DNA of 64,000 nt from Candidatus Micrarchaeota archaeon (GTDB lineage: Archaea; Micrarchaeota; Micrarchaeia; Micrarchaeales; Micrarchaeaceae): NCBI GenBank assembly GCA_021800515.1, contig JAJYYU010000001.1, positions 6,975 through 70,974 of the forward strand. The letters run 5' to 3'. Below are positions 1 to 64,000 of this stretch, piece by piece. Position 1 is the first letter of the stretch. The number at the start of each line of letters is the position of its first letter. Made by a program: the position numbers and the translations under genes. The notes beneath the pieces were generated by a model. The model did no database searches. It was not told the origin of the DNA and saw only the letters and a list, made by a program, of their open reading frames with translations.

Positions 1-610
1 AGAAATACTTAATATATGTTGTGTTAAGTTGTGAGTCCTGCTTTGAAAAATTCATTATGCCATATCCGAAAGGGGAATCAGGGCCGCCGACAGCCTGCAG
101 ATCATTGTTGCATGCAGGAACTGATGTGCATGCCTGGCAGTAGTTTGAAAGAGTGCACTGGAATCTCGTCAGACCTGTAATATAAAGGCAGGTGCCTATT
201 GATGCATTGCTTTCGTCATTAAACATTGACATTTTCTGCTTTAAATTTGATATGCCTGTCTGGTTTACAAAATTTGCCTTTGAAAATATTGAATTAAATA
301 TCGAAAGTGCCTGAGAGCTGCTTGTGACAAGGGAATATTTTCTGCCTGAAGCATTTATTAAAATAAAGCTTTGGTTGCTTGCTTTAAGACGCATTACAAC
401 ATATGTGCTTCCGTTGACAGAATAAGAATAAAATGTAGATGTGCTTATTGTCTTGTTAGGGAAATAAAATGCAAGATAAGAATGGAATGATGCGTTCAGG
501 GAATTTGCAGTGACTGAATTATTAAGAGGGAGAGATATCGCATCTGCACTGCTTATTAGGAACATAGATAATAACAGAATCGATAAAAAATAAAATTTAT
601 ATTTGAACAT
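1..610 (-). CDS. secreted hypothetical protein, partial (3' end lies beyond the left edge)
   Basis: Absent from the ORF track because it runs off the window. Complement ATG at 610..608 is followed by 203 codons with no stop down to position 1 (translated by hand). N-terminus MFKYKFYFLSILLLSMFLISSADA looks like a signal peptide. Many N-x-S/T sequons and a Cys cluster CTLSNYCQACTSVPAC. Confidence 0.55.
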   Translation of the reverse strand, partial: MFKYKFYFLSILLLSMFLISSADAISLPLNNSVTANSLNASFHSYLAFYFPNKTISTSTFYSYSVNGSTYVVMRLKASNQSFILINASGRKYSLVTSSSQALSIFNSIFSKANFVNQTGISNLKQKMSMFNDESNASIGTCLYITGLTRFQCTLSNYCQACTSVPACNNDLQAVGGPDSPFGYGIMNFSKQDSQLNTTYIKYF

Positions 611-728
611 CATACCAATTTTTGCACAATTTTTATAAATAATAAAATGAAATAAATAAAAATATAACCTATAAAATCAAAAACATATCATATAAAACAA
701 ATACAAGCATGCCATAAACATTGGATGG

Positions 729-1097
729 TTAATATATTTGAGATTTACTTTTCAGTTTCCTCTCGACTATTTGCAATAGAACTACTGCATTGTTATGTTT
801 TTCATCCCGTGACGAATATACTAATACTACATTGTCGTCCATTCTGGCAAGTCTAAGCAGCTTAAGTAGATCTTTGTTTGTTTTAAGTTCTTCCTTATAG
901 CGCCTTTTAAACTCCACCCATTTCTTCGGATCATGGGAAAACCATTTCCTCAGCTCATTGCTAGGTCCTATATTTTTCAGCCATAAATCTATTTTCCTAG
1001 AGCTTTTCTTTATTCCTCTTGGCCAGAACCTATCAACAAGTACTCTTGTCTCATTATTCAGTGCAAACTTGTCAAATACTCTTTTTATTTTTATCAT
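729..1097 (-). CDS. DUF488 (YeaO-like) family protein
   Basis: 122 aa. DRFWPRGIKK...WLKNIGPSNELRKWFSHDPKKWVEFKRRY matches the DUF488/YeaO pattern as I remember it. Confidence 0.7.
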   Translation of the reverse strand: MIKIKRVFDKFALNNETRVLVDRFWPRGIKKSSRKIDLWLKNIGPSNELRKWFSHDPKKWVEFKRRYKEELKTNKDLLKLLRLARMDDNVVLVYSSRDEKHNNAVVLLQIVERKLKSKSQIY

Positions 1098-1439
1098 TTA
1101 ATCTTTGGGCATTTTTTTATTGTGAAAATAAACCAAAAATGCAATATAATAAATTAGAGAGCAATAAATAAAAAGGTATAATTTAATTGCTTTTGTTATG
1201 TTTTGCTAAAAATTTAACTAAAATAGGATATGCTTATAATCAGGGCAAATTGAACTATTGATATGCCTAAATATAAGGATTATAGGGAGATACTTTTATA
1301 TATATTTATTTACATAATATTCCTATAGCAGCTAGCAGCTAACTGTGGTTTATTTTTATTACATTTCTGAGGAAGTTGGGGCTTTCCGCTAACATTGTTA
1401 ATTTTGCTTAAAATTATAACTTTCAAAATTTAAGATTGC

Positions 1440-3299
1440 ATGGACTCTAAATACTGCAAGGAAATTGGATTTTTGTGCGGCCTGGAAATACATCAGAGGC
1501 TTGATACAGAGCGAAAGCTTTTTTGCTATTGCAATTCAAAGATAGAAGAGGACAGGGAGATAGGGTCTGTATTTAGATTTCAAAGAGCAGTATCTGGCGA
1601 GAGAGGCCTCACTGATGCATCTGCTGAATTTGAGGAGGCAAAAAATAAGAAATTCATATACACTCTGGAGAAAGAGCATGCCTGTCTGATTGATATAGAC
1701 GAAGAGCCTCCTCAGGACTTGGATGCAGCCGCGCTTAGGTTTGCGCTTGCGATTGCACGCTCTTTTGGCATGAAAATATTTGATGAGTTGCAGATAATGA
1801 GGAAGGTTATTGTGGATGGAAGTAATCCAAGTGCATTCCAGAGGACGATAATGCTAGGGGATAGTGGCATTCTAGATATGAGAGATTTTAAGATAGACAT
1901 ACCATCAATATCTCTTGAAGAAGAGTCAAGTGGCATATTATCCTCTTCAGCAGAAACTATTAGTTATGACACGTCAAGACTTGGAATTCCGCTCATAGAA
2001 ATAGATACAGATTTTCATATACCTACTCCCCAGGACGTAAAGGAAGTTGCTTTGCGCATAGGCAAGCTGCTGAGAATCTCAGGCTTTGCGCAAAGGGGCA
2101 TAGGCTCTATAAGGCAAGACGTAAATGTTTCGATACGCGGCGGTGCAAGGGTTGAGATAAAAGGATTTCAGGACATCACCAATATTGATAAATTTATTGA
2201 AAATGAGATTCTGCGTCAGCAAAATATTTTAAAGATAAATAGCATGGTAAAGGATGCAAACGCCTCATTTTTAGAGCCGAAAGACTTAACTCATATTTTT
2301 GCTAAAACCCAGAGCCCTATTATAAAATCTTATATCAGCAGAAAAGGCGCTGTTATAGGCATGAAGCTCGTAAATTTTAAGGGTATCCTAGGTATGGAGA
2401 TAAGCCCAGAACGGAGATTTGGTACTGAAGTCAGTGATTATGCAAAGATAGGCGGTGTCAATGGGATTATACACAGTGATGAGGACATAAGTAAATATAA
2501 GTTCAGTGATGATGAAATCCGTGCAATCAATGATGAGCTTGGCATCGATAAAAATGATTCTTTCATAATCATAGCAGGAATGGAAAGAAACTGCAAAAAT
2601 GCGATCAAGTTTGCAAGTATAAGACTTGAATATGCTATTTCAGGCAAAGTTCCTGAAGAGACAAGAGGAGTTTACAATACAGATCTTTTTACTACAAAGT
2701 TCCTTAGGCCTGTGCCTGGCAACGCAAGAATGTATCCTGAAACAGATCTTAGGACAGTGCGCATAACAAAGGCAATGCTTGAAGATGCAGAGATACATTC
2801 TCCAAACATTGAAAAAGAAGAAGAAACGCTGAAAGAACAGATAAAAACTAGCAATCTGCGTGAACAGATGATGATGTCACCAAGATATGGGCTTTATAAA
2901 TTAGTGATTTCATTGATTAAGATAAATCCTGAGTTTGTGGCTAATGTTCTTGTGCAGAAGTTTACAGAATTGCGCCGCGCAGGGTATGATGTTGAGAAGA
3001 TTCCTGAAGAAAAAATAATTGAAATCTTTAAGCTTTATGCAGAGTCAAAGATAACAAAGCAGGCAATTGATGAACTGCTCAAGGAAAGCTCCAAAACAAA
3101 TGAAAGCATAGCAAGGATATTATCAAGAAAGTCTCTATTTAAGTTGGATGAGTCTAAGCTTGCAGATCTTGTGCAAAATGCAATGCGCAGCGCAAATACA
3201 AAAGACAGGGCAAAAATTATTGCAGCAGTGATGTCTGCCAACAGATCAAATATTGACGGCGAGGAACTTAACAAATTGCTTGATAAATTATTGCATTAA
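1440..3299 (+). CDS. gatE: glutamyl-tRNA(Gln) amidotransferase subunit E
   Basis: 619 aa. N-terminal GLEIHQRLDT..KLFCYC motif, inserted AspRS-like region and a C-terminal YqeY-like tail, typical of archaeal GatE. Confidence 0.93.
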   Translation: MDSKYCKEIGFLCGLEIHQRLDTERKLFCYCNSKIEEDREIGSVFRFQRAVSGERGLTDASAEFEEAKNKKFIYTLEKEHACLIDIDEEPPQDLDAAALRFALAIARSFGMKIFDELQIMRKVIVDGSNPSAFQRTIMLGDSGILDMRDFKIDIPSISLEEESSGILSSSAETISYDTSRLGIPLIEIDTDFHIPTPQDVKEVALRIGKLLRISGFAQRGIGSIRQDVNVSIRGGARVEIKGFQDITNIDKFIENEILRQQNILKINSMVKDANASFLEPKDLTHIFAKTQSPIIKSYISRKGAVIGMKLVNFKGILGMEISPERRFGTEVSDYAKIGGVNGIIHSDEDISKYKFSDDEIRAINDELGIDKNDSFIIIAGMERNCKNAIKFASIRLEYAISGKVPEETRGVYNTDLFTTKFLRPVPGNARMYPETDLRTVRITKAMLEDAEIHSPNIEKEEETLKEQIKTSNLREQMMMSPRYGLYKLVISLIKINPEFVANVLVQKFTELRRAGYDVEKIPEEKIIEIFKLYAESKITKQAIDELLKESSKTNESIARILSRKSLFKLDESKLADLVQNAMRSANTKDRAKIIAAVMSANRSNIDGEELNKLLDKLLH

Positions 3300-3502
3300 T
3301 ATGAGGTTTTGTGCAGTGCGTAAAGCTCAGATAGATATAATCTTTTTTTATATTTTGGGAAAATGTTTAAAGGCAAGGATGAGCTATAGAAATGCTATCT
3401 TGAAATCCTAAGGTCATTGAAGTATTAGCAATTAAATGCAATCTATTTAAACTTTTAAGAGAAATACCATTTTATATTTTTTATAAATTTAATGGTGATA
3501 GT

Positions 3503-3766
3503 TTGAGCGGAGAAAATGTAGAAGACCTTATAAAAAAGATCAATAATGAGATGGATCTGTTGATAAATGATATGAGCGTTCCTAAAAATGTCAGGAGCAG
3601 CATAACAGAGGCAAAGGAGAAGCTGAATAGCAATGATGAATACAGCATGAGAATCTCTGCGGCAACTTATAATATAGACAGCGTCAGCAATGATGTGAAT
3701 CTTCAGCAGCAGGCGAGGACGAGATTATGGAATATTTTGTCATTGCTTGAATCTATTAAAAATTAA
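3503..3766 (+). CDS. UPF0147 family small protein
   Basis: 87 aa with a TTG start. DMSVPKNVRSSITEAKEKL...ISAATYNIDSVSNDVNLQQQARTRLWNILSLLE resembles the conserved archaeal UPF0147 family. Ends 8 nt before the PolD small-subunit start. Confidence 0.55.
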   Translation: MSGENVEDLIKKINNEMDLLINDMSVPKNVRSSITEAKEKLNSNDEYSMRISAATYNIDSVSNDVNLQQQARTRLWNILSLLESIKN

Positions 3767-3774
3767 TCTCATTT

Positions 3775-5307
3775 ATGGCAGATTTAAAACAATTATTAAA
3801 TAAACTGTCGCAGCTTAAAATCCTGCTTGCATCTGACGTGACGCAGCAGATGCTTGATAACATAGATGAGAATTCACTGCTCCAGAAAATAATAGAAATG
3901 AGGAGCAGAGCCACTTCTGAAAGCTCTGAAGGTGAAGGCGCAGAGCCAAAAAATGAGCTGGAATTCATTGGCAGCGCAGATATTTTAAAGATTGCACAAG
4001 AGATTGCTACTGAAAAGGTGCCTGTGCCAGTAGAAGTAAGCCGCAGTCCAGGGTTCAGGCCAGAGGCAGCAGAAATAGAAGAGAGGTTCAAGGTATTTGA
4101 AAAGGAGATAAATGCAGTTGCAAGCATAGATGACTTCACAAAACACTTTAACAACAGGCTTGCCAGAATTAAGAAAATACTGGATAGGAGGCAGGGTATA
4201 AAATTCCTTAATGCTCTGGAAGAGATAGATAAAAATAGATACTTATCAGGCAGGGAGATTGCAGTTGTAGGGATTGTATCAAAAAGGATTGTGACAAAAA
4301 ACGGAAATATCATGGTTGAGCTTGAGGATAGCACAGGTACTGTAAAAGTAATATTCATGAACAAGCAAGCGCATAGCCATAAAAACAATATATTTGATGA
4401 TGCTGCAAGAATCGTGAATGATGAAGTTATAGGGATAAAAGGAAAATTATCTCATCCATTTATTATTGCAAATGAGATTATATGGCCAGAGCCTGTAATA
4501 AAGACTGACAAGAAATTTGAAGAGGACTTTTCAGTGGCATTCCTGTCTGACATACATACTGGAAGCAAGCTATTTATGGAAAAAAATTTTCTGCATATGC
4601 TTAAATGGATGCAGGGCAAGGTGGGGGAAAATAACAATATTGCAGGTAAAATAAAATATATTGTAATCGCCGGCGATGTTGCTGATGGCATAGGGATATA
4701 CCCTAATCAAGACAAGGACCTGCAGGTGCTGGATATATACCAGCAGTATTCAATGTTATTCAATATGCTTGATGCAGTGCCGGATTATATTCATGTCTTT
4801 GTGATGCCTGGAAATCATGATGCAACCCAGCGGGCTGAGCCTCAGCCGCCGTTTGATGCAAGCATAATCAAGGACTTCAAGAAAAGCAATATACACATAG
4901 TCCAAAATCCCAGCTTTATATCCCTCAATGGGCTTGATGTGCTCGCATACCATGGTACTTCGCTTGATTCAGTTATCGCATCGATTCCAGGGCTTGCGTA
5001 TTCCCAGCCAGAAACAGCAATGATAGAGCTACTGAAAAGGAGGCATCTTTCACCTATATACGGGGGAAATATAATACTTCCAAGCCCTAAGGATAATCTT
5101 GTAATAGACAAGACTCCTGACATACTCCATATGGGGCATATACACACAAACGGACTGGCAAACTACAAGGGAGTATGGATTGTAAATAGCGGGACATGGC
5201 AGTCCAAGACAGAGTTCCAGACCAAACAGGGGCACATGCCTACGCCATGCAAGATGCCTGTCTTCAATACCAAGTCAAATAAATTCTCAATAGTAAATTT
5301 TTCATGA
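3775..5307 (+). CDS. polB: DNA polymerase II (PolD) small subunit DP1
   Basis: 510 aa. Calcineurin-like phosphoesterase motifs (LSDIHTGS, AGDVADGIG, PGNHD, MGHIH) follow an OB-fold-like region. Lies directly upstream of DP2. Confidence 0.93.
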   Translation: MADLKQLLNKLSQLKILLASDVTQQMLDNIDENSLLQKIIEMRSRATSESSEGEGAEPKNELEFIGSADILKIAQEIATEKVPVPVEVSRSPGFRPEAAEIEERFKVFEKEINAVASIDDFTKHFNNRLARIKKILDRRQGIKFLNALEEIDKNRYLSGREIAVVGIVSKRIVTKNGNIMVELEDSTGTVKVIFMNKQAHSHKNNIFDDAARIVNDEVIGIKGKLSHPFIIANEIIWPEPVIKTDKKFEEDFSVAFLSDIHTGSKLFMEKNFLHMLKWMQGKVGENNNIAGKIKYIVIAGDVADGIGIYPNQDKDLQVLDIYQQYSMLFNMLDAVPDYIHVFVMPGNHDATQRAEPQPPFDASIIKDFKKSNIHIVQNPSFISLNGLDVLAYHGTSLDSVIASIPGLAYSQPETAMIELLKRRHLSPIYGGNIILPSPKDNLVIDKTPDILHMGHIHTNGLANYKGVWIVNSGTWQSKTEFQTKQGHMPTPCKMPVFNTKSNKFSIVNFS

Positions 5308-5311
5308 TTCA

Positions 5312-8300
5312 ATGGATATACACGAGTATTTTGCAATGTTCTCAGAAGAGTTCGATAAGGTGAACAGCATAGCCTCTGAATCAAGGAAGAAAGGCAAGGA
5401 TCCAGAGCTTTTTCCAGAGGTAAAGGCAGCACCTAGCCTTGCTGACAGGGTTGAGGGTATCATAGGTATAGAGGGTCTTGCAGATATTATAAAACACTCT
5501 GGCGCTGACAAGCAGAGGCAGGAGCTTGCGTTCGAGACTGCACGCGAGATTTGCACAAACAAGAAATTCGAGCAGGATCCAGGCAAAAGAGTTTTGCTTG
5601 CAGTGCGGGCAGGCCTTTCAATACTTACAGAAGGAATTCTTGTTGCACCTACAGAAGGAATACAGGATGTAAAATTGTACAAGAATTCTGATGGGACAAG
5701 CTATGCAGCAGTCGTGTTTGCAGGCCCGATAAGAAGTGCCGGTGGCACTAGTGCGGCGCTTGCTGCTGCGCTTGCAGATTATTCAAGAAAACTATTAGGG
5801 ATAGACAGGTACAAACCTTCCAGCACTGAAGTGGAGAGATACCTTGAAGAAATACATATATATAATTCCAGGGTTGCAAGGTTGCAGTATCTCCCAAAAG
5901 ACGAGGATATACGCATTATAATCGAGAACTGCGAAGTCTGCATTGACGGAATTCAGGTAGGGGACATAGAGGTCAGCATACATAAGAATTTGAAGCGAAC
6001 TGACTTGTCAGGAAAGCAGGAATTATTGACCAATAGGGTTAGAAGCGGGATAGGGCTTGTCATATGCGAAGGTATTGCGCAGAAAGCTAAGTCCGTGCTG
6101 AAACATGCAAAAAATGCAGGGCTCAACTGGTCCTGGCTCAACAGTATAATAAAAGTAGATAAGGAAACTGTGCAGGTAAAGAAGGCTAACGATAAGTTTC
6201 TTGAGGACATTGCCGCAGGCAGGCCAATACTCGCATACCCCGAGCACTATGGAAGCTTTAGACTGAGATATGGCAGGTGCAGGTTCTCAGGAATAGCTTC
6301 AAAAGCAGTGCATCCGGCAACAATGGCGATAACAAATGACTTTCTTGCAGTAGGCACCCAGATGAGAATTGACAAGCCTGGAAAAGGCTGCATTGCAGTG
6401 CCTGCAGACTCAATAGAAGGTCCTTTTGTCAAGTTGGATGATGGCCATGCCATGCGTGTAAAGACTGTAGCAGAGGCAAATGAGATAAAAGGAAGGATAA
6501 AAAAAATACTTTCGCTTGGCGACATACTCATTACATTCGGCGACTTCAAAAAGACAAACACCCTGCTGCAGCCAACAAGTTATGTAGAAGAATACTGGAT
6601 TGAGCAGCTTGCTGCAGCAAATGCTGATGAAAATGATATTGAAATTGCTAAAAAAATAAATGCAGGTACTCCTGACTTTGAAACATGCTATAGGCTGTCA
6701 AAAAAATACAGCATTCCAATGCATCCAAGATATATATATGATTATAGCGATCTGTCCATGCAGGAATTTAATACTCTTTTTGAGGATATATTTGCATGCA
6801 AAGAGCTTGACAAAAAAAGCATATCCAGCATTTCTGAGATAACTATAAATAGCACAAGGTCTGCATTTGCGCTCGAAAAAATGTGCATAGAGCATTTTGA
6901 GAAGGATGATAGAATCATAATAAAGAATGATGATGCCCGTGCCCTACTTTATTCCCTTGGACTTGTTAATGGCTTAGAAGTTGTGCTAAGCGAGGCTCAG
7001 TTAGCAGTTTTTAAAGCAGCGCAGAAAGGTACAGTTCTTGAGACATTAAATGCTATCGCACCATTTACTATAATGAACAGATCTACTAGAATCGGCGCAA
7101 GAATAGGCAGGCCTGAAAAGGCAAAGCAAAGGATGATGAAGCCCGCGCCTAATGGGCTCTTCCCTATAGGATCTTATGGAGGAAAAGAACGCAGTATATC
7201 AAAGGCATATGAACTTAGCAAAAAGAAGTTTGACAGCAGGAATATAAGCCTTGAAATTGCAAGGTTCATGTGCGGTGGAAAAAGCGTACCTTCTTTTTAT
7301 TGCGCTGAGCATAGCAGGCGCGCCACGATAGAGAGAATATGCAGCTCCTGCAATAAAATCTCATATGATATTATATGCAAACACTGTGGCATTGAGACAT
7401 CTGCGTCTGGCATTGTTTCCATAGACCTGGCAGATACCTATGAAAATGCGATTAAGGGCCTTGGGCTCGGTGAGCTCGGCATGCTGCCAAAGAACGTGAA
7501 AGGCATCATGGGGCTTGTCAGCAAAAACAAGATTCCAGAGCCTATTGAAAAAGCTATGCTTAGGGCCATGCATAAGGTTTTTGTGTTCAAGGATGGCACT
7601 TGCAGGTTTGATGCAACAGATGTGCCTATCACTCATTTTTATCCAGATGAGATATCCTGCAGCGTTGAAAAGTTAAGGCAGTTAGGATATACAAAAGACA
7701 GTGAAGGAAATGAATTAAAAGACGGGAGCCAGATTGTAGAAATATTCCACCAAGATATACTTATCAATAGGAAAGGTGCAGAATATTTACTTAATATAGC
7801 GCAATTTATTGACGATCTGCTTGTCAGATATTATAAGATGCAACCATTCTATAATGCAAAAACAATAGATGATCTTATAGGCCATTTTGCAATAACTCTG
7901 TCTCCCCATACCTCATGTGGTGTTTTAAGCAGGATAATAGGATTTACAGATGCTAATGTGGGGTTTGCACATCCTTATATGATCTCTGCAAGGAGAAGAA
8001 ATGCAGATGGGGATGAGGATAGTACTATGTTGCTGCTTGACGGCCTTATAAACTTCTCAAAGTCCTACCTCCCTTCGTCTATAGGAGGAACAATGGATGC
8101 ACCGCTTATTCTTACAATAAACATCCTGCCTGAGGAAGTAGACGATGAGGTCTGGAGCATGGAAGTTATAGATAAATATGGCATTGATTTTTACAACAGG
8201 ACAATGAATTTTTCCTCTCCAAGTGAGGTAACAGTTGAATGCGTAAACAACAGGCTTGGGTCAGATGCAATATACAGAAATCTTAAATTTACACATAGCA

Positions 8301-8806
8301 GCAGCATCACAGCAGTTGCTGATTCTCCTAAAAAAAGTATATATACAATCCTAAAAACAATGAAAGAAAAAGTTGATGCCGAATTTGAGCTTATGGATAT
8401 GTTATATAGCGTGGACAAGACTGATGCGGCGCAAAAGCTAATCATGAGCCATTTCATTCCAGATCTTATCGGCAACCTGCATTCCTTCTCAAAGCAGATG
8501 TTCAGATGCACAAAGTGCAATGCGAAGTACAGGCGCATACCTCTTAAAGGAAAATGTCAAAAATGCGATGGCAAGCTCACATTCACAATTTCAAAAGGTG
8601 GAATAGAGAAATATCTTAGCCTTGCAATATCCCTTGCGGACAGGTACAATGTTGCAGATTATATAAAGCAAAGGCTTATACTGATAAAGAACGAGATAAA
8701 TGTGACATTTATAGAGAGTGCAGCAGTTGCAGAGTCAGAAGAAGATACTCGTGAACAAAAAAATAGAAAAAATGAAAAACAAATGAACTTGTTAAGCTTC
8801 CTGTAG
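5312..8806 (+). CDS. polC: DNA polymerase II (PolD) large subunit DP2
   Basis: 1164 aa with a conserved C-terminal zinc module FRCTKCNAKYRRIPLKGKCQKCDGKL. Starts 4 nt after the DP1 stop. Length gives no sign of an intein. Confidence 0.95.
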   Translation: MDIHEYFAMFSEEFDKVNSIASESRKKGKDPELFPEVKAAPSLADRVEGIIGIEGLADIIKHSGADKQRQELAFETAREICTNKKFEQDPGKRVLLAVRAGLSILTEGILVAPTEGIQDVKLYKNSDGTSYAAVVFAGPIRSAGGTSAALAAALADYSRKLLGIDRYKPSSTEVERYLEEIHIYNSRVARLQYLPKDEDIRIIIENCEVCIDGIQVGDIEVSIHKNLKRTDLSGKQELLTNRVRSGIGLVICEGIAQKAKSVLKHAKNAGLNWSWLNSIIKVDKETVQVKKANDKFLEDIAAGRPILAYPEHYGSFRLRYGRCRFSGIASKAVHPATMAITNDFLAVGTQMRIDKPGKGCIAVPADSIEGPFVKLDDGHAMRVKTVAEANEIKGRIKKILSLGDILITFGDFKKTNTLLQPTSYVEEYWIEQLAAANADENDIEIAKKINAGTPDFETCYRLSKKYSIPMHPRYIYDYSDLSMQEFNTLFEDIFACKELDKKSISSISEITINSTRSAFALEKMCIEHFEKDDRIIIKNDDARALLYSLGLVNGLEVVLSEAQLAVFKAAQKGTVLETLNAIAPFTIMNRSTRIGARIGRPEKAKQRMMKPAPNGLFPIGSYGGKERSISKAYELSKKKFDSRNISLEIARFMCGGKSVPSFYCAEHSRRATIERICSSCNKISYDIICKHCGIETSASGIVSIDLADTYENAIKGLGLGELGMLPKNVKGIMGLVSKNKIPEPIEKAMLRAMHKVFVFKDGTCRFDATDVPITHFYPDEISCSVEKLRQLGYTKDSEGNELKDGSQIVEIFHQDILINRKGAEYLLNIAQFIDDLLVRYYKMQPFYNAKTIDDLIGHFAITLSPHTSCGVLSRIIGFTDANVGFAHPYMISARRRNADGDEDSTMLLLDGLINFSKSYLPSSIGGTMDAPLILTINILPEEVDDEVWSMEVIDKYGIDFYNRTMNFSSPSEVTVECVNNRLGSDAIYRNLKFTHSSSITAVADSPKKSIYTILKTMKEKVDAEFELMDMLYSVDKTDAAQKLIMSHFIPDLIGNLHSFSKQMFRCTKCNAKYRRIPLKGKCQKCDGKLTFTISKGGIEKYLSLAISLADRYNVADYIKQRLILIKNEINVTFIESAAVAESEEDTREQKNRKNEKQMNLLSFL

Positions 8807-8837
8807 GGGTACAAAATTCTGCACTACAAAAGCAATA

Positions 8838-9347
8838 TTACTTTTTGTTTTTTGTAAGCATTTCAATCATATTTACAATATCATCAGCGCTTACTCTTTC
8901 AGTATTTATACACAGATCAAAAAAAGAGTGCTCCATTATATCTATATTGTAGATTGTTTTGAATTCTGTTATAGTAAGCAGGTCCTTTGTTCTTAAGAAT
9001 TCCTCTGCATCATTCAAGTCAATCTTATTATTTTTTGCATATCTTTTTGCTCGTTCCTTAATGTCCGCTTCAAGCCAGATTCTTATATCTGCATCCTTCA
9101 CAAGCCATGGCCCAAGCCAGGTTGTTACAATACAACTCCCTTTTTTAGCAGCCTCAATAATTCTGCTGTCAAAATCCCTTACAAATTTTTCATTGCTTTT
9201 CTTGAGGATATCAAGAAGTTCATCATTGCTTTTTGTATAGTGCTTGTAGGAATGGTTTATATGCATTATGCCGAGCTTTTCGGAGATTCTATTACCTATT
9301 GTTGTCTTTCCGCTGCTGCTCAGCCCGCTAACACATATTTTAATCAT
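8838..9347 (-). CDS. cmk: cytidylate kinase, archaeal type
   Basis: P-loop MIKICVSGLSSSGKTT near the N-terminus. The ORF is open to 9374, but the ATG at 9347 gives the usual P-loop spacing. Sits in the conserved adk-DUF106-L34e-cmk neighbourhood. Confidence 0.75.
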   Translation of the reverse strand: MIKICVSGLSSSGKTTIGNRISEKLGIMHINHSYKHYTKSNDELLDILKKSNEKFVRDFDSRIIEAAKKGSCIVTTWLGPWLVKDADIRIWLEADIKERAKRYAKNNKIDLNDAEEFLRTKDLLTITEFKTIYNIDIMEHSFFDLCINTERVSADDIVNMIEMLTKNKK

Positions 9348-9382
9348 TATATAATGCCTGCTATCTCTGTACAAATGCCAGA

Positions 9383-9787
9383 TTACTCAGTTAGTTTGAT
9401 ATCCAAAGTCTTCTCCAGTTTCTTTATAAGGGCATTGTTAGGTTTTGCTCTTTCGTTCTCAACCCTTGCCAAAAAGCTTTCTTTTTCATTTATAATCTCT
9501 GCAAGAACCTTAAGTGACAGGCCCATGCCTTCTCTTGCTGTTTTTATGGCTTCCCCATAATCCTCAACAAGATCTGGCATTTCAGGGTCTGCATTGTCTT
9601 CACTATCTTTGCCATAAATTATATTCGTATGTGCTGTTGCACTGTGTGGTGCAGTATTTGGCTCACTGCTTGTATACAATACTTTTTTATTGTAGCTGCA
9701 CTTTTCGCACACTCTCAAATCAACGCCTTCTACGTTAATGATATAGGCAGTGTTTATTTTTCTGCCACACAATTCGCATTCCTCCAT
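9383..9787 (-). CDS. archaeal multiprotein bridging factor 1 (aMBF1)
   Basis: 134 aa. N-terminal zinc ribbon CELCG...CEKC and a C-terminal cro/C1-type HTH (IKTAREGMGLSLKVLAEIINEKESFLARVENE). Confidence 0.8.
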   Translation of the reverse strand: MEECELCGRKINTAYIINVEGVDLRVCEKCSYNKKVLYTSSEPNTAPHSATAHTNIIYGKDSEDNADPEMPDLVEDYGEAIKTAREGMGLSLKVLAEIINEKESFLARVENERAKPNNALIKKLEKTLDIKLTE

Positions 9788-9876
9788 ATAGCCACTTTTT
9801 AAGGATTTTGCTGAACTCTATGCATCATTATTTAAGAAACTATTATATTGCAAAAATATAAGTATAGTAATAGAAT

Positions 9877-10200
9877 TTAATGCGCAACCATTTGCAGTAC
9901 ATAAGCTCTTTGTTTTATGCCTACTTCATCAAGCTTCATTATGCCCTGCTCAACTCTGTTTCCAAATTTTATGACATCCTGAGTGCATTTCGCGCATAGT
10001 ACTCCTCCAAATATTCTAGCATTTGTTTTCCTTGTCTTTGCTCCTTTTTCGGAAATTCCATTAAGTTCTTGATCACATATTGCGCAATGCGGCTTTGAAT
10101 TAGCCTTTCTTTTATAGTGGAGTACTGTCTTTCCTCCAACTTTTCTTTTTAATTTTCTAAAACTATTTGATCTGTGCATTGGTTTTGGCAATTTAAACAC
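9877..10200 (-). CDS. rpl34e: 50S ribosomal protein L34e
   Basis: 107 aa with a GTG start. RSNSFRKLKRKVGGKTVLHYKRK plus CAICDQ...CAKC zinc-ribbon cysteines. Confidence 0.88.
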   Translation of the reverse strand: MFKLPKPMHRSNSFRKLKRKVGGKTVLHYKRKANSKPHCAICDQELNGISEKGAKTRKTNARIFGGVLCAKCTQDVIKFGNRVEQGIMKLDEVGIKQRAYVLQMVAH

Positions 10201-10277
10201 CGGTTAAAATTAATATAGTTGTTCTTTTTTTATTCTTTTTGTAAAAGTATATATAAATAGTTTTTGCAAAAAAGTCT

Positions 10278-10778
10278 TTAACTTTTGGTACCTACTACGT
10301 CAAATTCTACTTTTTCCTTTGCAGCCTTCTTTTTATCATAGATCAAGATTCCTATAGAGGATATTATTCCGAGTAGGAATACTATTGCAAAGAAGAACAT
10401 AAGGTAATTGAGTTGGAACGAGAACAAAGTTACAGTGTCTTTCGAATACTGCCCAAATAAATGAGGGAGCAGTATATAGTAAATGAGAATAAATAATGGG
10501 AAAATCATAAACATAGGTTTAAGCTGCATCTTCAAGCTACTTGTTACAAGAGGCATGACTTCTTTCTGTTTTTTTGAAATTTCCTCATTAGGTGCTTTAT
10601 TTTTTATCATTTCATTTAGCTGTTTTGTTATCTCCTGTATCTGGAGTTGCACAGATCTCATCTTTTTTGTGTCTGTAGCTTTCCTTTGTATTACTAACGT
10701 AGTTACTATGTACGCTACTGCGATTATGACTATAGGTATTTCTACATTGTAAAAAGGCATTGTTGTTAGCAAAAACAT
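10278..10778 (-). CDS. DUF106 / EMC3-Oxa1-like membrane protein
   Basis: 166 aa. One TM segment, a Lys-rich coiled region, then two TM segments. Occupies the conserved archaeal position between adk and L34e. Confidence 0.7.
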   Translation of the reverse strand: MFLLTTMPFYNVEIPIVIIAVAYIVTTLVIQRKATDTKKMRSVQLQIQEITKQLNEMIKNKAPNEEISKKQKEVMPLVTSSLKMQLKPMFMIFPLFILIYYILLPHLFGQYSKDTVTLFSFQLNYLMFFFAIVFLLGIISSIGILIYDKKKAAKEKVEFDVVGTKS

Positions 10779-10842
10779 TTTATCCCCTCGTTGTTTTTTT
10801 TATTTATGTTTATTTGACTTATGTTTTGGTCTTCTTCTTGCA

Positions 10843-11421
10843 TTACTTAGTGTCTTCATTAAAAAGATCAGATATTGCGTCGGTGAACCTTTTTTTAGCA
10901 TCTTCAAACATATGTTGTTTATTATTTATTATATGCATAGAGATATTTAAATATGCCGTGTATTGCGACAAAATAGACATATTAATAAGTCTCTGGGTAT
11001 TTATAAGGTAATCATCTTCATTTTCTCTTATCCGTGTCCTATCATTTATTCTTCTTACAAGTATATCTTCTGTTTCTGCATCAATGTAGACGAAGCCAAT
11101 TATATCCCCAAGCTTCTTTACTGTTTCCAGAGGTAGTCCAGGAAGATATCTCCCATTTGCAGCTATCGAAGCATGTGTATCTAATATTATATTCCCTTCC
11201 ATCTCTGATACTTTTTTAAATGCATAGTCCCTGAGTTCTGTTATCTTTTTATTTGATAAGTATCTTATCTGGTCTCTATTCTTTATGTATCCTTTTTCAA
11301 GCCCCACTGATTCCATTATAGAGCCTATATTTGCTATTTTGCAGTCTATTCCTTCCAAAGATTTCATAAGTGTGCTTTTTCCAGATCCTGGGGAGCCTGA
11401 GACTATTATTATTCTCTTCAT
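10843..11421 (-). CDS. adkA: adenylate kinase, archaeal AdkA type
   Basis: 192 aa. P-loop IIVSGSPGSGKST, with AdkA-like length and layout. Confidence 0.88.
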   Translation of the reverse strand: MKRIIIVSGSPGSGKSTLMKSLEGIDCKIANIGSIMESVGLEKGYIKNRDQIRYLSNKKITELRDYAFKKVSEMEGNIILDTHASIAANGRYLPGLPLETVKKLGDIIGFVYIDAETEDILVRRINDRTRIRENEDDYLINTQRLINMSILSQYTAYLNISMHIINNKQHMFEDAKKRFTDAISDLFNEDTK

Positions 11422-11563
11422 CTAGTCATCTATTGCATTGACTTTAATTTTTTGATATTTTATATTTATTATCTTTTTTATTATATTTTAGTTATATCTT
11501 ATATTATATTTATTTTTTATATCCTCTGTTCTAGTTTTTATCAAATATATAAAAATATAAAAA

Positions 11564-12373
11564 TCAAGATCTGAGCTTATTAAATACATTGGAAAGCACT
11601 TCTGAAATTGAATATGAGTTAAAGTGTGCAGTAGTGTCTTTGTATGTTAATTGAATCCTAAACTCCTTTGCAGAACTTCCTGCAAATTCTGTGTACCCTT
11701 TTCCAATAGACTCCTTTGTATGAGCATTGCTAACTCCTAACTCTGCAAGGCCAAGAGAGATATTTGCTAGGTATGCCATTATATTTGGTGCAATTGAAAA
11801 GGTATATGAATTGCTGACTACTTCTATAGCGTCAAAAGCAAGTTCATGTAATATATTTTTTACAGGTTCATATCCCTCTTCATTGAAAGATGAAAACCTA
11901 AAAGGGTGGGTTGCAACTGCAATCCCTCCTTGTTTGTGTATTTCATATATTGTATCCTTTGCATCCTTTCCTGGCATTATTTTGTTGTTCAGGAAAAGTC
12001 CAACTATATGCCCGTTTTTTGTAGATATCTCTTCTCCTATTATGACATCAACTTTTATGTTGTTCCTGAGTGCATACTCTTTTGCTCTTAATGCGCCTTT
12101 TATAGTATCATGGTCTGTTATTGCTATTACTTGCAACTTTCCAGCAGCTCTATCTACAATGTCTTCAGGAGAATCTATCCCATTACTGTGGTTTGAATGG
12201 ATGTGCAAATCTGCCTTAGAGTAAACAATAGCACTTATATCATCTGATTCAGCAAAAACAAATGGCTTTTCCAAAGCAGTACATGAACTTGACTGCAAAG
12301 ATATCCTTAGATTTTTGTGCATTTTTCTACTGCTTATTTTTTCAGAAATGACTTTACTGTAATTTAGTTCCAT
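11564..12373 (-). CDS. PHP-domain metal-dependent phosphoesterase
   Basis: ADLHIHSNHSNG...VIAITDHDT...VATHPF histidine motifs of the PHP fold. The true start may be an internal Met. Confidence 0.75.
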   Translation of the reverse strand: MELNYSKVISEKISSRKMHKNLRISLQSSSCTALEKPFVFAESDDISAIVYSKADLHIHSNHSNGIDSPEDIVDRAAGKLQVIAITDHDTIKGALRAKEYALRNNIKVDVIIGEEISTKNGHIVGLFLNNKIMPGKDAKDTIYEIHKQGGIAVATHPFRFSSFNEEGYEPVKNILHELAFDAIEVVSNSYTFSIAPNIMAYLANISLGLAELGVSNAHTKESIGKGYTEFAGSSAKEFRIQLTYKDTTAHFNSYSISEVLSNVFNKLRS

Positions 12374-12449
12374 TATTTTCCCACTATAACTGTTTACAAG
12401 TTCTGTACTGGCTTATATATAAACCCTACTATTTTTCCGTTTGTTTTGT

Positions 12450-12770
12450 TCAGAAGGTTATTACAGAGTATCCCTTTTCAATACTCTCTGCTATGAATCC
12501 TCCACCCTTTACCATATTTGTTATTTTTTTCAGTCTGCCTTCCTTATCTACTTGTTCTGCAATGAAAACGCATGCACTTGGTTTGAATTCCTTAAATTCG
12601 CTGTTTACCTTTTCATACAGATCATTGTTTTCAACAAGCACTTTCTCGCTTGGGCCGAAAAATAGCACCTCTATATCATTTCCTGCATCTTTTTGTCTTT
12701 TACTAAAATTCAATGCCATCTCTATTTTTTCCTGTTCTTTGCTTATTATTAAAGATAATATCTTAGCCAT
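12450..12770 (-). CDS. DsrE-like small protein
   Basis: 106 aa. Rossmann-like pattern KILSLIIS...EKIEMALNF...IEVLFFGPS...ACVFI...GG resembles the DsrE/DsrF-like family. Confidence 0.45.
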   Translation of the reverse strand: MAKILSLIISKEQEKIEMALNFSKRQKDAGNDIEVLFFGPSEKVLVENNDLYEKVNSEFKEFKPSACVFIAEQVDKEGRLKKITNMVKGGGFIAESIEKGYSVITF

Positions 12771-12837
12771 ATTTTCACATATTATTATATTTTAAAAAAC
12801 TAAAAAGATAAATAAAAAATAAAAAAGAATGGAATTA

Positions 12838-14493
12838 TTATTCCATTCCGCCCATTCCTCCACCCATGTTAGGAGGCATTCCTGCGCCGCCAGATTTTCC
12901 TTTTGAGCTTATCATATCGTCGATTCTGAGAATTATCTCTGCAGCTTCGCTTGCACTGAATATTGCTTGCTTCTTTACCATCATAGGTTCATAGATTCCA
13001 AGCTTATCCATGTTGCTTACTGAATTATTCATGATATCAACTCCATATACAGATCCATCTTTACCTTTATGTTTACTCCTGAGCTCTACAAGAGTATCGA
13101 CAGGATACATACCTGCACTTTCAGAAAGTGTCTTAGGAACTATCTCTATTGCATCAGCAAACTTTTGGACAGCAAGTTGCTCTCTTCCTCCAACGTCACT
13201 TGCGTATGCCCTTAAACTATTTGCAATGTCTATCTCAATGCTTCCTCCACCTATAACAAATCTGCCATTTTCAATAGCGCTTGAGACTGCTCCTATTACA
13301 TCTGCAAGGGATCTTTCTGCTTCATCGACTGCCTGCTGGGTTCCGCCACGTATAAAAATTGTCACTGATTTTGGGACTTTGCATTTTTCAACAAATATCA
13401 TTTGTTCTCCACTAATTTTCCTCTCTTCTACAAGTCCTGCAAATCCAAGATCATTAATATTCAGGTCCTCGAGGCTTGTAACAATCTTCCCGCCTGTTGC
13501 CCTTGACAGCTTTTCCATATCACTTTTTTTGACTCTTCTGACAGCCATTATACCTGCTTTAGCAAGGTAGTGCTGTGCAACATCGTCAATGCCTTTTTGA
13601 GTAACAAGAACATCAGCTTTTACATTCTTTACTTTTTCAACCATCTCTTTGAGCATTTTCTCCTCCTGCTGCAGGAATGCCTGCATTTGCTCAGGTGAAG
13701 TTATCTCTATTTTTGCATCTGTTTCTGTCTTCTCGATTTCAAGTGCTACATCCATTAATGCAATTTTTGCATTTGCTATTGTTTTAGGCATACCCGGATG
13801 TGCCACTTCCTTGTCTATAAGTACTCCATTTATGAGTTCTGTATTGTTTATACTGCCCCCTGCCTTTTTCTCTATCTTTATGAAGTCATGGTCTACTGTG
13901 TATTTTCCGGAATTGTTCTGCTCAACAACTTGTTTTACAGCACTGATTACTATTTTTGATAGTGCTTTTTTTGTGTTATCATCCCCTATGTTTTTTGACC
14001 CTATTGAAACAAGGGCTATTTTCTGCAGAATGTTATCATCTTTTATGTCTATTGCTTTTGATTTTTGGAAAAGAATTTCAGAAGCCTTATTTGCAGCCAT
14101 CTTATACCCTCTTATTATTGTTGTTGGGTGTATGCCTTGTTCAAGAAGTTCTCCTGCACCACGCAGAAGCTCTCCAGCCATTATAACTACAGTTGTTGTC
14201 CCATCTCCAACTTCCTTGTCCTGCGTTTTTGCGATATCTACCATGATTTTCGCAACAGGATGTTCTACATTCATTTCTTCAAGTATTGTAGCTCCGTCGT
14301 TAGTTATAACTATATCCCCAAGTTCACTCACAAGCATCTTGTCCATACCTTTTGGACCGAGTGTCGTCTTTATTGCATTTGCTACTGCAATCCCGACTGC
14401 AATGTTTGTTCTTTGTGCATCTCTGCCGAGGACTCTTGATGAACCCTCAGGAAGCAATAATATCTGTTGGCCTTCTAATCTGTTGTCTGTCAT
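12838..14493 (-). CDS. ths: thermosome subunit (group II chaperonin)
   Basis: 551 aa. TLGPKGMDKM, VGDGTTT and a C-terminal GGM-rich tail (GGAGMPPNMGGGMGGME). Confidence 0.96.
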   Translation of the reverse strand: MTDNRLEGQQILLLPEGSSRVLGRDAQRTNIAVGIAVANAIKTTLGPKGMDKMLVSELGDIVITNDGATILEEMNVEHPVAKIMVDIAKTQDKEVGDGTTTVVIMAGELLRGAGELLEQGIHPTTIIRGYKMAANKASEILFQKSKAIDIKDDNILQKIALVSIGSKNIGDDNTKKALSKIVISAVKQVVEQNNSGKYTVDHDFIKIEKKAGGSINNTELINGVLIDKEVAHPGMPKTIANAKIALMDVALEIEKTETDAKIEITSPEQMQAFLQQEEKMLKEMVEKVKNVKADVLVTQKGIDDVAQHYLAKAGIMAVRRVKKSDMEKLSRATGGKIVTSLEDLNINDLGFAGLVEERKISGEQMIFVEKCKVPKSVTIFIRGGTQQAVDEAERSLADVIGAVSSAIENGRFVIGGGSIEIDIANSLRAYASDVGGREQLAVQKFADAIEIVPKTLSESAGMYPVDTLVELRSKHKGKDGSVYGVDIMNNSVSNMDKLGIYEPMMVKKQAIFSASEAAEIILRIDDMISSKGKSGGAGMPPNMGGGMGGME

Positions 14494-14785
14494 ATTTACA
14501 CCTTTGTTTTTACAAATTTGTTTTTTAATTGGTTTTAATATAATTTTTAATTTAATATATTTTTTAATATAATCCGTATTGTATATTATCTCTTCTATCT
14601 TAATTAAGTTTGATAACTCTACTTAACATCAACTGCAAGATTTAGAACCAATTATAATGCAACGTTTTTATTGTTAGATTATAATTTTGATATATATATT
14701 ATAAAATAGAAAAATATATAATAATTTCTTTTAAAAGGGTTAAGGTAGAAGATAAGAAATTTGAAAGGTTTAGGAAAGGGCTTTA

Positions 14786-15376
14786 ATGTCATCGATTATA
14801 TTCAAAGAAAATGGAAAAACATCTTATAGTGGCAATGAATCTTATAAGCAGATTGATAGCCTTCTTAGTAACTCAAGCGAATTAAAGATAATTTCTCCGT
14901 ATATAAGTTTGTTCTATGCAAAAAAACTTGCAGGATTGGCAAAATCAAAGAAAATATGGATTATAACTGCAAAGCCTAATTCTGATAGTGATCTTGCTGC
15001 TTTTAAATACTTAACAAAACTCAATAATATAATGGCTTTTATTAAACTATTTATATATTTTGCAATTATAGGTGCATTTGCAATATTGTTTAAATTTTAC
15101 ACAGCAGCATTGATACTTGTTGTAGTTTTTCTGCTAATATTTGCCGCATTAAGGCTTAAATATGGATCTATAACGCATTCAAATATCTTTTTAAAAACAT
15201 CAAAGCAATTCATACATGAAAAGATTTATATTGGAAACAACTCTGCAATAATTGGAAGTGCAAATCTTACTTACAGTGGCACGCATAAGAATATAGAGTA
15301 TATAGAAGTAATCAGAGAAAAAGAGAAAATAAAATCTCTTGAAAAACATTTTGACTCATTGTGGTCTTCACTTTAA
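14786..15376 (+). CDS. PLD-like (HKD/HKN superfamily) membrane protein
   Basis: 196 aa. Single motif HEKIYIGNNSAIIGSANLT (H-x-K...N...GSxN, with Asn where Asp is usual). Long hydrophobic stretch IMAFIKLFIYFAIIGAFAILFKFYTAALILVVVFLLIFAAL mid-protein. Confidence 0.55.
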   Translation: MSSIIFKENGKTSYSGNESYKQIDSLLSNSSELKIISPYISLFYAKKLAGLAKSKKIWIITAKPNSDSDLAAFKYLTKLNNIMAFIKLFIYFAIIGAFAILFKFYTAALILVVVFLLIFAALRLKYGSITHSNIFLKTSKQFIHEKIYIGNNSAIIGSANLTYSGTHKNIEYIEVIREKEKIKSLEKHFDSLWSSL

Positions 15377-15379
15377 GCA

Positions 15380-15994
15380 TTATTTCGTTTTCTGTTCTGT
15401 GTGCTCTTTCAAAGCCAGCATAGGCAGTATTGCCTTGACTATTTTGTTTGAAATCCTGTTTATCCTGTCTTTGTAATGCAGTATGATAGCGCTAATCGCG
15501 ATGCTAATTACCATTCCTGCTATTACGTCTGTAAAGTAATGCAGTCCAAGATAAATTCTTCCGAATAAAATCAAGGCTAACCATGCGATATACAGCACTC
15601 TTACATATTTATGTTTTCCAAGAAAAAGAACGAGCCCTGTCAAAACGCTTGCATGATTGCTTGGAAATGAAAATGTGTTTTCGCATGCGATATGATTGAT
15701 CCATGAAAGCTCAGCGATGTTGCACGGCCGTGGCTCCTTTGTTATTATTTTTATTAAATCAGATACGATAAAAAGAAGTATGCCTGCGATAACAAATGAA
15801 TAAACATTGTTATTTTTTCTAAGATAAAGGTATAACACTAGAATAGGCAGCACAACAAGAAAACTTTTGCTTAGTACTGACATAACTGCTGTCAGAGCAG
15901 GGCTTGCAATAGCCTGTACTGCATGAAATGCCCATAAGTTTATTGAAATCTTGTATGGCAGGATGTAAAGTATATATGCTAATCCAAAATTCAA
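15380..15994 (-). CDS. PAP2 family lipid phosphatase
   Basis: 204 aa, polytopic. The three PAP2 motifs are present: KEPRP, PSNHAS and GRIYLGLHYFTDV. Confidence 0.85.
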   Translation of the reverse strand: MNFGLAYILYILPYKISINLWAFHAVQAIASPALTAVMSVLSKSFLVVLPILVLYLYLRKNNNVYSFVIAGILLFIVSDLIKIITKEPRPCNIAELSWINHIACENTFSFPSNHASVLTGLVLFLGKHKYVRVLYIAWLALILFGRIYLGLHYFTDVIAGMVISIAISAIILHYKDRINRISNKIVKAILPMLALKEHTEQKTK

Positions 15995-16177
15995 GTAAGC
16001 ACCGTATAGTTATAATCAACTATAACTATAAATATTTGCAACAAATTTATTTAATTTTATTGTAAACAAAAGTTACTATTATTAATTAAGCAGCAATTAT
16101 TCAGCAATCTATTATACTTTTTATTTTTGAAATACTAATTTTACAGATCTTATTACAGTTTACTAAACTAGGATTTT

Positions 16178-17176
16178 ATGCGAAATAATAATATAGAGTC
16201 AGAGTATCTTGCGAGACTCGCACCCATATTTCAGCATGAATTCATAAAACAACTTAAGCATTCTGGTTGTGCATACAGAAAACTAAATAAGTATTATTTT
16301 TTAATTTCTTCTAAAAGACCTATAAAATCTATATTTTTGCATTCAATATTTAAGGTAAAAATGAAATTTGAAGTTTCAGGTTTTACTAAAAAGAGAATCG
16401 ATGACTTATCAGGGTTGATGCAGGATTTTGTTAAAAAGTCAATAAACAAAAAAACGCCTTTCAAGATAAATTGTAATATATCTGGAATACAAACATTTAA
16501 CACAGATACAATTGGCATGAATGCTAAAGATATAGAGGTTATGATAGGAACCAAGCTTGAATTGCAGGGATATAAAATTGATTTGCTAAAACCTAAATAT
16601 ATTTTTATTTTAGATATATTTAATACAGTTATTATTGCGGGCAAGGTTGACTTAAAAAATCCTGCAGCAATAAATATCATTGAAAAGCCTGATGATATAA
16701 GCAGAGCTCAGTTGAAATTAAGGGAGGCAATACTCTATTTTAAAATTGATCTGTCAAGCGTAAGAAATGCGCTTGATCTTGGTGCTGCGCCAGGCGGGTT
16801 CAGTAAAGAATTAAGCATGCATAGAATAAAGGTTATTGCAGTTGACACTGCAGATCTTGACAAAAGGCTTGAAAAAGATCGAAATATTACACATTTAAAA
16901 ATAAAAGCAGCTCAAATAAATTCAGATTATATATTTGACATGATTACAAATGATATGAATATAGACCCTGTTGAATCTGCACAAGTTATGTTAAACTTAA
17001 GTAATCACCTAAGCAGTAACGGGTTTGCAGTAATGACAATAAAATGCCCTTCAAAAAATGTATCAAATTATATAAAAAATACAAAAAAAATATTATCTGC
17101 AAAATATACTAGATTTAGGCTTCAGCACTTGCCGCATAACAGGATGGAAATTACTCTATTTATGCTGAAAAAATAA
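16178..17176 (+). CDS. FtsJ/RlmM-like SAM-dependent RNA methyltransferase
   Basis: 332 aa. SAM motif LDLGAAPGGFSKEL in the C-terminal half, preceded by a THUMP-like N-terminal region. Confidence 0.65.
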   Translation: MRNNNIESEYLARLAPIFQHEFIKQLKHSGCAYRKLNKYYFLISSKRPIKSIFLHSIFKVKMKFEVSGFTKKRIDDLSGLMQDFVKKSINKKTPFKINCNISGIQTFNTDTIGMNAKDIEVMIGTKLELQGYKIDLLKPKYIFILDIFNTVIIAGKVDLKNPAAINIIEKPDDISRAQLKLREAILYFKIDLSSVRNALDLGAAPGGFSKELSMHRIKVIAVDTADLDKRLEKDRNITHLKIKAAQINSDYIFDMITNDMNIDPVESAQVMLNLSNHLSSNGFAVMTIKCPSKNVSNYIKNTKKILSAKYTRFRLQHLPHNRMEITLFMLKK

Positions 17177-17192
17177 TATGATAATATAGTTA

Positions 17193-18335
17193 TTATTCTT
17201 TATTTTTATCTATTTTTACTTTTTTGAATACAAGTTCCATTTTCCCTGTCGTCTCTAGAAAAAGATCCTGCTCATCTATTACAGTTTTGCTTGCAGGATT
17301 TAGTTTGAAGTGATATTTGAATAATTCCGCCATTTTCTTATTTGTCGATGTTTTGTCCTGTATACATATAAGTTCATATCCTATCCCTTGCATTGCATTT
17401 TTAGCTGTTTTCAGGACAGCTTGTATGTACTCATTTTTTGCAATTGGGGAAAATCCAGATTTAAGAGGATTAGGAATAAAATAAGTCTCATTTATCTCCT
17501 TCCATTTAAAATCATCAAATGTAACACTGTTATTTTTATAGTCATGATAAAAGTTCTTGAAATGGAGAATAAGCTCTGCAGCCTTTGGAAAAGCTATTGA
17601 AATAGAATTACTTGCACTTAATAGAGGATAAGAATTGTATTCTAACTCTAAGTTAGACATTACGTTATTCTGCTTAACATCCCATCCTTTAAATAGCCTA
17701 TAGTATTTTTGGAAATAATTGTAAAACTTTATTGAAAAATCGGAAATAAAGTTTATTTCTACATTTCCCTTATATTCTGGCAAGGAAAAATCCCTAAGGA
17801 TGAAAATACCATTATCTGCCAATTGCCCTGGCACTGCACTTATTGCTTCAATCCAGGAGTTCTTGCCACTAGGCATATAACTATAGATCTCATGTAGAAG
17901 GGATGACTCAATTATGACATCAATACTGTTTTTTTGGAAATGAACATTTGTTGCGCTCCCAACAATAAAATTTACTTCTAACCCCTGCGTTTTCATCATT
18001 TCTGCAACATTGTCTATTGCATTTTTAGAAAGGTCTAGTCCGTAAATTTGTGTATGTAAAGGTTTAAACTGCTTTGCAAGTGCAATCAATTCTGCGCCTG
18101 AACCCACACCTACTGATACAATAGACTTAGGCGTTCTTATGAATTTACGAATTAACTGCATTTTCTGTTCTGCAACGGCTACAGCCTCTAAAGGATCTAA
18201 ATGCGCCTCTTCATAACAGCCCTTGCCTGATGTTTTGTCAAGGTATTCTTTTGGGAAAGTCTCTCCTATTTTAGTATTCCCTGTATTTGTGCTACCCATA
18301 TTTTTCAGGAATTTATTAGCTATATCAACACCCAT
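17193..18335 (-). CDS. class I SAM-dependent methyltransferase
   Basis: 380 aa. Motif I VSVGVGSGAELIALA followed by an acidic residue (GLDLS). Confidence 0.65.
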   Translation of the reverse strand: MGVDIANKFLKNMGSTNTGNTKIGETFPKEYLDKTSGKGCYEEAHLDPLEAVAVAEQKMQLIRKFIRTPKSIVSVGVGSGAELIALAKQFKPLHTQIYGLDLSKNAIDNVAEMMKTQGLEVNFIVGSATNVHFQKNSIDVIIESSLLHEIYSYMPSGKNSWIEAISAVPGQLADNGIFILRDFSLPEYKGNVEINFISDFSIKFYNYFQKYYRLFKGWDVKQNNVMSNLELEYNSYPLLSASNSISIAFPKAAELILHFKNFYHDYKNNSVTFDDFKWKEINETYFIPNPLKSGFSPIAKNEYIQAVLKTAKNAMQGIGYELICIQDKTSTNKKMAELFKYHFKLNPASKTVIDEQDLFLETTGKMELVFKKVKIDKNKE

Positions 18336-18357
18336 ATAATAAAGATGGATAAGATAT

Positions 18358-18993
18358 TTATGTGCTACTGAGCTCTGATTCTAGTTCTTTAAGGAATTCT
18401 ATAAGGAACCTTTTTTTTCTACTTGCCATTATCTTTGCAGTTTTTGTATTTAATCTGGTATCTGCTATAAGTAGTCTGCTGTAAAAATGATCAATAGCAT
18501 AGATTTTTTCATTTGGAGTCCTTTTTCTACAAAAGGGGTCATTCATATTGTAGAATGATTTAAGGTGCATGCTTTCTGCTGAAGCAAAAGTCCTCATTAT
18601 TGCAACAGCTCCTTCTGCCTCAAGAAGATCTGCATCTTGCAGGATCTTTGCCTCTAATGTTTCAGCTTTAATATTTTTTGAAAAAGAGCACACAGAAATT
18701 GCATATGCAACATTGTTTATTTTGTCTTTTGTATAGCCTAATGTTTCAAGTGTTTTTTTTGCAAAATCAGAGCTTTCTTCATGTTCATACCTATGCCTTC
18801 TGGTCCCTTTATATACTCTTACATCGTGGAAAAGCGCTGCAGGAACAAGTACATCCATATCCGCGCCCTCTTTTTTACCTATTTTTTCAGCTGAAACTAA
18901 AACCCTATATGCATGGCTGAAGTCATGGGAAAGATCATTGTGTATATTATTTTTAGCTATATTCATAAGTCTGTTTCTTAATTTTATGTTCAT
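18358..18993 (-). CDS. HD-domain phosphohydrolase
   Basis: 211 aa. HDFSHAYRV...AALFHDV...DADLLE pattern of the HD superfamily. Confidence 0.75.
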   Translation of the reverse strand: MNIKLRNRLMNIAKNNIHNDLSHDFSHAYRVLVSAEKIGKKEGADMDVLVPAALFHDVRVYKGTRRHRYEHEESSDFAKKTLETLGYTKDKINNVAYAISVCSFSKNIKAETLEAKILQDADLLEAEGAVAIMRTFASAESMHLKSFYNMNDPFCRKRTPNEKIYAIDHFYSRLLIADTRLNTKTAKIMASRKKRFLIEFLKELESELSST

Positions 18994-19035
18994 AATAAAA
19001 CCCCTATGCTTTATGTCAATTATAAAAATTATTTA

Positions 19036-20109
19036 TTACAAAAATACTGATTTCTTTTTTCCAATAAGTACATCATCCTCTATTCTCACACCTCCGAAGC
19101 CTACAATATATATCCCAGGCTCATCACTTATGACCATATTTTTCTTAAGTTTCACATTCTGCTGTGAGAAGCTTGCGCCAGGATCATGAGTTTCTATTCC
19201 TATACTATGCCCAAGCGAATGTATAAATCTGCCTTTGTATTTCCCTCCATGTGCAGTATTGATAAATTCCGCAGCTGCAGCATGCACATCCTTGCCATCT
19301 TCATCTTCAACAGCCTTCTCAAGGCCTATTTGTTGTGCTTTATAGACAGTTTCATAGATTTCAGACATCTTTTTGTATTTTGTTGATGTTTTATCAGGTT
19401 TGAAAAAGAATGTCCTTGTAAGGTCAGCACAATAGTTTTTGTATTTTGCGCCTGCATCTATAAGCACTATGCTATTGTTTGCGAGTTTGGTATTGTCTGG
19501 AAAATGGTGGGGTAGTGCAGAATTCTTTCCAAAAGACACTATTGTGTCAAAGGCTTCTTTATCAGATCCATTGTAAGCCATAAGATAATTGAATCGTGCA
19601 GCTATCTTCTTTTCCGTTATTCCTTCTTTGAAATATTTTGGGATTTCTTTAAATGCCTTTTTTGTGATGGAGTTTGCAATCCTCATTTTTTTAAGTTCTA
19701 CCTCATCTTTTATAACCCGGGCCTTTGCAAAAGCTTCTGAAATATTAACAATCCTGCGAGGCTTGAATTTTTTAATTATACCTAAACTTCGTGAAGGCAA
19801 AAAGTCCATATTTAGACCGATTGTTTTGCCCTCTATCTCTTTTTTTAGCATATTTGACATCTCATTACTGTCTTTAATATTAACTACATCCATAATTTTA
19901 TTTTTTTGTTTAAGTGCAGTCTCATATTCAAGGCTGTTTGTAAGTAATTCCATTCTGTCCCTCTTAGTTAACAATATGTTATTTTCAAACAACCCGCTCT
20001 CAAATTCTGTTAAATAAAGGAAATTAGGATCCTCATTTCCTGTGTTTAATAATAGTATAAGGTCTACATTCTTTGCGTTCTTGAATATATCTTCAAGTTT
20101 TCTATTCAT
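19036..20109 (-). CDS. M24 family Xaa-Pro peptidase
   Basis: 357 aa. Pita-bread metal ligands in context: IDAGAKYKNYCADLTRT, HSLGHSIGIETHD, EPGIY, GGVRIEDDV. Confidence 0.88.
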   Translation of the reverse strand: MNRKLEDIFKNAKNVDLILLLNTGNEDPNFLYLTEFESGLFENNILLTKRDRMELLTNSLEYETALKQKNKIMDVVNIKDSNEMSNMLKKEIEGKTIGLNMDFLPSRSLGIIKKFKPRRIVNISEAFAKARVIKDEVELKKMRIANSITKKAFKEIPKYFKEGITEKKIAARFNYLMAYNGSDKEAFDTIVSFGKNSALPHHFPDNTKLANNSIVLIDAGAKYKNYCADLTRTFFFKPDKTSTKYKKMSEIYETVYKAQQIGLEKAVEDEDGKDVHAAAAEFINTAHGGKYKGRFIHSLGHSIGIETHDPGASFSQQNVKLKKNMVISDEPGIYIVGFGGVRIEDDVLIGKKKSVFL

Positions 20110-20124
20110 GTCTTTTCCCTATTT

Positions 20125-20439
20125 TTATCTATAATTCCCATTGCCGCTTATTTTATTTCTTTTTTTTCTGTCTTTCAACTTTGCAATGTTATCTACTGCA
20201 ATATCATTAAGCTTTAAGCCAATATCACTTGCCAATGCAGATATATACCAAAGTATATCTCCTAGTTCCTTTGATGCGTCCTCTTTATTTAATTTCACGC
20301 CGTCTCTTATAACTTTTTGTATCATATTATTGAGTTCACCAACTTCTCCAGAGAGCGCAAGTGCGGGATAGAACATCTTGTAGTTTTTTGGATATACAGC
20401 ACTTTTTCTAGCCTGCCTTTGATATTCTTTAAAATCCAT
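20125..20439 (-). CDS. MazG-like nucleotide pyrophosphohydrolase
   Basis: 104 aa. ALSGEVGELNN...ELGDILWY pattern of the all-alpha NTP-PPase family. Confidence 0.8.
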   Translation of the reverse strand: MDFKEYQRQARKSAVYPKNYKMFYPALALSGEVGELNNMIQKVIRDGVKLNKEDASKELGDILWYISALASDIGLKLNDIAVDNIAKLKDRKKRNKISGNGNYR

Positions 20440-20555
20440 TAAATCACCATAAGTTATAATAATTATTAATTTACAACATTAAAGTATAATAGAGTTTGCA
20501 AAATTTTACATGCAATATAAAGCTGAAATATTTATTGCATTAACTATTGATCATT

Positions 20556-21086
20556 ATGAAGATTTCAATAATAAGCACAAGTGACCCTTCTAAGATAGTG
20601 AAATACTCAAAGATAAGTGCAGAGGACTTAAGCCAGCTCTCAAATGACATTGGCAAACTGCTGGCAAAAAAAGGCCATGAAATTATACTTGTGCCTGATA
20701 AGGGCCTGCACACAGAGATTGCAGAAGCTTATAAAAACAACAAAGGCAAGAAAATATATGGGATGGTACCAAAAAATGATACAAAGTTTGGCATAGACAA
20801 TACAAAACAGTATATTGAACTTGTTGATGAGAAAATAGAATATGATCACTGGTTTGATGTTGATGGCGAGATAGCCGCAAGTGGTGATATTTGTCTTGTA
20901 CTTGGCCTTTCGCCAGGGATAATGCGTCAGATATGCGCTTTGAAATACCATTACAAGTTTTTCAATTCAAAAACAAAATTAATATGGTTTGAAAATACAA
21001 TTTCGCAGTTGATACAGAAAGAGATACAGGAAGAAATACCAATAATATATGTAAATTCAATCTCTGATCTGGAGCAATTCGTATAA
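20556..21086 (+). CDS. hypothetical protein, LOG/TIGR00725-like Rossmann fold
   Basis: ISIISTS...IGKLLAKKGHEIILVPDKGLHTEIAEAYKNNKGKKIYGMVP...SGDICLVLGLSPGIMRQI resembles the SLOG/LOG pattern. ORF is open from TTG 20547; first ATG is 20556. Confidence 0.4.
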   Translation: MKISIISTSDPSKIVKYSKISAEDLSQLSNDIGKLLAKKGHEIILVPDKGLHTEIAEAYKNNKGKKIYGMVPKNDTKFGIDNTKQYIELVDEKIEYDHWFDVDGEIAASGDICLVLGLSPGIMRQICALKYHYKFFNSKTKLIWFENTISQLIQKEIQEEIPIIYVNSISDLEQFV

Positions 21087-21108
21087 TTTGCGGATTACAG
21101 GTGTGTTA

Positions 21109-22341
21109 ATGAGTATAGTATCAAAAGTACTACATAATGGATTGCAGGTAATAGCAGTGGAGGCGCCTGGATTGCAAAGTGTTGGTATTGCCGTAGGTGT
21201 GAAATATGGTTCAATTGATGAGGACCCTCGTATAAACGGTGCTGCGCATTTTTTAGAGCATATGCTCTATAAAGGGACAAAAAAAAGGACATGGCAGGAT
21301 ATAAGTAATGAAGTAAGGTCTCTTGGTGCGTACCAGAATGCTATGACTGATTTTGAGACAACAACATTTATGATGCAGTCATTTAAAGGAGATACTGCAA
21401 AATCTATGGATATCATTTCAGATATAATTAAAAATTCTACAATTCCTGAAAATGAATTTAATCTTGAAAGAGGTCCAATAATGAACGAAAATTTAATGGA
21501 TCTTGATAATCCAATGCGCTTTGTATTTGATTTTCTTCCGCGAGCAATATATAAAAAAAATCCTGCAAGAATGCCAGTAAGTGGTGATAATGAAAAAACT
21601 GTTAAGTACATCAAGCGCGATGACCTTGCTAATATCTATGAAAAATATTATACCCCTAAAAACATGCTACTTGTTATTTATGGAGGTCTCAGCACAACAA
21701 AGTCTTTAGCCATCGCAAAGCGTTGGTTTTCTGACTTTGATAGGGATTATGTGCCAAAGCAAAGGGAAATTATAAATGAAAAACAGGTAAAGACAAGAAT
21801 AAGCGAAAAAAGACCAGGCCTTAAATCTACATTAATAGGTATAGGCTTTAAATGCAATGAGTTTAACCCGAAAAAGATAGAGGAGCAGGCATCTCTTGAA
21901 ATACTTTCAGAAATACTTAGCAATAACCTTTTTGATGAAATAAGAGAAAAGAAAGGTTTATCTTATTTTTCGACTGCTAGTTATAATCAGTATAGTACAT
22001 TCAGTTTCCTGTCTGCATTTTCAAATACAAAGCCAGAAAATAAAAATGAAGTTATTAATATAATGCTTGAAACTTTTGAAAAAATTCAGAGTGGAAAAAT
22101 ATCTGAAGAAGAATTAAGAAGAGCAAAGAAAGGGATAATTGTCCCCTATATGCTAAGCAAGGAAAAATCCCTTTCAAGCGCAGTGGATATAGCAAATGAC
22201 AAACTTCTCTTTGATGATCCTTTTATGTCAAAAAAAATAATGTGGTATATAAATAAAGCAACGCTTAATCAAATTAAGAAATATTCAGCAAAGTTCATAA
22301 ATACGAGCGCATACGGCTTGGCTGTAATAGAACCAAAGTGA
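21109..22341 (+). CDS. M16 (pitrilysin/insulinase) family peptidase
   Basis: Inverted zinc motif HFLEHMLYKGT near the N-terminus and a two-domain length of about 410 aa. ORF is open from TTG 21088. Confidence 0.85.
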   Translation: MSIVSKVLHNGLQVIAVEAPGLQSVGIAVGVKYGSIDEDPRINGAAHFLEHMLYKGTKKRTWQDISNEVRSLGAYQNAMTDFETTTFMMQSFKGDTAKSMDIISDIIKNSTIPENEFNLERGPIMNENLMDLDNPMRFVFDFLPRAIYKKNPARMPVSGDNEKTVKYIKRDDLANIYEKYYTPKNMLLVIYGGLSTTKSLAIAKRWFSDFDRDYVPKQREIINEKQVKTRISEKRPGLKSTLIGIGFKCNEFNPKKIEEQASLEILSEILSNNLFDEIREKKGLSYFSTASYNQYSTFSFLSAFSNTKPENKNEVINIMLETFEKIQSGKISEEELRRAKKGIIVPYMLSKEKSLSSAVDIANDKLLFDDPFMSKKIMWYINKATLNQIKKYSAKFINTSAYGLAVIEPK

Positions 22342-22439
22342 AGTATGTTTTGGGACATAGCAAAGTTAAATATAAAAGTTTAGTTGGAGTAGGTAATATA
22401 GTATTTTAGATAGATACTGCAGGGATATTAGTGTTTTAG

Positions 22440-23402
22440 ATGAAAATCATAATAGACCCGCGAATGGAACTATTGATGTCGATAGAATTTCAGAATGGTT
22501 TCACAAATCCAGGTTTTGCAGGGTTGACAAAACTTGAGTTTCAATATAAAAATGACTTTATTCAGTATTTTTCTTCTTATAAAAATTCCGACGTAGTAAA
22601 ACGCTATTTGAAGATATATGGTAGTGGTTATGCTATGGATCTGCTAGCCAAAATTGTTTTACATCTCTCTAATCCACCAGACTTAAAGATAGTGCGCTAT
22701 TTTGATGAAGATGGAAAACAGTACCAACCATTTATACAAATTCTAAGGGAGTTTGCAATCGAAACAGATTTTATGACCTTTTTTGTAAAATATAAAGAGA
22801 TGTTTAAAGAAGTAATCAAATCTGCAAGAAGAGAAATAAAAAATAAAAGCGTAGTCTCCCCTATTGAAAGTTATTATGGTATGAAACTAAATAGCTATAA
22901 TATTATCCTTACTCCTTTATTTAGAGAGGGAGGGAATGGATTTAGGATTCGTGCCTCAGAAAATAGATATGACGGGTATGCAATTATTGGACCCACTAAA
23001 TTAAATGATGGTTTGCCATATTTTGACTCAAGACTTGTTCGTACGTTATGGCATGAATTTGGACACCATTTTGTTGAGCCTATAACAGAGAAATATAGTG
23101 ATGTGTTTAAGCGAAAATTTTCAAAGGTCAGATTTTCAGTATGGTGCTATCAGGGTTGGCAGGACATGATAAATGAATATATAATACGCGCTATAACTAC
23201 TCGAATTGAATTTCATATGAAGAGAGAAGAAAATGCTACGTTACAATGGATAAGAGACGAAGAAAATGGAGGATTTGTTCATATGAAAGAGTTATATGAT
23301 CATTTAAAGATATATGAAACGAATAGGGATATTTATCCTACATTGATAGAATTCTATCCAGAAATTATCAAAAAATTAGAAAGCTTGCTACTTAGCAAAT
23401 AA
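22440..23402 (+). CDS. putative zinc metalloprotease (HEXXH)
   Basis: 320 aa with LWHEFGHHFVEP. The family (possibly DUF4932-like) is not certain. Confidence 0.45.
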   Translation: MKIIIDPRMELLMSIEFQNGFTNPGFAGLTKLEFQYKNDFIQYFSSYKNSDVVKRYLKIYGSGYAMDLLAKIVLHLSNPPDLKIVRYFDEDGKQYQPFIQILREFAIETDFMTFFVKYKEMFKEVIKSARREIKNKSVVSPIESYYGMKLNSYNIILTPLFREGGNGFRIRASENRYDGYAIIGPTKLNDGLPYFDSRLVRTLWHEFGHHFVEPITEKYSDVFKRKFSKVRFSVWCYQGWQDMINEYIIRAITTRIEFHMKREENATLQWIRDEENGGFVHMKELYDHLKIYETNRDIYPTLIEFYPEIIKKLESLLLSK

Positions 23403-23492
23403 CTAGTTTTGTTTTCTTTTCCTTTTTGGTAAGAGAACAGAATTTGCCTTAATTGAGAAGTACAGAAGTGGATATTAAACCACTTATAAATA

Positions 23493-23604
23493 AGCCCTGA
23501 ATGGGAATTGAACCCACAACCTCTTGTTTTCCTGTTTCTTGATTAAACTTCTTTTTAAGAAGTTTATTTACAAGACAAGCGCTCTGCCGTTGAGCTACCA
23601 GGGC
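23493..23604 (-). tRNA. tRNA-Thr(UGU) with a ~40-nt intron at 37/38
   Basis: Hand-folded from the reverse complement. Acceptor GCCCTGG/TCAGGGC, D arm GCTC-AACGGCA-GAGC, anticodon stem CTTGT/ACAAG, loop CUUGUA|intron|A, T arm GTGGG-TTCAATT-CCCAT, discriminator U. Confidence 0.85.
23534..23566 (-). repeat. type I hairpin unit inside the tRNA-Thr intron
   Basis: In tRNA sense it reads TAAACTTCTTAAAAAGAAGTTTAATCAAGAAAC. It is 29/33 identical to intergenic 43025..43057 and has a 9-bp stem AAACTTCTT/AAGAAGTTT. Confidence 0.8.
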
Positions 23605-23670
23605 ATGCTATTGAATAATATTCCACAGCAAAATTTATAATATTGATTGCAAAATTTATTTATTCCTTTG

Positions 23671-24402
23671 TTATTTATAGTCAATGAAATCTAGTAAAAC
23701 GTGTTTTGTATCTTCAATATTTGTGTAATGTGGTTCATGATTCGCATTATTTATAATTCGTAATTCTGAATTTTCTATAGCACTATTAAGTCTTTGACCA
23801 TATGTCTTATTTATTATATCATCATTTTCTCCCCATATTATGAGGCATTTTACTTTACTTATTTTTTTCAGGTCCCCATCATCTATTTCATTGTTCTGTA
23901 GCATTATGTTTTCTATCACATATCTGTCATTGTTGAATTCGAGAGCTTTTTTAATCATATTTTGTTTATATGTTTCAGTGGTATTTTCAGATTCTCTCAG
24001 CCCTGCGGAATCCTCTAAAATCAGCCCTGTAAGGCGATCAGACCCAAATTCAATTATATATTTCATTGAAATCAAACCTCCATAGGAATGACCGAATAAG
24101 TAAAATTTGCTATAACCTATATTCTTAATAAATTCATTCAAAGCTGCTGCCTGTACTTCTATTGTATAATCTATTTTAGGCTTATCTGATTTTCCATGGC
24201 CTAACAGATCAATAATGTATATATCCAAATCTACTGGCAAATTCTCTATAAATTTAGCATATGCCTTTGTAGTGCCACCTAGACCATGAAGTAGCATTAA
24301 TCTCTGCTTTGTTCCTGGATTATGTTTAAAATATAATTTTCCATAAGTAGTACTTATAAATCCCTCTCCCATCGAATTATAATCAATTGCATTACTCATC
24401 AT
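23671..24402 (-). CDS. alpha/beta hydrolase
   Basis: 243 aa. Oxyanion-region LMLLHGLGGT, nucleophile elbow GHSYGG and a C-terminal His (ANHEPH). Confidence 0.8.
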   Translation of the reverse strand: MMSNAIDYNSMGEGFISTTYGKLYFKHNPGTKQRLMLLHGLGGTTKAYAKFIENLPVDLDIYIIDLLGHGKSDKPKIDYTIEVQAAALNEFIKNIGYSKFYLFGHSYGGLISMKYIIEFGSDRLTGLILEDSAGLRESENTTETYKQNMIKKALEFNNDRYVIENIMLQNNEIDDGDLKKISKVKCLIIWGENDDIINKTYGQRLNSAIENSELRIINNANHEPHYTNIEDTKHVLLDFIDYK

Positions 24403-24404
24403 TG

Positions 24405-26135
24405 CTATCCTTTCTTTTTTAAGATTCTTTTCAGGTCGTTAAGGGGCATTGTATTTATTACCTTATTTTTGGTTAACCACCCCCGCCTTGCAGTTCCAAT
24501 GCCGTATTTCAAAAATTTCAGATGCTCTATCGCGTGTGCATCAGTATCAATTGCAAACATAACATTGTGCCTTGAAGCAAGGATTATATTTAAGTCATTA
24601 AGATCAAGTCTATCAGGAAATGAATTTATCTCAAGAACAGTATTATTTTTTTTGCATGCTTCAAATATCTCTTCAAGATCTATATCATAAGGCATTCTTT
24701 TATTTATGAGCCTACCAGTGGGATGTGCAAGTATATTGATGCCAGATTCTATAGCATTTATTATCCTCTCTGTCATTGCTTTTCTATCCATTTTGAATCC
24801 AGAGTGCACAGCTCCAATGATAATATCCATTTCATCAAGCACGTTCTTATCTAGGTCCAAACTGCCATCTTTAAGTATGTCAACCTCACCACCTTTTAAA
24901 ATGTAGATTTCTTTTGCATTATCATTGAGCAAGTCTATTTTGTGGAAGAGTGCACGAAATCTCTTTTCATCTAGTCCATTTGCGACCTTAAGGCTTTTCG
25001 TGTGGTTTGTTATTGCAATGTATTCTAGTTTATTTTTTGCACCTGCTGCAACCATTTCTTCTAATGTATTCTGACCATCGCTGTCATTCGTGTGCATATG
25101 TAAGTCCCCTTTAATATCCTTTAACTCAATAAGCTTTGGAATTCTATGTTCCTGCGCGAGTTTTATTTCTCCTCTATCTTCGCGCATTTCAGGTGGAATA
25201 TAATCCATTCCTAGCATGTTGTATATATCTGCCTCATTATTACATTTTACTGTAACATCTTTTTTGTTGAAGAGCCCATACTCATTCAGTTTGTATCCCT
25301 TGCTTATTGCAATTTTTCTTACATCTATATTGTGTTCTTTGCTTCCTGTAAAGTACTGAAGCGCACTTGCAAAGCTCTCAGGTGAAATAACCCTTAAGTC
25401 GCAGCTTATACCTGCTTTCAGCCAAACAGTAACTTTTGTATTACCCTTTGCAACAACTGACTCGACGTCATCAAAGTCTGTAAATGCTTTTATTGCTTCT
25501 TCAGGTCTTTCAGAAATTGCAAGTATATCTATATCACCTATAGTTTCCTTCATTCGCCTTATGGATCCTGAAATTTCAATTTTCTTGACAAGGTCTGTTT
25601 TATCTAACTTCAATACAAGTTGTTCTGCAATTGGAAGAGCATGGCCAAGCAAAAATCTATTACTTCGTGCCTCCATTAATTTAAGTGCGTTGCTTATTGC
25701 TTCCTCTGATTTTTTACCAAATCTTGGTATGCTGCGCACTTTTTTTTCATCAACTGCTTTTTTTAAGTCTTCTATGTTCTTTACTCCAAGTGCCTTGTAA
25801 AGGCTCATTGCTCTTTTTATTCCAAGTCCTTCTATATTGCTGAGGCTGTGCAGATCTATAGGATATTTTTTTCTTAGCTCATTATATTTCTTTATTTCCC
25901 CTGTCTTTATGAATTCCTCTATCTTTTCAGCAAGGCCCTTGCCAATTCCAGGTAATTGCATAAGACCTTCTTTGCCATGTTTTTCATAAATCTCCTGAAT
26001 AGGCTCCTGCAGCGTTTCAATCGTAAATCCTGCTTTTTCATATGCGTTGCTTTCAAATCTTGAAGTAGGCTCTTTGTCAATGCTAAGGTATTCTGCAATC
26101 TCGTAAAATATATCTGCAAGTTTTTTGTTTTCCAT
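24405..26135 (-). CDS. family X DNA polymerase with C-terminal PHP domain (PolX)
   Basis: 576 aa. HhH motifs (LPGIGKGLAEKI, IEGLGIKRA), nucleotidyltransferase GSIRRMKETIGDIDIL, and PHP domain GDLHMHTNDSDG...ITNHT. Confidence 0.9.
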   Translation of the reverse strand: MENKKLADIFYEIAEYLSIDKEPTSRFESNAYEKAGFTIETLQEPIQEIYEKHGKEGLMQLPGIGKGLAEKIEEFIKTGEIKKYNELRKKYPIDLHSLSNIEGLGIKRAMSLYKALGVKNIEDLKKAVDEKKVRSIPRFGKKSEEAISNALKLMEARSNRFLLGHALPIAEQLVLKLDKTDLVKKIEISGSIRRMKETIGDIDILAISERPEEAIKAFTDFDDVESVVAKGNTKVTVWLKAGISCDLRVISPESFASALQYFTGSKEHNIDVRKIAISKGYKLNEYGLFNKKDVTVKCNNEADIYNMLGMDYIPPEMREDRGEIKLAQEHRIPKLIELKDIKGDLHMHTNDSDGQNTLEEMVAAGAKNKLEYIAITNHTKSLKVANGLDEKRFRALFHKIDLLNDNAKEIYILKGGEVDILKDGSLDLDKNVLDEMDIIIGAVHSGFKMDRKAMTERIINAIESGINILAHPTGRLINKRMPYDIDLEEIFEACKKNNTVLEINSFPDRLDLNDLNIILASRHNVMFAIDTDAHAIEHLKFLKYGIGTARRGWLTKNKVINTMPLNDLKRILKKKG

Positions 26136-26315
26136 ACAACCTTATTATTAATGCCTGAAAAGAATAATAAATAGTAGTTAGATTATTCAGAGTGCCGACA
26201 AAGTTAACAGATACAATGTATAGTAAGATATAGTAGGTTATGGCAGGCTAGGGTTATAAATAAAAAAGAAATGGCAGTTAATATATAATATATACCAAAA
26301 AACCAAAATCTGCCA

Positions 26316-26477
26316 CTAATCTGTGAAGTTATAATCAGGATCAGTCAAACGCTTAATTCCCTCTATATCTGTTTCCATATATTCCTCTTTTTTTCTTAGG
26401 AGCATGGCTATTATTTTTTTTGCTTCATTTGCCTGATTATTTAAGGTGTTTTCTTTATCCTTTATTTTTTCATTCAT
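26316..26477 (-). CDS. possible small protein (53 aa)
   Basis: Hand-translated: MNEKIKDKENTLNNQANEAKKIIAMLLRKKEEYMETDIEGIKRLTDPDYNFTD. Below the track cutoff, with no family recognised. Confidence 0.2.
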   Translation of the reverse strand: MNEKIKDKENTLNNQANEAKKIIAMLLRKKEEYMETDIEGIKRLTDPDYNFTD

Positions 26478-26675
26478 ATTTTCCCCTAATCCATTATTCT
26501 TTTGGTGTATTATTTTTGGATTGCAACATATAAAAACTTATTGTTTAGCTTTTTACAAGCCCTCTTTATTAGATCTCTATATATAAATCTATGCTTTTAG
26601 CAGTCCTGGTCTATGCTGATACCCTATATATATTTATAGGATACAGTTTTTAATTTTTTACTTTTATATATTTGT

Positions 26676-27308
26676 ATGGAAAGTGAGCAAAATTCTAAAA
26701 ATAATGAGGAGAGTTTAGAATCCCTGAATCAACTAAAAATAAATTTGTCAGAGCAGACTAAAATAAATCAAGTATATGTTTCGATTATCCTTAGATATAA
26801 GGACTATATAGAGGAGAAGGAGCGTATATCTGTAGCAGAGTTGCCTAGATTTGTTATTCCAAAAAATACAAGAATACAGCAAAAAGTTGAGGAATTTAAA
26901 TCTAATTTTGAAAACTATGTTTATGAAAAAGACTTCTATTATGCAAGTCTAATTGCATATGATTTTGTAAAGAATAAGATAAGCGAAATAAATTTGCCGA
27001 TAGAATTCTGGTTCTATCCTAATGAGATACTTGAATTCCTTATTGGTGACATAATAGATAAGAATATTCTTCTCTGCTCACTGCTTATCGCCTTAGGGAA
27101 TCCATCTGCAAAAGTCTTTACTGTAATAAATAACAGCAAGCAAGACATATTTACATATTATGAGTTCAACGGCAGGGTTTATAAGATGGACATCAAAGAT
27201 GAAGTGTTATCCTTTGAAAGTAAAGAAAAAATGCTTCAGACTGTGCTTATAAATAATGAAACTACTGCATATGAGTTCAATAACCATGTATACAATGACA
27301 TTAATTGA
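26676..27308 (+). CDS. hypothetical protein, possibly transglutaminase-like
   Basis: 210 aa. DKNILLCSLLIALGNPSAKVF resembles the catalytic-Cys segment of transglutaminase-like proteins. Weak assignment. Confidence 0.3.
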   Translation: MESEQNSKNNEESLESLNQLKINLSEQTKINQVYVSIILRYKDYIEEKERISVAELPRFVIPKNTRIQQKVEEFKSNFENYVYEKDFYYASLIAYDFVKNKISEINLPIEFWFYPNEILEFLIGDIIDKNILLCSLLIALGNPSAKVFTVINNSKQDIFTYYEFNGRVYKMDIKDEVLSFESKEKMLQTVLINNETTAYEFNNHVYNDIN

Positions 27309-27443
27309 GGCAAATTTACGTCTGATATAGTTCGTCTATCTCCTATCACAGTGGTTTAACACAGTGAGCTAAAATCCGTCTTTAGCATTAAGCTGTATTA
27401 TCCTATTCTATTTTTTGGGTACTCTCTGAATATTGATAGGCTA

Positions 27444-28010
27444 TCATTCATACATTATATCCTCATCGCTTCTTTTGTAAGATACAATTTCATTTTTGGT
27501 AAACCAGAGTTCAATCTCACGTTTTGCGGATTCTGAATCTTCAGATGCATGGACAAGATTCTTTGTAGACCTTTGTCTTGCGTCAGCTAAGTCGTAGGAA
27601 TCACTTGCATATTTCCCTCTTATGGAAGAAGGATCTGCCTTCCTTGGCTCTGTCACTCCTATAATCTTTCTTGCGATATATATTGCGTGATTTCCTTCAA
27701 GCACCATTGATACTATTGGGCCATTTGCAAGATAATCTAGAAGCTGATTTCTTACCCTCCTTCCTATTTCTATATTTTCTTCCTTTAATTCTATCCCTTT
27801 TTCTTTGTATGCTAGCTTGGATTTTGCGCCTATATTCTCAAGCCATTCAATAACTTCTGCGTAGTGTTTGCCTGCAAATTCCTTATCTACTCTCCCTATT
27901 CTTAATGCAACAACTTTTAATCCTGCATCCTCAAACTGTGCGATTATCTTTCCGATAAGTGCTCTATAAATGCCATCAGGCTTTATTAAAACCAAAGTCC
28001 TTTCAATCAT
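27444..28010 (-). CDS. ndk: nucleoside diphosphate kinase
   Basis: 188 aa. ERTLVLIKPDG...NLVHASED active-site His context, with an insertion relative to the ~150-aa forms. Confidence 0.85.
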   Translation of the reverse strand: MIERTLVLIKPDGIYRALIGKIIAQFEDAGLKVVALRIGRVDKEFAGKHYAEVIEWLENIGAKSKLAYKEKGIELKEENIEIGRRVRNQLLDYLANGPIVSMVLEGNHAIYIARKIIGVTEPRKADPSSIRGKYASDSYDLADARQRSTKNLVHASEDSESAKREIELWFTKNEIVSYKRSDEDIMYE

Positions 28011-28501
28011 TTTATCCCTATTTTTTATTTTTTACTGCCTCTTTTAAATATTTGTGCAGCACTGCATTTGGTAATATTATTCTATAGCGATTATTATATA
28101 ACTTTCCTTGAAAGCTATGCCTCTTTCTGACTGGCAGATATTAAACAAAGAGAGTGGGAATCTGCAGAAACTTCTAGTAAATATTGTGCTTTTATGAATA
28201 AAAACTAATTGCAGATAAATATGAACTTTATTTTTTATATGGATTCAGGAATCTAATATATGATTTTCAGTTGGTATTTTTTGGGCTCCTGCAATTGCCT
28301 CCCTGGAAATTTGATCTTTACCCAGTATTTTCTTCATATGTAATCAATATACAAAATTAGATAATATTAAATAGCATTTTGTATTATATATTTATATAAT
28401 TTATAGGGCTAAATATTAACAATTAATGTTTACAAAAAGTTCATCGCATAAATATGCACAGGTTTCATGCAGCCTAAATATCAATTTAATGTTGTGAATA
28501 G

Positions 28502-31500
28502 ATGAATAAAACAAACAGGAAATTCAGCAATTCCATGAAAATATATTCTCTGCTATTTGTTTCTATCCTATTGTTTGTTTCCCTTATAAGCTTTTCATCA
28601 GCAGCGAAGTTCACACTTAAAGTTGCAAAAGGAAGCATTTTATTCGGTAATGTAGGGCTTCCGTCGCTGAATACCTGTTTCTGGAACACAGGCTCAGGGC
28701 AAAGCCTTATAACAAAGCTTTCAACTCCGACTGTAGGTTATTTCCCTTTAGGGTTCAACCAGCGGTCTGCCACATTCTTTAACTGCGAGTATATAACTGC
28801 AGTCTCTTTCACAACAAATTATCCAGATGCAGAGCAAGGTGTCCTTGTACCTTTGCCAAGCACAACAACATTGCCTAGCGTGACTCCTCTTACCCAAAAA
28901 GTACTTGACTATAATCAACAGAATGCGCAGTGGCTTATCACATGCCCTCAGGCTCCAGATCCTTCTAATACTCCTGAATATTTTGCATCAAATCCAGGAT
29001 CCTTTATAGGAGGCGATGAATGTCTTGCTCCTAAAATTCCTCTCCTTTCAGTTATAGTCCTTCAGAATAATTATTCCTGGAACACAGGCTCATACAGCGC
29101 CACAATGCCCTTGCCTTCTCCAGGTTCAATGTATGCATTTTCATGTTTCTGCCAGAACGGAAGGACAGCATATGCAGAAATCAACAACATATTTGTTTTA
29201 AGCCCTGGCACAGGCACAGAAACCAATCTGGCATATTCTGGATCTGCCAGGGATAATGGGTTCGCGGCTCCTTCTAATGATTTATACAATATTTCTAATG
29301 CATATGATTCGCAATCAAATATATATTCTGGCGTGCCCTCTGGTGCACAGCAAGGAATATGGACATGGAACGCAAGGTATGCTGATTTTGCAAATGCTCC
29401 GACAAGCGAGCTTACTCAGACTAGCAGCCATGGGCTCTACTTTTATTTTACATATAGATTAATGTCTCCCTGGGTCGGCTTGGCGTTTGGCCAGCCATAT
29501 GGGCCTCTGCTTTGTCCTGTTTGGATCCCTCCCACACCTGTATCCCCTCCTATCTCCCTTTGCACAGAGCAGTATACATGCAAGTATTCTTATTCATATT
29601 CTGAGACAAGTTCAATAAATTCTATAGCGAATTCAAACATAATAATTCCGACTGCGCCGTCAACTACAAAGCAGGGCGCAAGCTCGCTTACAACATGGGG
29701 CAAAGTCCCTATCCTCCCATATCTTCTTTACAATATAAGCATACCTGTCATACAAAGCGATATAACAGGAAATTCTCTTCTTTATCTTAATGGCTCATAT
29801 GATCTGTACAGCGCACACAATTTCCTAAATCCTGGAAATTATCTTGATCCTCTGAAGCTTGAGCTGAATTCAAGCATGTTCGTCAATGTAAAGACCTCAA
29901 GCGGATACCAGCTTGAAGAGTTCCCGTCAAATATGCTCTCATTCAATTCTGCTGAAGTTTCAGCTATAATGAATGCTAAATATGCAAATAACAAAAATAG
30001 CCAGTATTTCATTGCTGGTGGAAAATCCTCATTCCTGACCACTATAGGGAACTCACAGTCAGCTTCGTCTCAGTCTCTTGCAAACTGTTTCAGTGGTGGC
30101 GCGCACAATTGCAATGCCGAATCCGTGACACAGTTCTGCAGTGAAAATCCAAATTCCTGCCCTGCAGCAACAAAAGCAAAAAAATCCTTTATTTCAATAT
30201 TCAATGCATCATCGCTAACAATAACACCTGTTACAGGCGCAAACAATTCCTATGATTTTGCGCCTTCTTCCAGCAGCAACAGTATTTCTTATGTGCCGAC
30301 AACAAGCAAATCAGCACCGAGCAAATCAGTGTCTGTAACTCCGCAGCATACAAGCCAGCCTGCAAGCTATACTCCTTTTACAGGGCCTATACAAATTCCA
30401 AATCCTGTCTATGCAACAGTGACTCCTGAAGGTGATATATATATAATAAGTGAGACTTCATCAACCACCTGCTCAGGAGGGCTATGGTGTATTTTTGATA
30501 TAAAAAATGCAGTTAATGTTAATGAAAATCTTATAATACTGCAGCCAATACCAAAAGGTTATTACAATCTCTCAATATACCAGCCAGGAACAGTTTCAGG
30601 CCCTGTCGGGCTTCCATCCCCATCATATGCTGCATGGCAGAACACATGGGAGAACTACTGGAAGAATTCTGTTACAGAGCAGTCAAATACTATCTATGTG
30701 ACAACGATAATACCTGTAGCAAGCGGGCAAATCGATTTCGGATGGTTTTCGCAGCATGTCTCGGCCGCATCAGGAAATATCGGCGGATTTTACACAAACG
30801 CGATTGAAAATGCTGGGCAGGCTTTAAATACAATACAAAATGCGCTTGGAAATGCATGGAGCAGCCTAAGCAGCTTTGTCAGCAGTGGAATTCCATCAGT
30901 ATTTGTTCCAACTCCTGTTTCGTCATCTCTAACTTCAGCAGCCTCTTCTAGTCCTGCTGTAAGCAGTGAAACAAGTATTTCAATTCCGCCTGATTTTGCA
31001 TCTTCATCTTCCTCATCATCATCTTCATCCTCATCATCGAGCTCATGCTCTTCAGGCAGTTCAATGGTAACTGCATTTATTCCGACTTCAATTACTAGCG
31101 ATTACCAAGGAGATCTGTTTATGCTTGGTTATACTACCTCAAATGGTCAAACAGTACTTAAAATTTTTGAGCTTTTGAAAAATCCTTTGTCCGGATACCA
31201 GAACTGTGAAGTTTCAACAATAAATAATCCTACATCGCCTACAGATGAGTTTGCAGTATCTCCTGGAGGGCAGTATGTTTATATCGCATCCCCCCTTATT
31301 CCAAATAATGTTCTTGTATATCAAAATAATGGGCCTTCAGCCACGCATCCGAAGCCTCAATACACTTGCCCTCAAGGGGGATCATTATTAAGTTCAAGTT
31401 CTACAACCTGTTCAACAACTGCTAACCCACCTTCATGTGCATCTGGTGCAGGTTCATTTAATACAAAATACCAGGTATGTATGGTAAGCCCTGCTGGAGT

Positions 31501-34500
31501 TGCTGCAACTTCCCCAGGAAACTGTGTATCAGAAGATTCTCAGAGCAGCTGCCAGAGTACACCTAACTGCGCATGGGTTGCGACAGGGCCTCAAGCATGT
31601 ATTTATATTCCTTTTCTTGGTACAAAATGCGCAGGTGGTTATACTTGTGAGCCAGTAACAGTAAAATCTAAATCCAGTAACCCTAACTGCCCAAGTGGCA
31701 CATCATACAATACTGCTGATCAGGTCTGTGAAAGCATGCCTACATCAGGATGGACCTGCTCAGGCACAGGGGAAACAGTGCATGAAACTTCTACACATGC
31801 ATCGACTGCAACATGCACATATGCAGCAACAAAGAAAATATCCTCATCAAATGACTTCTCATTTGCAGGAAACATCATTCTTTCTTATTCCACATCAGAC
31901 AAGACATTCAACATCGCGCAATATCTCTCAATGGGCGGACCTTACAACTCCTCAGTTCTGCGTAAAACGTATTCTCCATCGGATACAATAAAATATTCTA
32001 TGCACATTCCTCTTGCTCTTGTAGATTCACAGGGCAATCTTTATGTTCTTGACTACTGGGGATTCCAAGTCGGAAACAACCAGCCATCTGCAATGCTGAT
32101 GCTGCAAGCATTCTCAGGCAGCCAGCAAGTGCCTATCAATCCATTCCCTATTTATGATTATTTGTCGCCAAGCGTGAATATAGCCCAAATTGTAAATTCA
32201 ACGCGTATCTATCCTCCATATGGCTGGCCTCTGTCAGTAAATATATCAACTGGCACAGGCACTTCTGCAAGTGATTATCTGTCTTACTGCATCAATGGAT
32301 GCACTGTGCCTGCAGGAGAGCTTGCGCTGTATCCTGCAGAAAGCCCATTTCATACAAATTATCTACCATTAGGGCCACTTATTAAAGCAGAAGGCATTGC
32401 AAGTCCGAATACCCCTTCAAGTGGCATCAGCACTTATTGTCAAGGAAAAAGTAAGAGCCAGTGTGCTAGCACTAACGGGTGCTCATGGCAAGCAACTGCA
32501 ATGGGCGATGCATGTGAGGTTGCGCCAACATCTTCTACTTCATCTTCTTCATCCTCTTCATCATCAAGTTCAGGTTCATCATCCTCTTGTCCTGGAGACA
32601 CGATTGAAAATCCAGGAAACTGCGCAGTGGGTCTCTCGACGCACTGCTCGAACAATGTTCCAATGTGCCCAGTTCTTATACCGATCTCTCCAAAAGGAAG
32701 TTCTACTGTAAGCGCAACAACAGGTGCAGAATTTGGATCAGACATAGGGCTTCCTTCGTTAGGGTTCAGCTCGAATTATAATGGCACAGGATTCCTAATT
32801 GCGCACTCCGGCTTAAGCCAGGGAGGCCAGAGCCCTTATACAGAACTACTTGCATTTAAGATGCAGCTTTATAACTATTCAGTACCTTCCTACTTCGGAA
32901 ATGCGAGATACACATGTTATATAAACGAGCCGATGGTAACGCCGACTGGTGCTGCATTGTCAAGCAATATGCAAAGCTGCGAACTTGTCCAGGGCGCTGG
33001 TCTTGGGTCAATGTATCCTCCTCTAATTGTCACGCCAAGCCCTCTTAATTACTCTGAGAACCTTGGTAGTTCATTGACCTATCTTAACTTTGTAAATCTG
33101 CTATCCTCACTTATACCTCTTGGCTCAAACTGCGTCTCAGTAAACAAAAATACCCTTTCTGCAACTCAAACATGCACTTCATCTTCCTCATCATCTCCAA
33201 ATCCTTCATCTGCAGCATCAACATCGCCTACGAATCCAGGAACTTTGCCAAAAACCCAAGTGCCGATTACGCTTAATTCTTCTATCTATGGCTATTATCT
33301 TATCCCTTTCAATGTTGTTTATTCAGTGACCCAGAAGTGGAGTCCTGCGCTTATTCCTGGATCCCTAGTCCAGACCCAAGTTCCCGGTACAATTCCTCCT
33401 GTCTGTCCTCCTTTGCCAGCACCGTTTCCTGCTGTACCTAACCTTGTAGGTCTTGGTGGGACAAATCAAAACAACCCTCTTACATGGCAGAATCTTAGAT
33501 CATCACCTTCGAAATCTAATTTCCTGCTTGGGCTAGGCGGAACATCATTTAACTTCAATCAGATTACTGCTCCTGCCCAGTCTGTTCCAAGCCCTGTTAC
33601 ATACATAAAGAGCATTGTTGATTCAAATCCTAACCTTAACTCAACATCTGCATACCTCTGTACTCAGAAACTGACTTTTGGCACATCTGATTCCAACTCT
33701 GTGACCTTATGCAGTGCATACACTGCAAAAGCAGTGCTTGCGCCTAAAAGCAACAATCTTATAAACAGGATAGAAGGAGGCCAGACATTCCTCCAGTACA
33801 TAAACAACAATTATTATTATGAGCCTAACCTTTCTGACAAGAATCTGATAATACCTCCTGTGCTCGACTACAACCAGTTCACGAATAGGCTGTTCGGCGA
33901 GATGTATATAAATTCATCGATAATTGGGCAGTATTATAATCCAACACCTCTTGTGGTTGAATCTGCAAGGAATTATACATATGAGATGATCAGCTTTGCG
34001 CAGATAGGGCTCAGCGGCACAACATATAATTCTTATTCAGCAGAAGATGCGATTCCTGTAAAGCCTGTCTTTACAGGATTAACATCAGGAGTCGGCATAC
34101 CAACAGGTTATTACCAGCCAGTGCCATTTCCATTTTATCCAGCGCCAACATTTAGTTATATTCCATCGACAACTCAGACATATTTAAATATAACAGAGTT
34201 ATATGGACTTAATACATATAAGAACAGGATATACCTCAATATGCAGAATTCGCAAAACAAGATAGGGCAAAATCTTATGGGCTATAACAGGTTTATATAC
34301 ACATATGTAGACAGATTTAACAACATTATTTCAATGCCTTTAGATGTTGACTTTGCAAATATAATTGCAATAAATATGCAGTCTAGCGAACAGGTGAATC
34401 CAAACAATGGAAACCAGACCGCAGTATCTATATCGGGCAATGTTGTTGGAATTGGCGGTTCTCTTCTTAATACCCTCTCTTCCGGGAATATTTACCTGTA

Positions 34501-35362
34501 TTATGATTCAAATCTAAATTACTATGATATAGATCAGGGCCAAGGGCCAGGGCTCGGCAATGGCTATTACACCGCTGCCCAGACCTGCGCATTCGGCCTT
34601 CCTATGTACAACTGCACTGTTGCAAACCCTCTTGCGAGCATAACCCAACCTGATTGCAGTGGCCAGCAGAGCAACGAGTTCTCAAGATATATCTGCCAGG
34701 CGCAGCAGATAGCGACAGGATACCAGGCGCAGGATTCAGGCCCTAACATCGCAAGCACAGTGACATTCCATGCACCTGCTAATTGCAAGCCACCTATAAA
34801 TTCAATGCTCCAACTGCCGCAATACAACTGCAATATATATGGTTATTATGGTCTCCCAACAACCGGTACACTTAATGGATTCAAGGCATACTGCAGCCCT
34901 GATTTTGTAAATGGTACAGGCACGCTTACGACTGAAATGGGTCTTATGGCAGTAGTTCCTGTAACAAACGGACAGTTCTCGTATTCATTTAACACATGTG
35001 GCACGGGTACTGCTAAGGTAATAGCAGTATATTATGGAGACCCTGCCCCAGAGCCGCAGATAATAGTGCAAACCAATCTGTCTTACTCAACAGGTGCAAA
35101 TCAGTTCTTCAACAATGTGAACGATAAATATACTAGAGATACTCTTGAATACTCTTATGTTAATGCTCCTAATTCAACTGCAATATCCTTCCCAATCGGA
35201 AGCTATCTTTTGAGCTTTGGGAACATAAATGCTGCTTATGAAATAGTAGGCTTGGTCTTATTGGTTGCAGCAGCATCTGCTGCGGCAATCCTGTTAAATA
35301 GAAAACGCAGCCAGCGCATGCATGCAGATACCAAAGGGCACAAGAGGCGCAGCAGCAAATAA
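28502..35362 (+). CDS. giant secreted, C-terminally membrane-anchored surface protein (2286 aa)
   Basis: Signal-peptide-like N-terminus (KIYSLLFVSILLFVSLISFSSA). C-terminal TM plus basic tail (IVGLVLLVAAASAAAILLNRKRSQR...). Ser/Thr/Asn/Pro-rich with very many N-x-S/T sequons and two poly-Ser tracts. Duplicated Cys module and blade-like motifs (GDIYIISE, GQYVYIASP, GNLYVLDYWG). Confidence 0.85.
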   Translation: MNKTNRKFSNSMKIYSLLFVSILLFVSLISFSSAAKFTLKVAKGSILFGNVGLPSLNTCFWNTGSGQSLITKLSTPTVGYFPLGFNQRSATFFNCEYITAVSFTTNYPDAEQGVLVPLPSTTTLPSVTPLTQKVLDYNQQNAQWLITCPQAPDPSNTPEYFASNPGSFIGGDECLAPKIPLLSVIVLQNNYSWNTGSYSATMPLPSPGSMYAFSCFCQNGRTAYAEINNIFVLSPGTGTETNLAYSGSARDNGFAAPSNDLYNISNAYDSQSNIYSGVPSGAQQGIWTWNARYADFANAPTSELTQTSSHGLYFYFTYRLMSPWVGLAFGQPYGPLLCPVWIPPTPVSPPISLCTEQYTCKYSYSYSETSSINSIANSNIIIPTAPSTTKQGASSLTTWGKVPILPYLLYNISIPVIQSDITGNSLLYLNGSYDLYSAHNFLNPGNYLDPLKLELNSSMFVNVKTSSGYQLEEFPSNMLSFNSAEVSAIMNAKYANNKNSQYFIAGGKSSFLTTIGNSQSASSQSLANCFSGGAHNCNAESVTQFCSENPNSCPAATKAKKSFISIFNASSLTITPVTGANNSYDFAPSSSSNSISYVPTTSKSAPSKSVSVTPQHTSQPASYTPFTGPIQIPNPVYATVTPEGDIYIISETSSTTCSGGLWCIFDIKNAVNVNENLIILQPIPKGYYNLSIYQPGTVSGPVGLPSPSYAAWQNTWENYWKNSVTEQSNTIYVTTIIPVASGQIDFGWFSQHVSAASGNIGGFYTNAIENAGQALNTIQNALGNAWSSLSSFVSSGIPSVFVPTPVSSSLTSAASSSPAVSSETSISIPPDFASSSSSSSSSSSSSSSCSSGSSMVTAFIPTSITSDYQGDLFMLGYTTSNGQTVLKIFELLKNPLSGYQNCEVSTINNPTSPTDEFAVSPGGQYVYIASPLIPNNVLVYQNNGPSATHPKPQYTCPQGGSLLSSSSTTCSTTANPPSCASGAGSFNTKYQVCMVSPAGVAATSPGNCVSEDSQSSCQSTPNCAWVATGPQACIYIPFLGTKCAGGYTCEPVTVKSKSSNPNCPSGTSYNTADQVCESMPTSGWTCSGTGETVHETSTHASTATCTYAATKKISSSNDFSFAGNIILSYSTSDKTFNIAQYLSMGGPYNSSVLRKTYSPSDTIKYSMHIPLALVDSQGNLYVLDYWGFQVGNNQPSAMLMLQAFSGSQQVPINPFPIYDYLSPSVNIAQIVNSTRIYPPYGWPLSVNISTGTGTSASDYLSYCINGCTVPAGELALYPAESPFHTNYLPLGPLIKAEGIASPNTPSSGISTYCQGKSKSQCASTNGCSWQATAMGDACEVAPTSSTSSSSSSSSSSSGSSSSCPGDTIENPGNCAVGLSTHCSNNVPMCPVLIPISPKGSSTVSATTGAEFGSDIGLPSLGFSSNYNGTGFLIAHSGLSQGGQSPYTELLAFKMQLYNYSVPSYFGNARYTCYINEPMVTPTGAALSSNMQSCELVQGAGLGSMYPPLIVTPSPLNYSENLGSSLTYLNFVNLLSSLIPLGSNCVSVNKNTLSATQTCTSSSSSSPNPSSAASTSPTNPGTLPKTQVPITLNSSIYGYYLIPFNVVYSVTQKWSPALIPGSLVQTQVPGTIPPVCPPLPAPFPAVPNLVGLGGTNQNNPLTWQNLRSSPSKSNFLLGLGGTSFNFNQITAPAQSVPSPVTYIKSIVDSNPNLNSTSAYLCTQKLTFGTSDSNSVTLCSAYTAKAVLAPKSNNLINRIEGGQTFLQYINNNYYYEPNLSDKNLIIPPVLDYNQFTNRLFGEMYINSSIIGQYYNPTPLVVESARNYTYEMISFAQIGLSGTTYNSYSAEDAIPVKPVFTGLTSGVGIPTGYYQPVPFPFYPAPTFSYIPSTTQTYLNITELYGLNTYKNRIYLNMQNSQNKIGQNLMGYNRFIYTYVDRFNNIISMPLDVDFANIIAINMQSSEQVNPNNGNQTAVSISGNVVGIGGSLLNTLSSGNIYLYYDSNLNYYDIDQGQGPGLGNGYYTAAQTCAFGLPMYNCTVANPLASITQPDCSGQQSNEFSRYICQAQQIATGYQAQDSGPNIASTVTFHAPANCKPPINSMLQLPQYNCNIYGYYGLPTTGTLNGFKAYCSPDFVNGTGTLTTEMGLMAVVPVTNGQFSYSFNTCGTGTAKVIAVYYGDPAPEPQIIVQTNLSYSTGANQFFNNVNDKYTRDTLEYSYVNAPNSTAISFPIGSYLLSFGNINAAYEIVGLVLLVAAASAAAILLNRKRSQRMHADTKGHKRRSSK

Positions 35363-35401
35363 AAGCAAGGATTAAAAATGAAAAATACAATATATAATAA
35401 G

Positions 35402-35458
35402 AATTTTTAAAGAAGTTTCATCAAAAGAAACTTTTAGGAAAAGTTTCATCAAAAGAAA
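35402..35458 (+). repeat. tandem hairpin-element dimer (degenerate type I + type II)
   Basis: AATTTTTAAAGAAGTTTCATCAAAAGAAACTTTTAGGAAAAGTTTCATCAAAAGAAA. Positions 35425..35455 are 29/31 identical to the tRNA-Ala intron, with a perfect 9-bp stem GAAACTTTT/AAAAGTTTC. Begins 40 nt after the giant-gene stop. Confidence 0.8.
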
Positions 35459-35506
35459 GGCATGTATAAAAAAGCAGAATAAATAAAGTAAAAAAAGAAT
35501 GAGAAA

Positions 35507-37696
35507 ATGATTATTTTAAGCTTCAGCGCGATACTAACACTGGTGCCTATAATAGTGATAATAATACTCATAGGAGCTGCGGCAGGGCTCTCAAGAGGCA
35601 TGGACTTTTTCTCTTTTTTTGGACTTAGCTCATTGCTTGGCTTTTCGCAAGGGGGCGGTGCTGGCAAAGGCTTCAAGTCTCTAGGAAATATAAAGACCAG
35701 TGCAAGCGCAAAGACATTGGCAAACGCAAGAAAAGCAGCCACAAAAGGCATACCTAAATATTTTAATGAGCAAAAAGCAAAAAAGCAGAAGCTAACAACA
35801 AGGATGTTTGAAATAGCGCAAGGTTTATCCCGTACTGGGGGAGCAGCAAAAACACCTTCTGTACTAGAAAAGCAGGTGCCTAAAGGGAAACCAGGAGGCG
35901 CGGCTGTTGCAGCAGCGCCTGCAGGGCTTTCTGCGTCTGGTTTTGTGCTTATGTCGATAGGAGGTGCAACTTTCGGGCTGGCTGAGAAAACCAAAAAGTT
36001 AGAGGAAGACAAAAAAAAGCAGCTTGAAAAACAGGCTTCAAATAAAATAAACACATTGAATGCTGAAAAGAAAAGATTAGAAGAACAGCGCAAAAAAATT
36101 GAAAATAAAATATCTGAAAAGAAAACTGAAAAGAAAGAGCAAGCAAAATCCAAGAAAACAGTATTTCATCTTTCTGGCTTTGGCTATGAATCTGTGAAAG
36201 GCCAGAAGCGCACTGTTAATGTAAGCATGCCTATCATAGGGTTGTTTTCAAAGAAATCACAAGTAGATACGCTTGAGGAAAAAATAGAAAAAATAGAACG
36301 CAAGCAAAATAATATTGACTACAAAATTAAATCTCAATATCTTAAAGACTTTAAAAAATCAAATCCAGAGGCGTATAAGTCTATCCAAACATATGTTAAA
36401 AACTCAGAGCGCACAGTGCATGATGCTGCGCTTGGATCTTATTTCAGAGTCGGAAACCAGACACTGCCACAACGTGTATTCGGTTTTTTTACTGGCCAGC
36501 ATCATCTTATGGCTCAAGATATTACAAATAATAAGATAAGCCCTGAGCAGTATCTTAAGACTCCGCGCATTGAAGAGAAACTGGTAGAAAGAGGTGTTTC
36601 AAAAGAAAGCATCGGATATTTCAGAAGCCAAGCGCATAAAATCAATCTTGAAGCAATCAGAAATGAGCTTAAAGCTGCAAGCGGTTTTGTTCCAGGCGCA
36701 GGTGTACAAAATTCGCCGACAGTTATGCCTGCATCTGCCCTTAATACCTCCACAGCAGCAAAGCAAAGAAATGAAGGTTATCTAGATCTGACAAGCGCAC
36801 TCCTGTTTAAAAATTCTATGAAAGATAATAATATAAGTTTGTCAGATAAGGATGCATCAGACTTGATAGATGCAATTAATAAAAAGAACTCTGCAAAAGA
36901 GGCTGAAATTCTTTCAAGAAACAATGTAATCCTAAATGAAGAAAACCGCCAAAAAATAATGGATTCATACAAAGAGTCTAGGAGGGAAGCGGCATTGATT
37001 GTGAAGGAAACCAATAGTAAAACTGTTTCTGAGTTCGCAGATAGGGTCAATGAAAACATACATGAACATTTCCAAGAAATGCATACAGAGCTTTTCAAAT
37101 CAGATCTTATTTCTAATCTTAAAAATAACAATCCTTCTTTATTGGATGAGATAAACCAGAAAATAAATAATTATAGCCCATATTCTCCTTCTGATCTTGC
37201 AAATTCAATGACCATGGAGCTGCTCAAGCAGAAGATAGGCAGTAAGCCTGTAACACAGGAAGCATATGATTATTTAAAAAGTGAGGCAATCAAAACAGAT
37301 CCTAACTTGGCGCACTCACTTGATGGAATTAAAATCAGCAGCAATGGAATGTCTTTGTCGACAGTGCGCAATGCACTTGCAGATTCGAATGATACAGTAA
37401 ATGAGAAATACCTGCGTAGAGCAGTTGATTTTGCAACTGCTGAGACAACGCATTTAATGAGCAATAAATCTAATCTTAAAAATATAGCAAACGAGTATGC
37501 AGCTATTTCAGAAGCCAAGAAAAAAACAGCATTTGAGGATACTATTCTTGGCAAGCACCTTCAGCAGATACTTGAAAAAGAGAAAGCGCAAAGGAAACAG
37601 GAAAGCGAAGAGGAGGAAGAGCGCGAGATCAATAGGGAAAAAGCAGCAGAAGAAAGGGAAAAACAGAAGAAAATCGAGGAAAATAAGGACAAATGA
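35507..37696 (+). CDS. hypothetical membrane / coiled-coil protein (729 aa)
   Basis: N-terminal TM (ILTLVPIIVIIILIGAAAGL), a Gly/Ala-rich region with a second hydrophobic segment (GLSASGFVLMSIGGATFGLA), Lys/Glu-rich coiled-coil stretches and an acidic/basic tail. No family recognised. Confidence 0.7.
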   Translation: MIILSFSAILTLVPIIVIIILIGAAAGLSRGMDFFSFFGLSSLLGFSQGGGAGKGFKSLGNIKTSASAKTLANARKAATKGIPKYFNEQKAKKQKLTTRMFEIAQGLSRTGGAAKTPSVLEKQVPKGKPGGAAVAAAPAGLSASGFVLMSIGGATFGLAEKTKKLEEDKKKQLEKQASNKINTLNAEKKRLEEQRKKIENKISEKKTEKKEQAKSKKTVFHLSGFGYESVKGQKRTVNVSMPIIGLFSKKSQVDTLEEKIEKIERKQNNIDYKIKSQYLKDFKKSNPEAYKSIQTYVKNSERTVHDAALGSYFRVGNQTLPQRVFGFFTGQHHLMAQDITNNKISPEQYLKTPRIEEKLVERGVSKESIGYFRSQAHKINLEAIRNELKAASGFVPGAGVQNSPTVMPASALNTSTAAKQRNEGYLDLTSALLFKNSMKDNNISLSDKDASDLIDAINKKNSAKEAEILSRNNVILNEENRQKIMDSYKESRREAALIVKETNSKTVSEFADRVNENIHEHFQEMHTELFKSDLISNLKNNNPSLLDEINQKINNYSPYSPSDLANSMTMELLKQKIGSKPVTQEAYDYLKSEAIKTDPNLAHSLDGIKISSNGMSLSTVRNALADSNDTVNEKYLRRAVDFATAETTHLMSNKSNLKNIANEYAAISEAKKKTAFEDTILGKHLQQILEKEKAQRKQESEEEEEREINREKAAEEREKQKKIEENKDK

Positions 37697-38054
37697 TTTT
37701 ATATATCATGCGCATGGCTTGAAACTACGCTTTTATTTAAAACTTAGATTATAAATAAAAGATTTAAATATTTTCTTAATGAATAATATAATATCATTTT
37801 CTGCTGAGCTTATCACAGAAAATTTGTAAAGGCGCTAGTCTTTTGGATTGGCCATGCAGTATTTATGTATTCCTTTATCATTTGTATTATATTTAAATTT
37901 AAATTATTCCAATTTATTCCATTAATTATTTATTATATTGACTTTTATTTTTATTTATTTTTATTATATTAATTGTTTATTAATTACTATTTTAGTGTCT
38001 GAATTTCTGAATTAACTATTTATCTTAAATTATCTTGAAAATGTCGTGTTTATT

Positions 38055-38468
38055 ATGAATAATACCCTAAATAACAAGCTTATAGCAGTGATAAGGATAA
38101 GGGGCAGAGTCAATGTCAAGACAAATATAAAGGAGACAATGAAAAGACTCAATCTGAACTATGTCAATAACTGCGTGCTTCTGAATGTGACTGATTCCTA
38201 TTTCGGAATGATAAAGCAATGCGAGAACTATGTGGCGTATGGAGAAATAAATAAGGAAAACCTTGAAGCTCTCCTTGCAAAGAATGGGATAAAGCAAAGC
38301 GCTGATGATTTTATTGCAAATAAGAGTGATATAAATGCTCTGAAGACAGTATTCAGGCTGCATCCTCCAAAGCATGGATTCAAAAGCACAAAGCTGAATT
38401 TCAAACAGGGTGGCTCTCTTGGGTATATGGGCGAGCAAATAAATGAGTTAATTAACAGGATGATATAA
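38055..38468 (+). CDS. rpl30p: 50S ribosomal protein L30 (uL30)
   Basis: LIAVIRIRGRVNVKTNIKETMKRLNLNYVNNCVLL is typical of archaeal L30. ORF is open from GTG 38046. Confidence 0.88.
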   Translation: MNNTLNNKLIAVIRIRGRVNVKTNIKETMKRLNLNYVNNCVLLNVTDSYFGMIKQCENYVAYGEINKENLEALLAKNGIKQSADDFIANKSDINALKTVFRLHPPKHGFKSTKLNFKQGGSLGYMGEQINELINRMI

Positions 38469-38569
38469 TAAGGCAATGAATGATATATCCCCTAAATTAA
38501 ATTATATTAATATTAATGCCTTTAATAGTATTTTAATAACTTTAATAGATTAAAAATATAACTTTATGA

Positions 38570-38968
38570 ATGATTAAAATGGTAGTTAGAAAAGATAAAA
38601 AATCAAGAAAGCACCTTGGAGCGAGAAGATGGGGCAGAGGCAACATCAAAAATGGAAGAGGCGCAGGAGATAGGGGAGGAGTCGGAAACGGAGGCAAAAA
38701 GCACAGCTTTACATGGTATACTGCAAAAGCTCCTGAGCTGATAGGCAGGCCAAAGGGCTTTGTTAATCCAAATAGAAAGGCACTTGACTATGTTACATTG
38801 GCGCAGATAAGCAAGATGGATAGAAGTGAGCAGGAATTAGAGTTTCCGGGTTTCAAAATTCTTAGCAATGGGAATCTTTCAAGGCCAGTAACAATCAAAG
38901 CATCAAAATTTTCAAAGAAGGCAGAAGATAAAATCAAGGCAGCAGGGGGCCAGGCAATAGTTGTTTAA
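38570..38968 (+). CDS. rpl15p: 50S ribosomal protein L15 (uL15)
   Basis: KSRKHLGARRWGRGNIKNGRGAGDRGGVGNGG Gly/Arg-rich N-terminus. Follows L30 as in the conserved cluster. Confidence 0.88.
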   Translation: MIKMVVRKDKKSRKHLGARRWGRGNIKNGRGAGDRGGVGNGGKKHSFTWYTAKAPELIGRPKGFVNPNRKALDYVTLAQISKMDRSEQELEFPGFKILSNGNLSRPVTIKASKFSKKAEDKIKAAGGQAIVV

Positions 38969-39062
38969 AAGTTATTATTTCAGAATTTTAATTGCAATCT
39001 GTTTTTTTAAATGCCTTTCCATTTGCGCTCTTCTTATCTGCGAATTTAGTTAGGGTGCTGAT

Positions 39063-40235
39063 TTGAAGCCATTGACAATAGTTTTTTATACAGACTCCTA
39101 TATACCTGCAGTCGATGGTGTTGTCACGTCGATAGTGAATTTTAGTGCAGAGCTCGAGCGGAGGGGCCATAAGGTATACATATTCACTAGCGGGGATGCA
39201 GTTACAAAGCTTAAATCAAGGAACAAGAATGTGATTGTAATAAAAGGAATAAAATTCAGGAATTATCCCCAGTACAATCTTGCGTTATTCCCATTTTTCA
39301 GCTCGCTGAAGCTTTATAAGATTAATCCTGATATAATACATGTGCAGACTCCTTTTACAATGGGCATCTCAGGCCTAGCATCCGCAAAACTGAGTAGGAT
39401 TCCGGTTGTCTCCAGCTTTCATACTCTTTTTATGGATAAATCAATATTAAAGGAGTATGCGCCGAAAAATAAATATATAAAAAACCTGTTTTTTAAGTAC
39501 TCATGGAAATATACAAGGTTTTTCTATAATAGTACAAGCAATATAATCGTACCGAGCGATTCCATCAGGAAGTTGCTGCAAAAGCATGGGATCAGGAGCG
39601 AGATTCACATTGTGCCTAACGGACTTAACCAAAATTATTTCAATGCAAATGTCAATGGTGCGGCTCTTAGGCAAAAACTGTTCAAAGGCAAACATGATAA
39701 AATTGTGCTTTATGCAGGTAGACTTAGCAGGGAAAAGAAGCTTGAGGTCCTGATAAAAGCTGCAAAGGTCCTTGATACCAACATAAAGTTTGTAATTGTC
39801 GGCGATGGGCCTGCAGGGGAATATTATAAGGAAATAGTTAAAAGGAGCGGACTGCAGGATAGGTTCAAATTTATTGGATTCGTTACGCACAGGCATCTTG
39901 GCAGGTACTATGCAGCATGTGATCTATTTTGCATTCCCTCTACATTTGAAACCCAGGGCCTTGTAGCGCTTGAAGCGATGGCATGCGGGAAGCCGGTCGT
40001 TGGCGCAAGCAGGCTCGCGCTCAAGGATATAATAAAAAAAGGAAAAAATGGAGAGCTATTCACGCCAAATGACTACAAAAGCTGCGCCAGAAAAATAAGA
40101 AAAGTATTAAATAACACAAAACACTATAAATATAGTATAGAAACAGCGCGCAATTATTCTGTTGAGAAAATGACAGATAAATTAATCAGCGTATATAAAA
40201 AGGTTATTGCAAGTAATAATAAATTGAATAATTAA
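39063..40235 (+). CDS. GT4-family (GT-B fold) glycosyltransferase
   Basis: 390 aa with a TTG start. N-terminal FYTDSYIPAVDGVV and a C-terminal E-x7-E-type segment FETQGLVALEAMACGKPVV. Confidence 0.85.
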   Translation: MKPLTIVFYTDSYIPAVDGVVTSIVNFSAELERRGHKVYIFTSGDAVTKLKSRNKNVIVIKGIKFRNYPQYNLALFPFFSSLKLYKINPDIIHVQTPFTMGISGLASAKLSRIPVVSSFHTLFMDKSILKEYAPKNKYIKNLFFKYSWKYTRFFYNSTSNIIVPSDSIRKLLQKHGIRSEIHIVPNGLNQNYFNANVNGAALRQKLFKGKHDKIVLYAGRLSREKKLEVLIKAAKVLDTNIKFVIVGDGPAGEYYKEIVKRSGLQDRFKFIGFVTHRHLGRYYAACDLFCIPSTFETQGLVALEAMACGKPVVGASRLALKDIIKKGKNGELFTPNDYKSCARKIRKVLNNTKHYKYSIETARNYSVEKMTDKLISVYKKVIASNNKLNN

Positions 40236-40895
40236 TATTAAATAAAATATTAAATGGGTAATTACGAAGTAATTACATAATAAATACTTTATGCCATTTT
40301 TAACTTTTAATTATTTGCTTAATTTCTATATGCAGAATAGGGTAATGATTAAATAGTAAGTATTAAAAAGGAATAAGTAAATAAATAAAACTATTATTTC
40401 AATGGTTTTGATCAGAATTCCATGTAGATAAAGCTGTACAATTCTTGTTTATGCTTTATATTTTTATTTTATAATTTTTATTTTGTAATTTATATTTTAT
40501 AATTTAAAGGTTTCTGTCTTATAATTTAAATATCTTATTTCAGATAGCAAATGCAAAAATGTTTAAGCCACAAATCAGATAAATAAAAACAAAGCAAAAC
40601 ATGAGAGAATACAGAATAATGGTTGATGCACAAAATTTTTCTCCAATTGAAAGATTAACAACAAGCCAAAGGCAAGGGCGATTAAATAACTGAGGATAAC
40701 AAGAAAGCTGAAGACAATATAAATAGGGCTGAAGAGTTCGATAACACTACAGCGCAGGAAAATAAAAATACGCAGAATGATAATGCTGAAGCACATGATG
40801 CAGAAAGCAATCATAAAAAAGAGGAAGCATCAGCTGTCCAGGACGTTGCAGCAAAGCAGGTTCCTAAGAATCCGAAAGAAGAAGAGCTAGACAAG

Positions 40896-41480
40896 TTGAG
40901 GGAAGTAATAAACGGCCTCAGGCAGCAGAGGAATGACCTTATAAAACAGATAAAAGAAAATAAGTACAGGCTTTACTATAAAGAGAGCGAAAAGGCAGGC
41001 ATAACAAAGATGCTGAATGAGACACAGGATACGACTGACTTCAAGAAAATTTCATACCTGAAAAGGCTTAAAAATAGGCTGGAATTTAAGATTTCTACTT
41101 CACCTCTTTCTCTTAAGGAGGAGAAAGATATCGCAAGGAAGGTAAACGAAGTCAATGAAGAGCTCTCAAAATCAATGAAATTTGTAAGAATGAAAAGGAA
41201 GTTGGAACTTGTTGAAAAAGATATAGTGCAGTACCAGACAAGCGTTACTGATCTTAATGAAAAGATCTCTGCGATAGACCTTAAACTTGACGACTATTTC
41301 TCAAAACTAAGGGCGTTGAGCAGGTCAGGCAGGAAGCCCGGCGAGTACCAGCACAGGGAAAGGCAATATAAAGAGCATGGTCATGGCGAGGACAATAGGA
41401 AATATGAGGTAAAAGAAACCCCTAATTTCAGTATAGAAGATATTGTTGTCATAAAGAAACCAAAAGCCAGCAAGCAATAG
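40896..41480 (+). CDS. hypothetical coiled-coil protein
   Basis: 194 aa from a TTG start, with heptad-like Lys/Glu-rich sequence. The same frame is open for 210 nt upstream (from 40686) without an ATG/GTG/TTG start; see findings. Confidence 0.5.
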   Translation: MREVINGLRQQRNDLIKQIKENKYRLYYKESEKAGITKMLNETQDTTDFKKISYLKRLKNRLEFKISTSPLSLKEEKDIARKVNEVNEELSKSMKFVRMKRKLELVEKDIVQYQTSVTDLNEKISAIDLKLDDYFSKLRALSRSGRKPGEYQHRERQYKEHGHGEDNRKYEVKETPNFSIEDIVVIKKPKASKQ

Positions 41481-41610
41481 GCAAGTAACCATAGCAAGTA
41501 TCAGTGGCGCGATAGTGCGCAATGCATAATATATAATAGTGCATAGCGTCGTAAGGCCACATAAACAATAAAAATATAAATGCATAAGTCATTAATTAAT
41601 AGATGTAAAT

Positions 41611-42918
41611 ATGAAAATTAAATTTTTTGGAGCAGCACAGGAGGTTGGAAGGAGCTGCATCATGATTTCTACAGACAGGACAAAAATCCTGCTTGATAGC
41701 GGAATAAAACTAGGAAAAAGGGAGGAGTATCCCCTAATAGACGATGAGGAAATACGGCAGATAGATGCGATATTCATCTCACATGCACATATAGATCATA
41801 TGGGATTTCTGCCCTTTCTTTACGCAAAGCATTACCAAAACAATATATATGCGACAAAACCTACGATTGAGCTGATAAACGTTCTGCTGAGCGACTATCT
41901 CAAAATCAACACGGATCTCAATTTTGACAAGAACATCCTAAATTCGCTGAATGCAAAGTTCAGGATAATAGACTACAAAAAGGAGTTCAAGTTCAGGGAT
42001 TTAACAATAAAGATGATTCCTGCAGGCCATATACTCGGAAGCGCATTGATAAGCGTGAGCGATGGCAAAGATACCATACTCTATACAGGAGATGTGAACC
42101 TGCTTAAAACAAGGCTTTTAAACGGCGCAGACATTAAGAACCTGCAGGCGACAACGCTTATAACAGAGACGACGTATGGCGGGGATAATGACATATTCCC
42201 AGACGAGAAAAAAGTCGCAAAGGATATGCTCAATTCGATCAATGAGTCTGCGAAGACTGATTCGAAGATAATAATACCCAGCTTTGCTGTAGGCAGGGCG
42301 CAGGAAATACTTTTTTTCCTAGATGACTACATAAACTCTGGTGCCATGCAAAAGATACCGATATATGTAGATGGGATGATAAGCAAGGTCATGCGCATAT
42401 ACAGGCATAATGTGATTTTCTGCAGGAAGGAACTCCAGAGCAGGATACTGATGAGCGACTACGATCCGTTCAAGAGCAAGAACTTCAAGATTGTCGAGAG
42501 GAAGACAAGGACGGAAATAATAGCGAGCCAGGAGCCATGCATGATTGTCACGACCAGTGGAATGCTTTCAGGGGGCCCTGTAATGTTCTATCTCTCGAGG
42601 CTCGCCGGCAAGAAAGAGAATAAGCTTATCCTTGTAGGATACCAGGCGCAGGGCACGATGGGTAGGGATCTTCAGGACGGCGCGTCCAGGGTCACGATAA
42701 ACAATGCCCCTGTGGATATACGCCTTAGCGTAGAGACATACCGCATTTCAGCGCATGCCGACAGGAGGCAGCTGGAGATGATGATTTCTAAAATAAGAGG
42801 CCTTAAGAATATATTTCTGGTCCACGGCGAAATCACCAAAATGCAGCAGTTCCAGGCAAAGCTGAAGGACAAGTACAATGTGACGATTCCTCAGCTCAAC
42901 CAGGAATATGAAGCATGA
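41611..42918 (+). CDS. beta-CASP / metallo-beta-lactamase fold RNase (aCPSF2-like)
   Basis: 435 aa. FGAAQEVGRSC, HxHxDH motif ISHAHIDHMG, and C-terminal beta-CASP His context RISAHADRRQL. No KH domains. Confidence 0.85.
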   Translation: MKIKFFGAAQEVGRSCIMISTDRTKILLDSGIKLGKREEYPLIDDEEIRQIDAIFISHAHIDHMGFLPFLYAKHYQNNIYATKPTIELINVLLSDYLKINTDLNFDKNILNSLNAKFRIIDYKKEFKFRDLTIKMIPAGHILGSALISVSDGKDTILYTGDVNLLKTRLLNGADIKNLQATTLITETTYGGDNDIFPDEKKVAKDMLNSINESAKTDSKIIIPSFAVGRAQEILFFLDDYINSGAMQKIPIYVDGMISKVMRIYRHNVIFCRKELQSRILMSDYDPFKSKNFKIVERKTRTEIIASQEPCMIVTTSGMLSGGPVMFYLSRLAGKKENKLILVGYQAQGTMGRDLQDGASRVTINNAPVDIRLSVETYRISAHADRRQLEMMISKIRGLKNIFLVHGEITKMQQFQAKLKDKYNVTIPQLNQEYEA

Positions 42919-43024
42919 GCAATATCCTGTGTGCTTCAGTCATGTAAACAGAACATCATTCGCTTAAACCAGGATAAGGCCCATTTGAACGAAAACTTAT
43001 TAAGGGTTTTCTCCCTATATATTC

Positions 43025-43088
43025 TAAACTTCTTAGGAAGAAGTTCAATCAAGAAAGAAACTTTTAAGAAAAGTTTCATCAAAAGAAA
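43025..43088 (+). repeat. tandem hairpin-element dimer (type I + type II)
   Basis: TAAACTTCTTAGGAAGAAGTTCAATCAAGAAAGAAACTTTTAAGAAAAGTTTCATCAAAAGAAA. The first unit is 29/33 identical to the tRNA-Thr intron unit. The second unit (43055..43085) is 28/31 identical to the tRNA-Ala intron. Confidence 0.85.
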
Positions 43089-43154
43089 ATCAAAAAATCT
43101 GTGAGATAAAATTGCAATGCAATAAACATTACATTTTAATCCTGGAGTGTGTAT

Positions 43155-43607
43155 ATGAAAAAAAATAACAAGAGTAACAAAGAGGAACTTGAAAAAATCA
43201 GGAAACTGAACCTGCTTGATAAAATACTGAAGAGAACAGATATTGAAAATACCTTACTTTCAAATTCCTCAAAGGATTCAGAATCTGTGAATGATTCTTT
43301 TATTGATTCTGTTCTTGAAAAAACAAGCAATGACCCTCACATAAGCAATGAATTGAAGGTCATAGAAGATCTCACAAAAAAAGAAAATGCTGCAAAAAGA
43401 ATAACGCACAATGTCAAGCATATAGTAAAGCATTACACTAAAAAGGCAATCACAAAAACAAAAGCAGTTTCTGCTGCATTAAAGAAGAAACCCATACCTA
43501 CAAAAAAAGCAAACTCCAAAAAACCAAATGCAAAGATTTCAGCCAAAAAGCGCATTCAGAATAAGAAACCAAATTCCAAAAAAGGAAAATCAAAAAAGAA
43601 GAGATAA
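43155..43607 (+). CDS. hypothetical Lys-rich basic protein
   Basis: About 150 aa with an extremely basic C-terminal third (KKKPIPTKKANSKKPNAKISAKKRIQNKKPNSKKGKSKKKR). No family recognised. Confidence 0.5.
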   Translation: MKKNNKSNKEELEKIRKLNLLDKILKRTDIENTLLSNSSKDSESVNDSFIDSVLEKTSNDPHISNELKVIEDLTKKENAAKRITHNVKHIVKHYTKKAITKTKAVSAALKKKPIPTKKANSKKPNAKISAKKRIQNKKPNSKKGKSKKKR

Positions 43608-43688
43608 AGATCCAACTAAAAATAAATAACAACTTTTATAAATTAAATTAATATAATAAAATAAATATTTTATAATTTAGTGGTTTTC

Positions 43689-43862
43689 ATGAAGATTAAA
43701 GGAAAAAAAGTCCGATTCGAGTATATTAGAAGTGTAAATGATAAAGGGCAAACCAAGAAAATAGAAATTGATATAAGTTCTCTTAGAAAAGAGGATATAA
43801 AGGACTTAAAAGATTTCGAGAAACTTGGGGAGCATTATGGCAAACTAATGAGGCATTTATAA
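43689..43862 (+). CDS. hypothetical small protein
   Basis: 57 aa from the ATG (ORF open from GTG 43680). Charged, no family recognised. Confidence 0.3.
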   Translation: MKIKGKKVRFEYIRSVNDKGQTKKIEIDISSLRKEDIKDLKDFEKLGEHYGKLMRHL

Positions 43863-43905
43863 TAAAAGCATAGAATTTAAAATTCACTTTTTATATCCCT
43901 TTTTA

Positions 43906-44009
43906 TGGGCTCGTGGCTCAGTAGTGGAGCGCCTGCTTTGCAAAGAAACTTTTAGAAAAAGTTTCATCAAAACAGCAGGAGGCCGCGGGTGCGATTCCCG
44001 CCGAGTCCA
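43906..44009 (+). tRNA. tRNA-Ala(UGC) with a 31-nt intron at 37/38
   Basis: Hand-folded. Acceptor GGGCTCG/CGAGTCC includes the G3:U70 alanine identity pair. D arm GCTC-AGTAGTG-GAGC, anticodon stem CCTGC/GCAGG, loop UUUGCA|intron|A, T arm GCGGG-TGCGATT-CCCGC, discriminator A. Confidence 0.88.
43943..43973 (+). repeat. type II hairpin unit, equal to the tRNA-Ala intron
   Basis: AAGAAACTTTTAGAAAAAGTTTCATCAAAAC with a 9-bp stem GAAACTTTT/AAAAGTTTC. Near-identical copies lie at 35425..35455 and 43055..43085. Confidence 0.85.
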
Positions 44010-44023
44010 TACCTTGCTTAAAG

Positions 44024-44932
44024 TTAACTTGGTAAAGGCAGAGTATATTGTGAGAGCAATTGATTAGCTAAGAAAATAGCAAAAGGTTTCTGGTCTCCTT
44101 TATCTGCAGCTTCTATTGCGTTGTAATATTGTTCCTTGTTGGAAACCTCAATTATCACAGGGGGAAACTTATTTCTAAGCAATACCCAGTTCATAAGCAA
44201 TCTCGCCGTTCTCCCATTACCGTCTGTAAATGGATGTATGTTGACAAACCTATTATGTAAAAACGTAGAAAGCTCTATCGGATGCAATATCTTCCTTTCT
44301 GAATAAAATTCTGCAAATAGCTTTTCGATCAGTTTTGTAACATCTGCTGATTTTGGCGGAACATGCTCGGAACCAGATATCCTCACTTCATTATCCCTGT
44401 AATTCCCCTGTATTCTACAGGAAGTATTTTTTGTTATTTCATACTGTATATTGCATACATACTTTTTATTTAATTTATTTTTGTAGGATTTAGCAAAATT
44501 CCACGCATCAACTGCATTAAGAGCTTCAATCACATCATCTGCGCGAGTACCTTCAGGGGCTATCCTATCGCTAAGCACCAATGCCGTCTGTCTGAGCGTT
44601 AAACGATTGCCTTCTATTGCGTTGGTGTTGTATGTATACCTTACCATGAAGTCTTTTGGCAACACGTTTGTCAGTGTTTTATGAAACACAGTTATGGAAG
44701 CACTTAGGTCATCAACTTTTTCTACAAGTTCCTTTGGCAACCACCTAGTTTGGTACTGCTCCATGGCCTTTTTCTCTAACTCTACGAAGTATTTTTGCAA
44801 TTCTTTTTGCTTCGGTATTTTCCTACCTAAGAAGATTCTAAGCTTTTTCAATTTAGTCGGTGTTATCCTAATGTTCTTAACCAAGTAAAAGTAGAAATGC
44901 CCGCCATGTTTCTGTTTTTCTATAAATGACAT
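44024..44932 (-). CDS. Fic/DOC family protein
   Basis: 302 aa. Active-site motif HPFTDGNGRTARLLMN and an upstream inhibitory-helix-like motif TNAIEGN ((S/T)xxxE(G/N)). Confidence 0.88.
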   Translation of the reverse strand: MSFIEKQKHGGHFYFYLVKNIRITPTKLKKLRIFLGRKIPKQKELQKYFVELEKKAMEQYQTRWLPKELVEKVDDLSASITVFHKTLTNVLPKDFMVRYTYNTNAIEGNRLTLRQTALVLSDRIAPEGTRADDVIEALNAVDAWNFAKSYKNKLNKKYVCNIQYEITKNTSCRIQGNYRDNEVRISGSEHVPPKSADVTKLIEKLFAEFYSERKILHPIELSTFLHNRFVNIHPFTDGNGRTARLLMNWVLLRNKFPPVIIEVSNKEQYYNAIEAADKGDQKPFAIFLANQLLSQYTLPLPS

Positions 44933-44944
44933 GATATGTCTATG

Positions 44945-45000
44945 TTATATAGATATTTAAATATTGTGGACATAATGTCTACATTTATATAGATATTTAA
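44945..45000. promoter_or_regulatory. direct repeats flanking an imperfect palindrome upstream of the Fic gene
   Basis: Perfect 16-nt repeat TTATATAGATATTTAA at 44945..44960 and 44985..45000. Between them lies the near-palindrome TGTGGACATAATGTCTACA (44965..44983). The region sits 13-70 nt upstream of the Fic start. Confidence 0.3.
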
Positions 45001-45220
45001 TTATGTAGCCATACAGTTTTAAAGGTGCTGGCCACAACATATCATCGCGTATATGACAATGTGTTTTCGTCACGTTACTTGAAGGGTATGTATCGTCGAA
45101 TCCGCAAAATGCTTTGGGAAAGAATTTTATCAGAAAAGTCTTGGAAACAGGAAAGACAAAACTAGCAAATGCCACCAAGTCTAAAGTTTATAGAGATTAA
45201 TTTATTTCTTTTTGGTGGAG

Positions 45221-45916
45221 CTAAGAAACAGCCTGGCCATTTTGGCCTGTCCAGTAATAAGTCAATGTTTGTTTTATTGTTTTAGCTACATTATATTTAT
45301 TGTGGGTATAAAAGAGTATTATTATGTCGTTCCCTTTAAAGAAATTGCCTCTTGGCGGTGCGTAAGATTCTGAATTTAGATATTTAAGAATCTTTGCCTG
45401 TTTTTTATGACCATATAATGTCTTTGTTAGATAGGAAACGGCAAAAAACATTGCCGTGGTCTCGAATATATTATTCACCAGGTCTTGGATCTGATTTTTA
45501 GTTAATTTAAAACATTCTAATTTGCTCCAAAGTATGCTAGGGTCGTAAAATTTAATTCTCGTATGCTGGGCATGATGGAAAAAAGCATGGGAAAGTAATC
45601 CTTTATAAGTCAACTTTTGTTGTTGCCTTTGATTATAGGATTTAAGATAATTTGGATTTATTGATATTGTATTTTCCCAATATTCTTTAACATCTTTTAG
45701 ATTATAAGAAATTTTTAATTCAGGAAGATCCAATTCTATATCTGTCATACTTGTAAAGAAATCTCTTATATTTGGCAATTCCCTCTCTAATGAAGCCTTA
45801 TTTATCATACTAATTACCATACACTTTGCATAAAATGATTTGGTTGCAGCTTGCAATACCTTTATAATATTTCTTGCCTGCAATTCTTTATATGTTTCAT
45901 TAACCACTGTTGGCAA
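45221..45916 (-). CDS. hypothetical protein
   Basis: 231 aa from a TTG start (first ATG at 45820). No motif recognised. Same strand as the Fic gene. Confidence 0.45.
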   Translation of the reverse strand: MPTVVNETYKELQARNIIKVLQAATKSFYAKCMVISMINKASLERELPNIRDFFTSMTDIELDLPELKISYNLKDVKEYWENTISINPNYLKSYNQRQQQKLTYKGLLSHAFFHHAQHTRIKFYDPSILWSKLECFKLTKNQIQDLVNNIFETTAMFFAVSYLTKTLYGHKKQAKILKYLNSESYAPPRGNFFKGNDIIILFYTHNKYNVAKTIKQTLTYYWTGQNGQAVS

Positions 45917-46129
45917 TTGGTATTAATCCATATATTTATAGCGTTATAATATTTATGAACCTTCAAAACAAATACTTTCAATGCATTTGCCTGCCTTTGC
46001 TGGAGGAGTTAAATTATTATAAAACACTATAATTAGATATTCAAATTCTACGACGTTAAAAACGAAATAAAAACGAACGAATTAAATATCTATTTTAATA
46101 TATAGCTACTAAGGTATAGCGGTGATAGA

Positions 46130-46402
46130 ATGAACAGAATAAGAATGACGGCAATGGTTGCCGCAGTACTGACAATAGTCGGTATGGTAGGTATAGTTGG
46201 TGCGCAAAGCAGCACAACGCACGCGCCATTAGTAGGGGCGTCAACGCTCTCCAACATACCGAACGGTGCGAACGTACAAAGCAATGTACAAAGTGGACTG
46301 AACGTACAAAGCAATGTACAAAGCGGACTGAACGTTCAGCAAGTTGGCAGGGACTCCGACACGGCAAAAGCTGTGCAAGCAGGAGCTGAAATTGACAACT
46401 GA
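46130..46402 (+). CDS. small secreted/membrane protein with tandem NVQSNVQSGL repeats
   Basis: 90 aa. Hydrophobic N-terminus MTAMVAAVLTIVGMVGIVGA, repeat NVQSNVQSGL x2 plus a partial unit, and GC-rich codon usage unlike the flanks. Confidence 0.5.
   Translation: MNRIRMTAMVAAVLTIVGMVGIVGAQSSTTHAPLVGASTLSNIPNGANVQSNVQSGLNVQSNVQSGLNVQQVGRDSDTAKAVQAGAEIDN
46270..46339 (+). repeat. 30-nt tandem repeat, 2.3 copies, in frame
   Basis: GAACGTACAAAGCAATGTACAAAGTGGACT / GAACGTACAAAGCAATGTACAAAGCGGACT / GAACGTTCAG. Confidence 0.85.
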
Positions 46403-46429
46403 TGGAAGAAGGAGTCAGGCACTGGCCTG

Positions 46430-46449
46430 CCCGCCAATTCTTTGGCGGG
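46430..46449 (+). terminator. GC-rich hairpin after the repeat-protein gene
   Basis: CCCGCCAA-TTCT-TTGGCGGG, an 8-bp perfect stem 28 nt after the stop at 46402. No T-run follows, so function is uncertain. Confidence 0.3.
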
Positions 46450-46494
46450 GTCAGTGCAGAAGCAAGATTTTAGAATCATATAAAGGTTGAATTT

Positions 46495-46731
46495 ATGCGG
46501 CAAAGAGCGGCGAAACCATTGACGATTGTAGTTTTTGGGCTAATGTTAGTAGCTGGTGTTACTATGTTGGTCTTTGGATATGGGAATATCAACCGCAATG
46601 GACTGATCCATGCCTTAGAAATGAAAGAGGTTATTTTCCTGTTCGGTATATATGTACTGTTAATCTGGGCGCTGCTGGTCTATGCCGCGCTGTTCAGGAA
46701 GGAAAAGCCAGAGCTTAAAATAAAACGGTGA
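46495..46731 (+). CDS. small two-TM membrane protein
   Basis: 78 aa with two hydrophobic helices (LTIVVFGLMLVAGVTMLVF and VIFLFGIYVLLIWALLVYAAL). Its stop overlaps the next ORF. Confidence 0.5.
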   Translation: MRQRAAKPLTIVVFGLMLVAGVTMLVFGYGNINRNGLIHALEMKEVIFLFGIYVLLIWALLVYAALFRKEKPELKIKR

Positions 46732-46736
46732 AATTA

Positions 46737-47603
46737 ATGAGCAAGACATGGCACACAAAAAAGAGAATACTCAAAATTCTTTCGAAGCAGGCGCGCACGC
46801 CAGGAGAGATAGGTAAACTCCTGGAGTTGTCGCCATCCACCGTGAGTGTGCATATTGCTGAACTTGAAGGAATGGGCGCGATAGAAAGAGTAGAGAACAA
46901 TTATGTCAAACGGTGGAAATATTATCGCATAAAGCAGGGATTCGACATTGAAAAGGCCATTCGCGTCAAGGAAGTCAACATTATACCTCTTATACTGATG
47001 GGCGTTGCCATAGTTGCATTCATTGGCGTTGGTGTATTCATCGGCTTGGTGCAGCACAGAGGGCAGGTGGCAACTACTTTAACAATCCAACTGACAGATC
47101 CGCCGAATGTGCCCAATGGCACGCAAGGTTTGTTGGTGTCATATTCTTCTATCCAGGTTCGCATGCGGGGTTCATCAGGATGGATTACTGATAATACCAC
47201 AGGCATAGTAAACTTGATGTCACTGGCAAATGTAAGTGAGGTGGTAGGAAAGCTCAAAGTGCCGGTGAATGCCAGTGTTGGCGTGATCAGATTCAATATA
47301 ACTTCCGCTAGGATACTTATAGGCAACAAGACCTATAATGTAGACGTACTTAATCATCAGCTAAACGCCAATGTTATTGGTAGTGGCGTGTCTGGCAACA
47401 TATCCGTACTTATGGATATGAACACCAAGATCGCTGTCGCACCGAATGAGACTTACATGCTTGTAACTTCGCTTAAAGCCGTCGCTGTAAACAACATTGA
47501 TGCAAATGAACAGATAGGCTCGACAAACCAGCTTAATAGGAGTGTAAAGAATAAGCTAAATCAAATAGGCGGCGGCAATAATATTACAAGCAGCGGCTCA
47601 TAA
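46737..47603 (+). CDS. winged-HTH (ArsR-like) - TM - extracytoplasmic domain protein
   Basis: N-terminal KKRILKILSKQARTPGEIGKLLELSPSTVSVHIAELEGMGAIERV, then TM IIPLILMGVAIVAFIGVGVFIGLV. The following domain begins LTIQLTDPPNVPNG, possibly DUF4382-like. ORF is open from GTG 46728. Confidence 0.6.
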   Translation: MSKTWHTKKRILKILSKQARTPGEIGKLLELSPSTVSVHIAELEGMGAIERVENNYVKRWKYYRIKQGFDIEKAIRVKEVNIIPLILMGVAIVAFIGVGVFIGLVQHRGQVATTLTIQLTDPPNVPNGTQGLLVSYSSIQVRMRGSSGWITDNTTGIVNLMSLANVSEVVGKLKVPVNASVGVIRFNITSARILIGNKTYNVDVLNHQLNANVIGSGVSGNISVLMDMNTKIAVAPNETYMLVTSLKAVAVNNIDANEQIGSTNQLNRSVKNKLNQIGGGNNITSSGS

Positions 47604-47620
47604 TATAAGTTGCTTGGAGA

Positions 47621-47647
47621 CGCGGGTGCGAATCCCGCCGAGTCCAT
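47621..47647 (+). repeat. orphan copy of the tRNA-Ala 3' end (att-like)
   Basis: CGCGGGTGCGAATCCCGCCGAGTCCAT versus CGCGGGTGCGATTCCCGCCGAGTCCAT at 43984..44010. One mismatch, same orientation. Confidence 0.85.
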
Positions 47648-47739
47648 TTTATGTTTATGGGGGAGGGGAGTATGGGTCGTCGTATGCTTGAATAGTAAAT
47701 ATTAAATATGTTTATTCACATAATAATTATGTGATTTAT

Positions 47740-47982
47740 ATGCCAAATATCACTCTTTCAATAAGTGAGGAGTTGAAAAAAGAGATGGAGAAGTACTCTT
47801 CAGTCAAATGGTCAAGTGCAGTAAGAAATGTAATAGAACAGAAAATTGCAGATTTTGAGGAAGCTGAGAGCATAGCTAAGAAGAGTAGGCTTAATTGGAA
47901 GACCTGGAAGTTAATAAGTGCGAAAATTTCAAAGAACGCTGCAAAACATGCAGAGGCGCTTCTCAATGAGAGTAACAGTTGA
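47740..47982 (+). CDS. ribbon-helix-helix type antitoxin (VapB-like)
   Basis: About 80 aa. N-terminal MPNITLSISEELKKEMEKY fits a beta-strand plus helix RHH pattern. Overlaps the downstream PIN gene by 17 nt. Confidence 0.55.
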   Translation: MPNITLSISEELKKEMEKYSSVKWSSAVRNVIEQKIADFEEAESIAKKSRLNWKTWKLISAKISKNAAKHAEALLNESNS

Positions 47983-48379
47983 TGCAAATGTACTGTTTGC
48001 ATGCCTCATAAAGGATTCAACAACAAGAAGAATGTTCTTTAATCCTGCGTTGTCACTTTTTGCACCAGAATTCATTGTTGATGAATTTGCACGTTACCTT
48101 GTTGAAGTAAGAAAAAAATCAGGACTGAGTGATGAAGAACTCTATCAATTAGTTGACAAGGTTCTTGGTCAGCTTGTGCTTGTGCCAGACAAGAATCTTA
48201 AACCTTTCCTTCCAGCTGCAGCAAGCATCGTAGAGGATCCAAAGGACTGGCTATATATCTCGTGTGCACTCTATGAAAATACAATTATATGGAGCCATGA
48301 TCGGGATTTCGGCACACAAAAAAGGATACGAATTATTTCCACGAAGGAACTAATAGGTATTATAGGTTCGCTAAGTTAA
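47966..48379 (+). CDS. PIN-domain protein (VapC-like toxin)
   Basis: MRVTVDANVLFACL... with later conserved acidic positions (FIVDEF, SHDRDF). About 137 aa from the internal Met of ORF 47918..48379. Confidence 0.65.
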   Translation: MRVTVDANVLFACLIKDSTTRRMFFNPALSLFAPEFIVDEFARYLVEVRKKSGLSDEELYQLVDKVLGQLVLVPDKNLKPFLPAAASIVEDPKDWLYISCALYENTIIWSHDRDFGTQKRIRIISTKELIGIIGSLS

Positions 48380-48882
48380 TTTATTTAATTACTTAATGAC
48401 AAAAGCTATCAAATACTGTTATTTGCTGTTGTTTGTACATCACACTTAACAACTGATTCCTATAGAGCCCATACATACTCTATAAAAGTAGGATTTGGAT
48501 TTATACCCTAGTTCTGTCTTTTCTGTATTATTTTTCTGTATTATAATTTTAGTTCTTTGTTTTTCTATATTCTTTTATAGACAATATCAAGCGATTTTTA
48601 TTGGGATCCTCAGAGTTACATTGATCATCAAATGAGCAGGTATCAGTATTCGCTTCTTAAAAAGGCTAAGAGCATCATCTTTACGCATAGCAAAAGTTTG
48701 CGGGTTTATATAATGAGATATTCATCCCAAATGATAGATGGTATGTATTTTGCTTTGGGAGTTAGTGGCAGAGAAAGAGATGAAGGAAAAATTGCTTTTG
48801 AATGCAGTTGTTTAGCTCCTCAGGTTTACTGTACAAAATATTTAAATATGTAGACTAACATAAAAAAATATAGGGTGATGAT

Positions 48883-49224
48883 GTGGATAAATATTATAAA
48901 GAGTATAAAAAGTGGATAAACTTGGCGACGGCAGAACAGACAAAAAATACTAAGCAACTTGAATATTTATTGGCAAATGGGGATCCAGTTACAAAAGTAG
49001 TAGCTATGTTTAATCCGACAATAGGCAAAATTACAGGCGATAAACTCGCAGAATTAAAGAATGACAAGAATCCATTTGTAAGTTTCGCTGCAGATTATAT
49101 TGAAAAAGAGCAGCTATTAAGACTTAATGCATATAGCATAGACTCTATCGCAGACAAAAAGATAGAAGAGGAAAAACAAAATAAAATGAACTATAAAAAA
49201 TTCATTCGCGTTTCAATCAACTAA
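48883..49224 (+). CDS. hypothetical protein
   Basis: 113 aa with a GTG start. No family recognised. Confidence 0.35.
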   Translation: MDKYYKEYKKWINLATAEQTKNTKQLEYLLANGDPVTKVVAMFNPTIGKITGDKLAELKNDKNPFVSFAADYIEKEQLLRLNAYSIDSIADKKIEEEKQNKMNYKKFIRVSIN

Positions 49225-49233
49225 GATGATAAA

Positions 49234-49488
49234 ATGACTGAATTTTGTAAAAAAGATAAAGTAACAGGGGAACTCAAAAATAGTTCAGTAAGCTTAAATA
49301 CTGCTTACTCCTTGAAGAAAGAATTTGAAATGGATAAAATCAAAGTAAGTTTTGCAAATAAAGGTAAATTAGATAAGGACACGTCAAAAAAATTGTTCAA
49401 TGCTTTCCTGCGAGGATATTGCGGGAATGAGAATTATGAAGATGTTTCATTGCTTAGTGACAATAAAGAAGAATCAAAAAAAGATTGA
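49234..49488 (+). CDS. hypothetical protein
   Basis: 84 aa. Starts 9 nt after the preceding ORF. No family recognised. Confidence 0.35.
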   Translation: MTEFCKKDKVTGELKNSSVSLNTAYSLKKEFEMDKIKVSFANKGKLDKDTSKKLFNAFLRGYCGNENYEDVSLLSDNKEESKKD

Positions 49489-49679
49489 GATCAGGCTATA
49501 ACAAGGAATTTATAGCAAACACGACTATAATAACACTATTATCATTTGATAATAAACTGCTATTTTGCTTTTCAGTGCTGCTATAATTGGCAGGCATCCA
49601 TGCTAGTGCTTTGAATTTTATTACCTGTATTAAATTTCTATTCTGCAACAATTAACAAATATGGCGAAGGTTGTTCTAT

Positions 49680-50207
49680 ATGCCTGCAAAACAAAATACT
49701 ATTTTTACAATAGGCTATTCTACTCGCAGCATAAGGCAATTTATTGAGATGCTAAAGGCAAATTCCGTAACAATGCTTGTCGATGTGAGATCTATACCAA
49801 AATCAAGGCATCAGCCTGATTTTAACCAGCTAAATCTTGAAAAGAGTTTAAAAAAAGAGGGCATAAAATATTTGCATGCTGAGGACCTTGGAGGGCTCCG
49901 CAAGCCAAAAGCTAATTCAATAAATACTGCATGGATAAATAAAAGTTTCAGAGGGTTTGCAGATTATATGCAGACTCGGAAGTTTGCTAGTGCAGTCTTA
50001 AGGCTAATTGGTTTGAGTAAAACTGAAAAAGTTGCCATTATGTGCGCAGAGGGGAATCCATTCAGATGCCATAGATCATTAATAGCAGATTCCTTGCTTG
50101 CAAGGGGCATTGAGGTATATGATATTTCAGGTCTGAATTCCCTTCATATGCATAAATTGACTAACTTTGCAAAGGTTTATAGGAAAAAGATAACATATCC
50201 GTCTTAA
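49680..50207 (+). CDS. DUF488 family protein (second, longer paralogue)
   Basis: IFTIGYSTRSIRQFIEMLKANSVTMLVDVRSIPKSR...VAIMCAEGNPFRCHRSLIAD matches the DUF488 pattern. ORF is open from TTG 49671. Confidence 0.7.
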   Translation: MPAKQNTIFTIGYSTRSIRQFIEMLKANSVTMLVDVRSIPKSRHQPDFNQLNLEKSLKKEGIKYLHAEDLGGLRKPKANSINTAWINKSFRGFADYMQTRKFASAVLRLIGLSKTEKVAIMCAEGNPFRCHRSLIADSLLARGIEVYDISGLNSLHMHKLTNFAKVYRKKITYPS

Positions 50208-50551
50208 TAAATGGGCTTTATCTCTTATACTCTTTTATTTTTTATTCATGTTTTATTTATGTACTGTTTATGCTTATACTGTGGCAGTCATAATTTAAAT
50301 TACTGCTAATTAATGCAAATGCTTAAAAATATTATTGCAAAATATAGTTTAATTTTAAACTATATTAATTTTAAACTAATGTTTTAAATTTAAATATTTT
50401 AATTTTATTTATTAATTTAAATTTTAATTTAATTTTAAATATTTAAAATTTAATTTTAGATTAATATTTCATTTATTCATTTAGATTATTCCATTTAAAT
50501 TAACATTTAAAACCTCTAATCAATCAATCAATTTTAAGCAGGCATGCGCTT

Positions 50552-51571
50552 ATGCATTTTGGCACTGGTTTTTCTATGGACGAAGCAATAAAAGTTAATA
50601 GTCTTGTAATGCAGTTCGGTAAATTTAGGGCAGTGGACGGAATTTCATTTAGTGTGAACAAAGGGGAGATTTTCGGACTTCTTGGCCCAAATGGTGCAGG
50701 CAAAACAACGACGATAAAAATGCTGACAACTCTGCTTAAGCCTACCTCTGGAAATGCATATGTTGCAGGATTTGACATAGTCCGTGACTCTAATAATGTG
50801 CGCAAGAATATAGGCATAGTTTTTCAGGACCCTTCTCTGGATGACGAGCTTACAGGGAGGGAGAATCTTGATTTCCATGCAATCCTTTATAATATAGAAA
50901 AGAACCAGAGGGATAAAAAGATATCCCAGATACTTAAGCTGATAGAGTTAGAAGACAAGGCAGATGATCTTGTAAAGAATTATTCCGGCGGCATGAAGCG
51001 CAGGCTTGAAATAGGGAGAGGTCTGATACATGAACCAAAGGTGCTGTTTCTTGATGAGCCTACTATAGGCCTTGATGCCCAGACAAGGCGGCACATATGG
51101 GATTATATAAAGAAACTCAACAGCGTGCATAAAATAACTATAATACTTACAACACATTACATTGAGGAAGCTGACTACCTTGCTGATAGGGTCGCATTTG
51201 TAGACCACGGAAAAATAGTCGCGCTTGATACCCCAAGAGCGCTTAAAGATAAGCTTGGAGGCGATATAATTTCTATGCAGGTCCAAACAGGGTTAGCTTC
51301 GCTTGAAAAAGGCCTTAAGCCACTAAAATGGATAAAGGCAGCATCAACACATGACGGACGCATAGATCTTACTGTTGATGAAGGCGAGCACCAGATACCG
51401 CGATTAATACTGATTGCAGAAAAACACAATGCAACAATTAGTTCTATAGAGCTGCACAAACCAAGCCTTGAGGATGTATTCCTGCATTATACAGGCAAAA
51501 ACATACGCGATGAAGAAGGGGAGGGATGGAAAGGCAGAATCCGTGCAATGCATGCAAAAAGGAATAGATAA
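50552..51571 (+). CDS. ABC transporter ATP-binding protein (ABC-2/DrrA-like)
   Basis: Walker A GPNGAGKTT, signature YSGGMKRRL, Walker B VLFLDEPTIGLD. The start may be the internal Met at 50576. Confidence 0.9.
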   Translation: MHFGTGFSMDEAIKVNSLVMQFGKFRAVDGISFSVNKGEIFGLLGPNGAGKTTTIKMLTTLLKPTSGNAYVAGFDIVRDSNNVRKNIGIVFQDPSLDDELTGRENLDFHAILYNIEKNQRDKKISQILKLIELEDKADDLVKNYSGGMKRRLEIGRGLIHEPKVLFLDEPTIGLDAQTRRHIWDYIKKLNSVHKITIILTTHYIEEADYLADRVAFVDHGKIVALDTPRALKDKLGGDIISMQVQTGLASLEKGLKPLKWIKAASTHDGRIDLTVDEGEHQIPRLILIAEKHNATISSIELHKPSLEDVFLHYTGKNIRDEEGEGWKGRIRAMHAKRNR

Positions 51572-51572
51572 A

Positions 51573-52328
51573 ATGGAGATAAACGCTGTTTATGTTTTAT
51601 GGCTTAGGGACATAAAAAGGTTCATAAGGGCAAAGTCGAGAATTATTGGAATACTCATGATGCCGCTGTTTTTCCTTCTTGGTCTTGGGCTCGGCCTTGG
51701 CAGCCTTATACACCTAAGTACAGGAGGAAGCTATCTCGACTTCATAGTCCCTGGAATAATAGGTATGTCCCTACTTTTTACAGCAGTATCCTCTGGCACA
51801 GCAGTCTTATGGGACAGGCAGTTTGGATTTCTTAAAGAGATACTTGTAACACCAAATTCCAGAATTTCAATAGTGATAGGGAGAATACTTGGCGGTGCAA
51901 GCACTGCTCTCATACAGAGCGTAATAGTAATATTAATTTCAATATTAATAGGCTTTAATATTCATATGAGCCCTGCTCTGATTCTTGCGCCTGTGTTTAT
52001 GGCACTGATAGCAGCAACATTTATAGGACTCGGCCTCACTCTTGGTTCATTTATCAGCGATTTCCAGGGCTTTCAGCTTGTCACGAGCTTTTTCACAATG
52101 CCTCTTTTCTTCCTTTCAAATGGTATATTTCCAATAAGCGTGTTGCCACAGTTTGTTAAATATATTACATATGCAAATCCCCTTACATATGGCATTGACG
52201 GACTCAGGATAACATTATCAGGTTCAGGTACATTCAGCATATGGACAGATCTTGCTGCAATGCTGATCTCGACGGCCATTATGATTGCACTGAGCGCATA
52301 TGCATTTAAGAAAACAGATGTCGGATAA
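51573..52328 (+). CDS. ABC-2 type transporter permease
   Basis: About 251 aa from Met MEINAVYVLWLRDIKRF, with six predicted TM segments. ATG lies 1 nt after the ATPase stop. Confidence 0.85.
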   Translation: MEINAVYVLWLRDIKRFIRAKSRIIGILMMPLFFLLGLGLGLGSLIHLSTGGSYLDFIVPGIIGMSLLFTAVSSGTAVLWDRQFGFLKEILVTPNSRISIVIGRILGGASTALIQSVIVILISILIGFNIHMSPALILAPVFMALIAATFIGLGLTLGSFISDFQGFQLVTSFFTMPLFFLSNGIFPISVLPQFVKYITYANPLTYGIDGLRITLSGSGTFSIWTDLAAMLISTAIMIALSAYAFKKTDVG

Positions 52329-52357
52329 ACTGAGGAGTTAAAAATTAGTTGGTAAGT

Positions 52358-52753
52358 ATGGAAAAAGAAAAAGGAAAAAAAACTAAGGCAGGCATTGACA
52401 AGAAATTCTTCAAGAATGAGGTATACTCGTCAATGCTTAAGATTATTATACTATCAAAGCTGAAAAAAAGGAAATTCTACGCATATAGTCTTCTTAAGGA
52501 AATAAGCAAAAATACAATGATAAAAAACCATTTTAATGTAAACAATGTAAAATTGAAGAATGATGTGTATAATACTATGAGGTCGCTTGAAAGCTCAGGT
52601 TATATAAAAATATATGAAATAAACAGCAATGCAGCTGGTAAATCAGATGATAAAAAAGCCTATTATATATTGACAAAGCAAGGCGCTGAAATTTTGTTTT
52701 CAATAAAAAAGATTTTCATAAATGCAGCGCATGAGATAAAAAAAATTATATGA
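52358..52753 (+). CDS. PadR-like winged-helix transcriptional regulator
   Basis: About 131 aa. MLKIIILSKLKKRKFYAYSLLKEISK...NTMRSLESSGYIKI fits the PadR pattern. Sits between two ABC-2 systems. Confidence 0.55.
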   Translation: MEKEKGKKTKAGIDKKFFKNEVYSSMLKIIILSKLKKRKFYAYSLLKEISKNTMIKNHFNVNNVKLKNDVYNTMRSLESSGYIKIYEINSNAAGKSDDKKAYYILTKQGAEILFSIKKIFINAAHEIKKII

Positions 52754-52779
52754 CAAGTATTTAGATAGTAGATGGTACT

Positions 52780-53766
52780 ATGCAGCCTTTTGTAGATGTT
52801 AAAAATCTGAGGAAGCTTTTTGGGAATTTTACAGCCGTTGACGGCGTAAGCTTCAGCATAGGCAAGGGAGAGATATTTGGAATTCTCGGTCCAAATGGGG
52901 CAGGCAAGACAACTACAATAAGCACAATCCTTGGAATAGAAAAGCAGACAGATGGAAAAATTGTTGTTGATGGTCTGGACAACTTAAAACATCCTAAGGA
53001 AGTAAAACAGATAATAGGATTCATGGCGCAGGAAACAATTGTAGACAGTGAACTGACAGGCAGGCAGAATCTTGCGCTTGGCGCAGATTTGTATCATATA
53101 CCAAAGTCAGAGATCCCAAGCAAGGTTTCATTCGCCTTGCGCGAATCGCAGCTTGAAAAATTTGCAGATGTGAAGGCAAGCAATTATTCCGGCGGCATGA
53201 AGCGCAGGCTTTATCTTGTTAAATCAATGCTTCATGAGCCTAAGCTACTTATTTTAGATGAGCCTACTACAGGGCTTGACATACAAAACAGAGTGCAAAT
53301 GTGGAAAGACATACGCAAGCTCAAGGCTGATGGGGTTACAATAATTCTGACCACTCAATATTTGGAGGAAGCAGACGCGCTGTGCGATAATATAGCTATA
53401 ATAGACCATGGAAAAATAATCGCGCAGGGCACTCCTTCGCAGCTTAAGAAAATGATAGCATCTGGTAATGTTCTGGAGATTATAACAAAGCCTGAAAACG
53501 TAGAGCAGGTCAGAAAGATGCTAAAAGCAAAATTTGGCTTGAATTCTACAGCAGTAAATGACAAGATAGAGGCAACAGTCGAAAAATCACCATTAGATAC
53601 CTTCCAGAGAATATTGAATGCATTGAAGTCAAGCAAGGCTCCAGTGCTCTCTGTAAGCCTCAGGCTGCCTACTCTTGACGATGTATTTATAAAGTTGACT
53701 GGTGCATCCCTTAGAGATGCTGAGCAAAAGGCAGATGCATCCCAGTCAAATAAAGCAGTGAGGTGA
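52780..53766 (+). CDS. ABC transporter ATP-binding protein (ABC-2/DrrA-like)
   Basis: Walker A GPNGAGKTT, signature YSGGMKRRL, Walker B LLILDEPTTGLD. Confidence 0.9.
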   Translation: MQPFVDVKNLRKLFGNFTAVDGVSFSIGKGEIFGILGPNGAGKTTTISTILGIEKQTDGKIVVDGLDNLKHPKEVKQIIGFMAQETIVDSELTGRQNLALGADLYHIPKSEIPSKVSFALRESQLEKFADVKASNYSGGMKRRLYLVKSMLHEPKLLILDEPTTGLDIQNRVQMWKDIRKLKADGVTIILTTQYLEEADALCDNIAIIDHGKIIAQGTPSQLKKMIASGNVLEIITKPENVEQVRKMLKAKFGLNSTAVNDKIEATVEKSPLDTFQRILNALKSSKAPVLSVSLRLPTLDDVFIKLTGASLRDAEQKADASQSNKAVR

Positions 53767-54881
53767 GTTTTATGGCATTAATGCAGGATAGTTTAACCCT
53801 TTTCAAAAGAGAGATGATGATATTCAGGACTAGTCTTGCATCAAATATAATTAGATCAATAATATTCCCTTTTGTGATGATAGTGTTCCTTGGCGGTATA
53901 GGGAATACTGTCAATCATATCCCAATAGCAATTGTCAATTACGCAAACAACCCGCAGGCATCCCATTTTATTTCTAATCTTGAGCTCAACAATGTGCTGA
54001 ATGTACAGTCTGTTACAACCCAGGCGCAGGCAATGCAGATGCTGCACAACTCGAATGTGAGCCTTGTAGTCATAATACTGCCGCAGTTTCCGAGCAGCGC
54101 GCAGGGCCCGAGCCTTCTTGTTTATTATAATAACAACAATTTTGAAAACATACAAACAGGTCTTTCTTTTATACAGCAAACTGCATCTGAATTCGGTTCA
54201 GGCATGCAGCAGCAGACGCAAGTGCCAAAATCAGGCAATATCTCTGAGAATCCTGTTTCAGGCACACAGGCAAGCTATAAAGACTTCCTATTTGCAGGTA
54301 TACTTATAATGGTAACTGTATTCGGATCAATATTCAATGGAGGAATTTCACTTATTAAGGACAAGGATGTGGGCACGCTGAAATACTTCTTGATGGCGCC
54401 TATTTCAAAGATCTCTATAATTATAGGAAAAATACTTTCAGGTATAACCCAGTCCTCGCTTTATGTTGCGATAGCGATTGTAATAGGATTCCTTGATGGG
54501 GTCAAGATTGTGATGGGGCCTCTTGGCATATTATGGATATTCGCATTTACAATACCAATATCTGTTCTATTCAGCTGCGTCGCAATAATACTTGCCCTGC
54601 GCATACCCAAAATAGAGATATTCACTATAATAATGAATGCTATAACACTTCCGCTCTGGTTTTTGTCAGGAGCATTTTTTCCAGCAACATCATTGCCAAG
54701 CATATTCAAGCCATTCAATGTGTACAATCCTCTCACATATGCTGTTGACGGAATAAGGAGCGTGACAATGCTGGGCTATATCACACCGCATGCAATAATG
54801 CTTGATCTTGGAGTTTTAGCAATAGGAATAGTTGTAATGTTTATTTTTGCAGTAAAGCTTTTCAAGACTACAATAGACTGA
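53763..54881 (+). CDS. ABC-2 type transporter permease with a large extracytoplasmic loop
   Basis: 372 aa. One N-terminal TM, a loop of about 150 aa, then five TM segments. GTG start overlaps the ATPase stop by 4 nt (alternative ATG at 53772). Confidence 0.8.
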   Translation: MSFMALMQDSLTLFKREMMIFRTSLASNIIRSIIFPFVMIVFLGGIGNTVNHIPIAIVNYANNPQASHFISNLELNNVLNVQSVTTQAQAMQMLHNSNVSLVVIILPQFPSSAQGPSLLVYYNNNNFENIQTGLSFIQQTASEFGSGMQQQTQVPKSGNISENPVSGTQASYKDFLFAGILIMVTVFGSIFNGGISLIKDKDVGTLKYFLMAPISKISIIIGKILSGITQSSLYVAIAIVIGFLDGVKIVMGPLGILWIFAFTIPISVLFSCVAIILALRIPKIEIFTIIMNAITLPLWFLSGAFFPATSLPSIFKPFNVYNPLTYAVDGIRSVTMLGYITPHAIMLDLGVLAIGIVVMFIFAVKLFKTTID

Positions 54882-54928
54882 ATTTATTATATGACAGAGT
54901 GCAACAAAAACATGATAAAAAAGAAAAT

Positions 54929-54960
54929 AAATTTTAAAAAAGTTTAATCAAAAAGAAAAT
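54929..54960 (+). repeat. degenerate type II hairpin-element copy
   Basis: AAATTTTAAAAAAGTTTAATCAAAAAGAAAAT compared with AAACTTTTAAGAAAAGTTTCATCAAAAGAAAAT at 43058..43090. The stem is largely lost. Begins 48 nt after the permease stop. Confidence 0.4.
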
Positions 54961-55033
54961 GAAAAAAGAAGAACAAAAAAGAAAAAAATAAAAATAATGT
55001 TAAAATATTAAAATATCGCAAAAAGGTGCAAAT

Positions 55034-56695
55034 ATGAACAAATTGTTTAAAATTCTCCCACTGGTTATAGCGGTTATCGCAATGCTGCATTTTTCTATTG
55101 CAGGCGCATCGACGCTTAGCCCTGCCGACGGCGCTTTGAGCCTGTCTGATATAGGAATTTCAGGCCAGCCCATAATCGCAGGCAGCAATATAACAGTAAC
55201 ATTTCAGCTCTTCAACTCTTATTCACAGGAGCTGACTAATGTAAACCTGTATCTGAATGCGCCAGGAAAAATAGTGAATATATCTCCTTCTTCAACTTAT
55301 GTGATAAGTGCAATCGGAGAAGGTTTGTATGGGGGCAGCAACTTTGACCATTTCATATATAAGTTCCATATACCATCCACTCTTGCTCCTGGAACATACA
55401 CAATTTATGTAAATGCAACATATCAATCTACACAGGCTTCTACGCAGGAAAATATAGTAGGTTTCTCTTCAATGCCTATCTCATTTTATGTATATGGAGT
55501 ACCTAATATTACAGTATCAGGACAATCAATAAATATCTTGCCTGATGCGCAGCAGCAGATACCTTTGCAGGTCTCAAACATAGGAACAGGAGATGCAACA
55601 AATGTAACAATAAAGCTTATGAATAGCAGCATATTTACAGTACTAGGATCTGATGAGTACTCTTTTGGGTCAGTGTCTCCTGGTTCATCGGATAATATAA
55701 ACTTCCTTATTCAAACAAATACAAATATAATAAATTCTACTTACCCTCTTAACTTAGAAGTGAACTACACTAATTCCGTAGGTCAAAGGAAGTCAGAGAT
55801 TATTAATCTGCCTATATCTGTGGTTGTAAATGCCCCTAATATAGTGGCGTCAATATATTCCAGCAATCCGCAGCAGGTGTTTGCAGGATCAAACCAGACA
55901 CTCAATGTAAATTTCCAGAATATAGGTCTAGGCGAAGCTAAGAATGTAAGTATTGTTTTCCTGCATTCCAATTCAATAAGCATTGGGAACCCATCGCACT
56001 TTTTTATACCTTCTATTGCACAGGAAGGTTTAGAAGGCAGCAGCGCGAATAGAACAATATTCGTGCAGATAATTAATACTAGTGCTACAGAGTACAATCT
56101 GCAGGCAGTAGTTAATTATTCTAGCTCAAATTACAAGTCAAGATTAAGCAAGGTCTACAACCTAAGCGTTTCGCTGGAACCTAAGGCAGTTTTCCAGGTG
56201 ACAGGAGTAAGCGCTTCAATCAAGCCAGGGCAGTCCTATGCACCGCTGACCTTGCAGGTCATGAACACTGGCAATGAAGCAGCACAGCATGTCTCATTCA
56301 CACTGGAGACGATTTACCCTATTTCAACAATAGACCCGAACCAGTACTCTGCACAGTTGGCTCCTGGCCAGTCTGAAAACATTACTTTTTATGTCTCAGC
56401 AGATACAAACGGGAACCCTGGGAATTATCCCATAACTCTTTATGAGCAATGGACCCAGAACAATATCCCGCAAAACCAGCAGCTTTCTGGCTCAAACAAC
56501 TATTATGTCGCGTTGGTCGCTCCTCAGAGTGCAGGACAGAGCATTGAGCAGAACAAGTCCGTCATATATGCATTAGCTGCAGCAGTGATAATCCTTATTA
56601 TCGGATTAAGGGTTTACTCGCGCCGCCGCAAGAAGCATAATACATCGCTGCAGGCAAAAGTAACTGATTCTGGAAAAATAAGGCACAGGTCTTGA
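55034..56695 (+). CDS. cell-surface protein with repeated CARDB/COG1361-like modules and a C-terminal TM anchor
   Basis: 553 aa with a signal peptide (LPLVIAVIAMLHFSIAGAS). Recurring module signature: QIPLQVSNIGTGDATNVTIKL, LNVNFQNIGLGEAKNVSIVF, LTLQVMNTGNEAAQHVSFTL. C-terminal TM VIYALAAAVIILIIGL plus RRRKK. Confidence 0.7.
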   Translation: MNKLFKILPLVIAVIAMLHFSIAGASTLSPADGALSLSDIGISGQPIIAGSNITVTFQLFNSYSQELTNVNLYLNAPGKIVNISPSSTYVISAIGEGLYGGSNFDHFIYKFHIPSTLAPGTYTIYVNATYQSTQASTQENIVGFSSMPISFYVYGVPNITVSGQSINILPDAQQQIPLQVSNIGTGDATNVTIKLMNSSIFTVLGSDEYSFGSVSPGSSDNINFLIQTNTNIINSTYPLNLEVNYTNSVGQRKSEIINLPISVVVNAPNIVASIYSSNPQQVFAGSNQTLNVNFQNIGLGEAKNVSIVFLHSNSISIGNPSHFFIPSIAQEGLEGSSANRTIFVQIINTSATEYNLQAVVNYSSSNYKSRLSKVYNLSVSLEPKAVFQVTGVSASIKPGQSYAPLTLQVMNTGNEAAQHVSFTLETIYPISTIDPNQYSAQLAPGQSENITFYVSADTNGNPGNYPITLYEQWTQNNIPQNQQLSGSNNYYVALVAPQSAGQSIEQNKSVIYALAAAVIILIIGLRVYSRRRKKHNTSLQAKVTDSGKIRHRS

Positions 56696-56696
56696 A

Positions 56697-57560
56697 ATGG
56701 CTAAAGCATATGCTGCGTTCTTGGATAAAGTGCTTGAAAAGCAGGGCATCCCTAAATGGGCTGTTGGCCCTATTGTGGAGTACCTAAAATCCAGAAAAGA
56801 CAAGATAGGTACAATAAAAAGCCTGCTTGCGATTATCAGCTCCAGAAAAAAGCCTGTTCTGACAAAAACAACCATAACGCTGCAGAACGGGATGGAGTTC
56901 AGGATAAATGACATATTATATGTTGTCTCATTGTTTTATTTTGGGGAGGCTATGATGCACAGGATTCTGGAAAACTGGATGCAGGAGAAGAGCAAGCCTG
57001 CTCCTGAATATGCACTGCATTTTCAGCAGCTTCTTGATATTACTGACAAGCATAAAAATGCAATCAAAAACCTGCTTGACGGAATGGATTATGCCCTGAT
57101 TGCGCCGCCGCAGCATATAAAATCAGTTTTCGATGCAGTCGAGCAGGTCAGCGACTGGAACGAGAGGATTTTTGTTATAGGTTTCTTGCTTAGGAATACA
57201 TACGATGCCTCATTTGGCGCTGTTTTTTATAAAATATTTTACAGGATATCTCCTGAGTATATGAAGCTCGTCAGCGCAGCTTTGGAATACAAAGCAGAAG
57301 AGGCGAAATGGTTTGAAATCATGTCAATAAGCATGATATCTAAAAATAAAATAAGCCAGACCAGAGTGATTGGGATTACACATAGTATTGTTTCCCTTAT
57401 AAATAGATCAATAAAAAAAGAGATGGGCCATGCAAGGAAAATGCATATCTCCCCAGAAATAGATCTCTTGAGGAGAATTGCAATTGCGCATGTATTCAGC
57501 GAGCTCTCTGCTATTATGCCGGGCATAGACTCAAATAAAGAAGAGAAAAAATTTGTATAA
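56697..57560 (+). CDS. hypothetical cytoplasmic protein
   Basis: 287 aa, predicted mostly helical, no family recognised. ATG lies 1 nt after the surface-protein stop. Confidence 0.5.
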   Translation: MAKAYAAFLDKVLEKQGIPKWAVGPIVEYLKSRKDKIGTIKSLLAIISSRKKPVLTKTTITLQNGMEFRINDILYVVSLFYFGEAMMHRILENWMQEKSKPAPEYALHFQQLLDITDKHKNAIKNLLDGMDYALIAPPQHIKSVFDAVEQVSDWNERIFVIGFLLRNTYDASFGAVFYKIFYRISPEYMKLVSAALEYKAEEAKWFEIMSISMISKNKISQTRVIGITHSIVSLINRSIKKEMGHARKMHISPEIDLLRRIAIAHVFSELSAIMPGIDSNKEEKKFV

Positions 57561-57750
57561 TGCTTATCTGAATAAAGTAAAGTAAAAACTATTGACCCGA
57601 ATCTATATTTTTTTTAGCCAATCTATATATATTTTTTAGGCAATAAGTACTAAAAATAAAATAAAAGGAATAATAAAGAAATATAAAGAAATAAAGTTAA
57701 AATAAAAAATAAATTAAAGTCTGTTTGCTTAAAATTCTGCTATTTAAAAA

Positions 57751-59025
57751 ATGAGTGATCAAATGGATGAACTAAACCCTTTTAAGATTTCGCAGGCACA
57801 ACTTGATGCTGCTGCAGAGATAATGAATCTGGACAAGACAGTGCATATGATCCTTAGGGAGCCGATGCGCACTGTTGAAATGAAAATCCCTGTTAAGATG
57901 AGAGACAATTCAACAGAGTTGTTTACAGGATTCAGAGTCCTTTACAATAATGCAAGGGGCCCTGGAAAAGGGGGCATAAGGTTCCATCCTCAGGAAAACA
58001 TTGATACTGTAAAAGCTCTTTCAGCGTGGATGACATGGAAGACGGCGCTTGCAAATCTGCCATTGGGTGGCGCAAAAGGAGGCGTAATATGCGATACAAA
58101 GAAAATGGACGAGCATGAAATAGAAAACCTGTCTAGGGGATATATAAGGAGTTTTGGCAACCTGCTTGGTCCTAAGACAGACATCCCTGCGCCTGATGTA
58201 TATACAACTCCGCAGATTATGGCATGGATGGATGATGAATATTCCAAGATTGCAGGCAATAATGAATTTGGGATGATAACAGGTAAGCCCCTTGAGCTCT
58301 GGGGTTCAGAAGGCAGATTTGATTCCACTGCACTTGGTGGAATGTATGTGCTGCGTGACCTCGCAAAGAAAGCAGGAATAGACCTTAAGAATGCAAAGAT
58401 TGCAATACAAGGATTTGGAAATGCAGGCAATTTTGCATTTTCTCTAGTAAAAAAAATGTTTGGGTCAAAAATAGTTGCCATTTCAGATTCTAAAGGAGGA
58501 GTATACAATCCAGACGGCCTTGATTACGCAGGCTTGCAAAAGGCAAAACAACAGTCAGGGACAGTATCTGATTATGAAGGTGCAGAAAAAATATCAAACG
58601 AGCAGCTAATTGAATCTGATGCAGATATAATAATTCCTGCAGCTCTTGAAAACCAGATAACGCAGGCAAATGCAGACAAGGTAAAAGCGAAAATCGTGCT
58701 CGAACTTGCAAACGGGCCTGTAACTCCTGAAGCAGACAAGATACTGTTCGAAAGGGGCATCTACGGTGCACCAGATTTCCTTGTAAATTCTGGAGGTGTT
58801 ATAGTTTCTTATTTTGAATGGGTGCAGAACATAAGCGGATATTATTGGACAGAGGATGATGTATATGCAAAGCTTGACACAATTATGTCTAAGTCCTTTG
58901 CAGATGTTGTAAAAACACAGGAAGAGTATGCAGCCAAAGGAAAGAAAATAAACATGAGGACTGCAGCATATATAATCGCAGTCCAAAGAGTTTCAGCAGC
59001 AATGAAAGCAAGGGGCTGGTATTAG
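57751..59025 (+). CDS. gdhA: glutamate dehydrogenase
   Basis: 424 aa. GPGKGGIRFHP, PLGGAKGG and dinucleotide fold IQGFGNAG. Confidence 0.95.
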   Translation: MSDQMDELNPFKISQAQLDAAAEIMNLDKTVHMILREPMRTVEMKIPVKMRDNSTELFTGFRVLYNNARGPGKGGIRFHPQENIDTVKALSAWMTWKTALANLPLGGAKGGVICDTKKMDEHEIENLSRGYIRSFGNLLGPKTDIPAPDVYTTPQIMAWMDDEYSKIAGNNEFGMITGKPLELWGSEGRFDSTALGGMYVLRDLAKKAGIDLKNAKIAIQGFGNAGNFAFSLVKKMFGSKIVAISDSKGGVYNPDGLDYAGLQKAKQQSGTVSDYEGAEKISNEQLIESDADIIIPAALENQITQANADKVKAKIVLELANGPVTPEADKILFERGIYGAPDFLVNSGGVIVSYFEWVQNISGYYWTEDDVYAKLDTIMSKSFADVVKTQEEYAAKGKKINMRTAAYIIAVQRVSAAMKARGWY

Positions 59026-59139
59026 TTATTAATGCTTAGTTTATGCAGCTGTGCAGCTATGCTGCCTGCTGCCCCCAACATTGCTTATGCATGAAATACA
59101 ATGAAGTATTAAAAAAATAAAATAAAAAACAAGGATAAA

Positions 59140-59325
59140 ATGGCAAAATTTAGAATAAAATATTTACGTAATGAAACAAAAAATATCATTCTTACAAGGA
59201 TAGAGGATGTCGAAGATGCTGTTACGCCAGAAGATGCGTTTGCAAAACTTACCCAGAACAATGACAACAAGTATCCGTTCATGAAAGGAGATTTAAACAT
59301 CATAGAAATTGAAAAGATAGAATAA
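59140..59325 (+). CDS. hypothetical small protein
   Basis: 61 aa. No family recognised. Confidence 0.35.
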   Translation: MAKFRIKYLRNETKNIILTRIEDVEDAVTPEDAFAKLTQNNDNKYPFMKGDLNIIEIEKIE

Positions 59326-59566
59326 TATCATAATAGCATTATCATCATAAAGCTATGGTTAATTTAGATACTATTGCTTCCTTTTCAAAGATTCTAGATT
59401 TCAAATTTCGCAAACTTACCAATGCTTCTTCTACAGCATAGTTTTTACCTAATCTTTTTAACAAAGTGAGCAGGAAATCCTACATGCTTTAGCAGTGGAA
59501 TGAAAGCGAACCGTAAAATAGGAAGGTATAAAAGTTTGAAAGTGTATATAAACAAAAAGAACTGTA

Positions 59567-59635
59567 ATGGAGCTAACAAGAGCTTATAAATTCAGGATTT
59601 ATCTTAGAGTTCACCTAAACTTATATAAATATTAG
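59567..59635 (+). pseudogene. possible 5' remnant of an IS200/IS605-type tnpB gene
   Basis: Hand-translated MELTRAYKFRIYLRVHLNLYKY*. The first 13 aa match the stereotyped TnpB N-terminus (..RAYKFRIYP..), then the frame stops. The match is very short. Confidence 0.2.
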
Positions 59636-59670
59636 TATGGTATATAATTATAACTTTTATTTGTGATTAA

Positions 59671-60402
59671 ATGGCTAATACAACTAATACAAAGGCTCAT
59701 AATTCTGATATGCCTGCGCATGCACATCATGAACATGCACATGCAGAACAGAAAAAAGACAAAGGTAACAGCAATCTTATTTATATTGTAGCTGCTTTGG
59801 CTATAATTGTCGTTGCAGGAATTGTGATATTTCATTACTACACTCTGCCAAGGTCAGTTCCCCCCTCCATATCAACAGTCAGCAATTCCTCTATCACCAG
59901 TTCACAGTCATCCCCGTCTACATCAAACTTAAATTCAACTTTGCCGCCTATTTCTAATTATACCTCACCATATCCTTTAGTTATCTCGGGTATGCAGAGA
60001 TTTGAAGCAGTGCAGATCCCTGTTTCAGAGCTTCCGTCAAACATCTCTGCAGGTTTATCAACTGCAACACTTAATGTTTATAGGAATGCAACATCAAATA
60101 GTACCTTATCTATAACAGGATTGAATTATTCATCAAGCAGCTATGTGTCTCCGATATTCAATGAATTAAAATCAAGTGCAAGCCTTTCTGCTGCCCGCAA
60201 TTCAAGCATTAAGCTTTTAGGAAGTCTTCCTCCAAACTATGTAGGTATTACAAGCAGCTACAACACAGCGAATGTTTATAGCATCCTGGGGTATAACAGC
60301 ACAAAAGTCTGTATTGACACCTATATAAGTACAGGTGCACTAAACCAGACAGTAGCAGTAAATCTTTTGGAAAACGCAAGCAATACCTGCTTTAAAAATT
60401 AA
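59671..60402 (+). CDS. membrane-anchored Ser-rich protein with a His-rich N-terminus
   Basis: 243 aa. MPAHAHHEHAHAEQ, then TM LIYIVAALAIIVVAGIVIF, then a Ser/Asn-rich region with many N-x-S/T sequons. Confidence 0.55.
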   Translation: MANTTNTKAHNSDMPAHAHHEHAHAEQKKDKGNSNLIYIVAALAIIVVAGIVIFHYYTLPRSVPPSISTVSNSSITSSQSSPSTSNLNSTLPPISNYTSPYPLVISGMQRFEAVQIPVSELPSNISAGLSTATLNVYRNATSNSTLSITGLNYSSSSYVSPIFNELKSSASLSAARNSSIKLLGSLPPNYVGITSSYNTANVYSILGYNSTKVCIDTYISTGALNQTVAVNLLENASNTCFKN

Positions 60403-60484
60403 GATTAGAATTTATTTTTATTTTTTTTATTTTTTTATTTACTTTTATTTTTTATTTTAACTTTATTTTAATTAATTAAAAAGA

Positions 60485-60955
60485 ATGTTGAGTAATAAAG
60501 AAGATAATAATATGCTGCAAAAACCTATTGCTAAAAAATTAAATTCATTTGACAAAATCCATTGGTTAAGGTTTTCACTTGCATTTTTTGCGCTGATGGA
60601 AGTTGCGGCACATCTATTTGCAAGCCCAGGTGCAACTCCCCAAATAACTTTTTATCTTGAAACAGAGGTCGCATTTTATATAATTATTTCAGTCGTCTAT
60701 TTATTGGGAATTAAAACTTATTATGCGCCTTCACTTCTTTATTCATTATTCAACATTTTATTGTTCTTTCTGTCTGCATTCATAATAATCCCAGGTGTTT
60801 CAACCTCATTATTGACAGGCCATATAGCATTCTCGCAGTATTCCTATGGGCGATTTACTTCTGTATTATCCTGGGCTTATCTTATTATAGTAGGATTGGT
60901 CATGCTGAAGATTGACAAAGGTTCAGAAATCAACAGGATAATAAGATACACCTGA
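60485..60955 (+). CDS. hypothetical integral membrane protein
   Basis: 156 aa with about four hydrophobic helices. No family recognised. Confidence 0.5.
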   Translation: MLSNKEDNNMLQKPIAKKLNSFDKIHWLRFSLAFFALMEVAAHLFASPGATPQITFYLETEVAFYIIISVVYLLGIKTYYAPSLLYSLFNILLFFLSAFIIIPGVSTSLLTGHIAFSQYSYGRFTSVLSWAYLIIVGLVMLKIDKGSEINRIIRYT

Positions 60956-60991
60956 CGCAAAAGTTGGTTTTTGAATTAAAGAGCTGTTACA

Positions 60992-61894
60992 ATGAATAAA
61001 TTTGTTTTAAGCAATAGTGAATATGGCAGTGCTGACTTTGTTATTTTTGGAGTAGCTGATGAAACAGGATCAAGGGCAAAAAGAAAAGGTACAGCCCTTG
61101 CTCCTGCTGAAATACGCAGGGTTTTCAATAAATTTGATGCAATCAAAAAGCATGGCAACTCTTTTTTTGAGCCTGCAGATGCATCTCTTAAAAAAATAGT
61201 GCAGGATTTTAAGGTATATGATTTGGGCAATATAAAAAAAGAGGATGTCAGAAGCAGGGTTTATAATATACTGAATTCAGGCAAGGTTCCGATATGCATA
61301 GGAGGTGATCATTCAATAACTTATGAGATTCTGCATTCAGTCAATAGAAAAATGCAGGACATTGGCCAAAAGTTCAGTCTTGTTTATTTTGATGCACATC
61401 CTGATTTCATAAGCTCCTATACACATTATTATGGGTCTGTCATTTATGATGCATCAAAGCTTGACATGCTAGACATTGAAAAAAGCGTGCTTGTAGGAAT
61501 ACGGGAGCCAGAGATTGAGGAACTGGAAAATATGCAGGAATATAAAATAAAATCTATTCCAATCTTTGATTTTAAGGCAAAATCAATAAGAGCTATAACT
61601 TCATACATACGTAAGAACGTGCTGAAGAACGTTTATATCTCGATAGATATGGATGTTGTTGATCCTGCATTTGCCCCTGGTGTAGACGTACCAGCGCCGG
61701 GCGGAATATCTTCGCTTGAACTGCTTTATCTTATAAAATCCATTGCGCCTTTGTCTAATCTTGGCGCTGACATGATGGAGATTAGCCCTCCGTATGACAT
61801 AAACAGCATCACATCAATGCTCGGTATAAAGATTATCGAGGAGCTTATAGTCTCTCTAAAAAAGCCTATTCATGCACGGAGTCAAGCGCATTGA
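60992..61894 (+). CDS. speB: agmatinase / ureohydrolase family protein
   Basis: 300 aa. Arginase-fold metal motifs GGDHSITY, FDAHPDF, SIDMDVVDPAFAPG. Confidence 0.88.
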   Translation: MNKFVLSNSEYGSADFVIFGVADETGSRAKRKGTALAPAEIRRVFNKFDAIKKHGNSFFEPADASLKKIVQDFKVYDLGNIKKEDVRSRVYNILNSGKVPICIGGDHSITYEILHSVNRKMQDIGQKFSLVYFDAHPDFISSYTHYYGSVIYDASKLDMLDIEKSVLVGIREPEIEELENMQEYKIKSIPIFDFKAKSIRAITSYIRKNVLKNVYISIDMDVVDPAFAPGVDVPAPGGISSLELLYLIKSIAPLSNLGADMMEISPPYDINSITSMLGIKIIEELIVSLKKPIHARSQAH

Positions 61895-62351
61895 GGACTT
61901 CTTCCAGAAATCTCCCATAAGTCTCTTTTTTTTCTGCAGGGGGCTCTTTAATGTACATTATTTCTTTATTGTATGTAGTACTTGAATAATATCCCCCTCC
62001 AGGTGAGTTGTACTCATATTTTTCAACTGTTCTATAAGGCATATATTCTTTTATATATTCCAGCATTTCATCAAGCGCACAGTAATCTAAATCCCGTATG
62101 CCTTTTAGATATATAATAATCCAACCTCCCGCATTCCATACCTTTTGCGCTGCAATGTAATCCTCATTAGTTATAAGTACTCTTTGAGAATATGTTTTGC
62201 TTCTAGGCGTCTCATCTGCGCTTAGGTCTTCACATGATCTGATAAAAGAGTTTATGCTATGGCCATTACACTCCTGTACGCTGCTGTTTTTGTTAGAATC
62301 CCTGTCATCATTGTTTTTGGGATTAGATTTATATGATTTATTCTTATCCAT
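61866..62351 (-). CDS. hypothetical protein
   Basis: Trimmed from ORF 61866..62489 to Met MDKNKSYKS so that it does not overlap the cdc48 3' end. No family recognised. Overlaps the convergent speB 3' end by 29 nt. Confidence 0.4.
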   Translation of the reverse strand: MDKNKSYKSNPKNNDDRDSNKNSSVQECNGHSINSFIRSCEDLSADETPRSKTYSQRVLITNEDYIAAQKVWNAGGWIIIYLKGIRDLDYCALDEMLEYIKEYMPYRTVEKYEYNSPGGGYYSSTTYNKEIMYIKEPPAEKKETYGRFLEEVLNALDSVHE

Positions 62352-62385
62352 GTGCCCACTAATTGATTTAATTACTGCTAATTCT

Positions 62386-64000
62386 TTATCTATACATCGA
62401 TTCTGGTTCTTCCTTGAACTTCTTGATTTTTTCACTGAGTTCCTTTGGAATTGCAGGCCTGACTTCCTTGAATGCAAACACAAAATCATCTCGTATTACT
62501 TTTTTCCTTTTGTTTCTTATCGCATTCATCCCTGCTTCCCTGCAAACATTTTCAATTTCTGCACCAGTATAGTTTATAGCCGCGCTTGCAATTTCTTTTA
62601 TAGACACATCCTTGTCAAGAGGCATTCTTTTTGTATGTACTTTGAATATTTCTTCTCTTGCCTTCTCGTTGGGAATCGGTATTTCTATTATTTTATCGAA
62701 TCTCCCTGGTCTTAGTAGAGCAACATCTATCATATCAGGTCTATTTGTTGCTGCAATCACAATCACGTTCTTGATTTCCTGCAATCCATCCATTTCAGTA
62801 AGCAGAGTGTCTACTACTCTTTGGCTTACAAGTGTATTGTCTTCTCCTGAATCTCTTGGCGTTGCTATTGAGTCTATCTCGTCTATAAATATAATGCATG
62901 GTGCTGCCATTCTTGCCTTTCTGAATATTTCTCTCGTCGCCTTTTCACTTTCACCAAGATACTTGTTCAGCAGTTCAGGGCCTTTTATTGAAATGAAATT
63001 CGCTTCACGTTCTGTGGCGACTGCCTTTGCAAGCATGGTCTTTCCAGTTCCAGGCGCTCCGACGAGTAGCACGCCCTTTATCGGTCTTATCCCCATTTCC
63101 TCAAATGCTTCAGGATGCTTTATCGGAAGTTCAATGATCTCCTTTAGCTGCTCTTTTATCTGCTCGATGCCACCAATATCCCCCCAATGTATGTTAGGCC
63201 TTTCAATAAATACTTCGCGCAAAGCACTGGGCATTATATTCTTGAGCGCATTCATAAAGTTCTCTCTATTTACATTAAGTGATACAAGCACCTCATTTGG
63301 GATCGATTTTTTGTCAATTATCTTAGGCAATATTATGCGCAGTGAATCCATTGCTGATTCGCGCACAAGCGCTGCAAGGTCGGCGCCGGTATATCCGTGC
63401 GTCAGATCTGCAAATTCATCAAGATTCACATCCCCTGCAAGAGGCATGTTACGCGTGTGTATCTGAAGTATTTCTTTTCTTGAATTTCTGTCAGGCACGC
63501 CTATCTCTATTTCCCTGTCAAATCTTCCAGGCCTTCTTAGCGCAGGGTCTATGCTGTTTGGCCTATTTGTTGCACCTAGCACGATAACCTCGCCACGTGA
63601 GCCAATTCCATCCATAAGCGTGAGAAGCTGGGAAACCATGCGCCGTTCTACTTCATTAGTTGCTTCCTCCCTCTTCGGAGCAATCGCATCTATCTCATCC
63701 ATGAATATTATAGTAGGCGCCTTTTGCTTTGCCTCGTTGAATACCTCTCTTAATTTTTCCTCGCTTTCACCGACGAACTTGCTCACAAGGACAGGCCCTG
63801 AAATATCTATAAAGTGTGCATCGCTTTCATTGGCGACTGCCTTTGCAAGCAATGTTTTTCCAGTTCCAGGAGGCCCTGAAAGCAGTACGCCTCTTGGTGG
63901 TTCAATGCCCAGCCTTTCAAAAACCTGGGGATATCTCATTGGAAGCTCAACCATCTCCCTTATTTTTTTTATTTCATTCTGGAGTCCGCCTATGTCTTCA
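62386..64000 (-). CDS. cdc48: Cdc48/VCP-like AAA+ ATPase, partial (N-terminus beyond the right edge)
   Basis: Two AAA modules: Walker A GPPGTGKT and GAPGTGKT, Walker B IIFMDEID and IIFIDEID. The frame stays open upstream of the listed Met to position 64000 (..[24 protein letters not shown]). Confidence 0.93.

What the first reader, a model, noticed from the sequence alone, without database searches (positions are those of the whole stretch)
23534..23566. The tRNA-Thr intron carries the sister (type I) unit of the same hairpin family
Seen directly: the ~40-nt intron of tRNA-Thr(UGU) on the minus strand contains TAAACTTCTTAAAAAGAAGTTTAATCAAGAAAC. This is 29/33 identical to plus-strand intergenic 43025..43057 (TAAACTTCTTAGGAAGAAGTTCAATCAAGAAAG). 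Both tRNA genes in the window therefore have introns drawn from one two-member repeat family. The tail differs in step with the anticodon loop: ATCAAG could pair with loop CUUG in Thr, and ATCAAAA with loop UUUG in Ala. That would fit a helix of a BHB-like structure (inference).
Basis: partly seen in the sequence, partly recalled or inferred. Interest (0 to 1): 0.6.

Follow-up and report, generated by a model that had tools for sequence, protein, structure and literature searches.

The report
Conserved hairpin cassette inside tRNA introns
The intron of this tiny archaeon's threonine tRNA gene is one copy of a short hairpin-plus-tail module that recurs, almost letter for letter, in many tRNA introns of its whole order and right after stop codons, which gives a concrete handle on how archaeal tRNA introns arise and spread.

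Summary
The tRNA-Thr(UGU) intron (window 23529-23568, minus strand) matches intergenic 43025-43057 at 29/33. It matches another intergenic unit of the same genome (contig C20) at 33/34.

The hairpin plus (A/C)AUCAAR-AA tail is not a two-member family. A strict pattern finds it in 67 of 151 genomes of the order, against one control hit. It lies in introns of at least eight tRNA species at 37/38 and in T-loop introns. It also lies directly after 16S rRNA and a tRNA 3' end, and abutting stop codons.

In tRNA-Ala the tail CAAA is the strand of the central bulge-helix-bulge helix. In tRNA-Thr a separate CAGG, 2 nt from the 3' splice site, gives the canonical geometry, and the tail CAAG is an equal-energy alternative.

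Across genomes the tail's G or A follows the cassette's stem type (42/42 and 48/49), not the host anticodon loop.

Best reading: a propagating, strand-specific cassette that sits in tolerated transcribed sites and is removed from tRNAs by an ARMAN-2-type epsilon2 endonuclease. How it spreads is unknown; neither Y1 transposases nor reverse transcriptases track it.

The parts
23493..23604 (-). tRNA-Thr(UGU) gene with one intron at the canonical 37/38 position
   Evidence: Rfam RF00005 scores 55.6 bits over model positions 1-71 with a 42-nt insertion. Sequence read. Orthologues are called Thr(tgt) by ARAGORN.
23529..23568 (-). 40-nt intron: AAUAAACUUCUUAAAAAGAAGUUUAAUCAAGAAACAGGAA
   Evidence: Boundaries follow from the anticodon stem CUUGU/ACAAG and the loop CUUGUA|...|A.
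23544..23566 (-). Cassette hairpin, type I (UAAACUUCUU-AAA-AAGAAGUUUA); the inner helix h' of the splicing motif
   Evidence: Folds at -8.1 kcal/mol, z = -3.6. Paired in 91.5% of cells across 25 orthologues.
23536..23543 (-). Cassette tail AUCAAGAA; its CAAG (23538-23541) can pair with nt 32-35
   Evidence: Conformer A costs -34.6 kcal/mol. The tail is conserved in orthologues and in copies outside tRNA genes.
23531..23534 (-). Distal CAGG: pairs with C32-U33-U34-G35 and leaves the canonical 3-nt 3' bulge A-A-A38 (23528-23530)
   Evidence: Conformer B costs -34.5 kcal/mol. A 4-mer at this distance pairs 4/4 in 22 of 30 orthologues. 90.6% of cells are paired.
23571..23574 (-). tRNA nt 32-35 (CUUG): the 5' strand of the central helix
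   Evidence: Sequence and alignment A2.
43907..44009 (+). tRNA-Ala(UGC) gene. Its 31-nt intron is 43943-43973 (type II cassette). The tail CAAA at 43968-43971 pairs with U32-U33-U34-G35, and the 3' bulge is A-C-A38.
   Evidence: Rfam scores 55.0 bits. Sequence. The BHB structure costs -39.7 against an MFE of -40.6 kcal/mol. The gene is 103/103 identical in G002.
43025..43091 (+). Intergenic type I + type II dimer, 106 nt after a plus-strand ORF and 64 nt before the next
   Evidence: An orthologous dimer is present in G004 and is not seen in G002.
35409..35458 (+). Intergenic degenerate unit + type II unit between the 2286-aa ORF and the next plus-strand ORF
54937..54953 (+). Decayed copy (3' arm + tail AAAAGUUUAAUCAAAAA) 56 nt after a plus-strand ORF
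   Evidence: nhmmer E = 0.63 (weak); contexts.

Best explanation
**What it is.** The Thr intron is a resident copy of a conserved, strand-specific module. The module is an 8-11 bp A/U-rich hairpin followed by the tail (A/C)AUCAAR-AA. Type I is AACUUCUU-loop-AAGAAGUUUAAUCAAGAA.

**Where it occurs.** The module is copied among transcribed sites where extra RNA is tolerated:
- inside tRNA introns at 37/38 and in T-loop introns;
- directly after the 3' ends of 16S rRNA and of a tRNA;
- at or just after stop codons, often in head-to-tail arrays.

**What it does in a pre-tRNA.** It supplies only the inner helix. The splice geometry is set by tRNA nt 32-35 pairing with a 4-mer placed 2 nt before the 3' splice site. 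In Thr of this genome that 4-mer is a separate CAGG, and the cassette's own CAAG is a redundant, equal-energy alternative. In Ala the cassette's CAAA does the job itself.

**How it is removed.** The intron is cut out by the genome's single epsilon2-type splicing endonuclease, a close relative of the ARMAN-2 enzyme that cleaves both strict and relaxed motifs.

**Shown:** family membership, distribution, modular architecture, presence of the enzyme.

**Inferred:** that the cassette is copied between sites rather than recruited independently, and that splicing uses the CAGG conformer.

**Unknown:** the copying mechanism.
For: **Distribution**
- The pattern AACTTN{6,11}AAGTTYMATCAA occurs in 67 of 151 genomes of the order, with one hit to the reversed control. 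Every match is a true hairpin.
- tRNA hosts: Thr(UGU, CGU, GGU), Ala, Ile, Phe, Gly(UCC) and Arg(UCU) at 37/38, plus T-loop introns.
- Other hosts: directly after ...GAUCACCU of 16S rRNA in G000 C41, after the discriminator of tRNA-Ala in G073, and in frame in three paralogous genes of G007.

**Signs of copying**
- The Thr and Ala introns are 33/34 and 30/31 identical to adjacent units of one intergenic array on C20.
- In G034, Thr(UGU) and Thr(CGU) have introns identical at 35/35, while their exons match at 64/72.
- In G042, two different tRNAs share an identical 33-nt cassette.
- The same host carries different cassette types in different genomes. Ala has type II in G000, G002, G003, G016, G045 and G015, and type I in G012, G048, G143 and G126. 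Thr has type II in G033, G037 and G137.
- The non-loop positions are invariant in 21 Thr genes from two families.

**Modularity**
- Intron-less alleles exist, as do 12-19 nt mini-introns that consist of little more than the '4-mer + 2 nt' end.
- Cassette introns are the cassette followed by such an end.
- Type I copies always stop at ...CAAGAA, and the sequence after that differs from site to site.

**Copies outside tRNA genes**
- A sense-strand ORF ends within 150 nt upstream in 19 of 21 informative loci.
- The stop codon overlaps or abuts the cassette's 5' end in 11 loci.
- Copy number is polymorphic at one orthologous site: none, one, three or four units.

**Enzyme.** E = 1e-166 to PDB 4FZ2 end to end, with the catalytic Y/H/K and the ARMAN-specific-loop Y-K conserved. 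That enzyme cleaves both strict BHB and relaxed BHL substrates (PMC3239211, PMC12397907).
Against: - No mobilising enzyme was found. The only Y1 transposase in G000 belongs to an IS200/IS605 element whose end hairpin is unrelated.
- Y1 genes occur in 81 of 151 genomes and are not enriched in cassette-rich genomes. None was found in G002 or G042.
- No reverse transcriptase was found in any of the four genomes of the genus sampled. RT genes occur in 22 of 151 genomes of the order.
- No consistent target-site duplication was seen.
- The strict sense orientation is not explained by a simple DNA transposon.
- Invariance of the stem and tail across two families could reflect purifying selection for a function rather than copying.
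- At the C3 site, congeners keep hairpins with different compensated stems. That argues for selection on structure.
- Covariation cannot separate the two Thr conformers, because the tRNA side does not vary.
Confidence: 0.6

Rival explanations
1. The hairpin and tail are a functional RNA signal, for example a protein-binding site that protects or defines RNA 3' ends. It would be kept by selection wherever it occurs. Its presence in introns would be recruitment or a by-product, not copying of a selfish unit.
For: - Stem and tail are invariant in 21 Thr genes of two families, while the loop and the 3' extension drift.
- The orientation is strictly sense, and copies sit at the ends of genes, of 16S rRNA and of a tRNA.
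- At the orthologous C3 site four congeners keep hairpins that start at the stop codon, but with different compensated stems.
- Bacterial REP hairpins in 3' UTRs stabilise mRNA (my own knowledge).
Against: - About ten gene ends in an 803-kb genome carry it, so it is not a general terminator or stabiliser.
- G003 lacks it at the C3 site.
- Thr and Ala genes do well without any intron in 9 and 6 genomes respectively.
- No U-run follows it, so it does not look like an archaeal terminator.
- Identical cassettes in unrelated hosts of one genome, and type switches at one host, are not expected from site-by-site selection.
- No binding partner is known.
Confidence: 0.25
2. One reading: the two tails were tuned to their hosts' anticodon loops by compensatory change, so that each forms the central BHB helix of its own pre-tRNA.
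For: - CAAG pairs 4/4 with CUUG (Thr) and CAAA pairs 4/4 with UUUG (Ala).
- The Ala tail is at the correct distance from the 3' splice site.
- In Ala genes, type II cassettes need no extension in 5 genomes, while type I cassettes always carry an extra CCAAAAAA.
- In G002 and G003 the Thr intron ends at the tail.
Against: - The same tails occur in intergenic copies, in T-loop introns and in hosts with AUGG, CUUA, CUGA, CUUC and CUCG loops. There they cannot pair 4/4, and a separate host-specific 4-mer is present.
- The tail base follows the stem type in 42/42 and 48/49.
- Thr(CGU) genes keep CAAG despite C34.
- In 24 of 26 Thr(UGU) genes the tail lies 8-15 nt from the splice site.
Confidence: 0.1
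3. Chance resemblance of A/T-rich hairpins.
For: The genome is about 35% G+C, and short A/T palindromes are common.
Against: - 0 of 100 shuffles give the match.
- There is one control hit against matches in 67 genomes.
- BLAST E-values range from 2e-5 to 2e-11.
Confidence: 0.01

Closest known systems
tRNA intron transposition families of Thermoproteales (Fujishima et al. 2010, as cited in PMC3239211 and used as a positive control in bioRxiv 10.64898/2026.10.13.758758)
   Same: Near-identical introns occur in different tRNA genes and at different positions of one genome. The lineage has a broad-specificity splicing endonuclease.
   Different: - The shared part here is a sub-module (hairpin + tail) joined to a host-specific 3' piece.
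- It is conserved across a whole order rather than within genomes.
- It also occurs outside tRNA genes: after stop codons, after 16S rRNA, and in frame in protein genes.
- The lineage is a Micrarchaeota-like DPANN archaeon with an epsilon2 enzyme.
Bacterial REP/BIME elements mobilised by RAYT (Y1) transposases; my own knowledge
   Same: - A roughly 30-nt imperfect palindrome with a short conserved linear motif.
- Lies just 3' of genes, in variable tandem arrays, and is strand-specific.
- Copy number is polymorphic between close relatives.
   Different: - No RAYT-like gene is linked to it. The Y1 gene of G000 sits in an IS605-type element with an unrelated hairpin, and there is no co-occurrence across the order.
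- REPs are not known to serve as tRNA introns.
Canonical archaeal bulge-helix-bulge tRNA intron at 37/38
   Same: The position is 37/38. A 4-bp helix forms between nt 32-35 and an intron 4-mer placed 2 nt from the 3' splice site, with a 3-nt 3' bulge and an inner hairpin.
   Different: In Thr the 5' site is a strict bulge only in the alternative conformer that uses the tail. With CAGG it lies in a 3 x 7 internal loop, which is a relaxed BHL-type motif.
ARMAN-2 (Ca. Micrarchaeum acidiphilum) disrupted tRNA genes and epsilon2 EndA (PMC3239211, PMC3488258, PMC12397907)
   Same: The same enzyme type (E = 1e-166) and the same spectrum of intron positions, including 59/60.
   Different: A term search of two of these papers (PMC3239211 and PMC12397907; PMC3488258 was not read) found no mention of hairpins, shared intron sequence or copies outside tRNA genes.

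Membership tests
Archaeal BHB tRNA intron (canonical 37/38) | The intervening sequence lies between tRNA nt 37 and 38 | tested here: met
   Rfam alignment, manual reading, and 30 orthologues with the same boundaries.
Archaeal BHB tRNA intron (canonical 37/38) | A 4-bp central helix flanked by two 3-nt bulges, with an inner helix | tested here: inconclusive
   The helix C32-G35:CAGG, the 3' bulge AAA and the inner hairpin are all present. The 5' bulge is strict only with the tail CAAG as partner. The two conformers cost -34.5 and -34.6 kcal/mol. The unconstrained MFE (-36.9) mispairs the anticodon stem.
Archaeal BHB tRNA intron (canonical 37/38) | A splicing endonuclease able to cut the motif is encoded | tested here: met
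   There is one EndA gene. It is epsilon2 type, E = 1e-166 to 4FZ2, with catalytic and ARMAN-specific-loop residues conserved.
Archaeal BHB tRNA intron (canonical 37/38) | The intron is actually excised | not testable with these tools
Transposed tRNA-intron family (Thermoproteales type) | Highly similar introns in different tRNA species of one genome | tested here: met
   G034 Thr(UGU) against Thr(CGU): introns 35/35, exons 64/72. G042: an identical 33-nt cassette in two tRNAs. In G000 the Thr and Ala cassettes are sister types, not near-identical.
Transposed tRNA-intron family (Thermoproteales type) | The same intron sequence at different tRNA positions | tested here: met
   At 37/38 and in T-loop introns.
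REP/RAYT-like or IS200/IS605-derived hairpin element | A cognate Y1 transposase whose own ends or flanks carry the same hairpin, and which co-occurs with the repeats | tested here: not met
   The G000 C6 tnpA-tnpB element has the hairpin CCCACUUUUUAAAGGUGGG, which is unrelated. Y1 genes occur in 81 of 151 genomes, with none found in cassette-rich G002 and G042. Cassettes near Y1 genes in G090 and G094 are ordinary tRNA introns.
MITE | Terminal inverted repeats plus a target-site duplication of fixed length | tested here: not met
   The two arms are inverted repeats, but no consistent flanking direct repeat was seen. The only case is a 12/16-nt imperfect repeat around the in-frame copies of G007.
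Retroposed excised intron | A reverse transcriptase is available in the lineage where copies multiply | tested here: not met
   PF00078 was found in 0 of 4 genomes of the genus and 22 of 151 of the order. The assemblies are 80-94% complete, so this is absence in what was searched.
Intrinsic terminator | A hairpin followed by a U-run on the sense strand | tested here: not met
   The tails are A-rich and no T-run follows.

The most novel reading that the evidence does not exclude
The cassette is a complete excised tRNA intron that spreads at the RNA level.

- Its ends (AAC... and ...CAAG-AA) are those of a minimal Thr intron, and for type II (...CAAA-AN) those of a minimal Ala intron.
- It is always in the sense of the host transcript.
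- It forms head-to-tail arrays.
- Its 5' end is joined to points where RNAs are cut or end: 5' splice sites, the 16S 3' end, the tRNA discriminator, and between the 2nd and 3rd base of stop codons.

This would fit insertion of a linear intron into cleaved RNAs by the tRNA ligase, followed by copying back into DNA by an unknown route. It would be the first proposed route of arrival for archaeal endonuclease-spliced introns.
Probability: 0.15. Interest if true: 0.9.

Novelty: new variant of a known kind. Interest (0 to 1): 0.68.

Why it matters
How archaeal and eukaryotic protein-spliced tRNA introns arrive in genes is an open question. [quoted passage not shown]

This lineage offers a tractable case. 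A recognisable 30-nt module is seen in all three possible states of the same tRNA gene: no intron, a mini-intron, and a cassette intron. The same module is also seen outside tRNA genes.

The lineage's splicing enzyme has already been purified and crystallised. Gain, loss, nesting and the rules of splice-site definition can therefore be tested directly.

The work also shows that the splicing motif is assembled from a mobile inner part and a host-specific 4-mer. That explains how one sequence can serve many tRNAs.

Tried and rejected
1. **ARAGORN without the intron option.** It found no tRNA in the window. With -i it found both genes but mis-assigned Thr as Ser. I used Rfam and manual reading instead.

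2. **Free-energy folding to decide between the tail and the distal partner in Thr.** The two are equal in energy, and the unconstrained MFE mispairs the anticodon stem, because CUUGU occurs twice in a row.

3. **Covariation on 25 orthologues.** Both helices are about 91-93% paired with no double-sided changes, so this test does not separate them.

4. **Y1 transposase (REP/RAYT or IS200/IS605) as the mobiliser.**
   - The gene is present in G000, but its hairpin is unrelated.
   - There is no co-occurrence across the order.
   - Apparent proximity in G090, G094 and G137 was explained by tRNA genes lying next to insertion sequences or integrated elements.

5. **Reverse transcriptase.** None was found in the genus.

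6. **C/D-box or K-turn reading.** The complement of the type II tail contains UGAUGA, but there is no D box and no tandem G.A pairs. Rejected by inspection.

7. **The 11-nt tail motif on its own.** 19 genomic hits against 5 control hits. 13 of the 14 intergenic hits are family copies, so there is no hidden hairpin-less class.

8. **Rfam on 20 loci outside tRNA genes.** Only one tRNA was found, and no rRNA or other family.

9. **Exact insertion boundaries from filled against empty orthologous sites.** Congeners are too diverged (70-83% identity) to give base-level boundaries.

10. **A first orientation script** mis-assigned strands because the hairpin is palindromic.

Full report
**1. The observation**

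The window lies in an 803-kb, 49-contig, about 35% G+C genome estimated 90% complete. Rfam finds two tRNA genes, both interrupted.

tRNA-Thr(UGU) is at 23493-23604 on the minus strand. Its 40-nt intron lies between nt 37 and 38 (23529-23568) and reads AAUAAACUUCUUAAAAAGAAGUUUAAUCAAGAAACAGGAA. tRNA-Ala(UGC) is at 43907-44009 on the plus strand, with a 31-nt intron at 43943-43973 that reads AAGAAACUUUUAGAAAAAGUUUCAUCAAAAC.

The quoted 33-mer is at the stated coordinates and matches 43025-43057 at 29/33. A degenerate pattern covering both finds only these two sites in the window and none in 100 shuffles. BLAST gives E = 2e-5 against the whole genome.

**2. The family in this genome**

BLAST and an nhmmer profile find 13 clear units at 9 loci:
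- the two introns;
- dimers at window 35409-35458 and 43025-43091;
- a trimer at C20:1535-1621;
- two units at C27;
- single units at C4, C21, C30 and C3;
- one unit directly after the 16S rRNA 3' end (...GGAUAGAUCACCU|AUAAAC, C41).

The closest relatives of the two introns are not in the window. Unit I of the C20 array is 33/34 identical to the Thr intron. The adjacent unit II matches 30 of the 31 nt of the Ala intron.

All intergenic copies whose flanks could be read have the orientation of the gene upstream of them.

Of roughly 15 intron-containing tRNA genes in the genome, only three carry the module: Thr(UGU), Ala(UGC) and a degenerate T-loop intron in tRNA-Arg(UCG) on C10. Thr(CGU) has an unrelated 13-nt intron.

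**3. The family in relatives**

The genome's single splicing endonuclease aligns end to end with the ARMAN-2 (Candidatus Micrarchaeum acidiphilum) epsilon2 enzyme, PDB 4FZ2, at E = 1e-166. The catalytic Tyr, His and Lys and the Tyr-Lys of the ARMAN-specific loop are conserved. The organism is therefore a Micrarchaeota-like DPANN archaeon.

The strict pattern AACTTN{6,11}AAGTTYMATCAA matches in 67 of 151 genomes sampled from the order. The reversed control pattern matches once. In every match the variable part completes a hairpin.

I fetched about 80 of these sites. The module lies in:
- introns at 37/38 of Thr(UGU), Thr(CGU), Thr(GGU), Ala(UGC), Ile, Phe(GAA), Gly(UCC) and Arg(UCU);
- T-loop introns of several tRNAs (G002, G042, G048, G055, G062, G105, G128);
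- the position immediately after the discriminator base of an intron-less tRNA-Ala (G073, confirmed by Rfam);
- three paralogous genes of G007, in frame;
- positions downstream of protein genes.

**4. Architecture**

Every type I copy ends at ...AAUCAAGAA, whatever its host. What follows differs from site to site.

In tRNA hosts the following piece ends with a 4-mer complementary to the host's nt 32-35, then 2 nt, then the 3' splice site:
- CCAU or CUAU for Thr(GGU), loop AUGG;
- UAAG for Ile, loop CUUA;
- GAAG for Arg(UCU), loop CUUC;
- CAAA for Ala, loop UUUG;
- UGAA for T-loop introns, where the 5' strand is U54-U55-C56-A57.

For 30 Thr(UGU/CGU) genes I tabulated this:
- the 4-mer at -6 to -3 pairs 4/4 in 22, 3/4 in 7, and fails in one (G008);
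- the 3' bulge is AAA, AGA or AUA in all;
- the distance from the cassette tail to this 4-mer varies from 2 to 9 nt;
- the tail itself is the partner only in G002 and G003.

The commonest form is AAUCAAGAA-CAAGAA|A.

The same gene also exists without any intron in 9 genomes. In G013, G021 and G022 it has 12-17 nt mini-introns that lack the cassette but end in CAGG-AA, CAAG-AG or CAGG-AU.

Ala shows the same three states:
- intron-less in 6 genomes;
- a mini-intron in G014;
- cassette introns in the rest.

Among the Ala cassette introns, type II is used without an extension in 5 genomes. Type I always comes with an extra CCAAAAAA, in 4 genomes. A cassette intron is thus the cassette plus the 3' end of a mini-intron.

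**5.

For Ala it holds. U32-U33-U34-G35 pair with the tail CAAA. The 3' bulge is A-C-A38, and this structure lies 0.9 kcal/mol above the MFE.

For Thr two conformers are equal in energy.
- Conformer A (tail CAAG, -34.6 kcal/mol) gives a strict 5' bulge U36-A37-A next to the hairpin. It leaves the 3' splice site in a 10-nt loop.
- Conformer B (CAGG, -34.5 kcal/mol) gives the canonical 3' bulge. It leaves the 5' site in a 3 x 7 internal loop.

The unconstrained MFE (-36.9 kcal/mol) mispairs the anticodon stem, because CUUGU is repeated.

Counting pairs on 25 orthologues gives 92.9% (tail) and 90.6% (distal) of cells paired. Neither helix shows a double-sided change, because the tRNA side is fixed.

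What favours B is geometry. Only the distal 4-mer keeps a fixed distance to the splice site while its sequence varies among pairing-compatible forms (CAGG, CAAG, UAAG, UAGG, CGGG). Either conformer is the kind of relaxed substrate the ARMAN-2 enzyme cuts in vitro (PMC3239211, PMC12397907).

The claim that the tails changed in step with the loops fails as a rule.
- The tail base after AUCAA is G in 42 of 42 copies with a CUUCUU stem, and A in 48 of 49 with a CUUUU stem, across all hosts and outside tRNA genes. Many of these copies are orthologues, so the counts overstate independence.
- Thr(CGU) keeps CAAG although C34 cannot pair with it.

The type I end CAAG-AA is exactly what a minimal intron needs in a tRNA with a YUUG loop such as Thr(UGU). 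The type II end CAAA-AN is what Ala needs. The tails may therefore be relics of the hosts in which the two types arose (inference).

**6. Copying or selection**

Evidence for copying:
- identical or near-identical cassettes in unrelated hosts of one genome (G000 introns against the C20 array; two tRNAs of G042; G034 Thr(UGU) against Thr(CGU), introns 35/35 against exons 64/72);
- different cassette types in the same host in different genomes;
- copy-number polymorphism at one orthologous intergenic site: none in G003, one in G000 and G004, three in G001, four in G002;
- a dimer shared with G004 but not seen in G002.

Evidence for selection on sequence or structure:
- outside the loop, the cassette is invariant in 21 Thr genes from two families;
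- at the C3 site the hairpins of G002 have different but compensated stems.

Either way, some partner must read this sequence. I could not identify it.

**7. Position outside tRNA genes**

In 19 of 21 informative loci a sense-strand open frame of at least 70 codons ends within 150 nt upstream. In 11 loci its stop codon overlaps or abuts the first bases of the cassette (...UA|AAC...UG|AAC). ORFs were called crudely, from stop to stop.

**8. Mechanism of spread**

- A Y1 (IS200/IS605) transposase exists in G000, next to tnpB. Its end hairpin is unrelated.
- Y1 genes occur in 81 of 151 genomes without enrichment in cassette-rich ones.
- Three apparent proximities were explained otherwise.
- Reverse transcriptase was not found in the four genomes of the genus and occurs in 22 of 151 genomes of the order.

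The route therefore remains open.

**9. Literature**

Full-text searches and term searches inside four papers found:
- intron transposition in Thermoproteales;
- the ARMAN-2 enzyme and its disrupted tRNA genes;
- a 2026 statement that the route of intron arrival is unresolved.

They found no description of this cassette or of intron-like copies outside tRNA genes. Absence from these searches is not proof of absence.

**10. Earlier notes of this scan**

Note e1-2956741 reached 'mobile 30-base hairpin doubling as intron' from the Ala intron. I had stated the same reading before seeing it and tested it independently here.

**Verdict.** The feature is real and belongs to an order-wide family.

Noticed in passing
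G000 contig C6:1-1330 (locus L111): An IS200/IS605-type element: a 130-aa Y1 transposase gene (E = 6e-40) followed by a tnpB-like ORF that runs off the contig end. Upstream is the hairpin CCCACUUUUUAAAGGUGGG. It is inserted next to an ftsZ-like gene.
   Followed up: partly
G000 contigs C10:2702-2722, C20:788-808, C34:1071-1091, C39:13696-13716: A roughly 50-nt near-identical stretch (AGAGAGAGAAAAACAAAACUUUUUGGAAAAAAGUUUUCAGAUAAUAGCGCC). Three of the four copies lie inside large ORFs that run off contig ends. It is probably a repeated gene that breaks the assembly, and it contains its own hairpin.
   Followed up: no
G007:C3:262768, 267613, 270113 (loci L061-L063): Three paralogous genes carry the cassette in frame (KLFGKKFNQ), just before a QSAMEYLMTYGWA motif that resembles an archaeal prepilin signal. 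The cassette is flanked by a 12/16-nt imperfect direct repeat that encodes KSQSA twice. By eye no BHB can be drawn there, so it is probably translated.
   Followed up: partly
G137:C28:125300-129400 (locus L134): Two tRNA-Thr(UGU) copies lie 3.4 kb apart and flank a 361-aa ORF with a Y1 domain. One has a type II cassette. The other has a type I cassette and a degenerate 3' half. It looks like an integration that duplicated the tRNA and brought a different cassette type.
   Followed up: partly
G000 contigs C29:1929-2040 and C10:11615-11730; C32:8258-8354; C48:2416-2563: Two tRNA-Arg genes have 38-nt T-loop introns with a clean UUCA:UGAA central helix. tRNA-Leu(CAA) has a short T-loop intron. A Trp-like tRNA has a 75-nt intron. 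About half of the tRNA genes found in this genome are interrupted.
   Followed up: partly
G002:C30:5-107 against window 43907-44009: The tRNA-Ala gene, intron included, is 103/103 identical between G000 and G002. Their tRNA-Thr(UGU) introns differ strongly: the G002 hairpin is half-deleted and its loop is U32. The flanking DNA is only about 70% identical.
   Followed up: no
window 23571-23580 (tRNA-Thr nt 27-36): The 5' strand of the anticodon stem and the anticodon loop are a direct repeat (CUUGU-CUUGU). Any intron 4-mer that pairs with the loop can therefore also invade the stem. The predicted MFE does exactly that.
   Followed up: partly
window ~34000: Cumulative GC skew has a minimum near 34 kb, where gene orientation switches from minus to plus. 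This could be a replication origin or only a transcription effect. It confounds any test of cassette orientation against replication direction.
   Followed up: no

What the first reader, a model, noticed from the sequence alone, without database searches (positions are those of the whole stretch)
28502..35362. A 2286-aa anchored surface protein with duplicated Cys-Trp modules and poly-Ser linkers
Seen directly: a 6.9-kb gene encodes a signal peptide, a C-terminal TM helix and a basic tail. Ser/Thr/Asn/Pro content is extreme, with dozens of N-x-S/T sequons. Two poly-Ser tracts lie at about 31003..31060 and 32530..32590. A duplicated module reads SCQSTPNCAWVATGPQAC (about 31543..31600) and QCASTNGCSWQATAMGDAC (about 32456..32515). 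Scattered propeller-blade-like motifs are present (GDIYIISE, GQYVYIASP, GNLYVLDYWG). I recognise no characterised family for the whole protein. Inference: it may be a major glycosylated envelope, adhesion or cell-cell contact protein. In small-genome or wall-less archaea such giant proteins are prime candidates for host or surface attachment.
Basis: partly seen in the sequence, partly recalled or inferred. Interest (0 to 1): 0.6.

Follow-up and report, generated by a model that had tools for sequence, protein, structure and literature searches.

The report
Giant anchored Micrarchaeota surface protein
This 2,286-residue gene encodes a real, membrane-anchored surface protein of a tiny symbiotic archaeon (Micrarchaeota); it belongs to an unnamed family confined to one order, is not the cell's S-layer protein, always travels with (and is sometimes fused to) a second membrane protein, and most likely serves as a scaffold for contact with other cells.

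Summary
The ORF (28502..35362, +, 2286 aa) is real. It has a signal peptide, a C-terminal membrane helix and a basic tail, and it is the longest protein of a 0.8-Mb Micrarchaeota genome.

The poly-Ser tracts and the "Cys-Trp modules" exist but lie in fast-evolving, lineage-specific inserts. The "duplication" is a roughly 10-residue resemblance seen only in near-identical strains. There are 26 N-x-S/T sequons, fewer than the 41 expected from composition.

Seven conserved blocks are collinear across relatives. One carries a canonical YVTN propeller blade (profile vs PDB 1L0Q, E 7.6e-9). The last 525 residues match nothing known.

The family is single-copy and restricted to one order (64 of 86 good genomes). 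The genome separately encodes the known Micrarchaeota S-layer protein, so this gene is not the lattice protein.

The downstream 729-aa gene is a true partner. All 64 genomes with the giant have it, it lies directly downstream in 41 of them, and it is fused in frame in one genus.

Some relatives carry lysozyme, SLT or NlpC/P60 modules at one insert site.

Best reading: a two-protein trans-membrane surface scaffold for cell-cell (host) contact. A role as S-layer tether is the main rival.

This scan found the same family earlier on other genomes.

The parts
28502..28606 (+). Signal peptide (residues 1-35; likely cleavage after SSA)
   Evidence: Read from the sequence: basic n-region, an 18-residue hydrophobic core, then SSA|AK. 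N-terminal hydropathy maximum is 2.83. Homologues in 40 or more loci start the same way.
28727..30001 (+). Conserved distal blocks A (residues 76-325) and B (351-500); fold unknown, mixed beta and helix
   Evidence: Conservation profile over 29 homologues. AF2 N-half model has patches of pLDDT 70-93. No Pfam or PDB match.
30077..30376 (+). Variable insert v1 (residues 526-625), Cys-rich plus Ser/Thr linker
   Evidence: Alignment occupancy 0.10-0.42. 85% identity in the closest strain against 97-99% in the flanking blocks. In relatives this site carries Phage_lysozyme2, SLT or NlpC/P60 domains.
30377..31351 (+). Blocks C (626-750) and D (851-950): YVTN/NHL-type propeller blades, split by variable insert v2 (751-850, with poly-Ser 31001..31045)
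   Evidence: Family profiles hit PDB 1L0Q at E 2.4e-7 and 7.6e-9 through the blade DEFAVSPGGQYVYIASP..NVLVYQ (residues 915-941). Paraoxonase, PknD and Pizza propellers hit more weakly. The top Foldseek hits of the N-half model are all propellers but not significant.
31352..31831 (+). Variable insert v3 (residues 951-1110), 15 Cys, holds 'Cys-Trp module' 1 (31547..31600)
   Evidence: Occupancy 0.07-0.21. Wholly absent from same-genus homologue P0004 (154 of 160 residues deleted). The motif is missing from all other homologues.
31832..32401 (+). Conserved block E (residues 1111-1300), beta-rich, with GNLYVLDYWG
   Evidence: Occupancy 0.8-1.0. AF2 pLDDT 65-88. Weak blade-motif similarity to blocks C and D by hhalign, E about 0.01-0.09, not significant.
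32402..32701 (+). Variable insert v4 (residues 1301-1400): 'Cys-Trp module' 2 (32459..32515) and poly-Ser (32540..32572)
   Evidence: Occupancy 0.04-0.17. 85% identity in the closest strain; large indels within the genus.
32702..33376 (+). Conserved block F (residues 1401-1625), fold not resolved
   Evidence: Conserved but AF2 pLDDT is about 30-40. No Pfam or PDB match.
33677..35251 (+). Block G (residues 1726-2250): the family-defining, membrane-proximal C-terminal domain, ending in IGSYLLSFGNI
   Evidence: The best-conserved part. It has 22 invariant columns, including six Cys. AF2 pLDDT is 60-91 for residues 1920-2240, beta-sandwich-like. 209 cluster representatives among 1.84 billion proteins, always at the C-terminus. 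No Pfam or PDB relative.
35234..35362 (+). Membrane helix, basic cytoplasmic tail and stop codon
   Evidence: Read from the sequence. The same arrangement occurs in 141 distinct family tails.
35363..35506 (.). 144-nt AT-rich spacer with two copies of AAGTTTCATCAAAAGAAA
35507..37696 (+). Partner gene (729 aa): N-terminal membrane hairpin (LIGAAAGLSRGMDFFSFFGL), Gly/Ala-rich segment, then about 570 residues of charged, helix-prone sequence
   Evidence: The conserved N-terminal motif lies directly downstream of the giant in 20 of 41 fetched loci. It is present in 64 of 64 genomes that have the giant and adjacent in 41 of those. It is fused in frame to the giant in genus g7. No Pfam or PDB match.

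Best explanation
The gene encodes the local member of an unnamed, single-copy protein family restricted to one order of Micrarchaeota (the order that holds Ca. Micrarchaeum and Ca. Mancarchaeum).

Shown:
- The protein is exported through a Sec signal peptide and held in the membrane by one C-terminal helix with a basic cytoplasmic tail.
- Its ectodomain is a chain of seven conserved blocks: distal blocks A and B, YVTN-type propeller blades in C and D, blocks E and F, and a 525-residue membrane-proximal domain G that defines the family.
- These blocks are interrupted at fixed sites by fast-evolving inserts.
- It forms a conserved gene pair with the downstream membrane-hairpin, charged-helical protein. 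In one genus the two are a single polypeptide.

Inferred:
- The two proteins form one trans-membrane assembly. The partner's long charged domain lies on the cytoplasmic side. The giant's ectodomain crosses the 20-25 nm pseudoperiplasm and reaches the S-layer or beyond.
- The assembly serves as a scaffold that presents lineage-specific modules to other cells. In this acid-habitat strain those modules are Cys-rich knots on poly-Ser spacers. In some relatives they are cell-wall hydrolase domains.
- In other words, it is a host- or cell-contact device rather than the S-layer lattice.
For: - Real and conserved: homologues in 35 of 41 relatives, 64 of 86 genomes at least 90% complete in the order, 32 of 37 genera, and one copy per genome.
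- Phylum sample: found only in families f1 (45/55) and f3 (28/36), with weak partial hits in f7 and 0/103 elsewhere.
- Topology: and 141 family tails.
- Mosaic of conserved blocks and variable inserts.
- Propeller blade.
- Not the lattice protein: the SLP_Mh orthologue is present in the same genome and in most relatives. SLP_Mh is the most abundant A_DKE protein and forms the S-layer (bioRxiv 10.1101/2021.04.28.441871).
- Partner coupling: adjacency. Co-occurrence 64/64 and adjacency 41/64. Both giant copies in G039 have their own partner copy. In-frame fusions in G010 and G053.
- Contact role: Phage_lysozyme2, SLT and NlpC/P60 domains sit at insert site v1 in relatives. The inserts diverge faster than the blocks between strains, 81-85% against 94-99% identity. 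Golyshina et al. 2017 (PMC5498576) proposed cell-cell interaction for the huge YVTN/PKD surface proteins of Mia14.
Against: - There is no expression, localisation or binding evidence for this gene.
- No protein of about 213 kDa (the computed mass of the A_DKE homologue) was found in the A_DKE proteome table, which lists only about 40 A_DKE proteins.
- Both AF2 models are poor (mean pLDDT 52-53). The overall shape, the number of propeller blades and the reach of the ectodomain are therefore not established.
- The window's own protein carries no recognisable adhesive or enzymatic module.
- The side of the membrane on which the partner's charged domain lies is inferred, not shown.
- Genus g4 lives without the giant yet keeps the partner in 6 of 8 genomes.
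Confidence: 0.5

Rival explanations
1. S-layer tether or stalk, functionally like SlaB of Sulfolobales. The giant anchors the anchorless SLP lattice to the membrane and sets the width of the pseudoperiplasm.
For: - SLP_Mh has no membrane anchor once its signal peptide is cut. Its anchoring is an explicit open question.
- The giant has a C-terminal anchor, is single-copy and is widespread in the same order.
- Side views of ARM-1 show densities running from the S-layer to the membrane (PMC11329633).
Against: - Genus g4 (0 of 8 genomes at least 90% complete) and at least four other good genomes lack the giant. G007 (g4), G016, G033, G037 and G040 all keep SLP.
- About 2,200 ectodomain residues, fast-changing inserts and hydrolase modules are untypical of a structural stalk.
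- No protein of its mass was found in the small A_DKE proteome table, where SLP ranks first among A_DKE proteins. This is weak evidence.
Confidence: 0.2
2. Archaeosortase substrate. The conserved IGxYxLSxGxI motif, helix and basic tail form a sorting signal that the genome's unclassified archaeosortase-family enzyme cuts off, leaving the giant lipid-linked as ArtA does with PGF-CTERM proteins. This concerns the mode of anchoring and is compatible with either function above.
For: - The tail has three parts: a near-invariant motif at the outer end of the helix, the helix, and a basic cluster.
- The genome encodes an exosortase/archaeosortase-family protein (PF09721 at 62.8 bits, TIGR04178 at 38.8 bits).
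- 63 of 64 genomes with the giant have it. The only genus lacking it (g4, 0/8) is the genus that lacks the giant.
Against: - No other protein of the genome carries the motif.
- No known -CTERM model matches.
- The enzyme gene is never next to the giant.
- In genus g7 the motif runs straight into the partner's first helix inside one long ORF, so there it is internal and not C-terminal.
- The co-loss in g4 is a single evolutionary event.
Confidence: 0.12
3. It is the main S-layer lattice protein of this lineage.
For: Composition typical of acidophile surface proteins: low charge, rich in Ser/Thr/Asn. It is the largest secreted protein of the genome.
Against: - A canonical SLP orthologue is present.
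- The giant has no PF05123 or PF05124 match.
- An earlier follow-up note of this scan reports that the ARM-1 homologue is far too scarce. That claim was not verified here.
Confidence: 0.03
4. An internal envelope organiser. Giant plus partner couple a cytoplasmic helical scaffold to the envelope for cell shape, division or vesicle and nanotube formation, with no role in host contact.
For: - The partner has about 570 charged, helix-prone residues.
- The partner is more widespread than the giant (75/86, including g4).
- The pair is conserved across two families.
Against: Hydrolase modules and hypervariable inserts on the outward-facing part point to an external target. There is no similarity to any known cytoskeletal or division protein.
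Confidence: 0.13

Closest known systems
Large 'surface layer' proteins of Ca. Mancarchaeum acidiphilum Mia14 (MIA14_0152, _0331, _0793, _0946; Golyshina et al. 2017, PMC5498576)
   Same: Same order. Huge secreted proteins with YVTN/Kelch propeller and PKD elements, proposed to mediate cell-cell interaction. The probable Mia14 genome (G013, identified only by its 963-aa SLP) has a collinear 2811-aa homologue.
   Different: That paper calls them strain-specific and laterally acquired. Here the protein belongs to one single-copy family conserved across an order, with a defining C-terminal domain and a fixed partner gene. Neither feature is described there. I could not confirm which MIA14 number is the homologue.
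Methanosarcina mazei surface-layer protein fragment, tandem YVTN beta-propeller + PKD (PDB 1L0Q; Jing et al. 2002)
   Same: One blade (residues 915-941) matches the YVTN repeat consensus (whole-sequence E 7.6e-9). It is also an archaeal cell-surface protein.
   Different: Only one canonical blade is recognisable; the other putative blades are degenerate and separated by 100-160-residue inserts. This member has no PKD domains. About 1,700 residues have no counterpart in that protein.
SLP_Mh, the S-layer protein of Ca. Micrarchaeum harzensis A_DKE (Gfrerer et al., bioRxiv 10.1101/2021.04.28.441871)
   Same: Same organisms, same compartment, similar low-charge Ser/Thr/Asn-rich composition.
   Different: No sequence relation. 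SLP is 978 aa, matches PF05124 and has no membrane anchor. The giant has none of the S-layer domains and co-exists with SLP in the same genomes.
SlaB, the membrane stalk of the Sulfolobales S-layer
   Same: A type-I anchored, beta-rich protein beneath an anchorless lattice protein. This is a functional analogy only.
   Different: No homology. The giant is about five times longer, is not encoded next to the lattice gene, and is missing from some genomes that keep the lattice gene.
Integrin alpha subunits (architecture only)
   Same: Propeller towards the N-terminus, beta-sandwich 'legs', one membrane helix, a short basic cytoplasmic tail, and a second membrane protein as obligate partner.
   Different: The Foldseek matches are not significant (E at least 0.45, probability at most 0.15). 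There is no evidence of common descent. This is an analogy.
SPEARE proteins of Ca. Nanohaloarchaeum antarcticus (Hamm et al. 2019; recalled from memory, not checked here)
   Same: Giant multi-module surface proteins of a DPANN symbiont, thought to act on the host envelope.
   Different: Different phylum and different domains. No sequence relation was tested.

Membership tests
Archaeal S-layer protein family (Pfam PF05123 S_layer_N / PF05124 S_layer_C; SLP_Mh type) | Match to the S-layer Pfam models above the gathering score | tested here: not met
   P0001 has 0 Pfam families at E <= 0.01. Controls: SLP_Mh scores 58.8 bits and the genome's own SLP fragment 45.6 bits on PF05124.
Archaeal S-layer protein family (PF05123 / PF05124; SLP_Mh type) | It is the only candidate lattice protein of the genome | tested here: not met
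   A separate SLP_Mh orthologue lies at G000:C49:37891-39336 (57% identity, cut by the contig end).
YVTN beta-propeller repeat proteins (as in PDB 1L0Q) | Repeated blades of about 40 residues matching the YVTN consensus | tested here: inconclusive
   One blade matches clearly: the profile hits all blades of 1L0Q, whole-sequence E 7.6e-9. Other blocks share only a weak G-x-h-Y-h-h motif (hhalign E 0.01-0.09). Pfam propeller models hit 3-4 of 35 family members and not this one.
YVTN beta-propeller repeat proteins (as in PDB 1L0Q) | A closed propeller fold | tested here: inconclusive
   The AF2 N-half model (pLDDT 53) gives blade-like four-strand units. Foldseek top hits are propellers over 80-100 columns, with E 0.09-2. 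The putative blades were split between the two prediction jobs.
Archaeosortase / exosortase substrates (PGF-CTERM and related sorting signals) | Match to a known -CTERM sorting-signal model | tested here: not met
   NCBIfam finds 0 families for P0001.
Archaeosortase / exosortase substrates (PGF-CTERM and related sorting signals) | Signature motif + helix + basic cluster at the extreme C-terminus, shared by several unrelated proteins of a genome | tested here: not met
   The three-part tail is present. The motif occurs in no other protein of G000 and is internal in the g7 fusions.
Archaeosortase / exosortase substrates (PGF-CTERM and related sorting signals) | A cognate archaeosortase is encoded in the genome and co-occurs with the substrate | tested here: met
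   PF09721 at 62.8 bits at G000:C31. 63 of 64 giant-bearing genomes have it, and it is lost together with the giant in genus g4. This is one evolutionary event, so weak.
The unnamed Micrarchaeales giant-anchored-protein family (defined here) | C-terminal 525-residue domain G followed by IGxYxLSxGxI, one helix and a basic tail | tested here: met
   The window protein scores E 1.2e-186 against the family profile. 22 invariant columns are kept.
The unnamed Micrarchaeales giant-anchored-protein family (defined here) | Collinear blocks A-G and a partner gene with the LIAAAAGL[ST]RG hairpin downstream | tested here: met
   Blocks are collinear in 30 or more genomes. The partner lies at 35507..37696.

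The most novel reading that the evidence does not exclude
The giant and its partner are the two halves of an integrin-like trans-envelope link peculiar to Micrarchaeales. The outward-facing scaffold has exchangeable insert sites that carry the tools for a given host (hydrolases, lectin-like or Cys-knot modules). It is coupled through paired membrane helices to a long cytoplasmic helical protein, and it depends on a dedicated, so far unclassified archaeosortase-family enzyme that was lost together with it in one genus. This would be the first defined molecular candidate for how Micrarchaeota hold and sense their hosts.
Probability: 0.2. Interest if true: 0.7.

Novelty: new variant of a known kind. 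Interest (0 to 1): 0.42.

Why it matters
How DPANN archaea recognise and hold their hosts, and how the Micrarchaeota S-layer is fixed to the membrane, are both open questions stated in the literature.

This family is a concrete, order-wide, single-copy candidate. It has a fixed partner and fusions that show the two belong together. It also has homologues in a cultivated strain (A_DKE) and, by a note of this scan that I did not verify, in ARM-1, so the hypotheses can be tested directly with antibodies, cryo-ET and proteomics.

The finding itself is one more member of a family that this scan has already met several times. Its headline features, the Cys-Trp modules and poly-Ser tracts, are the least conserved parts of the protein.

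Tried and rejected
- Pfam and NCBIfam on the whole protein and on all family members: nothing for this member.
- AF2 of both halves with 35-42-row alignments: mean pLDDT only 52-53.
- Foldseek against PDB for both models: no match at E <= 0.001.
- Profile search of the C-terminal half against PDB sequences: nothing at E <= 1.
- Self-BLAST for internal repeats: none.
- hhalign between the conserved blocks: only weak, non-significant blade-motif similarity.
- PF05123 search in the genome and 40 relatives returned zero. This misled me until the SLP_Mh gene was fished out through its published antigen peptide. The current Pfam places it in PF05124.
- Looking for the A_DKE homologue in the published proteome table by mass and by locus tag failed. 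That table labels A_DKE proteins 'Thermo_' and holds only about 40 of them.
- Synteny with the window's other neighbours (NDK, PolX, L30/L15, GT4) holds only within the genus.
- The idea that the neighbouring 800-940-aa multi-pass protein in 14 loci is AglB rests on one weak STT3 hit (E 0.038) and no family match. It was left open.
- Sorting-signal idea: searched the genome and 0.8 Mb of related loci for the tail motif in other proteins and found none.
No reads, no frameshift check and no expression check were possible.

Full report
**1. What is in the sequence**

The window holds one uninterrupted ORF at 28502..35362 (+) of 2286 codons.

- It starts with a Sec-type signal peptide (MNKTNRKFSNSMKIYSLLFVSILLFVSLISFSSA|AK).
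- It ends with a 20-residue hydrophobic helix followed by NRKRSQRMHADTKGHKRRSSK.
- It is by far the longest protein of the genome, 2286 aa against 1166 for the next longest.
- The genome is 803 kb in 49 contigs, about 90% complete.
- Ser+Thr+Asn+Pro make up 39.5% of residues and charged residues only 8.2%. I know this composition from surface proteins of acidophiles (from general knowledge, not tested here).

- There are 26 N-x-S/T sequons against 40.9 expected from composition, so sequons are not enriched.
- The 'duplicated Cys-Trp module' is a resemblance of about ten residues. It gives no self-BLAST hit at E 100. Its C-x5-C-x-W core is found only in strains about 90% identical, which keep just the second copy.

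**2. Whose gene it is**

- Close homologues are labelled Micrarchaeaceae or Micrarchaeota.
- The published antigen peptide of the Ca. Micrarchaeum harzensis S-layer protein located that organism's genome among the same-family relatives (G076).

**3. Family anatomy**

An alignment of 29 homologues shows seven conserved, collinear blocks:

| Block | Residues |
|---|---|
| A | 76-325 |
| B | 351-500 |
| C | 626-750 |
| D | 851-950 |
| E | 1111-1300 |
| F | 1401-1625 |
| G | 1726-2250 |

- Five inserts with alignment occupancy mostly 0.04-0.4 separate the blocks.
- The poly-Ser tracts and both Cys-Trp pieces lie in inserts v2, v3 and v4.
- Against a strain about 90% identical, the blocks are 94-99% identical and four of the five inserts (v1-v4) 81-85% (v5: 96%).
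- Within the genus, insert v3 is wholly missing from one homologue.
- Family proteins range from about 1,600 to 4,000 aa.

**4. Folds**

- Neither Pfam nor NCBIfam recognises any part of this member.
- Two AlphaFold2 jobs (residues 36-1110 and 1111-2286, with 35 and 42 aligned homologues) gave mean pLDDT of 53 and 52.
- Confident patches are in blocks A-E and in residues 1920-2240. They are mostly beta.
- Foldseek found nothing significant. The best hits of the N-terminal half are all propellers over two blades. Those of the C-terminal half are generic beta-sandwich adhesins, pilins and macroglobulins.
- Sequence profiles are more telling. The family profile matches the Methanosarcina mazei YVTN propeller 1L0Q at E 2.4e-7 and 7.6e-9, through the blade DEFAVSPGGQYVYIASP..NVLVYQ (residues 915-941). 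Paraoxonase, PknD and the designed Pizza propellers match more weakly.
- Blocks C, D, E and F share a weak G-x-h-Y-h-h strand motif (hhalign E 0.01-0.09, not significant).
Whether they close into one propeller with looped-out inserts is not settled, because my two jobs cut through the putative blades.
- Blocks E-G, about 1,100 residues, match nothing in PDB or Pfam.

**5. Distribution**

- Domain G defines a tight family: 209 cluster representatives among 1.84 billion proteins, 192 of them at E <= 1e-30, always at the C-terminus of a long protein.
- It is present in 64 of 86 genomes at least 90% complete in the order, in 32 of 37 genera. Almost always there is one copy.
- In a sample of 201 genomes of the phylum it occurs only in the two main families of this order (45/55 and 28/36). 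There are weak partial hits in one further family and none in 103 other genomes.
- Genus g4 lacks it in all eight good genomes.

**6. It is not the S-layer protein**

- Gfrerer et al. showed that A_DKE is covered by an S-layer made of SLP_Mh. This 978-aa protein is the most abundant A_DKE protein and has no evident anchor.
- I recovered its gene (L010) and found an orthologue in the window's own genome at G000:C49:37891-39336. It is 57% identical and cut by the contig end.
- Both proteins score above threshold on PF05124. The giant scores on neither S-layer model.
- A_DKE itself has a collinear 2010-aa homologue of the giant. The two proteins therefore co-exist.

**7. The partner**

The gene directly downstream (35507..37696, 729 aa) has three parts:

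- a conserved N-terminal membrane hairpin, consensus LSFGAIYALIPIIIIIILIAAAAGL[ST]RGxDIFxxFGIG;
- a Gly/Ala-rich stretch;
- about 570 charged residues.

The evidence for coupling to the giant:

- A model of the hairpin finds it directly downstream of the giant in 20 of 41 fetched loci.
- It is present in 75 of 86 genomes of the order, as a single copy in nearly all.
- Comparing by hand, all 64 genomes with the giant have the partner.
- In 41 of those the partner lies immediately downstream on the same strand. In four more it lies within 2-5 kb.
- The one genome with two giants (G039) has a partner behind each.
- In genus g7 the two are one ORF (3361 and 2562 aa). The giant's IGSYQLNLGNL runs straight into the partner's first helix.

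This is strong evidence that the two proteins act as one unit in the membrane. Genus g4 keeps the partner in 6 of 8 genomes without the giant.

**8. Clues to function**

- In relatives, the insert site equivalent to v1 holds a Phage_lysozyme2 domain (two loci), an SLT domain or an NlpC/P60 domain.
- Fast-changing, exchangeable modules on the outward part of a conserved anchored scaffold fit a device that acts on another cell's surface.
- Known hosts of acid-habitat Micrarchaeota are wall-less Thermoplasmatales. This fits the absence of a wall hydrolase here.
- Golyshina et al. already proposed cell-cell interaction for four huge YVTN/PKD surface proteins of Mia14. They described them as strain-specific acquisitions.

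The tether reading remains possible, since SLP anchoring is unexplained. It is weakened by two points:

- Genus g4 and several other good genomes keep SLP without the giant.
- The size and variability of the ectodomain are untypical of a stalk.

**9. A side lead: archaeosortase**

- The tail (near-invariant motif, helix, basic cluster) looks like a sorting signal.
- The genome encodes an unclassified exosortase/archaeosortase-family protein of 540 aa.
- That gene is present in 76 of 86 genomes of the order and missing from exactly the genus that lacks the giant. 63 of 64 giant-bearing genomes have it.

Against this lead:

- The motif occurs in no other protein.
- No known -CTERM model matches.
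- The g7 fusions make the motif internal.

I rate it at about 0.12.

**10. What could not be done**

There is therefore no read-level check for frameshifts and no expression evidence for this gene.
- The A_DKE proteome table lists too few A_DKE proteins to be informative.
I could not verify it.

**11. Verdict**

- This is a real, intact gene.
- It is an ordinary member of an undescribed but (within this scan) repeatedly seen, order-restricted family of giant anchored surface proteins.
- It is not the S-layer protein.
- The function as a host- or cell-contact scaffold is inferred, at about even odds.

Noticed in passing
G000:C31:5258-6877 (own genome, outside the window; L060:1285-2904): A 540-aa exosortase/archaeosortase-family protein (PF09721 62.8 bits, TIGR04178 38.8 bits) fits no named Art/Xrt subfamily and has an extra C-terminal domain of about 230 aa. 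It is present in 76 of 86 genomes of the order and absent from genus g4 (0/8), which also lacks the giant. Its neighbour on the opposite strand is a 981-aa PKD-like repeat protein with a C-terminal helix.
   Followed up: partly
L062:512-10597 (G010) and L063:373-8061 (G053), minus strand: In genus g7 the giant and its partner are fused into one ORF (3361 and 2562 aa). The giant's own helix and tail are replaced by the partner's first helix.
   Followed up: yes
L044, L054, L039, L034 (relatives): Phage_lysozyme2, SLT and NlpC/P60 domains are inserted into the giant at the site equivalent to window residues about 502-655. This hints that some Micrarchaeota attack a walled partner.
   Followed up: partly
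e.g. L029:11625-14228 (-); 14 of 44 loci: A multi-pass membrane protein of 800-940 aa lies next to the giant in the more distant relatives. It has a WPDGSVVEGW stretch and one weak hit to the STT3 C-terminal domain (2LGZ, E 0.038), but no Pfam or NCBIfam match. It may be a very divergent oligosaccharyltransferase.
   Followed up: partly
e.g. L029:4537-5979 (+); 17 of 44 loci: A Kelch-repeat surface protein (about 480-500 aa, signal peptide, C-terminal helix) recurs within a few kb upstream of the giant in relatives. It is not present in the window.
   Followed up: no
window 35413..35460: The spacer between the giant and the partner contains two copies of AAGTTTCATCAAAAGAAA. This is the hairpin-element dimer that another first-stage note describes.
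   Followed up: no
G000:C10, C4:15724, C25:72577 and C25:74545 (own genome, just beyond the window's right end): Several 590-1060-aa low-charge proteins start with pilin-like class III signal sequences (e.g. KAQSAMEYLMTYGWAILII). Two of them carry FQQM(I/L)N(I/V)..S repeats. They look like large pilin-borne surface modules.
   Followed up: no
Supplement of bioRxiv 10.1101/2021.04.28.441871, Table S5: A_DKE proteins in the proteome table carry 'Thermo_' accessions (SLP is listed as A_DKE Thermo_02382), so look-ups by Micr_ locus tag fail. Also, the current Pfam places SLP_Mh in PF05124, not in PF05123 as published.
   Followed up: yes
window 28011..28501: A 491-nt region of 27% G+C separates the giant from the divergently oriented NDK gene. 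It holds many TATA-like hexamers 100-120 nt before the start codon. No promoter could be assigned.
   Followed up: no

What the first reader, a model, noticed from the sequence alone, without database searches (positions are those of the whole stretch)
43984..47647. A 3.6-kb island bounded by a 27-nt direct repeat of the tRNA-Ala 3' end, with no recognisable integrase
Seen directly: CGCGGGTGCGATTCCCGCCGAGTCCAT (43984..44010, the 3' end of the intact tRNA-Ala) recurs as CGCGGGTGCGAATCCCGCCGAGTCCAT at 47621..47647. The copies share orientation and are 26/27 identical. Established: an intact tRNA plus a displaced 3' fragment is the classic footprint of site-specific integration of a plasmid or virus into a tRNA gene. 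The interval holds a Fic gene, a 231-aa orphan and a GC-rich three-gene block. I could find no tyrosine or serine recombinase motif in any ORF. Inference: it may be a decayed element, an element mobilised in trans, or one using an unrecognised recombinase. The 231-aa orphan at 45221..45916 is the only unassigned cytoplasmic ORF of suitable size.
Basis: partly seen in the sequence, partly recalled or inferred. Interest (0 to 1): 0.7.

Follow-up and report, generated by a model that had tools for sequence, protein, structure and literature searches.

The report
Integrase-less island at tRNA-Ala hotspot
A 3.6-kb block of defence-type genes in a tiny acid-mine archaeon (Micrarchaeota) lies between a tRNA-Ala gene and a copied tRNA tail; this is a real integration scar at a site that split-gene integrases of neighbouring elements use, but the island has no integrase and its orphan protein looks like a zinc protease, not a new recombinase.

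Summary
CGCGGGTGCGATTCCCGCCGAGTCCAT (43984-44010) is the 3' end of an intron-containing tRNA-Ala(UGC). It recurs 26/27 at 47621-47647, and nowhere else in the window.

The host is a Candidatus Micrarchaeota (DPANN) archaeon. In near-identical strains, homology breaks exactly at both repeat copies, and at least four different gene sets follow the tRNA.

Related species, and three conspecific assemblies, carry a tyrosine integrase whose gene contains the att site and is split on integration ("suicidal" layout). In those three assemblies its N-terminal half plus att sits directly left of this island.

The island itself has no integrase and no vestige of one. The 231-aa orphan is zincin-like, not a recombinase.

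The distal copy is identical to the 3' end of a second gene, tRNA-Ala(CGC). The island's GC-rich half plus this copy also occurs, 100% identical, at that other tRNA in contigs that probably belong to another genome.

Best reading: a non-autonomous, att-flanked cargo island (SoFic-like Fic, zincin-like partner, membrane HTH trio) in a tandem array. It was inserted, and may still be movable, by integrase supplied in trans. This is a known kind of element in a new host lineage.

The parts
43907..44009 (+). tRNA-Ala(UGC), intron 43943-43973. This is the attB-bearing gene, conserved about 0.5 kb downstream of the beta-CASP RNase gene across Micrarchaeota.
   Evidence: Rfam 55 bits. ARAGORN with intron option. 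A tRNA-Ala gene lies downstream of the beta-CASP gene in 37 of 61 related loci.
43984..44010 (+). Proximal att copy (T-arm to 3' end plus 1 nt), T-loop variant GATTCCC.
   Evidence: Homology of strains L001-L005 and L009 to the window ends at 44010/44011.
44011..44030 (+). Left end of the island. It resembles native tRNA-Ala trailers of related genomes.
   Evidence: Alignment A4. The same junction follows Int(N)+att in L114, L116 and L117.
44024..44932 (-). Class II Fic protein: HPFTDGNGRTAR active-site motif and a TNAIEG inhibitory motif. It resembles the SoFic defence protein.
   Evidence: Pfam Fic 5.5e-21. PADLOC PDC-S04 1e-34 and SoFic 1.3e-26. Motifs read directly from the translation. 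A 70%-identical homologue sits in the same position in L042.
44968..44977 (.). 10-bp target site occupied in other strains by an IS5-family IS (328-aa transposase plus DUF2080).
45221..45916 (-). Zincin-like orphan (probably starts at 45907). The motif is HAFFHH, with the catalytic E replaced by A.
   Evidence: 13 representatives in 1.84 billion proteins. Alignment A1. Weak DUF5700, eCIS_core and Zn_peptidase hits in homologues. AlphaFold2 model pLDDT 88. Foldseek found no recombinase.
46005..47620 (+). Module B, GC 0.43. It holds a 90-aa signal-anchored repeat protein (46130-46402), a 78-aa two-TM protein (46495-46731), and a 288/291-aa ArsR-type HTH with a TM segment and an extracellular domain (46728/46737-47603).
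   Evidence: The stretch 46038-47649 is 100% identical in L128 at another locus.
47621..47647 (+). Distal att copy (att'), T-loop variant GAATCCC. Its first 26 nt are identical to the 3' end of tRNA-Ala(CGC).
47648..47687 (+). Displaced ancestral tRNA-Ala trailer, where the constant right flank starts.
   Evidence: L012, L013, L014 and L016 join other left-hand content to this flank exactly at the att copy. It is homologous to the trailers of L002, L157 and L160.
47740..48379 (+). RHH_12 antitoxin (47740-47982) and PIN_2 toxin (47966-48379). This neighbouring module is itself mobile.
   Evidence: It is 80-86% identical right after tRNA-Ala in L063, where beta-CASP is only 58% identical, and is followed there by an Int(N) remnant.

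Best explanation
The two 27-nt copies are the attL and attR of site-specific recombination at tRNA-Ala(UGC). In Micrarchaeota this gene is a hot spot for small integrative elements. Their tyrosine integrase gene carries the att site inside its own 5' coding region, so integration splits it: Int(C) is left next to the tRNA, and the promoter plus Int(N) are left next to the displaced tRNA fragment.

The 3.6 kb between the copies is a non-autonomous cargo segment that encodes no integrase. It is a mosaic. The AT-rich half holds Fic and the zincin-like protein. The GC-rich half holds the membrane/HTH trio. Its left end looks like a tRNA-Ala trailer. Its att' is the tRNA-Ala(CGC) version of the site.

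The most likely history is as follows. DNA lying between two att copies in a donor genome was excised as a circle and inserted into this tRNA by an integrase supplied in trans. The crossover fell between the T-loop and the 3' end. Newer integrase-bearing elements then insert at the intact tRNA and push the island distally, building a tandem array.

Shown here: the repeat, the breakpoints, the polymorphism, the integrase family and its split layout in relatives, and its presence beside this island in conspecific strains. Inferred: supply of integrase in trans, the circular intermediate, and the position of the crossover.
For: 1. Homology of six near-identical strain contigs stops at 44010/44011. 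At least four different contents follow the tRNA: DpnI, DnaJ-like small ORFs, a RelE/YoeB-like toxin-antitoxin pair, and Fic.
2. The right flank is constant. In L012, L013, L014 and L016 it starts exactly at an att copy with different DNA to its left.
3. In L040, L059 and L039 an ORF that starts in the tRNA-Ala T-arm is a tyrosine recombinase (PF00589, 34.5 bits against a cut-off of 27.1). There are 354 homologue clusters, some named 'site-specific integrase [Ca. Micrarchaeales]'.
4. Int(N) plus att lies at the distal copies in L040 (twice), L038, L063 and L150, and in the conspecific L013.
5. A conserved SGSGC peptide lies between att and the catalytic domain. Four of the six homologues that read through the att have no start codon between the att and this peptide, and nor does the L040 ORF, so the ORF must run through the att.
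6. In L114, L116 and L117 (three samples), Int(N)+att directly precedes the island's left end.
7. L150 is a complete 3.3-kb element whose identity block is only about 29 nt, comparable to the 27 nt here.
8. att' equals the 3' 26 nt of tRNA-Ala(CGC). Module B plus att' is joined to that gene's native flank in three assemblies, while the look-up grouped 17 of the 24 contigs read into one arrangement; in each of the five loci examined (L133-L136, L139) an intact tRNA-Ala(CGC) abuts that flank, i.e. the site is empty.
9. Both post-att sequences resemble native tRNA-Ala trailers.
10. The window arrangement recurs 100% identical in independent assemblies L015 and L111.
Against: 1. I found no exact empty site (tRNA-Ala(UGC) directly followed by 47648 onward) and no circular junction. 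I looked in about 60 conspecific contigs and in a JGI metagenome scan.
2. The island ends carry no significant Int(C) or Int(N) vestige, so no integrase is tied to this particular insertion.
3. The single mismatch lies in the T-loop, which may be the overlap region.
4. In conspecific strains the integrase-linked att block reaches the anticodon arm (about 50 nt), whereas the island's block is 27 nt.
5. Module B is a 1.6-kb exact repeat shared by two contexts. Some mixed contigs (L130, L131) could therefore be assembly chimeras.
6. No unsplit integrase gene was seen among the 120 best homologues.
Confidence: 0.6

Rival explanations
1. Decayed autonomous element. The island once carried its own split integrase, with Int(C) after the tRNA and Int(N) before att'. 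Deletions removed both halves and kept only 'sticky' cargo such as toxin-like and defence genes. This is classic gene capture.
For: Other integrase-less islets at this site do keep vestiges. L063 has an Int(C) 5' remnant, RHH-PIN and Int(N). L040 element 2 has a truncated Int(C), an AAA ATPase and Int(N). In L003 a toxin-antitoxin islet follows a decayed Int(C) 5' hairpin. A 9-mer, GCTTGGAGA, directly precedes att' here and also precedes the att region in the L013 Int(N).
Against: No alignment of either island end to the Int(C) 5' or Int(N) regions beats shuffles; all give p > 0.05, and the 9-mer gives p = 0.18. The left end looks like a tRNA trailer rather than an integrase 5' end. Two clean deletions ending exactly at both att cores would be required.
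Confidence: 0.2
2. No integrase was involved. Ordinary homologous recombination or rearrangement between the near-identical 3' ends of two tRNA-Ala genes (UGC and CGC), or exchange between strains, moved module B plus the CGC-type fragment next to this tRNA.
For: att' is identical to the tRNA-Ala(CGC) 3' end, and module B plus att' sits at that gene's flank in other contigs. Large IS-mediated inversions occur in this population (L110).
Against: At the CGC locus too, module B is followed by a 26-nt fragment rather than a whole tRNA, so that locus is also an insertion. At least four unrelated contents share the same two precise breakpoints. A 26-nt identity is short for homologous recombination. 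A cognate integrase is demonstrably working at this very site.
Confidence: 0.12
3. The island encodes a new kind of recombinase, with the 231-aa orphan as the candidate, and moves itself.
For: The protein had no family assignment and is cytoplasmic. It is always linked to the island.
Against: The family signature is H-[EAGS]-F-F-H-H..Q plus E-S-x-A-M-F-F-A. Three homologues hit zinc-peptidase families (best 4e-5). The confident model (pLDDT 88) has a helix, three-strand sheet and active-site-helix layout, and its weak Foldseek hits are minigluzincins, M1 peptidases, BlaR1 and IrrE. No recombinase, nuclease or HTH signal was found. The closest homologue sits among housekeeping genes in L033. 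Module B moves without it in L128.
Confidence: 0.02
4. The repeat is a chance match, a generic repeat or an assembly artefact.
For: The same 26-nt sequence occurs in many tRNA-Ala genes and in tmRNA-like 3' ends elsewhere.
Against: Zero matches are expected by chance in the window. Independent assemblies from other samples reproduce both junctions at 100% identity (L015, L111).
Confidence: 0.01

Closest known systems
Integrase-less remnants at archaeal tRNA genes ('gene capture' after integration by type I / SSV-type integrases in Sulfolobus; She et al. 2001, from my own knowledge; summarised in PMC8371274)
   Same: An intact tRNA plus a displaced 3' fragment in direct orientation. Foreign cargo lies between them. 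There is no working integrase. The integrase family acting at the site splits its own gene on integration.
   Different: [quoted passage not shown] Its distal copy matches a different isoacceptor gene. The host is an acidophilic DPANN archaeon, not a hyperthermophile.
CIMEs (cis-mobilisable elements) and tandem accretion at ICE attachment sites in Streptococcus (from my own knowledge)
   Same: A segment flanked by att sites with no recombination genes, sitting in tandem with an integrase-bearing element at the same att site. Mobilisation in trans is plausible.
   Different: The domain of life and the integrase type differ. Excision or co-transfer has not been shown here. The island's ends look like tRNA trailers rather than ICE ends.
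Suicidal integrases of SSV1, pTN3 and pT26-2 (PMC7253208, PMC8371274)
   Same: This comparison concerns the integrase seen in relatives. The att site lies inside the integrase ORF. Integration into a tRNA gene separates Int(N) from Int(C). No excisionase is evident. Related integrated copies are common.
   Different: The Micrarchaeota enzymes hit PF00589 only, not PF16795 (Phage_integr_3), which marks the known suicidal clade. Their best solved relative by sequence is XerA (4a8e, E = 4.5e-4). Only about 25-40 N-terminal codons are split off. The hosts are not hyperthermophiles.
Defence islands carrying SoFic-type Fic AMPylases and toxin-antitoxin modules
   Same: The cargo here and in alternative strains is Fic (PADLOC PDC-S04/SoFic), RHH-PIN, a RelE/YoeB-like pair, DpnI, AbiE and DUF488 (PDC-M45B).
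   Different: No phenotype has been tested. The zincin-like partner of Fic is not part of any described system.

Membership tests
tRNA-gene integration footprint (attL/attR) | Intact tRNA plus a displaced 3' fragment, same orientation, near-identical | tested here: met
   26/27 identical, same strand, 0 expected by chance.
tRNA-gene integration footprint (attL/attR) | The interval is variable or absent in close relatives, with breakpoints at the repeat copies | tested here: met
   Breaks fall at 44010/11 and 47621/2 in several strains. No exact empty site was recovered.
tRNA-gene integration footprint (attL/attR) | DNA beyond the distal copy is the original tRNA trailer | tested here: met
   47648-47687 is homologous to the tRNA-Ala trailers of L002, L157 and L160.
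Autonomous integrative element (plasmid or provirus) | Encodes its own integrase or recombinase | tested here: not met
   No hit in Pfam, PHROGs, NCBIfam or PADLOC for any island ORF. tblastn with the local Int(C) and Int(N) finds nothing in the window.
Autonomous integrative element (plasmid or provirus) | Replication, capsid or conjugation genes | tested here: not met
   The only hits are Fic and an ArsR-type HTH. The PHROG replication-initiator hits at E = 0.005-0.08 cover the HTH only.
Element captured after type I (gene-splitting) integration | int(C) abutting the tRNA and int(N) abutting the distal copy | tested here: not met
   No ORF reads through either copy. End alignments are not better than shuffles. 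The feature is met in relatives L040 and L150.
CIME-like, trans-mobilisable island | att sites at both ends and no recombination genes | tested here: met
CIME-like, trans-mobilisable island | A cognate integrase-bearing element co-resident at the same att site | tested here: met
   Int(N)+att lies immediately left of the island in L114, L116 and L117. This is not the case in the window's own strain.
CIME-like, trans-mobilisable island | Excision to a circle, or a second insertion site | tested here: inconclusive
   The same module B plus att' is found at tRNA-Ala(CGC), but a chimeric assembly is possible for L130 and L131. No circular junction was found.
SSV/pTN3/pT26-2 suicidal integrase clade (applies to the integrase of relatives) | att site inside the integrase ORF | tested here: met
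   L040 frames match across the att. A conserved SGSGC motif lies between att and the core. Four of the six homologues that read through the att, and the L040 ORF, have no start codon between the att and this motif. No unsplit copy was seen.
SSV/pTN3/pT26-2 suicidal integrase clade (applies to the integrase of relatives) | Phage_integr_3 (PF16795) catalytic domain, as stated in PMC8371274 | tested here: not met
   Only PF00589 at E <= 0.01. All 120 listed homologues but one carry PF00589, and none carries PF16795.
Fic AMPylase (class II) | HxFx(D/E)GNGRxxR motif and an N-terminal (S/T)xxxE(G/N) inhibitory motif | tested here: met
   HPFTDGNGRTAR and TNAIEG read in the translation. Pfam Fic 5.5e-21.
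Zincin metallopeptidase (231-aa orphan) | HExxH plus a downstream Glu ligand | tested here: inconclusive
   The window copy has HAFFH, so it lacks the catalytic E. Three homologues have HEFFH, and the downstream E is nearly invariant. Family hits are seen only in homologues (4e-5). Foldseek gives no match below E = 0.27.
Tyrosine or serine recombinase (231-aa orphan) | Catalytic R..HxxR..Y, or a serine-recombinase fold | tested here: not met
   There were no sequence, profile or fold matches.

The most novel reading that the evidence does not exclude
In this reading the tRNA-Ala genes of Micrarchaeota act as an integron-like platform. Short integrase-less cassettes are each bounded by a roughly 26-nt tRNA-Ala 3' fragment. 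Their cargo is toxin-antitoxin pairs, Fic, restriction enzymes and this 3.6-kb island. A PF00589-type gene-splitting integrase supplied in trans excises and reinserts them, moving them between the UGC and CGC isoacceptor genes and between different genomes. That integrase would be an origin of 'suicidal' integration independent of the hyperthermophile SSV clade. Its att-flanking hairpin would be the source of the host's tRNA introns.
Probability: 0.2. Interest if true: 0.75.

Novelty: new member of a known kind. Interest (0 to 1): 0.45.

Why it matters
As an object, the island is ordinary: a non-autonomous, att-flanked genomic island at a tRNA gene. Three things around it matter more.

1. It documents an active integration hot spot and a tandem array in Micrarchaeota. 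These DPANN archaea have tiny genomes, and their mobile elements are almost undescribed. The 2021 review of archaeal tyrosine recombinases (PMC8371274) does not mention DPANN, and my text searches found no report.

2. The integrase family working at the site splits its own gene, yet it lacks the Pfam domain that marks all known suicidal integrases. Those are described as restricted to hyperthermophiles with a single origin. That claim can now be tested directly.

3. The island carries a SoFic-like Fic with a conserved zincin-like neighbour, a candidate two-gene defence or toxin module.

The finding does not open the hoped-for route to a new recombinase class.

Tried and rejected
- The viral-contig scan with the att 25-mer hit only phage-borne tmRNA and tRNA 3' ends. 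It was uninformative.
- The JGI metagenome scan with the 27-mer found 21 loci. All are tRNA-Ala genes or att copies of other Micrarchaeota-like genomes, with no empty site and no circular junction.
- The single-sequence AlphaFold2 model of the orphan was useless (pLDDT 33). The model built from the alignment was good, but Foldseek against PDB gave nothing below E = 0.27.
- An SSV-type split integrase inside the island is rejected. No ORF crosses either copy, and there is no tblastn hit.
- An integrase elsewhere in the window was not found among the 30 ORFs scanned in the three window Pfam calls, 23 of them outside the island.
- The 259/262-aa ORF next to att' in L128 is not an integrase. It is a signal-anchored, Ser/Thr-rich protein.
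- I first read the L128-type flank as a plasmid attP. I dropped this once that flank proved to be the native trailer of a chromosomal tRNA-Ala(CGC) next to the CCA-adding enzyme, KH and Topo VI-B genes.
- The 9-mer GCTTGGAGA shared with the L013 Int(N) is not significant.
- The reciprocal junction for the L003 tRNA-Thr rearrangement was not found.

Full report
OBSERVATION. The 27-mer CGCGGGTGCGATTCCCGCCGAGTCCAT lies at 43984-44010. It recurs on the same strand at 47621-47647 with one change (T to A). These are the only two matches with up to three mismatches in the window, and none is expected by chance. The first copy is the 3' end of a tRNA: Rfam 43907-44009, 55 bits. ARAGORN with its intron option gives tRNA-Ala(tgc) with a 31-nt intron; the default run misses it. 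Fic is supported by Pfam at 5.5e-21. The 291-aa protein has an ArsR-type HTH. The 231-aa, 90-aa and 78-aa ORFs hit no family.

ORGANISM AND CONSERVATION OF THE SITE. The window encodes archaeal housekeeping genes: GatE, the PolD small subunit, a thermosome and PolX. The beta-CASP RNase just upstream of the tRNA finds 99-50% identical orthologues in about 60 genomes. Almost all are labelled Candidatus Micrarchaeota, and many come from acid-mine-drainage sediments. A tRNA-Ala gene lies downstream of the beta-CASP gene in 37 of 61 such loci, so the tRNA is native.

THE INTERVAL IS STRAIN-VARIABLE, WITH BREAKPOINTS AT THE REPEAT.
- Contigs that encode exactly the same beta-CASP protein (L001-L010) match the window up to 44010/44011 and then diverge.
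- What follows is a DpnI-type enzyme and a membrane protein in L001, L004 and L005, DnaJ-like small ORFs in L002, and a 620-bp antitoxin plus RelE/YoeB-like islet closed by another tRNA-Ala fragment in L003.
- On the other side, contigs with exactly the same PIN protein share the right flank. L012, L013, L014 and L016 join it to different left-hand DNA exactly at an att copy.
- In L012 that copy is a complete, divergent, intron-containing second tRNA-Ala. In L013 it is a roughly 50-nt intronless fragment. In L014 it is a 26-nt copy preceded by the same RelE-like gene as in L003.
- The 40 nt after att' (47648-47687) resemble the native trailers of tRNA-Ala genes in L002, L157 and L160. This is what a displaced original 3' end should look like.
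- The window's own arrangement is reproduced at 100% identity in independent assemblies (L015, L111).

THE RECOMBINASE THAT USES THIS SITE.
- In L040, a different Micrarchaeota species, an ORF starts inside the tRNA-Ala T-arm and runs into the downstream DNA. It is a tyrosine recombinase: PF00589 at 34.5 bits against a cut-off of 27.1, with HSLRH and a C-terminal Tyr. The same holds in L059 and L039.
- At the distal tRNA fragment in L040, a short ORF (...FENKIYGAKMEQ...) with a conserved upstream region reads through the fragment in the frame that continues into Int(C).
- The same Int(N)-att unit occurs in L040 (second element), L038, L063 and L150. It also occurs in L013, a strain of the window's own species, where it abuts the window's right flank.
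- Family members share a conserved SGSGC peptide between the att-encoded residues and the catalytic core. Four of the six homologues that read through the att have no start codon between the att and this peptide, and nor does the L040 ORF. Translation must therefore begin upstream of the att.
- The att site thus lies inside the integrase gene, and integration splits that gene. This is the type I or 'suicidal' layout reviewed in PMC8371274.
- L150 is a complete 3.3-kb example at a tRNA-Ala(CGC). Its identity block is only about 29 nt, from T-arm to 3' end, so a 27-nt block such as the window's is within the family's range.
- The family is large: 354 clusters, some named 'site-specific integrase [Ca. 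Micrarchaeales]'.
- It hits PF00589 and not PF16795. Its best solved relative by sequence is P. abyssi XerA (4a8e, E = 4.5e-4). By sequence it is therefore not a member of the SSV/pTN3/pT26-2 clade. The review describes that clade as the single origin of suicidal integrases, confined to hyperthermophiles.
- Caveat: no unsplit copy was seen among the 120 best homologues.

THE ISLAND IN THE TANDEM ARRAY. In L114, L116 and L117, from three samples, the island's left end (TACCTTGCTTAAAG... then Fic) is preceded by Int(N)+att rather than by the tRNA. In those strains an integrase-bearing element therefore sits between the tRNA and the island. This is the result expected if that element integrated into the tRNA of a window-like chromosome. 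It places a cognate integrase beside this island in this population.

WHAT THE ISLAND IS.
- It has no integrase and no vestige of one. tblastn with Int(C) and Int(N) finds nothing in the window. No ORF crosses either copy. Alignments of either end to the Int(C) 5' or Int(N) regions are no better than shuffles.
- It is a mosaic. 44011-46004 has GC 0.34 and 46005-47620 has GC 0.43, against 0.37 for the window.
- Fic has the HPFTDGNGRTAR active site and an N-terminal TNAIEG inhibitory motif. It matches PADLOC PDC-S04 (1e-34) and SoFic (1.3e-26). A 70%-identical Fic sits in the same place and orientation after tRNA-Ala in L042.
- The 231-aa orphan belongs to a family of only 13 representatives. 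Its signature is H-[EAGS]-F-F-H-H..Q and E-S-x-A-M-F-F-A. Three members hit zinc-peptidase families. The model built from the alignment is confident (pLDDT 88). It matches nothing significantly, and its weak hits are minigluzincins, M1 peptidases, BlaR1 and IrrE, never a recombinase. The window copy has HAFFH, so it may be catalytically inactive.
- Homologues of the HTH-membrane protein also lie downstream of tRNA-Ala in L045 and L057.

THE DISTAL COPY BELONGS TO ANOTHER tRNA.
- att' is identical over 26 nt to the 3' end of an intronless tRNA-Ala(CGC) (L133:4044-4115).
- The look-up grouped 17 of the 24 contigs read into one arrangement. In each of the five loci examined (L133-L136, L139) the intact tRNA-Ala(CGC) directly precedes a 259-aa protein, DUF1059, KH and Topo VI-B. 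That is an empty site.
- In L128, L130 and L131, module B, with or without module A, plus att' is joined to that same flank, and the break falls just after att'. Module B is 100% identical there.
- The tRNA-Ala(CGC) contigs have GC 0.41-0.43 and share no MAG accession with the window-type contigs. The 90% clusters of the window's GatE and PolX contain no protein of the MAG that holds this Topo VI-B. They are therefore probably a second, related genome.
- Either way, the same right end plus att' occurs at two different tRNA-Ala genes, as expected for site-specific insertion.
- The island's left end resembles native tRNA-Ala trailers (L150 host flank, L163, L169, L133). This suggests that the island began as DNA downstream of a tRNA-Ala gene, trapped between two att copies, rather than as a plasmid or virus.
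- Caveat: because module B is an exact 1.6-kb repeat, L130 and L131 could be chimeric. L128 has a non-window left side and is the safer witness.

MECHANISM AND CONFIDENCE. I put 0.6 on the island being a non-autonomous, att-flanked segment inserted by this integrase family acting in trans. The crossover would lie between the T-loop mismatch and the 3' end. I put 0.2 on a formerly autonomous element that lost both integrase halves, and 0.12 on integrase-independent recombination between the tRNA-Ala paralogues. A new recombinase (0.02) and an artefact (0.01) are essentially excluded. I could not find an exact empty site or a circular junction.

COMPARISON AND NOVELTY. The island behaves like captured elements at Sulfolobus tRNA genes and like streptococcal CIMEs. 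It fails the test for an autonomous element and for a captured type I element, because it has no integrase halves. It is a new member of a known kind. The wider setting is the more interesting part: a gene-splitting PF00589 integrase in non-thermophilic DPANN archaea, defence and toxin-antitoxin cassettes bounded by tRNA fragments, and intron-like att-flank hairpins. That setting is recorded under the novel case and the side observations.

Noticed in passing
window 43943-43973, 23528-23570(-), 43027-43083, 35400-35453; L150:142-186; L063:11999-12043; L012:403-445: The motif (T/A)AAACTTCTT-N3-AAGAAGTTT-ATCAAGAA appears in three settings. It forms the tRNA-Ala and tRNA-Thr introns. It occurs as four intergenic copies in the window. 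It also makes up the first ~35 nt of the integrase Int(C) coding region directly after the att core (IKLLGKKFYQE). The L150 Int(C) 5' end and the window's tRNA-Thr intron are about 85% identical over roughly 34 nt by eye in the A3 alignment. This fits the model that MGE att sites carry introns into tRNA genes (Sugahara 2012, cited in PMC8371274), but the direction of descent is unknown.
   Followed up: partly
L003:13022-14469 versus window 23555-22146: In one strain contig, a tRNA-Ala att copy plus the hairpin motif is fused to the intron 3' part and 3' exon of tRNA-Thr(UGU), followed by DUF4932. This implies a ~20-kb inversion that would split tRNA-Thr at its intron. The shared repeat is only ~40 nt, too short for a k=141 chimera. 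No reciprocal junction appeared in 10 contexts.
   Followed up: partly
L040:11856-12794, 16144-16356; L150:96-1079, 3406-3431; L013:82-290; L114, L116, L117: A large Micrarchaeota tyrosine-integrase family (354 clusters) has its att site inside the ORF and is split on integration into tRNA-Ala. It carries PF00589 rather than PF16795 and occurs in non-thermophiles. This is at odds with the published view that suicidal integrases are a single hyperthermophile clade.
   Followed up: partly
L114 (reverse of 2104-2370), L013:1-120, L116, L063:12940-13010, L044:11740-11796: Upstream of Int(N) lie one or two ~45-nt tandem units. Each is a hairpin, then A(A/C)CGAAAA, then CTGGGTGCG, a T-arm-like half-site. 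They may be integrase arm-type sites, iterons or stacked old att remnants.
   Followed up: no
window 44968-44977 and ~18377; L110:4661-5955; L113; L122: An IS5-family IS carries a 328-aa transposase and DUF2080, with TIR ...GGGACATAAGTCAG. In some strains it is inserted between Fic and the orphan, with a 10-bp duplication. In L110 a copy joins window 18377 to 44977 in inverted orientation, a ~26-kb inversion.
   Followed up: partly
window 47688-48379; L063:12143-12778; L054; L017: The RHH_12-PIN_2 toxin-antitoxin module just right of the island is itself mobile. It is 80-86% identical in L063, whose beta-CASP is 58% identical. There it lies between tRNA-Ala (with an Int(C) 5' remnant) and an Int(N) remnant. 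L017 has a different left neighbour, with homology starting at 47688.
   Followed up: partly
L012:367-480: One conspecific contig carries a second, complete and divergent tRNA-Ala(UGC). It has a different D-arm, a 42-nt intron and a TTCGAAT T-loop. It is preceded by GC-rich DNA encoding a KH protein and is fused to the window's right flank.
   Followed up: no
window 45221-45916; L033: The zincin-like orphan family has 13 representatives. Most members have lost the catalytic Glu (H-[AGS]-F-F-H) while three keep HEFFH. In the only other context seen, a 622-aa Fic protein lies within 2 kb, hinting at a Fic-zincin functional pair.
   Followed up: partly
window 48380-50550: The stretch between PIN and the ABC transporter holds two orphan ORFs (113 and 84 aa), a DUF488 protein matching PADLOC PDC-M45B (1.3e-35), and an extremely AT-rich palindromic spacer (GC 0.19 at 50200-50600). 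It may be an older layer of the same island, but no att copy was found there.
   Followed up: no
window 23493-23604 and 43907-44009: Both tRNAs in the window carry canonical-position introns. ARAGORN in default mode misses them (0 genes) and mis-assigns the first one when introns are allowed. Rfam finds both.
   Followed up: yes
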